From: a virus
Taxonomy: Duplodnaviria > Heunggongvirae > Uroviricota > Caudoviricetes
IMG/VR virus record: IMGVR_UViG_2690316105_000015
Coordinates: 1 to 9,920 of that record
Length of the DNA: 9,920 nt
Strand: one strand, 5' to 3'
Part shown: positions 1 to 9,920 of the stretch, in pieces
Layout of the letters: every line of letters begins with the position of its first letter
How positions within the stretch are numbered: the stretch's first letter is position 1
Position numbers and translations under genes: made by a program
The notes under the pieces: generated by a model
What the model saw: only the letters and a program-made list of their open reading frames with translations
What the model was told of the DNA's origin: nothing
Databases searched by the model: none

Positions 1-3000
1 CGCCTGCTGGTTCAGATACAGCGTAACGGTGGCTGGGTGACGGAAAAAGACATCACCATTAAGGGCAAAACCACCTCGCAGTATCTGGCCTCGGTGGTGG
101 TGGATAACCTGCCGCCGCGCCCGTTTAATATCCGGATGCGCAGAATGACGCCGGACAGCACCACAGACCAGCTGCAGAACAAAACGCTCTGGTCGTCATA
201 CACCGAAATCATCGATGTGAAACAGTGCTACCCGAACACGGCACTGGTCGGCGTACAGGTGGATTCGGAGCAGTTCGGCAGCCAGCAGGTGAGCCGTAAT
301 TATCATCTTCGCGGGCGCATTCTGCAGGTGCCGTCGAACTATAATCCGCAGACGCGGCAATACAGCGGTATCTGGGACGGAACGTTAAAACCGGCATACA
401 GCAACAACATGGCCTGGTGTCTGTGGGATATGCTGACCCATCCGCGCTATGGCATGGGGAAACGTCTTGGTGCGGCAGATGTGGATAAATGGGCGCTGTA
501 TGTCATCGGCCAGTACTGTGACCAGTCGGTGCCGGACGGCTTTGGCAGCACGGAGCCGCGCATCACCTGTAATGCCTGGCTGACCACACAGCGCAAGGCG
601 TGGGATGTGCTCAGTGATTTCTGCTCGGCGATGCGCTGTATGCCGGTATGGAACGGGCAGACGCTGACGTTCGTGCAGGACCGACCATCGGATAAGGTGT
701 GGACCTATAACCGCAGTAATGTGGTGATGCCGGATGATGGCGCGCCGTTCCGCTACAGTTTCAGCGCCCTGAAAGACCGCCATAATGCCGTTGAGGTGAA
801 CTGGATTGACCCGGATAACGGCTGGGAGACGGCGACAGAGCTTGTGGAGGATACGCAGGCCATTGTCCGTTACGGTCGTAACGTCACGAAGATGGATGCC
901 TTTGGCTGTACCAGCCGGGGGCAGGCACACCGCGCCGGGCTGTGGCTGATTAAAACGGAACTGCTGGAGACGCAGACCGTGGATTTCAGCGTGGGTGCTG
1001 AAGGGCTTCGTCATGTACCGGGCGATGTCATTGAAATCTGCGATGATGACTATGCCGGTATCCGCACCGGCGGGCGCGTGCTGGCGGTGAACAGCCAGAC
1101 CCGGACGCTGACGCTTGACCGTGAAATCACGCTGCCATCCTCCGGCACCACGCTGATAAGCCTGGTTGACGGGCAGGGGAATCCGGTCAGCGTGGAGGTC
1201 CAGTCCGTCACCGACGGCGTGAAGGTAAAAGTGAGCCGTGTTCCTGACGGTGTTGCTGAATACAGCGTGTGGGGGCTGAAGCTGCCGACGCTGCACCAGC
1301 GATTGTTCCGCTGCGTGAGTATCCGTGAGAACGACGACGGCACGTATGCCATCACCGCCGTGCAGCATGTGCCGGAAAAAGAAGCCATCGTGGATAACGG
1401 GGCGCACTTTGACGGCGACCAGAGCGGCACGGTGAATGGTGTCACGCCGCCAGCGGTGCAGCACCTGACTGCCGAAGTCACCGCAGACAGCGGGGAATAT
1501 CAGGTGCTGGCGCGCTGGGACACGCCGAAGGTGGTGAAGGGCGTGAGCTTCCTGCTCCGTCTGACCGTAACAGCGGATGACGGCAGTGAGCGGCTGGTCA
1601 GCACGGCCCGGACGACGGAAACCACTTACCGCTTCACACAACTGGCGCTGGGGAACTACAGGCTGACAGTCCGGGCAGTAAATGCGTGGGGGCAGCAGGG
1701 CGATCCGGCGTCGGTATCGTTCCGGATTGCCGCACCGGCAGCGCTGTCGCGGATTGAGCTGACGCCGGGCTATTTTCAGATAACCGCCACGCCGCATCTT
1801 GCGGTTTATGATCCGACGGTACAGTTTGAGTTCTGGTTCTCGGAAAAGCGGATTGCGGATATCAGGCAGGTTGAAACCACAGCACGCTATCTTGGCACGG
1901 CGCTGTACTGGATAGCCGCCAGTATCAATATCAAACCGGGCCATGATTATTACTTTTATATCCGCAGTGTGAACACCGTTGGCAAATCGGCATTCGTGGA
2001 GGCTGTTGGTCAGCCGAGTGATGATGCATCCGGTTATCTGGATTTTTTCAAAGGCGAGATAGGGAAAACCCATCTGGCTCAGGAGCTGTGGACGCAGATT
2101 GATAACGGTCAGCTTGCGCCTGACCTGGCTGAAATCAGGACGTCCATTACGGATGTCAGCAATGAAATCACGCAGACCGTCAATAAGAAACTGGAAGACC
2201 AGAGTGCGGCAATTCAGCAGATACAGAAGGTTCAGGTTGATACAAATAATAACCTGAACAGCATGTGGGCTGTGAAGCTGCAGCAGATGCAGGACGGACG
2301 CCTTTATATCGCGGGTATTGGTGCCGGTATTGAGAACACCCCTGACGGCATGCAGAGTCAGGTGCTGCTGGCGGCGGACAGGATTGCGATGGTTAATCCT
2401 GCGAATGGCAACACAAAACCGATGTTTGTTGGTCAGGGCGATCAGATATTCATGAACGACGTGTTCCTGAAACGCCTGACGGCCCCCACCATTACCAGCG
2501 GTGGAAATCCATCGGCATTTTCCCTGACTCCGGACGGAAAGCTGACCGCTAAAAATGCGGATATCAGTGGCAGTGTGAATGCGAACGCCGGGACGCTCAA
2601 CAATGTCACGGTAAATGAAAACTGTACGATTAAGGGCATGCTGGAGGCGACTCAGGTCAGAGGTGACTTCGTTAAAGCTGTATCCAAATCATTTCCGAAA
2701 CAGGCTGGTACGTGGGGTAACACGGAAACACCAAACGGGACGGTTACAGTCACCATAAGCGATGATCATAACTTTGACCGCCAGATTATTATTCCGCCCA
2801 TTATTTTTAACGGTATAGCGTATGACGATCCGGGGAGCGGAAATAACCCAGGAGGCACGCGATACACGGGTTATGGTTTTGAAGTTCGCAAAAACGGCGT
2901 ATTAATCGCATCCAGAGAAACTAAAGGTGCCATTCCCGGTAGTTACAGTGCAGTTATTGATATGCCTAGTGGTGGTGGTAGCGTCACTCTGGAGTTTAAG

Positions 3001-3093
3001 ATTTTCCAGAAAGGCAATCAGGGGGCAGGCAATATCACCGACTGTACGGTGATTGTGACCAAAAAAGCGGCTTCCGGCATCAGTATTCGTTGA
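1..3093 (+). CDS. J: Host specificity protein J (central tail fibre / tip attachment protein), 5'-partial; the reading frame is open from base 1, so the gene starts upstream of the window
   Basis: Frame 1 is open from position 1 to TGA at 3091-3093 (the ORF track lists the first in-frame Met at 37). The translation reads like lambda gpJ over most of its length as I remember it (e.g. [63 protein letters not shown], fibronectin-III-like segment around [22 protein letters not shown]). Gene order J-lom-stf-tfa matches lambda. Confidence 0.93.
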
Positions 3094-3115
3094 AATATTT
3101 ATAACCCCAATAAAT

Positions 3116-3139
3116 GGCGTCAGGAATGACGCCTTTTTT
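3116..3139 (+). terminator. Intrinsic (rho-independent) terminator downstream of J
   Basis: Perfect 7-bp GC-rich stem GGCGTCA (3116-3122) / TGACGCC (3127-3133), 4-nt loop GGAA, followed by T6 (3134-3139); lies 23 nt after the J stop codon. Confidence 0.8.
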
Positions 3140-3163
3140 ATTGCAGAAAAGCGAGAGGTAATT

Positions 3164-3763
3164 ATGCGTAAAGTTTGTGCAGCCATTTTGTCCGCAGCCA
3201 TTTGCCTGGCCGTATCCGGTGCGCCTGCATGGGCGTCTGAACATCAGTCCACGCTGAGCGCGGGGTATCTTCATGCCCGGACCAACGTTCCCGGCAGTGA
3301 TGATCTGAACGGGATTAACGTGAAATACCGTTATGAGTTTACGGACACACTGGGGCTGGTGACGTCATTCAGCTATGCAGGAGACAAGAATCGCCAGCTG
3401 ACCCGTTACAGCGATACCCGCTGGCATGAAGATTCCGTTCGTAACCGCTGGTTCAGCGTAATGGCGGGGCCGTCTGTGCGCGTGAATGAATGGTTCAGCG
3501 CGTATGCGATGGTGGGTGTGGCTTACAGCCGTGTGTCGACTTTCTCCGGGGATTATCTCCGCGTAACTGACAATAAGGGGAAAACGCACGATGTGCTGAC
3601 CGGAAGTGATGACGGTCGCCACAGCAACACGTCTCTGGCGTGGGGAGCTGGCGTGCAGTTTAACCCGACCGAATCCGTGGCCATTGATGTCGCTTATGAA
3701 GGCTCCGGCAGTGGTGACTGGCGCACTGACGGGTTCATCGTGGGTGTTGGTTATAAATTCTGA
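3164..3763 (+). CDS. lom: Outer membrane protein Lom (Ail/Lom family beta-barrel; prophage moron)
   Basis: 199-aa ORF with ATG at 3164 preceded by GAGAGG (3153-3158). N-terminal signal peptide MRKVCAAILSAAICLAVSGAPAWA. The protein reads as near-identical to lambda Lom as I recall it and ends in the typical outer-membrane beta-barrel C-terminus ...GFIVGVGYKF. Confidence 0.95.
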   Translation: MRKVCAAILSAAICLAVSGAPAWASEHQSTLSAGYLHARTNVPGSDDLNGINVKYRYEFTDTLGLVTSFSYAGDKNRQLTRYSDTRWHEDSVRNRWFSVMAGPSVRVNEWFSAYAMVGVAYSRVSTFSGDYLRVTDNKGKTHDVLTGSDDGRHSNTSLAWGAGVQFNPTESVAIDVAYEGSGSGDWRTDGFIVGVGYKF

Positions 3764-3789
3764 TTAGCCAGGTAACACAGTGTTATGAC

Positions 3790-3816
3790 AGCCCGCCGGT
3801 TCAGGCGGGCTTTTTT
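3790..3816 (+). terminator. Intrinsic terminator downstream of lom
   Basis: Stem AGCCCGCC (3790-3797) / GGCGGGCT (3804-3811), 6-nt loop GGTTCA, followed by a T run (3811-3816); lies between the lom stop and the stf start. Confidence 0.85.
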
Positions 3817-3827
3817 GTGGGGTGAAT

Positions 3828-6800
3828 ATGGCAGTAAAAATTTCAGGTGTACTGAAAGACGGCACAGGAAAACCGGTACAGAACTGCACAATCCAGCTGA
3901 AAGCAAAACGTAACAGCACCACGGTGGTGGTGAACACGCTGGCCTCAGAAAATCCGGATGAAGCCGGGCGTTACAGCATGGACGTTGAGTACGGTCAGTA
4001 CAGCGTTATTCTGTTGGTGGANNNNNNNNNNNNNATTTCAGGTGTACTGAAAGACGGCACAGGAAAACCGGTACAGAACTGCACAATCCAGCTGAAAGCA
4101 AAACGTAACAGTACCACGGTGGTGGTGAACACGCTGGCATCTGAAAATCCGGATGAAGCCGGGCGTTACAGTATGGACGTTGAGTACGGTCAGTACAGCG
4201 TTATTCTGTTGGTGGAAGGATTCCCGCCGTCACATGCCGGGACCATCACAGTGTATGAAGATTCCCGACCCGGTACGCTGAATGATTTTCTCGGTGCCAT
4301 GACGGAGGATGATGCCCGTCCGGAGGCACTGCGCCGTTTTGAGCTGATGGTGGAAGAGGTGGCGCGTAACGCGTCCGTGGTGGCACAGAACACGGCAGCC
4401 GCGAAGAAGTCAGCCAGTGATGCCAGCACATCAGCCCGTGAGGCGGCAACCCATGCGACTGATGCTGCAGGCTCAGCACGCGCAGCCAGCACGTCAGCCG
4501 GACAGGCCGCGTCGTCGGCTCAGTCAGCGACTTCCAGCGCAGGAACGGCATCAACAAAGGCCACTGAAGCATCAAAAAGTGCTGCCGCTGCAGAGTCCTC
4601 AAAAAGCGCGGCAGCTACCAGTGCCAGTGCCGCGAAAACGTCAGAAACGAATGCGGCAGCGTCACAACAATCAGCAGCCACTTCTGCATCCACCGCGACT
4701 ACGAAAGCGTCAGAAGCTGCCACCTCAGCCCGGGATGCGGCGGCTTCAAAAGAGGCGGCAAAATCATCAGAAACGAACGCATCCTCGAGCGCCAGTAGCG
4801 CAGCTTCCTCGGCAACAGCGGCAGGAAATTCCGCGAAGGCGGCAAAAACGTCAGAGACGAACGCCAGGTCTTCTGAAACGGCAGCGGGACAGAGCGCCTC
4901 GGCTGCGGCAGGCTCAAAAACAGCGGCTGCGTCGTCTGCCAGTGCAGCGTCAACAAGTGCCGGGCAGGCCTCAGCCAGTGCCACCGCCGCCGGAAAATCG
5001 GCAGAAAGCGCCGCATCGTCTGCTTCAACAGCCACAACGAAGGCTGGCGAAGCCACTGAACAGGCCAGCGCAGCAGCGAGGTCTGCTTCCGCAGCGAAGA
5101 CATCCGAAACGAACGCGAAAGCGTCGGAAACCAGCGCAGAATCCTCAAAAACGGCTGCCGCATCGTCCGCCAGTTCGGCGGCGTCATCGGCATCATCTGC
5201 GTCTGCTTCAAAAGATGAGGCGACCAGACAAGCGTCAGCAGCGAAGAGCAGCGCCACGACGGCATCCACGAAGGCGACAGAGGCAGCTGGCAGTGCGACG
5301 GCGGCAGCTCAGAGCAAAAGTACGGCGGAATCCGCGGCAACGCGCGCCGAGACAGCAGCTAAACGGGCAGAGGATATTGCATCCGCCGTGGCGCTTGAGG
5401 ATGCAAGTACGACGAAAAAGGGGATAGTACAGCTCAGCAGTGCGACCAACAGCACATCTGAAACGCTTGCCGCGACACCGAAGGCAGTTAAAGCAGCGAA
5501 TGACAATGCGAATGGCAGGGTACCATCTAACCGAAAAGTTAACGGGAAAGCACTGACTGCGGATATAACATTAACACCGAAAGATATTGGCACTTTAAAT
5601 TCAGTAACGATCTCTTTCTCTGGCGGGGCAGGGTGGTTCAAACTGGCAACGGTTACCATGCCACAAGCGAGTTCCATCGTTTACATCGCATTGATTGGTG
5701 GCGCTGGTTACAACGTCGGCTCCCCACATCAGGCAGGCATTTCAGAACTGGTTCTACGAGCAGGCAATGGAAACCCCAAAGGGATTACCGGAGCTTTGTG
5801 GAAGCGTACAGCCGTCGGATTAACGAATTTCGCCTGGATCAACACATCCGGCGATACATATGATATTTACGTTGAGATTGGCAATTATGCGACGAGTGTA
5901 AATATCCATTGGGATTGTACTACAAATGCGTCAGTTTCTATTTATACCTCGCCAACATATTCAGCGAGTAAGCCTTCCAGCGTTACCGGTGGTGTTGTTT
6001 ATACGATGTATAGCTCACATCAGAAACCTACACCATCAGATATTGGAGCGCTGCCAACGACTGGAGGGACTATTTCAGGTCCGTTGTCTGTTACTGATGG
6101 GATCACCGGGGCACTGAAGGGGAACGCCGATACCGCGACGAAACTTGCGGCAGCCCCAAAAATTAACGGTGTTAAGTTTGATGGCTCGGCGGATATTAAC
6201 CTCACGCCGGAAAATATTGGTGCATTTGCCCGACGTTCGACGGGGGCTTATGCGGATTCGGATGGAGCCGTTCCCTGGAATGCCGAATCAGGCGCTTACA
6301 ATGTCACCCGCTCTGGCAACAGCTATATTCTGGTTAACTTCTATACCGGAGTCGGAAGTTGCCGGACCTTGCAGATGAAGGCACATTACAGAAATGGAGG
6401 TCTGTTCTACCGTTCCTCAAGAGATGGCTATGGTTTTGAGGAAGACTGGGCAGAAGTTTATACCTCGAAAAATCTTCCACCAGAAAGCTACCCAGTCGGC
6501 GCACCAATCCCGTGGCCATCAGATACCGTTCCGTCTGGTTATGCCCTGATGCAGGGGCAGACTTTTGACAAATCTGCTTACCCGAAACTTGCAGCCGCTT
6601 ATCCGTCAGGTGTGATCCCTGATATGCGTGGCTGGACGATTAAGGGCAAACCTGCCAGTGGTCGGGCCGTATTGTCTCAGGAACAGGACGGCATTAAATC
6701 GCACACCCACAGCGCCAGCGTATCCAGTACGGATTTGGGGACGAAAAACACATCGTCGTTTGATTACGGAACCAAATCCACGAATAACACCGGGGCGCAT

Positions 6801-7181
6801 ACCCATAGTATTAGCGGGACTGCAAATAGTGCCGGTGCGCACCAACACAAGAGTTCCGGTGCATTTGGTGGCACGAACACGAGCATTTTCCCTAATGGTT
6901 ATACCGCGATTTCAAATCTAAGCGCGGGGATTATGAGCACAACAAGCGGTAGTGGCCAGACTCGTAATGCAGGGAAGACATCATCAGATGGTGCTCATAC
7001 CCACTCGCTGTCCGGCACTGCTGCAAGCGCAGGCGCACATGCACATACTGTCGGTATTGGTGCTCATACGCACTCCGTTGCGATTGGCTCACATGGACAC
7101 ACCATCACCGTTAACGCTGCTGGTAACGCGGAAAACACCGTCAAAAACATCGCATTTAACTATATTGTGAGGCTTGCATAA
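3828..7181 (+). CDS. stf: Side tail fibre protein Stf; the reading frame passes through a 13-N gap (4022-4034) and a duplicated 182-bp segment, so the true length is probably 65 codons shorter
   Basis: ATG at 3828 (the ORF track starts at an upstream GTG, 3822), stop TAA 7179-7181. Conserved N-terminus [26 protein letters not shown], long Ala/Ser/Thr-rich fibrous repeat region, and a C-terminus ...[22 protein letters not shown] that matches lambda Stf from memory. His-x-His repeats near the C-terminus. Confidence 0.88.
3840..4216 (+). repeat. Direct tandem duplication of 182 bp (copy 1 3840-4021, copy 2 4035-4216) separated by a 13-N assembly gap (4022-4034)
   Basis: The two copies align base-for-base at an offset of 195 nt, with 4 differences (3917 C/T, 3944 C/A, 3947 A/T, 3977 C/T). 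All four fall on third codon positions and are synonymous in the stf frame. Confidence 0.9.
4370..5420 (+). repeat. Low-complexity Ala/Ser/Thr-rich coding repeat region inside stf, with a recurring K-T/S-S-E-T-N-A unit
   Basis: Repeated nucleotide units such as gcgaaaacgtcagaaacgaatgcg (about 4625), gcaaaatcatcagaaacgaacgca (about 4757), gcaaaaacgtcagagacgaacgcc (about 4845) and gcgaagacatccgaaacgaacgcg (about 5094). This region also generates long spurious ORFs in other frames on both strands. Confidence 0.8.
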
Positions 7182-7765
7182 TGGTATTCAGAATGAGTGA
7201 ACAACCACGGACCATAACAATTTATAATCTGCTGGCCGGAACTAATGAATTTATTGGTGAAGGTGATGCATATATTCCGCCTCATACAGGTCTGCCAGCA
7301 AACAGTACCGATATTGCACCGCCAGATATTCCGGCAGGCTTCGTGGCTGTTTTCAACAGTGATGAGGCATCGTGGCATCTCGTTGAAGATCATCGGGGTA
7401 AAACGGTTTATGACGTGGCTTCCGGCGACGCGTTATTTATTTCTGAACTCGGTCCGTTACCGGAAAATGTTACCTGGTTATCGCCGGAAGGGGAGTTTCA
7501 GAAGTGGAACGGCACAGCCTGGGTGAAGGATACGGAAGCAGAAAAACTGTTCCGGATCCGGGAGGCGGAAGAAACAAAAAACAACCTGATGCAGGTAGCC
7601 AGTGAGCATATTGCGCCGCTTCAGGATGCTGCAGATCTGGAAATCGCAACGGAGGAAGAAACCTCGTTGCTTGAAGCCTGGAAGAAGTATCGAGTGTTGC
7701 TGAATCGTGTTGATACATCAACTGCACCTGATATTGAGTGGCCTACAGTACCTGTTATGGAATAA
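7181..7765 (+). CDS. tfa: Tail fibre assembly protein Tfa (chaperone for Stf)
   Basis: ATG at 7181 overlaps the stf stop by 1 nt (taATGg), indicating translational coupling. The 194-aa product [54 protein letters not shown]... reads like lambda Tfa as I remember it. Stop TAA at 7763-7765. Confidence 0.95.
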
Positions 7766-7822
7766 TCGTTACTGCTGTAGCCATAATAACGTCATATACA
7801 AGAGCTTGCTGGACTACGAAGA

Positions 7823-8030
7823 ATGCGCGCTGATTTTGAAGATAAAATCAGTGGTACAAAGTCCGAAAGGCCTGGGCTGAAAAAACTACTCAGAATATTA
7901 TCGGCAGGTGACACACTGATTGTCTGAAAGCTGGACTGACTGGGGGCGTTTTTTCTTCCATGTTATGGGGCTCAGGCCGAAATGGAACGTGGACTGACTG
8001 TTAAGAGAACAATAGTCGGGTTTTGAGGCT
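7823..8030 (+). pseudogene. Remnant of a Pin/Gin/Hin-family serine DNA invertase: truncated, with in-frame stops, an internal deletion and a frameshift
   Basis: Translation from 7823 gives MRADFEDKISGTKSERPGLKKLLRILSAGDTLIV*KLD*LG, matching the conserved invertase core ...FEDKxSGTxxDRPGLKxxLxxLxxGDTLVVWKLDRLG. The expected Trp and Arg codons are TGA here (7925-7927 and 7937-7939). A further fragment RFFFHVMG / AQAEMERGLTVKRTIVGF follows in shifted frames and corresponds to RFFFHVMGALAEMERELIIERT. The N-terminal catalytic-serine segment and the C-terminal HTH domain are absent. Confidence 0.7.
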
Positions 8031-8153
8031 GCGAGATTACATAGAGTTAATTGGTTGGTTAATAGGGTATAGAGGTTATCCAACTATTCGTTACGACATA
8101 TATTGTTGTTACCTACAAGTTATGAAAAATATATGATTTTATTAATCTTTTGT

Positions 8154-8192
8154 ATGTGCAGATTAATACTTAATACGCATCAATCTGCACAT
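8154..8192. terminator. Perfect 11-bp inverted repeat (hairpin) between the convergent prophage genes and the RT-TIR gene; possible bidirectional terminator
   Basis: ATGTGCAGATT (8154-8164) and its exact reverse complement AATCTGCACAT (8182-8192), 17-nt loop. Followed on the + strand by the T-rich TTGCTTTTG, and lies 18 nt downstream of the RT-TIR stop codon on the - strand. The loop is long for a classical intrinsic terminator. Confidence 0.35.
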
Positions 8193-8209
8193 TTGCTTTT
8201 GTGAGAGAA

Positions 8210-9844
8210 TTATCGTTGTAAGAGTGATTTAATATTGTTGGCGACTACTTCAGGATTATTATCATAGACCATATAAAGCTTATCACTAAGTAAAGGTAAT
8301 GATAGGTTTACGACCTCCTCGTCTTCTTTTTTTAATAAGGTCAAAAGTTTTACGTCGCCACTCGATATTTCGCTGGCTAAAACTGCTCTTAATTCTTTTT
8401 GAGGCCATTCCTTATTGACTGAATTAGCAGATAAAATAGCGATGACATATTTTGATTTAACTAGTGCTGCATTTATTTTCTCAATTAAGGAGTCGCCCCA
8501 TTTTATCTCAACATGATCTATGAAGGCTGAAATTTTAAGTTTAGTTAACTCGTCATATATTGGAATTGCAATGTCTTTTTTGTCTTCGCTTGCATGGCAT
8601 ATAAAAACATCAAAGTTTTCTGTTTCTTTCATTGCTCGCAATCCTTCTTGGGTTTTTAATGGATCGTTATGACTCATGTATGACATCAGTTTTAAATATC
8701 CTGGATAGTCTTTCCCTCTAACCATTTTTATAAAGCTAAGCCTTCCATAAATATGATTTCGGAAAATTTGAATTGCGTGGTTATTATCCTTTGCCTGATA
8801 TCCTTTTTCTGTAGCAAAGAGAAGTGCATACTTTAGCTTATCATCTGTCCATCTATGAATCATTGAACGTGTAATTCTTATATATCTTCTGTTAATGTTA
8901 ACTTTATCATTAACCACTAAGCCAGTAACACTTTGTCTTGTATTTCTGGTTTGAACTCTAAACTTATCATAATTTATTTTAAAGCCATTTTTTGAAATAA
9001 TATTGTCTATAGTTTCACTAAGACTATAACTTCCGTCATCGTTTTTTTTGATTATATCAATATTTCTCTGATTGAAAGAAAAAGTTATGTCGTCAGCATA
9101 CCTAGAATAAGATATTTTTTTTCTTCCTGCAAATTGGGTGAGCTGTTTGTCTAGAGAAGCTGATGCAATATTTGCTAATATTGGCGATGTACACGCACCT
9201 TGAGGTAATTTTCCATTGTGAGTACATAACTGAGCTAAAACAGTAGCTGCTGGATGAGCAAAATTAAAAGGTTTACTTTTAAATATTCCATAAACCCTGG
9301 CAAAACTTATTGATTCGAAATAGTTTTCTAGGTCAATGTTTACGACAAAATTTTTTTTAATATGCATCCCAGCATTAGTAATGATGCTCTTTCCTTTTAT
9401 AAAACCATGAGCAGATTTCTTTGGCCTGTAGAAATATTCAAGAACGGGCTTTAGTCTCGTTTGGAGTATCGATAGACCGCCACAAGGAGCATTAATGACT
9501 CTTTTTTTACCATTCTTCTTTTCTATTTCAAAAGTACGATAATTATCTTTTTTACGATATAGTATATAAAGTAATTGGCCAGCAGGAACTCCAAGTAAAT
9601 TGGCAATATCACTTACTGATGTTATAGCAATTTCCCCTGACTCAATCAATATACATATTTTAATCAGGTTATCAGGGGGAGTAACTTCAGTGCTAGTAAG
9701 TGTGTGGTTTATCCATTTAATTTTATGTCCATTGCTGTATGGTTTAGGTTCAATTTGAGGAAGTTCAGATATGAAGTCAGGGCTTTTTTTATTGGCTAAT
9801 GCGAAGTTATGCATTAATAATTTATCATGTAGCGACAAAACCAA
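8210..9844 (-). CDS. Retron-type reverse transcriptase fused to a C-terminal TIR domain (RT-TIR; candidate anti-phage defence effector). The true start is probably the TTG at 9838-9836 or the ATG at 9814-9812 rather than the TTG at 9844
   Basis: 544-codon ORF in AT-rich DNA. RT motifs in the expected order: AHGF, NAGMH (NAxxH), VNIDLENYFESI, LPQGACTSPILANI, YADD (codons at 9089-9100, catalytic motif C) and QSVTGLVVNDKVN (the VTG motif typical of retron RTs). C-terminal region about aa 411-500 (about 8345-8614): FDVFICHASEDKKDIAIPIYDEL...YVIAILSANSVNKEWPQKELRAVL, a typical bacterial TIR signature including the conserved Glu (E484, codon 8393-8395). AGGAG at 9849-9845 gives a 6-nt spacing to the TTG at 9838. 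Confidence 0.88.
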   Translation of the reverse strand: MVLSLHDKLLMHNFALANKKSPDFISELPQIEPKPYSNGHKIKWINHTLTSTEVTPPDNLIKICILIESGEIAITSVSDIANLLGVPAGQLLYILYRKKDNYRTFEIEKKNGKKRVINAPCGGLSILQTRLKPVLEYFYRPKKSAHGFIKGKSIITNAGMHIKKNFVVNIDLENYFESISFARVYGIFKSKPFNFAHPAATVLAQLCTHNGKLPQGACTSPILANIASASLDKQLTQFAGRKKISYSRYADDITFSFNQRNIDIIKKNDDGSYSLSETIDNIISKNGFKINYDKFRVQTRNTRQSVTGLVVNDKVNINRRYIRITRSMIHRWTDDKLKYALLFATEKGYQAKDNNHAIQIFRNHIYGRLSFIKMVRGKDYPGYLKLMSYMSHNDPLKTQEGLRAMKETENFDVFICHASEDKKDIAIPIYDELTKLKISAFIDHVEIKWGDSLIEKINAALVKSKYVIAILSANSVNKEWPQKELRAVLASEISSGDVKLLTLLKKEDEEVVNLSLPLLSDKLYMVYDNNPEVVANNIKSLLQR

Positions 9845-9920
9845 CTCCTATCGGATTGTAGGTAATGACTCCAACTTATTGATAGTGTTTTATGTTCAGA
9901 TAATGCCCGATGACTTTGTC

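Follow-up and report, generated by a model that had tools for sequence, protein, structure and literature searches.

The side tail fibre gene (stf) in the stretch of DNA analysed here (the window, 9,920 nt of viral DNA) appears to carry its own 5' end twice, on either side of a short run of uncalled bases. This duplication is almost certainly an artefact of assembly and the real stf an ordinary gene. It can be attributed with high confidence to a short-read scaffold in which two alternative graph edges belonging to paralogous stf genes of prophages ended up one after the other with a placeholder gap between them, the gene itself being single-copy. The true locus would then be one stf of 3,159 nt with one of two haplotypes.

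The repeat and the gap

There is a single run of Ns in the window, 13 long, and it is bordered by two copies of a 182-nt stretch, copy 1 at 3840-4021 and copy 2 at 4035-4216, with a start-to-start offset of 195 nt. Both copies abut the edges of the gap on one scaffold, copy 1 ending at 4021, the Ns occupying 4022-4034 and copy 2 starting at 4035, and a gap separating duplicated pairs within a scaffold counts among the hallmarks listed for false duplications (PMC9516828). A repeat of this length with 98% identity is far beyond chance and is the sole direct repeat of at least 30 nt within 3000-5000. The first 77 nt are common to both copies, at 3840-3916 and again at 4035-4111, and divergence begins at 3917/4112. 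In all there are four mismatches between copy 1 and copy 2 (3917 C/T, 3944 C/A, 3947 A/T and 3977 C/T), each at codon position 3 in the stf frame that starts with the ATG at 3828. The reading frame is open through both copies, and the collapsed stf proteins are identical whichever copy is kept, therefore all four differences are synonymous. The preliminary description of this DNA, which had reported the 13-N run, the 182-nt copies, the exact 195-nt offset and the four synonymous third-position differences, was exact in every one of these points.

Table 1. Features of the window, with positions, strand and the basis of each assignment
Feature	Position	Strand	Basis
3' part of lambda-type tail tip gene J (left contig)	37-3093	+	Pfam Phage-tail_3, Ig_J, Phage_Tail_Tip, Ig_GpJ_C; annotated gpJ in closed genomes
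lom, Ail/Lom outer-membrane protein gene (left contig)	3164-3763	+	Pfam Ail_Lom, E = 1e-121, full length
stf, interrupted by the gap	3828-7181	+	Pfam
Start of stf and end of the left contig, holding copy 1	3828-4021	+	Haplotype A3839 / C3917 C3944 A3947 C3977 / T3995
77-nt stretch common to both copies; proposed shared 77-mer vertex	3840-3916	+	Coordinates, graph reconstruction
Scaffold gap (placeholder), 13 N	4022-4034	.	Sequence
Copy 2, the start of the right contig, from stf nucleotide 13	4035-4216	+	Haplotype T4112 A4139 T4142 T4172, then A4217
Remainder of stf (right contig)	4035-7181	+	Pfam phage_tail_N positions 5-134/134 and Collar
tfa (tail fibre assembly gene)	7181-7765	+	Pfam Caudo_TAP
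Reverse transcriptase-TIR fusion (RT-TIR), retron type XII	8210-9844	-	Pfam RVT_1 and TIR_2; PADLOC RT-TIR_XII, E = 7e-188
IS1 element, terminal 60 nt, at the window end	9861-9920	.	100% match to IS1A/IS1B ends

The two copies as standing alleles

The differences between the copies were compared with the variation found in 86 stf starts, 80 of them from IMG/VR prophages and 6 from closed-genome loci. All four sites are polymorphic for the same bases among these alleles, with minor counts of 28, 15, 16 and 19, and they are among the six commonest polymorphic sites of 3828-4021. On the evidence of this survey the four differences are standing allelic polymorphisms and sequencing error is rejected as their source; the copies differ by real variant k-mers, as the copies of a false duplication do. 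The preliminary description had taken both the synonymous differences and the in-frame spacing of the copies as signs of divergence filtered by selection, as opposed to random error. The first part of this argument holds, as third codon positions make up 38 of the 45 polymorphic columns, a bias by which the synonymous pattern is explained as purifying selection on real genes. The second part does not, because the 195-nt offset is the sum of 182 and an arbitrary 13 Ns, and its being in frame is a 1-in-3 coincidence without independent weight.

Both haplotypes are carried by natural genes. Over 400 nt copy 2 agrees fully with the stf found in strain GPEC996, and copy 2 together with the next ~1,130 nt matches that gene but for one base; the same haplotype is also single-copy in locus L014. 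The exact 194-nt stf start of the left contig (3828-4021, copy 1 included) occurs in four natural single-copy contigs, L087-L090. The combination of A3839 with CCAC (the copy 1 bases at the four sites) is found in 0/86 alleles, and copy 1 was for a time considered to be a foreign edge, an idea that was dropped on account of the 194-nt string in these four contigs. A3839-TATT (the copy 2 bases) followed by the sequence of the right contig is found in single-copy natural genes at L014 and L001, with 1 mismatch in 950 nt each, and A3839-CCAC followed by the sequence of the right contig is found in one at L088, with 1 mismatch in 500 nt. Judged by these genes, either copy may be the native haplotype.

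Divergent alleles can also reside together in one bacterium. The closed genome EC-JS426 has an ATATT-type and a GCCAC-type stf in two prophages, the two alleles differing at 3839, 3917, 3944, 3947, 3977, 3995 and 4022. This was the second closed genome checked for co-resident alleles, the first, CFSAN064035, having two stf genes of the same haplotype.

Copy number in other genomes

A 1,901-nt query spanning the gap falls short by ~195 nt in closed E. coli genomes: in each of the 30 best that were listed the coverage is 1,704-1,706 nt. The annotated lengths tell the same story, with stf being 3,159 nt in both MIN11 and Res13-Lact-PEB17-18, exactly the 3,354 nt of the window gene less 195 nt. 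The 5' end of the gene is thus single-copy in contiguous assemblies of close relatives, which is a further mark of a false duplication.

The junction that a tandem duplication would create was looked for with a 54-nt probe (27+27) in which each 28-mer crosses the expected junction. Among 5,426 closed E. coli genomes there was no full-length match, with the 28-nt matches being to the ordinary gene start 'AAG ATTTCAGG'. A second pattern allowed 0-30 nt of any filler at the junction and matches the N-run of the window itself; it gave 0 matches in IMG/VR, in 185,579 species-representative genomes and in 241 million metagenome records. No internal repeat was found in the first 400 nt of stf among 92 fetched loci. 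The recurrence in related genomes that would be expected of a genuine duplication was therefore found in none of the closed genomes, the three contig collections or the fetched loci.

The conserved stretch of stf is itself present in a median of 2-3 places per closed genome and in up to 14-16. Short-read assemblies elsewhere also break near the start of stf. L089 and L090, which are two contigs of the metagenome assembly ERZ1026866 (NODE_174 and NODE_186), have the same 194 nt of stf start in common, and what was fetched of them continues for 1,280 nt and 381 nt past this start before it ends. At L033 only 82 nt separate the end of the contig from the point where the match begins. It looks as if contigs habitually break in the conserved 5' end of stf.

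Contig ends and reconstruction of the graph

The positions at which the two contigs end coincide with sites where stf alleles diverge. The right contig starts one base past the equivalent of the polymorphic site 3839 (A/G, 12/86 minor), and the left contig ends one base before the equivalent of 4022, which is window position 4217 (A/G/C, 32/86 non-A); only 15 of 402 columns in the 86 alleles are that polymorphic. A toy de Bruijn graph was built from three real alleles, namely the collapsed window locus and the stf starts of MIN11 and FAM21845, which are common CCAC haplotypes picked by the analyst to stand for the co-resident alleles. At k=77 this graph has one edge that is exactly copy 1 (182 nt), and 4035 is precisely where its TATT edge begins. 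At k=55, 99 and 127 the three-allele graph did not reproduce the contig boundaries. Graphs of two alleles at k=77 gave edges of 215-476 nt and did not reproduce the end of the left contig at 4021, for which reason the two-allele models were rejected; therefore at least three stf paralogues would have been co-resident in the source genome. The contig ends do fall at branch points of the graph, as in a false duplication, with the graph being a reconstruction rather than the real one and the scenario of k=77 with three alleles having been fitted after the fact. From this fit we infer both the identity of the assembler and the value of k.

The series of events that would lead to the scaffold can be set out as follows. 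The source would be a short-read draft of a genome in which several lambdoid prophages have stf genes with near-identical starts, and the conserved 5' end of stf would for that reason have become a tangle in the graph. The alleles would part at 3917, after the shared 77-mer of 3840-3916. The left contig, carrying J, lom and the start of stf, would have been extended through this 77-mer vertex along the 182-nt CCAC edge, which comes to its end a single base ahead of the following branch point, the equivalent of 4217, where the alleles have A, G or C. The right contig would begin at the same 77-mer and continue along the TATT edge through the remaining stf sequence to tfa and RT-TIR. The scaffolder would then have set the two contigs adjacent to each other and written 13 Ns between them, with the 182-nt overlap left unmerged because of the four mismatches. 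The preliminary description had proposed that the ends of two contigs with near-identical stf alleles, for instance from several lambdoid prophages, had been joined, and this proposal is supported by the allelic sites, by the co-residence of alleles in EC-JS426, by the single copies in closed genomes and by the k=77 graph.

Alternative readings and the join of the two contigs

It might be assumed that the duplication is genuine, that is, a tandem in-frame duplication of 65 codons in the N-terminal (tail-attachment) domain of Stf, with a patch of gene conversion to account for the differences and with 13 bases at the junction left uncalled. The offset is a multiple of three, as selection would tolerate, with the frame open through both copies; short-read assemblers do break at tandem repeats, and the junction would sit under the 13 Ns. 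If true this would be a side tail fibre that tolerates a duplication inside one of its domains. However, the junction is absent from the 5,426 closed E. coli genomes and the three contig collections, and 0/92 stf loci have an internal repeat, so the genuine in-frame duplication that the preliminary description kept as a fallback finds no support there. Fresh copies would be identical, whereas each copy here is a pre-existing allele. The second copy would also be a partial one (5-64/134) inside a single phage_tail_N domain, which would probably harm the fold, and given a real 195-nt repeat a contig of the graph would not be expected to end 13 nt before the second 77-mer. A genuine duplication is therefore most improbable. 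Slightly less so, although still very unlikely, is a mixed sample, in which the alleles came from two strains or phage variants that were sequenced together and the assembler kept both at contig ends. Such a mixture would leave the same signature of real alleles with synonymous differences, and two contigs of one metagenome do carry the same 194-nt stf start. Against this, paralogues within a genome are the norm (median 2-3, up to 14-16 copies per closed genome), EC-JS426 alone holds alleles that differ at all four sites, and the boundary at 4021 needs at least three alleles, which are more easily supplied by prophage paralogues than by contamination.

A different question is whether the two contigs belong together, as a false duplication would look the same if the left and right contigs came from two different prophages, having been linked by read pairs or a reference inside the shared repeat. 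A misjoin of this kind would alter the linkage and not the verdict on the duplication. It is suggested by the several stf paralogues that are needed to explain the contig boundaries, and by the RT-TIR prophages of closed genomes, which carry G3839-CCAC and differ from the right contig at ~44 sites in the first ~1,300 nt of stf; furthermore, the best closed-genome match of the left contig is at 97.5%, so its partner cannot be read from a close relative. On the other side, J, lom, stf, tfa and RT-TIR lie in one place in 32 closed E. coli genomes (at least 80% of the region), in this exact gene order in one prophage beside prfC, and the five such loci that were fetched or inspected adjoin DinI-prfC. 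The prophage of MB56, which is the left contig's closest relative, likewise occupies the prfC site and carries other cargo. The left contig's 300 nt upstream of stf together with A3839 best match, with 0-2 mismatches, loci that have a stf of the right-contig type downstream, L014 being such a locus with its 1 mismatch in 950 nt, and the mosaic of the right contig is a natural one, found in the closed genome J6 with 5 mismatches over 4035-6240. On balance a misjoin is unlikely and the join of the left and right contigs is probably correct, with the adjacency of J-lom and stf being plausible from gene order in these relatives. It was rightly pointed out in the preliminary description that, for this scaffold, the linkage of J-lom with stf-tfa-retron rests on the join. 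The scaffold is the sole evidence in the source strain that J-lom and the stf-tfa-RT-TIR retron cargo are in one prophage.

The stf gene in its context

When 3828-3839 is joined to 4035-7181 the result is an intact stf open reading frame of 3,159 nt and 1,052 codons, the product of which agrees at 1045/1052 residues with the Stf protein of strain Res13-Lact-PEB17-18. The left fragment covers positions 1-64 of the 134 positions of phage_tail_N and the right part positions 5-134. The assignment to Stf follows from PF08400, PF07484 and PF02413 in the expected order, with J-lom upstream and tfa directly downstream, and the synteny of the window agrees with that of annotated closed genomes.

The gene is a mosaic. 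From 4035 to ~5170 it is nearly identical to the ydfJ-site prophage of GPEC996, and from ~5330 onward to the RT-TIR prophage of Res13-Lact-PEB17-18; the 5' third of the stf in the right contig was not found in the closed RT-TIR prophages compared. It was considered that the right contig might be an assembly chimera of these two parts (GPEC996-like to ~5170, Res13-like from ~5330), which was rejected because J6 has the same mosaic, its match over 4035-6240 spanning the transition, and the mosaic is thus natural.

Two further features lie downstream. IS009 (Rfam RF02111) has a full-length match at 7524-7722 (+) with 217.9 bits, wholly inside the 3' coding part of tfa. The remnant of a pin-like recombinase gene is found at 7796-8026 (+), between tfa and the RT-TIR gene, and its counterpart in closed genomes is annotated as a frameshifted recombinase pseudogene.

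The retron cargo and the IS1 end

The RT-TIR of type XII is carried by a lambdoid prophage as cargo, in the interval from tfa to DinI-prfC (loci L002-L004 and L095). In strain MB56 a serine acetyltransferase lies in the RT-TIR slot of the related prophage at prfC, which makes this a position of swappable cargo. The RT-TIR gene is annotated as 1,605 nt in closed genomes and its true start is likely to be the ATG at 9814.

The closed genomes depart from the window sequence after 9860, and the IS1 end that follows in the window is found in a median of 10 places per genome. It was also considered whether the window end could be read as an overhang of k-mer length; this was not used, as none of the usual k values corresponds to 60 nt of IS1 and the edge of the window may be arbitrary. 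Past the equivalent of 9860 the closed RT-TIR genomes (L003, 10540-10780) continue into a perfect inverted repeat of 10 nt, CGGCTCTGCC / GGCAGAGCCG, with arms 116 nt apart, which looks like the a1/a2 arms of the retron. No Rfam retron RNA family matched upstream of the RT in a closed relative. IS1 is inserted 46 nt ahead of the ATG of the RT, at a distance of 7 nt from the closer arm of the inverted repeat. In the source strain it therefore seems to lie between the RT-TIR gene on one side and the presumptive msr-msd RNA with its promoter on the other, and this placement may disable the retron.

Comparison with known systems

Once the 195 nt are removed the window gene is a lambda-type stf with its tfa, comparable to the stfR/stfQ-type genes of E. 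coli prophages. It has the same phage_tail_N and Collar domains, with tfa downstream and lom-J upstream, and its length is equal to that of annotated homologues. The mosaicism known for these genes is seen in it too; it differs from them by ordinary allelic mosaicism only, and the extra 65 codons are not the gene's own. Genuine tandem segmental duplications in phage tail fibre genes share with the window the in-frame repeat of a gene segment. In those a single allele is duplicated, whereas here there are two pre-existing alleles, in an arrangement absent from the comparators and with a junction that is unsequenced.

As deposited, the scaffold would give a stf that is too long by 65 spurious codons and contains Xs, or else two gene fragments, and it is open to being miscounted as a duplication of a tail fibre, so that the relevance of the case is one of data hygiene only. 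It does provide a clean bacterial example of paralogous prophage genes giving rise to false duplications at scaffold gaps, and such duplications can be diagnosed from allele surveys and a small graph reconstruction without reads.

The closest parallel is with the false ('heterotype') duplications flanking gaps that have been catalogued for vertebrate assemblies (Ko et al. 2022, Genome Biol 23:205, PMC9516828). That class is defined by read depth and pair discordance, whereas the window case is known from sequence alone; the vertebrate duplications are of kilobase scale, whereas that of the window is 182 nt, a single edge of the graph. The divergent copies in vertebrates are the haplotypes of a diploid, whereas here, in a haploid bacterium, they are most likely paralogous prophage stf genes. 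In both there are near-identical copies on one scaffold with a gap between them, in both the copies differ by genuine allelic variants, and in both the better assemblies of relatives show one copy.

Follow-up and report, generated by a model that had tools for sequence, protein, structure and literature searches.

The 9,920-nt stretch of DNA analysed here (the window) comes from E. coli and makes up the right arm of a lambda-like prophage; on sequence comparison, its positions 7808-8036 (plus strand) are the decayed remnant of a serine DNA invertase gene of the e14 Pin/Mu Gin type (Din family). This remnant is very probably an inert pseudogene that decayed long ago and persists as a relic along the left border of a cargo slot. 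Since the prophage contains neither crossover sites nor an inverted fibre cassette, an invertase would find no substrate here.

Gene order and identity of the remnant

The plus strand of the window carries the lambda-like right-arm genes J (37-3093), lom (3164-3763) and stf (3822-7181), and then tfa (7181-7765), the tail fibre assembly gene directly 5' of the remnant (Pfam Caudo_TAP, E=2.4e-44; tail fiber assembly protein in RefSeq). A spacer of only 42 nt (7766-7807) separates the tfa stop from the start of the invertase homology. Past the remnant, 8037-8209 is the first part of the retron-specific cargo DNA, which lacks invertase homology and matches only retron-bearing loci. The cargo gene adjoining the remnant lies on the minus strand and encodes a type XII retron RT-TIR fusion (8210-9814; Pfam, PADLOC and RefSeq), and the window closes with the end of an IS1 element (9861-9920), 46 nt upstream of the RT start codon.

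E. coli 4/1-1 carries a 100% identical stretch, in a prophage that adjoins prfC. The order annotated there by RefSeq is tfa, a recombinase family pseudogene, a TIR anti-phage reverse transcriptase, a dinI-like gene and prfC. At the 5' end of stf, a run of 13 Ns (4022-4034) sits between copies of a 182-nt block with 98% identity (window 3840-4216), and this run and duplication inflate the stf ORF to 1119 codons (1023 in strain 4/1-1). Neither looks biological; a gap in scaffolding or assembly is the likelier origin of both.

At the protein level, frame 1 (counted from 7766) reads ...ADFEDKISGTKSERPGLKKLLRILSAGDTLIV*KLD*LG, followed by GRFFFHVMG in frame 2, AQAEMERGLTVKRTIVGF in frame 1 and FEAARLH in frame 2. 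For the searches, we stitched these pieces into one peptide and read the two stops as W and R. The stitched translation matched the Pfam Resolvase family (PF00239) with E=2.9e-17, at profile positions 24-82 of 145 only, a match that speaks for descent from the invertase family and not for function. Among solved structures in the PDB, Gin was the best match (E=6e-26), with its residues 30-68 and 99-131 aligned; gamma-delta/Tn3 resolvases gave E values of about 1e-6.

The nearest sequence relative is pinE, with 84-86% nucleotide identity over segment A of the remnant (7808-7942, invertase codons ~22-66) and 79-80% over segment B (7943-8036, codons 100-131, GRFFFHVMG..AEMER..), which is 78-80% identical to each of the intact invertases tested. 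In the codon alignment with intact pinE, about 77 of its 184 codons are represented. RefSeq (PGAP) already labels window 7796-8026 as a frameshifted pseudogene of a "recombinase family protein". Thus, the identity of the remnant as an invertase pseudogene was already known from public annotation, and the object itself is an ordinary one.

Lesions in the remnant

We mapped the lesions by nucleotide alignment with intact pinE genes (loci L006 and L007) and with other lambdoid copies; all of them are given on the plus strand. The most upstream is a -1 frameshift at 7834-7837, where the intact genes have five T and the remnant four. Two nonsense codons, placed by codon alignment and by the match to Gin, lie further on: a TGA at 7925-7927 replaces a conserved Trp (pinE/Gin W61, TGG>TGA), and a TGA at 7937-7939 replaces a conserved Arg (pinE/Gin R65, CGG>TGA, two base changes). 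Gin R65 aligns with R68 of gamma-delta resolvase, which is an active-site arginine of that enzyme. The junction of a net 101-nt deletion, comprising codons 67-99 and 2 nt of codon 100, is at 7942/7943. Within segment B, alignment with the intact genes revealed a second -1 frameshift at 7967-7970 (four G instead of five) and a +1 insertion at about 8021 (GGGTTTTGAGG instead of GGA-CTGGAGG). This insertion creates the frame-1 TGA at 8024-8026 with which the RefSeq pseudogene annotation ends.

Both breakpoints of the deletion correspond, in the intact genes, to copies of an 8-nt direct repeat, TGGGGCGT, at codons 66-68 and 100-102. A clean deletion mediated by this repeat would remove 102 nt; the window has a single G in excess of that outcome, and the event may be read as such a 102-nt loss plus one extra G.

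Both ends of the gene are gone as well. Codons 1-21 have no detectable homology in the window, every phage invertase match starting at 7808, and the catalytic-serine N-terminal motif (YVRVS-T; S9 in Gin, S10 in gamma-delta resolvase) is absent. On the other side, invertase homology stops at about 8036, which is pinE codon ~131 of 184, and the HTH_7 domain (PF02796) had no match in the remnant, while both control genes, the pinE of L007 and its counterpart in L002, matched. The remnant is unable to encode a recombinase because it lacks codons 1-21 and the HTH domain and carries frameshifts, two TGA codons and the 101-nt deletion.

Two other readings of these data were tried and rejected. A diverged N-terminus in 7766-7807, where frame 2 reads RYCCSHNNV (compare GYVRVSTND), did not extend the Pfam match, and the DNA there has no similarity to any invertase 5' end. 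Programmed read-through or selenocysteine insertion at the TGA codons is ruled out by the frameshifts, the deletion and the missing termini.

An earlier note on this DNA had described a Pin/Gin-type invertase pseudogene with nonsense codons at a conserved Trp and a conserved Arg and without its HTH domain. All of this was borne out, and the translated similarity to invertases is significant, far beyond chance. The note had also reported that about 35 codons were lost before a frameshifted segment: the frameshift is there, and the size needs correction to 101 nt, or about 33.7 codons. The lesions it named are real and its list was incomplete, since it missed the loss of codons 1-21 and the three 1-nt frameshifts.

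Crossover sites and tail-fibre orientation

For the crossover sites, we scanned the window with a 26-bp consensus (TTNTCNNAAACCNNGGTTTNNGANAA, 18 specified bases) and found no Din-family site of the gix/pix type at ≤3 mismatches. The best candidate, inside gene J, has 5 mismatches among the 18 specified bases. As controls, each of the intact pinE loci L006 and L007 returned two sites and shuffled sequence returned none. The gix/hix-like repeats that the earlier note had considered near stf-tfa are likewise absent from the window at this threshold, and there are no long inverted repeats in 3700-8210.

In the intact pinE loci, the two crossover sites flank an inverted tfa'/fibre' cassette. An invertase beside tfa/tfa' and fibre' genes of opposite orientation is seen there and also in prophages of the P2-like and Mu-like types. 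The window has no inverted alternative fibre cassette, because only 42 nt lie between tfa and the remnant.

Tail-fibre specificity is fixed in this prophage, as the earlier note had proposed from the decay of the invertase. Its second step, that the lesions it listed are what fixed the specificity, did not stand. The switch was lost before the stops and the deletion arose, because the catalytic-serine region is missing in all the lambdoid copies examined; the listed lesions are later decay and not the cause.

Lambdoid relatives and a crossover inside the remnant

We examined the lambdoid copies of ETEC1730 (L002), ETEC4088 (L004), JJ1886 (L005) and Ec-042 (L008). Every one of them presents the same junction as the window: the tfa stop, the 42-nt spacer and pin from codon ~22. 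The T-run frameshift at 7834-7837 is also common to all the lambdoid copies examined, with alignments covering L002, L004 and L008. PGAP labels the sister lambdoid copies "missing N-terminus", and one copy with the same 5' truncation has an otherwise open frame. Around the junction, 7750-7812 (62-63 nt, including the spacer) is 100% identical to ETEC1730, 92% to Ec-042 and 85% to ETEC4088 and JJ1886. The spacer itself has no match in any intact invertase locus and matches only lambdoid tfa-pin junctions.

The 3' breakpoint of pin varies, from codon ~96 in ETEC4088 and codon ~131 in the window to the full 3' end in ETEC1730 and Ec-042. The 5' truncation probably came first, since it is common to all the lambdoid copies examined, including those beside other cargo. 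The stops, the internal deletion and the 3' truncation would have come later, in the retron-linked lineage.

Divergence patterns differ sharply between the 5' part of the remnant (to 7918) and the 3' part (from 7919). Against pinE, codons 31-58 have eight synonymous differences and one non-synonymous, whereas from codon 59 on there are two stops, two frameshifts and about 7 non-synonymous and 8 synonymous codon differences. The block covered by the 3' part is 97-99% conserved when intact genes are compared, yet the remnant shows 20-27% private divergence there. On its face, the 8:1 synonymous excess in codons 31-58 resembles purifying selection and counts against the long-decay reading; it is explained if these differences had already accumulated, between alleles that still worked, by the time of the truncation. 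The remnant may also be a mosaic of two histories and not one gene decaying in place.

For the ETEC1730 copy, identity to the window is 100% from 7740 to 7918. From 7919 on, 644 of 647 positions match the pinE-SIR2 region in UMNK88's Mu-like prophage. The copy is of window type at all informative sites as far as 7896, and one clean switch separates 7896 from the informative site 7919. By this pattern, the ETEC1730 gene is a homologous recombinant formed inside the remnant, which shows that the relic is usable as a recombination substrate between unrelated prophages.

The hybrid gene itself (L002 6031-6534; crossover at window-equivalent 7897-7918) joins the lambdoid 5'-truncated pin to the 3' part of the Mu-like prophage pinE and is followed by the SIR2 gene of that prophage. 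It lacks the catalytic serine and starts at a non-standard ATA codon, and PGAP annotates it as a non-pseudo 'recombinase family protein' of 167 aa.

Variable cargo downstream of the remnant

The remnant marks the left edge of a variable cargo slot that runs from tfa to the dinI-like gene. After the common tfa-pin junction, this slot contains the RT-TIR retron in the window, a SIR2-family gene in ETEC1730, rnlA-rnlB in ETEC4088 and JJ1886, and hypothetical genes in Ec-042. In other prophages at prfC, it holds Panacea-domain and DUF4760 genes, an intact PinR-like gene with ydfK, or cdtABC. Comparison with homologous prophages, which have the 5' truncation in common and differ in cargo, agrees with the earlier note that the retron was placed into a gene order which the remnant still marks: the same tfa/spacer/truncated-pin junction occurs with other cargo in related prophages.

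About 1,800 records have the dinI-like gene, and homology resumes at ~14493 of the strain 4/1-1 locus (L001). The retron-specific insert measures ~2.15 kb, with its left boundary at 8036/8037 and its right end in the 3'-terminal part of the dinI-like ORF. This ORF measures 261 nt with the retron (strain 4/1-1) and 249 nt in retron-free prophages.

The module of tfa 3' end, pin remnant, RT-TIR and dinI stays beside prfC while the DNA upstream varies, as seen in C21 (L003), SC516 (L012) and Z1323HEC0475 (L013). In one of these three, the fibre gene is a different one that encodes an S74 endopeptidase domain; another carries a cif effector gene together with tfa fragments, the cif gene lying upstream of the tfa 3' fragment. 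C21 has lost most of its prophage in a deletion that took the tfa 3' end too, and early-region genes abut the pin remnant.

Retron and IS1 element

The RT-TIR protein matched Pfam RVT_1 (E=3e-19), TIR_2 in its C-terminal part (E=1.2e-18) and the PADLOC model RT-TIR_XII (E=6.5e-188); its RefSeq name is 'TIR domain-containing anti-phage reverse transcriptase'. Type XII retrons, defined by the fusion of an RT to TIR_2, reportedly defend against phage (PMC7736814).

The IS1 end at 9861-9920 (GGTAATGACTCCAACTTATTGATAG...) is matched at 100% by IS1 copies in thousands of records, and it is at 9860/9861 that the window departs from 4/1-1, a genome without the IS. Projected onto 4/1-1, the insertion point is 8 nt away from the a2 repeat predicted for the retron ncRNA, and the RT start codon lies 46 nt downstream of it. 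In the window, the IS1 end takes the place of the predicted ncRNA region from 9861 on. RT-TIR is thereby cut off from its predicted msr-msd and promoter, and the retron may be inactive in the strain of the window.

In 4/1-1, the predicted ncRNA region (L001 14116-14493) contains a 9-nt inverted repeat, GGCAGAGCC (14295-14303) and GGCTCTGCC (14170-14178), which closes a long stem in the minimum-free-energy fold. An Rfam scan from the remnant to the dinI region of 4/1-1 gave chance-level matches only, with no family for the predicted ncRNA.

A near-perfect hairpin at 8154-8192 (19-nt arms, 84% complementary, 1-nt loop) lies 18 nt past the RT-TIR stop, where tfa and the remnant converge with the RT gene. 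It is a possible terminator that the terminator scan did not call, as it lacks a T tract. The promoter and terminator scan of 7600-8300 found nothing above shuffled expectation.

Discussion

In the history that we favour, an ancestral lambdoid pin would first have lost codons 1-21, including the catalytic serine. The stops, the internal deletion and the 3' truncation at codon ~131 would have followed in the retron-linked lineage, an order suggested by the comparison of copies, and the remnant would then have persisted as a relic beside the slot that holds the type XII RT-TIR retron. Its only present-day role would be to offer passive homology for recombination.

If the stops and frameshifts were sequencing or assembly errors, the invertase gene would be otherwise intact, and the window does have a real assembly artefact elsewhere (the N run at 4022-4034 and the duplicated 182-nt block). 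However, the lesions are not sequencing errors, because in five other complete genomes the stops, frameshifts and deletion junction recur without a single base difference. These genomes come from several hosts on different continents: human (Sweden, China), pig (Hong Kong), chicken (China) and human (South Korea). The same genomes exclude the sequencing errors that the earlier note had named as a way in which it could be wrong. Moreover, the remnant and its downstream junction are present in 82 records at ≥98% identity, and base-calling cannot produce a 101-nt deletion or the loss of 21 N-terminal and 53 C-terminal codons. We give error practically no weight. A retained function is highly improbable as well, be it as a cis element (Fis enhancer), as a transcriptional insulator separating tfa from the convergent RT gene or as a short peptide (ATG 7823 to TGA 7927, 34 codons). 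The Fis-bound recombinational enhancer of Din invertase genes such as Gin and Hin lies within their 5' coding part, and the region that matches its position, codons 22-66, is retained in the remnant. Such an enhancer, if present, would be irrelevant without crossover sites, and it has no role without an invertase. Retention with few changes in the 82 records would also fit a function, but identity among the copies is as expected from recent common descent and the flanking non-coding DNA is equally conserved; promoter-like and terminator-like signals do not exceed shuffled expectation.

The two divergence patterns also raise an import of the 3' half. Under this explanation, 7919-8036 arrived with the retron from another element and was joined to a younger lambdoid 5' pin fragment by recombination within pin homology, and the '101-nt deletion' or the 7919 boundary would be a recombination scar. 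The sharp contrast across 7919 speaks for it: 7835-7918 has 8 synonymous and 1 non-synonymous differences and is 100% identical to ETEC1730, whereas 7919-8036 has 2 stops, ~7 non-synonymous codons and 20-27% private divergence. The 3' half is always found linked to the retron, and ETEC1730 presents a real crossover in this very stretch. On the other hand, the copies of Ec-042 and ETEC4088 run past codon 59, so that a longer pin remnant existed at this place independently of the retron. A scan of one genome per species with the RT-TIR protein found no donor with a related invertase beside RT-TIR, and gave only distant TIR-domain matches in unrelated metagenome-assembled genomes. We consider this import unlikely; decay in place of a lambdoid pin, truncated at its 5' end before the other lesions, would be the likelier origin of the 3' part.

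The remnant alone matters little, as a correctly recognised pseudogene that NCBI's pipeline had already annotated. Its practical value is that of a landmark for the left boundary of the retron-specific insert. In lambda-like prophages at prfC, the tfa-dinI slot carries different defence or toxin genes depending on the strain. Variable effector or moron loci beside lambdoid tail-fibre genes are well known, and no paper found in our literature search describes this junction, with an invertase remnant at the border of a lambdoid tail-fibre defence hotspot.

The ETEC1730 crossover is a small, concrete example of relic genes mediating mosaicism across phage families. The pin block is common to lambda-like, Mu-like, P2-like and e14-like prophages and lies precisely where the tail-fibre module meets the cargo slot. 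It is possible, though doubtful, that the pin remnant serves as a recombination anchor, at which homologous crossovers may let phage families exchange cargo (for defence or virulence) or tail-fibre modules.

Known invertases and invertase pseudogenes

Like the remnant, Pin (pinE) of e14 and its Mu-like and P2-like relatives lie just downstream of tail-fibre and tfa genes. Intact pinE has 184 codons, a catalytic-serine N-terminus and HTH_7, none of which the remnant has. In addition, pinE adjoins an invertible segment of ~1.6 kb with two 26-bp crossover sites and inverted tfa'/fibre' genes, whereas the window has nothing of the kind. For Gin of phage Mu (PDB 3UJ3, 4M6F), the motifs VVWKLDRLGR and GRFFFHVMGALAEMERE are recognisable in the remnant, but Gin residues 1-29, 69-98 and 132-193 have no counterpart there, and W61 and R65 are stop codons. 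The traits of a functional Din invertase –an uninterrupted frame of ~184-193 codons, the catalytic Ser motif, the active-site Arg and HTH_7– are all absent from the remnant.

The e14 P segment is also a substrate, in trans, for PinQ and PinR, which the Qin and Rac prophages encode (PMC12529663). They are serine invertases beside lambdoid tail-fibre genes, and an intact PinR-like gene fills the same slot in an O145 prophage at prfC. However, PinQ and PinR are intact, 196 aa long, encoded on the strand opposite to tfa and of a different subfamily, whereas the remnant is pinE-like, on the tfa strand and dead.

Invertase pseudogenes exist in E. coli prophages, for instance pinH of K-12. Pseudogenes of the K-12 pinH type and those that RefSeq annotates after tfa as 'recombinase family protein' are the same kind of object as the remnant. 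Compared with other prophage invertase pseudogenes, the lineage of the window has its private set of lesions and its link to the RT-TIR retron.

Follow-up and report, generated by a model that had tools for sequence, protein, structure and literature searches.

An AT-rich Retron-TIR locus, probably acquired by recombination and split by IS1, at the tail-fibre end of a lambdoid prophage

Introduction

The tail-fibre end of a prophage sequenced in IMG/VR virus record IMGVR_UViG_2690316105_000015 (positions 1–9,920, the 9,920-bp stretch analysed here and referred to as the window) passes abruptly into AT-rich DNA that carries a gene for a reverse transcriptase (RT) fused to a TIR domain. This raises the question of whether the AT-rich DNA is foreign to the phage, how it came to lie beside a decayed invertase gene, and whether the copy as sequenced can be regarded as a defence locus. 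A sequence-only reading of the window had proposed a horizontally acquired defence cassette, inserted at 8040–9920, that displaced the 3′ part of the invertase. According to the present analysis, positions 8056–9860 very probably represent part of a type XII retron cargo, which was acquired by recombination in a lambdoid prophage at prfC and is split by IS1 in this copy.

Results

Compositional break

The best single G+C change point, scanned by maximum likelihood over positions 1–9860, was placed after base 8035 with support at 7992–8075 (positions within 2 log-likelihood units), and it separates GC of 0.539 on the left from 0.324 on the right. The log-likelihood ratio was 140, whereas the highest value among 200 permutations was 5.9, and the sliding GC profile agreed with this position. 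GC was 0.556 in J, 0.558 in lom, 0.541 in stf, 0.479 in tfa and 0.455 in the invertase remnant, versus 0.311 in the spacer at 8027–8209 and 0.328 in RT-TIR; GC3 was 0.65, 0.61, 0.50 and 0.43 in J, lom, stf and tfa versus 0.247 in RT-TIR. The most used codons of RT-TIR were AAA (8.2%), AAT (4.9%), ATT (4.9%) and ATA (4.7%). The switch near 8040, the difference in codon usage across it and the dominance of AAA, AAT and ATT, all claimed from the letters of the window, were thereby confirmed, with ATA to be added. Local GC steps of comparable size between adjoining 300-bp segments were also present within the tail genes at 1770, 4291 and 5400; sustained GC below 0.35 was reached only past the step at 8035. 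The AT-rich span had been drawn to 9920, which holds up to 9860, as the last 60 bases (9861–9920) belong to the end of an IS1 element (Table 1).

Table 1. Features at the right end of the window. Strand is given relative to the window; a dot marks a feature without strand.
Feature	Position	Strand	Basis
tfa, tail fibre assembly gene	7181–7765	+	Pfam Caudo_TAP, 2.4e-44; L001 annotation ‘tail fiber assembly protein’
Pin/Gin-type serine invertase pseudogene	7796–8055	+	Pfam, RefSeq, blastn, alignment with L002
Orphan AT-rich spacer	8056–8147	.	Outside invertase homology and Erwinia/Providencia retron-unit homology; GC ca. 0.31
Conserved hairpin, 18 nt 3′ of RT-TIR stop	8154–8192	-	11-bp stem, 8154–8164/8182–8192
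RT-TIR, type XII retron reverse transcriptase fused to TIR	8210–9838	-	PADLOC, Pfam, NCBIfam
Putative Shine-Dalgarno-like GGAG upstream of TTG 9838	9845–9848	-	Inferred by reading the sequence
IS1 end (60 bases), downstream of transposase	9861–9920	-	60/60 (100%) identity with bases 1–60 of the IS1A insertion in L097

Invertase remnant and left junction

The last intact phage structural gene ahead of the GC break is tfa, and it is followed by an invertase remnant with ca. 83% DNA identity to pinE genes. A Pfam Resolvase match (1.4e-6) was obtained on a 34-aa ORF at 7823–7927, and RefSeq labels 7796–8026 as ‘recombinase family protein, frameshifted’. The remnant has lost its N-terminus and its 3′ (DNA-binding) part, contains in-frame stops, and carries a 101-bp internal deletion after 7942, as seen in alignment with a longer invertase remnant in L002. 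Homology to the catalytic domain is retained, an intact ORF and the C-terminal domain are lacking, and the gene is not a working invertase. Similarity to Pin-type invertases stopped at 8015–8020 with standard blastn and at ca. 8055 with permissive scoring, and this end (8015–8055) coincides with the GC change point, as the sequence-only reading had noticed. Scattered similarity out to ca. 8100 in a MAFFT alignment was rejected and the stretch 8055–8100 was treated as forced alignment, because blastn supports only ca. 8055.

The cargo adjoins a decayed invertase with its 3′ part missing, and displacement of this 3′ part is supported. The decay does not, however, stem wholly from the cargo, because the N-terminal truncation, common to this remnant and L002, an unrelated prophage, was already present, and because the 101-bp internal deletion is separate. 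The left breakpoint of AT-rich cargo falls repeatedly in a truncated invertase gene (L001 type and L004), and a role of invertase or gix-like sequences in capturing cargo is conceivable and, in our estimate, unlikely. A sequence at ca. 8077, TTATCCAA, may be a gix-like half-site and is given no weight here.

The longest direct word shared by the cassette ends was 7 bp (TGGTTGG), a length reached in 367 of 2000 shuffles, and no target-site duplication was thus found at the ends; replacement by recombination therefore fits better than insertion. The claim that the cassette is foreign is supported, with ‘replaced’ as a better word than ‘inserted’. An ‘empty’ copy of exactly this invertase remnant, i.e. 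without the retron, was not found by blastn, so that the direction of the event is judged from composition, from the flanks of the siblings and from the other homes of the retron.

RT-TIR gene

The AT-rich gene produced a PADLOC RT-TIR_XII match of 6.9e-188 and scored 672.3 bits with the NCBIfam equivalog NF042941.1 (Retron_TIR_antiphage; curated cut-off 600 bits). In one and the same ORF, Pfam RVT_1 (3e-19) covered residues 107–308 (ca. 8921–9526) and TIR_2 (1.2e-18) the C-terminal residues 413–525 (ca. 8270–8608). The motifs YADD (Y239-A240-D241-D242), NAxxH (N147-A148-H151) and VTG (V296-T297-G298), together with the TIR glutamate (Glu474 in the 534-aa numbering), were invariant across 23 homologues; the definitions of the retron motifs (NAxxH in region X, VTG in region Y) and of type XII are those of PMC7736814. 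Judged from its sequence, the gene is a Retron-TIR, i.e. a type XII retron reverse transcriptase, and its earlier assignment to a defence family is upheld by these models.

The protein was 100% identical to protein cluster P0001. RefSeq starts the gene at ATG 9814; the ORF is open to 9844, and the true start is probably TTG 9838. The N-terminal SLHDKLLM is common to RT-TIR and a P4-borne homologue, and the GGAG upstream of TTG 9838 aligns with GAGG ahead of the GTG start in L007.

Retron RNA and 3′ hairpin

Intact copies of the locus consist of a putative promoter, the msr-msd non-coding RNA, the RT-TIR gene and a 3′ hairpin, in this order. In the IS1-free L001, the a1/a2 repeats CGGCTCTGCC/GGCAGAGCCG and the msr hairpin were located directly upstream of RT, and among 10 loci from 8 genera compensatory changes were present at 8 of the 24 consensus pairs. 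The structured-RNA family of type XII was listed as not determined by Mestre et al. 2020 (PMC7736814), whereas covarying a1/a2 repeats and an msr hairpin are presented here. The msr and a2 motifs were absent from the window. A contiguous msr-msd is thus missing from the window copy and present in IS1-free copies that are identical to the window up to 9860 (L001), and it belongs to the locus type and not to the copy as sequenced.

An Rfam scan of L001 9000–12100 with E-values up to 1 returned no retron RNA family; matches to CRISPR-DR6 and tsr25 in the same region were dismissed as chance. Immediately 5′ of a1 there is a promoter-like TTTACT-17-TATGAT, although such sites are no more numerous than expected by chance. 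On the other side of the gene, compensatory changes in the copies from Erwinia and Providencia preserve the stem of the 3′ hairpin, and the hairpin is probably a transcript-end or stability element. No canonical intrinsic (T-run) terminator was found after RT-TIR.

IS1 at the right end of the window

The window sequence stops inside an IS1 element that has its transposase on the RT-TIR strand. The matching IS1A insertion in L097, annotated ‘IS1-like element IS1A family transposase’, is 768 bp long with a 9-bp duplication on either side. With reference to the intact locus, the element lies on the 3′ side of the retron RNA gene, 7–8 nt from the a2 repeat, and on the 5′ side of the probable RT start, at a distance of 22 nt; it cuts RT-TIR off from its putative native promoter and msr-msd RNA, leaving the ORF and the putative ribosome-binding site intact. 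The window copy of Retron-TIR is therefore probably silenced or impaired, and RT-TIR could still be expressed via read-through from IS1. Because IS1 interrupts the cassette at 9861, only part of it falls within the window, and 84 IS1-free records match the window only to 9860.

Window positions 9852–9860, adjoining IS1, read CGGATTGTA, the predicted 9-bp duplication, and beyond a full-length IS1 the a2 side of the msr-msd (AACGTTTCGGCTCTGCCC) would be expected.

In other strains, IS1A and ISSen4 were found inside the ORF, and IS4 adjoined the block. Recurrent inactivation by insertion of a prfC retron block that is costly to lysogens, or else a naturally uncoupled, read-through-driven RT-TIR with altered regulation in the IS1-split form, is conceivable and, in our estimate, unlikely.

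Prophage slot at prfC

The same junctions were present with at least 99% identity in 84 complete-genome records of E. coli, every time within a lambdoid prophage at prfC, and the tail-fibre genes upstream of the block varied among the carriers. The order in L001 is tfa, invertase remnant, RT-TIR, DinI-like gene, attR/prfC, and in a circular 33.7-kb phage-like record (L100) it is tfa, invertase remnant, RT-TIR, DinI, int. The right junction is sharp (L001 11491/11492) and falls inside the 3′ end of the DinI-like gene; chromosomal homology begins at ca. L001 11784. Positions 8056–9860 make up the left three-quarters of an AT-rich cargo block of ca. 2.15 kb, and the true right edge of the cassette is located outside the window, ca. 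1.6 kb further on.

The DinI-like/attR right flank is common to sibling prophages at prfC, which differ in the contents of the slot: an orphan gene in L004, nleG7 in L005 and cdtABC in L006. Neither Pfam nor PADLOC gave a match for the orphan cargo genes carried by L004 and L002. Ca. 90 bp 3′ of the DinI-like gene are common to L004, L005 and L006; L001 represents the derived state, because it is without this stretch and has altered 3′ codons in the DinI-like gene. The slot is thus located inside the phage, with late structural genes on one side and the attachment site on the other, and has variable contents, the retron block being distinct in composition from the phage backbone, in line with the earlier suggestion that lambdoid prophages commonly use this position for cargo.

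Relatives in other mobile elements

The conserved retron unit extends from window position 8148 (start at 8148–8155) to L001 11350. The closest relatives found, with 77.5% nucleotide identity over the unit, were the copies in an Erwinia persicina P4-like satellite and a Providencia P2-like prophage, and a 69–71% variant was present in E. coli and Salmonella, again in P4-like satellites. GC of the homologues was 0.32–0.35 in Erwinia, Serratia, Edwardsiella, Citrobacter, Salmonella, Yersinia and Providencia, with flanks of 0.42–0.64. These relatives, together with the differing slot contents of the siblings, agree with the earlier view of the gene as foreign cargo and not an ancestral phage gene.

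Relatives in other genomes were located by exact-protein look-ups; that of P0003 gave no match. A GTDB genome scan with the RT-TIR alignment, in which the patterns were over-general, returned distant retron RTs with none close among the matches listed, and a tblastn search of 50,697 phage records with RT-TIR gave partial, RT-only matches of at most 41% identity, the gene being found in none of the records.

Discussion

Origin of the AT-rich block

The AT-rich block fills a non-essential slot that follows the tail-fibre genes, precedes the DinI-like gene/attR and corresponds to the lambda b region. It very probably came by recombination and not by transposition: on the left it took the place of the 3′ end of a Pin-type invertase gene that was already defective, on the right that of the final DinI-like codons, and it then spread through E. 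coli with this prophage end. In the window copy, IS1 entered between msr-msd and the RT start.

The depth of the GC fall could suggest that the DNA traces a low-GC donor organism, since 0.33 is far under E. coli and under the phage genes. Yet the homologues of seven genera are all equally AT-rich within richer flanks; AT-richness is a family-wide trait, and therefore no low-GC donor can be read from composition, which makes such a donor improbable. Somewhat less probable still is an old, vertically inherited retron of the prophage lineage that was replaced in the siblings by cdt, nleG7 or other cargo. The 84 near-identical copies sharing both junctions and the prfC context are what it would predict, as is the failure to find the invertase remnant without the retron; it is opposed by the drop in GC of 0.2 exactly at the junction, by the stretch 3′ of the DinI-like gene that L004, L005 and L006 share despite different cargo and that marks L001 as derived, by the closest retron relatives residing in P4-like and P2-like elements of other genera, and by the variation of the upstream tail-fibre genes among carriers.

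The break might also be the end of the prophage, with the AT-rich DNA as a chromosomal island outside the phage, and the window indeed ends before any further phage gene. In intact loci, however, the phage DinI-like gene comes after the retron and chromosomal homology starts only beyond it, and the circular phage-like record has the retron between tfa and DinI-int, so that we give this explanation very little credence. Least credible of all is that IS1 brought or mobilised the cassette by composite or one-ended transposition: an IS1 end does adjoin the cassette at 9861, but 84 records have the same cassette and junctions with no IS1 at the site, the element lies within the retron unit, where it separates RT from the RNA gene, and the cassette ends carry no significant direct repeat. 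Acquisition by recombination thus remains the reading that we prefer.

Presumed function

By analogy with known retrons, the msd part of the RNA would be copied into msDNA by the RT, and the RT-msDNA complex may restrain the fused TIR, a presumed NAD+-degrading effector as judged from bacterial TIR effectors. An infecting phage would disturb the complex and release TIR, and the infected cell would be arrested or killed before phage production, i.e. by abortive infection. Analogy is likewise the source of the msDNA synthesis, NADase activity and trigger proposed for the window allele, and a literature search for the type XII mechanism returned reviews only. Retron-TIR of Shigella dysenteriae NCTC2966 protects against T5 (bioRxiv 10.1101/2022.06.09.495361), and the fused domain is required for defence according to the statement in PMC7736814 that cites Gao 2020. 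Because IS1 splits the copy, a protein match alone should not score the window copy as working defence.

Comparison with known systems

The locus is a known defence system in an ordinary location, and the result is tidy rather than new. What it adds to annotation is the exact limits of the cassette and a covariation-supported RNA gene for type XII retrons. Moreover, the lambdoid prophage slot at prfC serves an anti-phage retron here and toxins or effectors (cdt, nleG) in the siblings, and one retron family moves among lambdoid, P2-like and P4-like vehicles across enterobacterial genera, keeping ca. 33% GC.

Like Retron-TIR (Gao et al. 2020, Shigella dysenteriae NCTC2966), i.e. type XII (Mestre et al. 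2020, PMC7736814), the locus encodes a retron RT with a C-terminal TIR_2 in a single polypeptide, and its intact copies, placed by profile models and motifs, have an upstream msr-msd RNA with a1/a2 repeats; unlike them, the window copy is split by IS1, which keeps RT-TIR apart from its putative promoter and RNA gene. Retron Eco2/Ec67 (type I-C, RT-Toprim) and type XI (RT-protease) are likewise single-protein retrons of RT clade 8 with a fused effector, and the RT part matched their PADLOC models at 1e-105 to 1e-121. The effector is, however, TIR here and Toprim or protease there, and the score of 315 with NCBIfam retron_Ec67_fus is below its cut-off of 450. The TIR fold and conserved Glu are shared with Thoeris ThsB and other bacterial TIR effectors, with a weak match to Thoeris type III ThcB4 (7.5e-7), but in contrast to Thoeris the TIR is fused to a retron RT and there is no separate ThsA-like effector gene.

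In its location, the block takes the same position and has the same right flank as the cargo of the lambdoid moron slot (lambda b region; cdt-I and nleG prophages at prfC), and it differs from the cdt and nleG prophages in carrying an anti-phage system instead of a virulence factor and in having its left junction in an invertase pseudogene. It also recalls the defence hotspots of P2-like phages and P4-like satellites, where the nearest retron units follow a P4-type primase or occupy the interval from P2 gpA to the portal gene, whereas the vehicle here is a lambdoid prophage with different flanks.

Gene content and base composition

The window runs through the tail-fibre genes of a lambdoid prophage into a single long ORF for a reverse transcriptase fused to a TIR domain (RT-TIR).

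Features located in the window
Feature	Position	Strand	Evidence or remark
J	37-3093	+	5' end cut by window start
lom	3164-3763	+	Pfam Ail_Lom, 1e-121
stf	3822-7181	+	
tfa	7181-7765	+	Pfam Caudo_TAP, 2.4e-44
serine-invertase pseudogene	7796-8055	+	Pfam Resolvase, RefSeq annotation, blastn, alignment with the ssrA prophage L002
RT-TIR, single long ORF	8210-9844	-	PADLOC, Pfam, NCBIfam

Within stf, a run of 13 N (4022-4034) is preceded by 182 nt (3840-4021) that are repeated after the gap (4035-4216) with four mismatches. The pattern suggests a scaffolding artefact or the collapse of two stf N-termini, so the 1119-aa stf ORF cannot be relied on as written.

In a sliding profile, G+C content was 0.44-0.64 over J, lom, stf, tfa and the invertase remnant and dropped at about 8050 to 0.28-0.35. 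Maximum likelihood over 1-9860 placed a single change point after base 8035 (support interval 7992-8075; G+C 0.539 to the left, 0.324 to the right), with a log-likelihood ratio of 140 versus at most 5.9 across 200 permutations. Comparable local steps occur within the mosaic tail genes at 1770, 4291 and 5400, none followed by a sustained low-GC block. GC3 was 0.65 in J, 0.61 in lom, 0.50 in stf and 0.43 in tfa, and 0.247 in RT-TIR, where AAA, AAT, ATT and ATA were the most used codons. The sequence-only reading, which had placed a break to AT-rich codons at about 8040, is thus confirmed, and composition across the junction is not uniform; of the AT-rich span that it drew to 9920, the part up to 9860 holds, and 9861-9920 is the end of an IS1 element. 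Among homologous loci in several genera, all retron copies have 0.32-0.35 G+C within flanks of 0.42-0.64. Since the low G+C recurs in every copy whatever its flanks, AT-richness is a property of the mobile retron gene family and not a tracer of the donor.

Limits of the foreign block

Among 5,426 complete E. coli genomes, 83 yielded 84 records that matched 7700-9860 at 99% identity or more, and none of the 84 continued into 9861-9920. In these genomes, for example that of E. coli strain 4/1-1 (L001; window coordinate = L001 coordinate minus 1301), 360 bp of non-coding DNA lie beyond RT-TIR, and then come a DinI-like gene and prfC. Similarity of other prophages at prfC to this flank begins only at L001 11492, 19 nt inside the DinI-like 3' end, and that of prophage-free chromosomes only at about L001 11784. 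The flank matches starting at 11492 delimit a foreign block estimated at L001 9357-11491 (ca. 2.15 kb), of which the window contains the left 1.8 kb; the right edge falls beyond the window. The right junction (L001 11473-11491) alters the DinI-like C-terminus, giving 86 aa versus 82 aa in sibling prophages.

The target-site duplication sought at the block ends was absent: the longest direct repeat was a 7-bp word, at chance level (the same length in 18% of shuffles), and none was significant. This argues for entry by recombinational replacement rather than by transposition.

The left junction lies in the invertase remnant, where a 34-codon ORF (7823-7927) matches Pfam Resolvase (1.4e-6); the RefSeq entry for 7796-8026 in identical loci reads "recombinase family protein, frameshifted". 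A blastn query of 7766-8209 against complete E. coli genomes returned thousands of pinE-like invertase genes, all matches ending at query 250-255 (window 8015-8020). An unrelated prophage at ssrA (L002) has a longer invertase remnant, and permissive scoring extended the homology with it to about 8055. The composition therefore switches where Pin similarity ends, as had been proposed. L002 and the window have in common an N-terminal truncation, tfa running directly into invertase codon ~20, which thus predates or is independent of the cargo; a 101-bp internal deletion after 7942 is present in the window copy and not in L002. Together these lesions indicate that the invertase was dead before the cargo came, and the cargo junction removed its 3' third. 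Displacement of the 3' part, claimed from the sequence alone, stands in that respect; the N-terminal loss has another or earlier origin.

In the carrier NZ_CP104848.1, a class I SAM-dependent methyltransferase gene with duplicated tfa fragments lies between stf and the invertase remnant (L003 4121-4789). Three carrier genomes have this arrangement, so variability extends to the DNA upstream of the retron block.

Cargo slot at prfC

Sibling prophages L004, L005 and L006 have the same prfC site and DinI-like/attR flank as the retron form and different slot genes: cdtABC in L006, nleG7 in L005, and in L004 a C-terminally truncated pinE followed by a 365-aa orphan ORF (0.31-0.36 G+C). The orphan ORF had no match in Pfam or PADLOC and may be a cargo or defence gene not yet characterised. 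L004 (NZ_CP134370.1, 4475-6305) thereby presents a second truncated pinE with AT-rich cargo upstream of the DinI-like gene. The three siblings have in common a stretch of about 90 bp, 3' of the DinI-like gene, that is missing from the retron form, which, on this comparison, marks the latter as the derived state. The tail-fibre genes upstream vary among carriers and the block is constant.

A circular 33.7-kb record of strain 13P484A (L100; NZ_CP019281.1, 33,754 bp), poorly assembled with many frameshifts, is labelled a plasmid, and the block is also on the 13P484A chromosome; the record is perhaps no plasmid but a prophage, excised or mis-assembled. Its gene order (tail genes, J, lom, stf, tfa, invertase remnant, RT-TIR, DinI, integrase) makes the slot the counterpart of the b region of lambda.

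Retron units related to that of the window occur elsewhere. The closest are 77.5% identical over L001 9449-11350, which starts at window 8148; Erwinia persicina carries such a unit in a P4-like satellite, and Providencia vermicola in a P2-like prophage, between gpA and the portal gene. A 69-71% identical variant lies in a P4-like satellite beside setC/yicL in about 15 E. coli genomes, its homology spanning exactly the RT-TIR 3' end to L001 11306, and more homologues follow a P4-type primase in Salmonella, Citrobacter, Yersinia and Serratia. These relatives and the siblings' different slot genes bear out the proposal of a foreign defence cargo, at a position typical of lambdoid prophages.

Retron RNA gene

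Intact loci contain a ~137-nt element directly upstream of the RT, with terminal inverted repeats a1 (CGGCUCUGCC) and a2 (GGCAGAGCCG); its msr hairpin (GAGGUUGUUUCGCCUC) is conserved and its msd stem variable. RNAalifold recovered the a1/a2 helix and the msr hairpin over ten loci of eight genera, with compensatory double changes in 8 of 24 pairs. No matching family was found in Rfam, and the type XII structured RNA is listed as not determined by Mestre et al. (PMC7736814). A promoter-like TTTACT-17-TATGAT ends 11 nt before a1, such sites being at chance frequency in the region. At the other end of the gene, 18 nt past the RT-TIR stop, a hairpin with an 11-bp stem (8154-8192) is conserved in the copies of Erwinia and Providencia, where compensatory changes preserve its pairing; having no T-run, it is not a textbook terminator.

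Separation of RT-TIR from its RNA by IS1

At 100% identity, positions 9861-9920 match the opening 60 bases of the 768-bp IS1A found in strain F1053 inside the RT-TIR ORF (L097 2219-2986) with a 9-bp duplication either side. The window IS1 has the orientation of RT-TIR, with its transposase on the same strand, and lies 7-8 nt downstream of a2. Downstream of the IS1, a GGAG ribosome-binding site follows after 12 nt and the probable TTG start (9838) after 22 nt, a start supported by conservation of the N-terminal SLHDKLLM. Neither the msr motif nor the a2 motif occurs in the window, and the sequence stops inside IS1, as expected of a short-read contig. IS1 thus severs RT-TIR from its native promoter and from its RNA. 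The insertion at 9861 is absent from all 84 matching records; the window ORF is intact and identical to the common allele, which indicates a recent insertion. IS1 is classically polar on downstream genes, and this RT-TIR copy is therefore probably silenced or weakened.

Independent IS hits on the block comprise IS1A in F1053, ISSen4 inside the RT-TIR ORF of YJ4, M505 and M719 (L099 about 2050-3170), and IS4 inside the invertase remnant of PI7 (L098 1760-3106). Their recurrence may reflect either selection against the retron or IS preference for AT-rich targets.

Comparison with known retron systems

On the model of other retrons and of TIR effectors in bacteria, the RT would copy the msd part of the RNA into msDNA, the RT-msDNA complex would hold the TIR domain in check, and phage interference would free an NAD+-consuming activity, aborting infection; no mechanistic study of type XII was found in the literature. 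The defence system is already known: RefSeq names it, 83 complete E. coli genomes have it, and its place in the prophage is of a kind well known for cargo. What the present analysis adds is the precise limits of the block, its RNA gene, the comparison with sibling cargo and the splitting of the locus by IS1.

The RT-TIR protein comprises RVT_1 (residues 107-308) and TIR_2 (residues 413-525) in Pfam, and matches PADLOC RT-TIR_XII (6.9e-188) and the NCBIfam equivalog NF042941, "TIR domain-containing anti-phage reverse transcriptase" (672 bits, cut-off 600). The catalytic YADD, the retron-specific NAxxH and VTG (as defined in PMC7736814) and the TIR glutamate of W-P-x-x-E are invariant in 23 aligned homologues. 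Type XII retrons are defined by Mestre et al. (PMC7736814) as an RT with a C-terminal TIR_2 fusion and are there equated with the anti-phage Retron-TIR of Gao et al., for which defence is cited as requiring the fused domain; Retron-TIR of Shigella dysenteriae NCTC2966 protects against T5 (bioRxiv 10.1101/2022.06.09.495361). With this system the window gene shares the RT and C-terminal TIR_2 in one ORF, YADD, NAxxH and VTG.

What the first reader, a model, noticed from the sequence alone, without database searches (positions are those of the whole stretch)
8210..9844. Retron-like reverse transcriptase with a C-terminal TIR domain (candidate RT-TIR defence system) at the end of the prophage tail-fibre module
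One polypeptide carries a complete retron-type RT (NAxxH, YADD and the retron-characteristic VTG motif) and, after a linker of about 80 aa, a TIR domain with the FDVFISHASEDK-like start and a conserved Glu in the WPQKELRA context. From established knowledge, retrons are anti-phage systems that act by abortive infection, and bacterial TIR domains are NAD+-consuming or signalling effectors; RT-TIR fusions have been reported as a retron class, so this is probably a member of a known but little-studied class rather than a new family. Here it sits as AT-rich cargo directly beside stf-tfa of a lambdoid prophage, suggesting a prophage-carried defence (superinfection exclusion) gene. How a TIR effector is held in check by msDNA is not well understood, which makes this copy worth study.
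Basis: partly seen in the sequence, partly recalled or inferred. Interest (0 to 1): 0.85.

Follow-up and report, generated by a model that had tools for sequence, protein, structure and literature searches.

The report
Known retron-TIR gene cut from its RNA
This is an intact copy of an already known anti-phage gene (a retron reverse transcriptase fused to a TIR domain) carried by a prophage, but here an IS1 insertion separates it from the promoter and non-coding RNA it needs, so the copy is ordinary and probably impaired.

Summary
Window 8210-9844 (minus strand) is one intact ORF encoding a retron-type reverse transcriptase fused to a TIR domain. It passes NCBIfam's equivalog model for Retron-TIR (672 bits, cutoff 600) and matches PADLOC RT-TIR_XII (E 7e-188). 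The NAxxH, YADD and VTG motifs and the TIR Glu are invariant across 25 homologues.

The protein is identical to RefSeq WP_047627604.1. It occurs in 83 of 5426 complete E. coli genomes, always between tfa and dinI-prfC at the end of a lambdoid prophage. It is therefore a known system: type XII retron, "Retron-TIR", tested by Gao et al. 2020.

Window 9861-9920 is the insB end of an IS1. It is inserted 22 nt upstream of the likely TTG start and 7 nt downstream of where the retron ncRNA ends in intact loci. The msr-msd RNA is conserved and covarying in nine genera, but it and its promoter are absent from the window (best model score 7 bits, against 143 bits in an intact locus). None of the 84 complete-genome copies has this junction.

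This copy is probably poorly expressed or non-functional. The far side of the IS1 lies outside the window and cannot be seen.

The parts
8210..9838 (-). RT-TIR coding sequence (type XII retron). It is 542 aa from the TTG at 9838. RefSeq starts at the ATG at 9814 (534 aa). The maximal ORF starts at the TTG at 9844 (544 aa).
   Evidence: The DNA is 100% identical to E. coli 4/1-1. The 534-aa protein is found exactly in 729 assembly blocks.
8921..9526 (-). RT fingers/palm (Pfam RVT_1). YADD is at 9089-9100.
   Evidence: RVT_1, E 3e-19. (NAxxH and YADD invariant). (Ec86 RT, TM 0.78; Eco2, E 1e-27).
8621..8890 (-). RT thumb: four helices, residues 309-398 in 534-aa numbering.
   Evidence: helices H309-337, H344-366, H371-383, H389-398, high pLDDT. 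(retron RT profiles of types XI and I-C align through to about residue 417-423).
8270..8608 (-). TIR domain. The putative catalytic Glu (E474 in 534-aa numbering) is the GAA codon at 8393-8395.
   Evidence: TIR_2, E 1.2e-18. (AbTIR E 7e-17; Glu aligned to WTNYEL). (7uxu, TM 0.87, rmsd 2.0). (Glu invariant).
9845..9849 (-). Shine-Dalgarno AGGAG, 6 nt before the TTG at 9838.
   Evidence: Read from the sequence. Homologues start at the equivalent Met.
9861..9920 (-). insB-proximal end of an IS1 element, co-oriented with RT-TIR. The last 14 codons and stop of insB are at 9876-9920, and the terminal inverted repeat abuts 9861. It replaces the retron promoter and msr-msd found here in intact loci.
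   Evidence: 98-100% identity to IS1 in many phage records. (P1 IS1 annotation: insB ends 15 nt from this end). (breakpoint at 9860/9861). (no complete E. coli genome has this junction).
8154..8192 (-). 16-bp hairpin 18 nt after the RT-TIR stop codon. It is a candidate terminator but has no U-tract.
   Evidence: -24.4 kcal/mol, z -5.6, 0 of 200 shuffles as stable. The consensus terminator scan does not call it.
7796..8026 (+). Degraded fragment of a Pin/Hin-type DNA invertase lying between tfa and the AT-rich retron cargo.
   Evidence: FEDKISGTKSERPGLKKLLRILSAGDTLIV with in-frame stops. (RefSeq annotation: 'recombinase family protein, frameshifted').
37..7765 (+). Context: lambdoid prophage tail module. 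J 37-3093, lom 3164-3763, stf 3822-7181, tfa 7181-7765.
   Evidence: Pfam GpJ domains, Ail_Lom E 1e-121, phage_tail_N, Caudo_TAP. (RefSeq annotation of the matching locus).

Best explanation
The ORF is the protein component of a type XII retron (Retron-TIR). It is carried as AT-rich cargo at the right end of a lambdoid prophage that sits next to prfC.

In the intact allele, a promoter about 15 nt upstream of the a1 repeat drives one transcript, msr-msd-RT-TIR. The RT domain binds the msr hairpin and copies the msd stem into msDNA. By analogy with the RT-Toprim retron Eco2, the msDNA-protein complex is inferred to hold the TIR domains inactive. A phage activity that damages or binds the msDNA would then release them. 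The TIR domains would self-associate and hydrolyse NAD+, aborting the infection.

In this window, an IS1 co-oriented with the gene has inserted 7 nt after the a2 repeat and 22 nt before the likely start codon. The ORF and its Shine-Dalgarno are intact, but the native promoter and ncRNA are at least 768 bp away or lost. The copy is therefore most likely poorly expressed and impaired as a defence system.

Shown here: family membership, motifs, fold, the ncRNA in intact loci, the IS1 junction, and the absence of the ncRNA from the window.
Inferred: msDNA caging, NAD+ depletion, and loss of function.
For: Family and fold:
- NCBIfam equivalog above its cutoff and PADLOC RT-TIR_XII.
- Retron RT and AbTir-like TIR folds.
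- Invariant catalytic motifs.

ncRNA in intact loci:
- A perfect 10-nt a1/a2 inverted repeat at L001 10229-10238 and 10103-10112.
- A promoter-like TTTACT-17-TATGAT at L001 10279-10251.
- The block is conserved upstream of RT-TIR in 9 genera.
- 93% of cells are paired, against 32-50% in slid controls, and 8 of 18 pairs show compensatory changes.

IS1 insertion:
- Identity to the intact allele stops at 9860.
- Window 9861-9920 is the insB end of IS1.
- The covariance model scores 143 bits in intact loci but at most 7.4 bits anywhere in the window.
- There is no sigma-70-like site on the minus strand upstream of the start.
- All 84 complete-genome copies keep the ncRNA and RT contiguous.

Literature:
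- Retron-TIR (type XII) mediates defence and needs the fused domain (PMC7736814, citing Gao 2020).
- msDNA synthesis and structure are required for defence (PMC7699616).
- Retron-TIR defends against T5 (bioRxiv 10.1101/2022.06.09.495361).
- Eco2 cages its effector in an msDNA scaffold, and its authors suggest the same may apply to type XII (PMC12916289).
Against: - The far side of the IS1 lies outside the window. A simple insertion would leave an intact ncRNA 0.8 kb away, and retron ncRNA and RT can work in trans (established from recombineering practice).
- The IS1 is co-oriented with the gene, so read-through from the retron promoter or from the IS1 promoter could still express RT-TIR. That IS1 is polar is my recollection and was not tested here.
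- NAD+ hydrolysis by this TIR domain, and msDNA caging, have not been shown for any type XII retron in the papers I could read.
- The assembly is a draft (13 N at 4022-4034), so junction quality is not guaranteed.
Confidence: 0.85

Rival explanations
1. The retron is still fully functional. The IS1 is a simple insertion, the intact msr-msd is transcribed from its own promoter on the far side, and RT-TIR is transcribed by read-through across the co-oriented IS1 or from a promoter in or near it. The protein then acts on the ncRNA in trans.
For: - The ORF and Shine-Dalgarno are untouched and 100% identical to intact alleles.
- The insertion point lies 7 nt beyond a2 and 3 nt beyond the end of the ncRNA model match, so it need not damage the ncRNA.
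- insAB reads toward RT-TIR.
Against: - No promoter-like site is seen on the minus strand in the 80 nt before the start.
- IS1 insertions are classically polar (my recollection).
- None of the 84 complete-genome copies tolerates any spacer between the ncRNA and the RT.
- Other E. coli lineages show outright IS or frameshift disruption of this gene, which suggests decay is common.
Confidence: 0.25
2. The IS1 junction is an assembly artefact, a contig end mis-extended into a repeat, and the real genome carries the ordinary intact retron.
For: - The window comes from a draft scaffold. It has a 13-N gap at 4022-4034 followed by at least 60 nt repeated from 3840.
- The window ends inside the IS1 after only 60 nt.
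- The exact junction was found in no complete E. coli genome, viral contig or metagenome contig.
Against: - The break falls exactly at the terminal base of the IS1 inverted repeat. The retron and IS1 share no sequence that could mislead an assembler. That pattern is what a true insertion gives.
- IS1 has also inserted independently inside this AT-rich gene in strain F1053.
Confidence: 0.07
3. It is not a retron but another defence RT (a DRT/UG or Abi-type RT) or a group II intron RT that happens to carry a TIR domain.
For: There are weak secondary hits to group II intron RT (64 bits, cutoff 300) and to Drt2 (35 bits, cutoff 390).
Against: - Both hits are far below their cutoffs, while the Retron-TIR equivalog is above its own.
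- The retron-specific VTG motif is invariant.
- A covarying a1/a2-flanked ncRNA lies directly upstream in intact loci of nine genera.
- The closest solved structures are all retron RTs.
Confidence: 0.01

Closest known systems
Retron-TIR (type XII retron) of Shigella dysenteriae NCTC2966, tested by Gao et al. 2020 (Addgene 157883). RefSeq family NF042941, 'TIR domain-containing anti-phage reverse transcriptase'.
   Same: - Same single-polypeptide RT-TIR architecture.
- It passes the equivalog model built for this family and the PADLOC RT-TIR_XII model.
- Intact E. coli alleles have the upstream msr-msd.
   Different: - I could not obtain the NCTC2966 sequence, so the percent identity to the tested protein is unknown.
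- This copy has an IS1 between the ncRNA and the RT gene, and the window lacks the ncRNA and promoter.
Retron Eco2 / Ec67 (type I-C1, RT-Toprim fusion; PDB 9i2f, 9lm3, 9s1f)
   Same: - It is the closest solved structure and sequence for the RT part (E 1e-41; Foldseek E 1e-27).
- It is also a one-protein retron with a C-terminal effector. It is the only RT-effector fusion with a known mechanism: an msDNA scaffold cages the effector and a phage nuclease releases it (PMC12916289).
   Different: - Its effector is a Toprim RNase that cuts tRNA, not a TIR domain.
- RT-TIR has an extra N-terminal segment of about 60 aa (the alignment starts at query residue 63).
- The oligomeric state and trigger of type XII are unknown.
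Bacterial TIR NADases AbTir (PDB 7uwg, 7uxu, 8g83), Brucella TcpB/BtpA (4lzp, 4lqc) and PdTIR (3h16)
   Same: - The TIR domain aligns over about 127 residues (E 4e-17 to 2e-13).
- The Glu of WPQKEL falls on the Glu of WTNYEL.
- The predicted fold superposes on the AbTir-3AD filament subunit with TM 0.87 and rmsd 2.0 A.
   Different: - Those are stand-alone virulence or effector TIR proteins with coiled-coil N-termini and no RT or msDNA control.
- Which product this TIR makes (NAD+ depletion or a cADPR isomer) is untested.
Type XI retron (RT fused to a trypsin-like protease)
   Same: It is the next-best PADLOC match across the RT and thumb (E 5e-121, residues 74-417), and it falls in the same RT clade 8 in Mestre et al. 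2020.
   Different: The C-terminal effector is a protease, not a TIR domain.
Thoeris ThsB and other TIR-based defence sensors
   Same: They share the TIR domain. There is a weak hit to Thoeris type III ThcB4 (28 bits, cutoff 220).
   Different: - Thoeris TIRs make a signal for a separate effector (ThsA).
- No such partner gene lies next to RT-TIR in any locus examined.

Membership tests
Retron (general) | A reverse transcriptase of the retron clade with NAxxH, YADD and the retron-specific VTG motif | tested here: met
   The motifs are invariant in 25 homologues. The best PDB relatives are retron RTs: Ec67 (1e-41) and Ec86 (2e-33). The fold matches Ec86 RT with TM 0.78.
Retron (general) | An adjacent msr-msd non-coding RNA flanked by a1/a2 inverted repeats, immediately upstream of the RT | tested here: not met
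   This fails for the window copy only. An IS1 end occupies 9861-9920, and the covariance model R1 finds nothing in the window (best 7.4 bits, E 0.76). The feature is met in the intact allele: L001 10099-10241 scores 143 bits, a1/a2 is a perfect 10-nt repeat, and it covaries in 9 genera. The failure is therefore a lesion of this copy and not evidence against the family.
Retron (general) | Production of msDNA (branched RNA-DNA) | not testable with these tools
   This needs msDNA extraction and a gel, or sequencing. The branching G could not be assigned from sequence alone.
Type XII retron / Retron-TIR (NF042941; PADLOC RT-TIR_XII) | [quoted passage not shown] | tested here: met
   Pfam TIR_2 at residues 413-525 of the same ORF. 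NF042941 scores 672.3 bits against a cutoff of 600, covering model positions 1-463 of 464. PADLOC scores E 6.9e-188 and describes the system as 'single gene'.
Type XII retron / Retron-TIR | Anti-phage activity that depends on the RT, the TIR domain and msDNA | not testable with these tools
   Reported for the family by Gao 2020, as cited in PMC7736814 and PMC7699616. T5 protection is shown in bioRxiv 10.1101/2022.06.09.495361. It has not been tested for this allele.
Catalytically active (NADase) TIR domains | A conserved catalytic Glu after the W-containing strand, in a TIR fold | tested here: met
   E474 is invariant in 25 sequences and aligns with the Glu of AbTir WTNYEL. That this residue is AbTir E208 is from my memory of the literature. 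The fold matches with TM 0.87. Enzymatic activity itself was not tested.
Prophage-borne defence cargo (moron) | Located inside a prophage, with composition distinct from the structural genes and variable presence among related prophages | tested here: met
   The region is 31-34% GC against 47-64% for the tail genes. It lies between tfa and dinI-prfC in every E. coli place examined. It is present in only 83 of 5426 complete genomes. Relatives ride in P4-like satellites and in a P2-like prophage.

The most novel reading that the evidence does not exclude
The IS1 allele may be a natural uncoupling experiment. Suppose RT-TIR is still made, by read-through across the co-oriented IS1, while msDNA supply is reduced or lost, and the strain is nevertheless healthy. 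Then msDNA-free RT-TIR is not auto-toxic. That would mean the msDNA of type XII retrons acts as an assembly scaffold or co-activator for the TIR NADase, and not as a simple antitoxin.

Alternatively, repeated IS hits in this gene could mean the system is costly and is recurrently silenced.
Probability: 0.1. Interest if true: 0.45.

Novelty: already known. Interest (0 to 1): 0.2.

Why it matters
It matters little as a discovery. The protein is already named in RefSeq, detected by PADLOC and NCBIfam, present in about 1.5% of complete E. coli genomes, and belongs to a class shown to defend against phage in 2020.

The family itself remains mechanistically open. No type XII structure is in the PDB copy searched. 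A 2026 paper states that Eco2 is the only RT-effector fusion with a known mechanism (PMC12916289).

The practical lesson from this copy is different. Single-gene detection rules would call this a complete defence system even though an IS1 has removed its promoter and ncRNA from their native position. Anyone cloning it should take the ncRNA from an intact allele, for example E. coli 4/1-1, NZ_CP023844 5111646-5111793 (the span of the covariance-model match).

Tried and rejected
- **Rfam.** I searched the window and the intact upstream region. No retron msr family matched, so the ncRNA had to be defined de novo.
- **Source genome and far side of the IS1.** The 141-nt junction query found no complete E. 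coli genome covering it. The exact 31-nt junction was absent from viral contigs and metagenome contigs. This remains unresolved.
- **The search for related loci on genome contigs.** It returned only about eight TIR-bearing loci from Alphaproteobacteria and Nitrospirales. The ncRNA model did not detect an ncRNA in these. The enterobacterial loci were fetched one at a time with the look-up of encoding contigs instead.
- **Gao et al. 2020.** The paper could not be read, by DOI or by PMC id. Statements about it come second-hand from papers that cite it.
- **The retron census preprint.** It does not mention type XII or TIR.
- **IS1 orientation.** I first took the IS1 end to be the insA (left) end reading away from the gene. 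The P1 IS1 annotation showed it is the insB end, co-oriented with RT-TIR, and I corrected this.
- **Non-retron RT readings.** Group II intron RT and DRT were rejected on scores far below their cutoffs.
- **Plus-strand ORFs inside the gene.** The ORFs at 8520-8672 and 9600-9758 are short, and I treated them as chance ORFs. I did not search them against any database.
Full report
**1. What is in the window**

The window holds the right end of a lambdoid prophage on the plus strand.
- J, partial, at 37-3093.
- lom at 3164-3763.
- The side tail fibre stf at 3822-7181.
- The tail-fibre assembly gene tfa at 7181-7765.

All four are confirmed by Pfam and by the RefSeq annotation of a matching E. coli locus.

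After tfa comes a degraded fragment of a Pin/Hin-type invertase at 7796-8026. GC content then drops from about 50% to 31-34%. In that AT-rich block, on the minus strand, lies one uninterrupted ORF at 8210-9844. This is the finding.

**2. Checking the observation**

The ORF product matches:
- Pfam RVT_1 (E 3e-19) and TIR_2 (E 1.2e-18).
- PADLOC RT-TIR_XII (E 6.9e-188).
- The NCBIfam equivalog NF042941, 'TIR domain-containing anti-phage reverse transcriptase', at 672 bits against a curated cutoff of 600 and covering the whole model.

A database search found 2620 relatives with E below 1e-30. I aligned 25 of them, spanning 40-83% identity and taxa from Enterobacterales to Pseudomonas and Sulfurimonas. 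NAxxH, YADD, VTG, the FxxxHASE(D)K start of the TIR domain and the WP..E Glu are all invariant in that alignment.

An AlphaFold model built on the alignment has mean pLDDT 84.
- Its RT part superposes on retron Eco2 (E 1e-27) and on Ec86 RT (TM 0.78).
- Its TIR part superposes on the AbTir-3AD filament subunit (TM 0.87, rmsd 2.0 A).
- By sequence, the Glu of WPQKEL aligns with the Glu of AbTir WTNYEL. From memory, that residue is the catalytic E208.

There are four corrections.
- The gene is on the minus strand.
- The 'linker' is the four-helix RT thumb.
- The start codon is probably the TTG at 9838, preceded by AGGAG, which matches the 'MSLHDK' start of homologues. RefSeq uses the ATG at 9814.

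**3. How common it is**

The DNA from 7766 to 9860 is 100% identical to E. coli 4/1-1. The 534-aa protein is RefSeq WP_047627604.1 and occurs exactly in 729 blocks of public assemblies. Its 90%-identity cluster has 795 members, named from E. coli and Shigella flexneri.

Among 5426 complete E. coli genomes, 83 carry it. In every place examined the order is prfC, dinI-like, a 357-nt gap, RT-TIR, tfa, stf, while the interior of the prophage varies.

In other genera, relatives sit in different mobile elements.
- After the primase of P4-like satellites in Erwinia, Salmonella, Citrobacter, Yersinia and Serratia.
- After gpA in a P2-like prophage in Providencia.

These are typical homes for mobile defence cargo.

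**4. The ncRNA in intact loci**

In the intact locus, the 357-nt gap upstream of RT-TIR contains:
- A perfect 10-nt inverted repeat 116 nt apart, at L001 10229-10238 and 10103-10112.
- A sigma-70-like TTTACT-17-TATGAT just upstream of it.
- A fold in which the two repeats close a structure holding a small 5' hairpin and a long central hairpin.

This block is conserved upstream of RT-TIR in nine genera, while the sequence on both sides of it is not.

On the trimmed alignment, the a1/a2 stem (12 pairs) and the 5' msr hairpin (6 pairs) are 93% paired, against 32-50% when the partners are slid. Eight of the 18 pairs show compensatory changes. Examples are CGGCTCTGCC/GGCAGAGCCG in E. coli, GGCTCCACC/GGTGGAGCC in Yersinia and GGTTTCAACC/GGTTGAAACC in Vibrio. 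The central region varies in sequence, as expected of an msd stem.

This is the retron msr-msd. Mestre et al. 2020 listed the ncRNA type of type XII as 'nd'. Rfam has no model that detects it.

**5.

Identity between the window and all intact alleles stops at 9860. Window 9861-9920 is the terminal 60 nt of IS1.

The annotated IS1 of phage P1 shows that this is the insB end. The last codons of insB lie on the minus strand, so the IS1 reads toward RT-TIR.

The insertion point is 7 nt past a2, 11 nt before the Shine-Dalgarno and 22 nt before the TTG start. The coding sequence and ribosome-binding site are therefore intact. The native promoter and msr-msd are displaced by at least a whole IS1, or deleted.

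A covariance model of the ncRNA scores 143 bits on intact loci and at most 7.4 bits (E 0.76) anywhere in the window with filters off. No promoter-like site lies on the minus strand between the window end and the start codon.

None of the 84 complete-genome copies has anything inserted between the ncRNA and the RT, and none has this junction. The junction is also absent from viral and metagenome contigs.

The gene is a repeated target of decay elsewhere.
- IS1A lies inside the ORF in strain F1053.
- ISSen4 lies inside it in three genomes.
- IS4 lies inside it in one genome.
- At least three more copies are split or frameshifted.

**6. Mechanism**

Shown here: a retron RT with intact catalytic motifs; a TIR domain with the fold and Glu of NAD+-cleaving bacterial TIRs; and, in intact loci, a covarying ncRNA directly upstream.

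From the literature:
- Retron-TIR defends against phage and needs the fused domain (PMC7736814, citing Gao 2020).
- msDNA synthesis and structure are required for defence (PMC7699616).
- The S. dysenteriae NCTC2966 system protects against T5, and a phage anti-TIR protein partly overcomes it (bioRxiv 10.1101/2022.06.09.495361).

Inferred, by analogy with Eco2: in Eco2 a branched msDNA scaffold cages the fused Toprim until a phage nuclease degrades the msDNA, and its authors suggest the same may hold for type XII (PMC12916289). On that model, the msDNA-RT complex keeps the TIR domains from self-associating. A phage insult to the msDNA frees them. They then consume NAD+ and abort the infection.

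No partner effector gene is present in any locus examined. That favours NAD+ depletion over a Thoeris-like signal.

For this copy I estimate about a 60% chance that defence is substantially impaired. Expression must now come across an IS1, and from memory IS1 is polar in both orientations. About 25% goes to the rival that the system still works, with the ncRNA acting in trans. About 7% goes to an assembly artefact, because the scaffold is a draft with a 13-N gap and a duplicated segment at 4022-4034.

**7. Verdict**

It is an already known system, and the very protein is named in RefSeq.

The only new information is that this copy has been cut off from its promoter and ncRNA by an IS1. That lowers its value as a study object and is a caution for single-gene defence annotation.

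Interest is low, at 0.2. The family as a whole still lacks a structure and a demonstrated effector chemistry, but this window adds nothing that intact alleles do not offer.

Noticed in passing
window 4022-4034 and 3840-3900 / 4035-4095: There is a run of 13 N inside the stf gene. It is immediately followed by a repeat of at least 60 nt (but fewer than 100) that already occurs at 3840. This looks like a scaffold join that duplicated the overlap, so the stf ORF as written (1119 aa with XXXXX) is an assembly artefact at its 5' end.
   Followed up: partly
window 7524-7722 (+): A full-length Rfam match to IS009 (RF02111; 217.9 bits against a gathering score of 117; E 6e-54) lies entirely inside the tfa coding sequence. 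It may be a conserved tfa segment curated as an sRNA.
   Followed up: no
window 7796-8026 (+): A fragment of a Pin/Hin-type serine invertase (FEDKISGTKSERPGLKKLLR..GDTLIV) with in-frame stops and no N-terminus lies between tfa and the retron cargo. This suggests the cargo replaced most of a tail-fibre invertase gene.
   Followed up: partly
window 8154-8192 (-): A perfect 16-bp hairpin (-24.4 kcal/mol, z -5.6) lies 18 nt after the RT-TIR stop codon. It has no U-tract, so the terminator scan does not call it.
   Followed up: partly
window 9814-9844 (-): Start-codon ambiguity. RefSeq starts at the ATG at 9814 (534 aa). Homologues in Erwinia, Providencia, Edwardsiella and others start 'MSLH..', which corresponds to the TTG at 9838, 6 nt after an AGGAG. 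Some E. coli records (WP_251005777.1, 542 aa) already use it.
   Followed up: partly
L101 (NZ_OY757949.1) 1501-3906, and hits H22-H25, H122-H123, H151, H159-H160: RT-TIR has been disrupted independently in other complete E. coli genomes. IS1A, ISSen4 and IS4 lie inside the ORF in different genomes, and several copies are frameshifted or split. At least 8 of 84 records are affected. This may be a sign of a fitness cost, or simply of an AT-rich IS target.
   Followed up: partly
L092, L093, L095, L097, L098 (about 2400-3000) and L096: In Erwinia, Salmonella, Citrobacter, Yersinia and Serratia, the same retron family sits directly after a D5/Pox_D5-type primase and a DUF5375 gene (a P4-like satellite). 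In Providencia it sits after phage gpA in a P2-like prophage. So one retron family uses at least three kinds of mobile-element cargo slot.
   Followed up: partly
RT-TIR residues 1-62 (window about 9629-9814, minus strand): An N-terminal extension of about 60 aa (a predicted beta-hairpin plus a helix, pLDDT 60-84) is conserved in Enterobacterales and Vibrio. It is absent from the Pseudomonas, Halomonas, Nitrosomonas and Sulfurimonas homologues and from Eco2. Its function is unknown.
   Followed up: no
window 4400-5400 (+): The stf gene contains a long Ala/Ser/Thr-rich repeat region (…AAKTSETNA…). It has a strong AT skew (about 0.4) and long spurious ORFs in other frames and on the opposite strand.
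   Followed up: no
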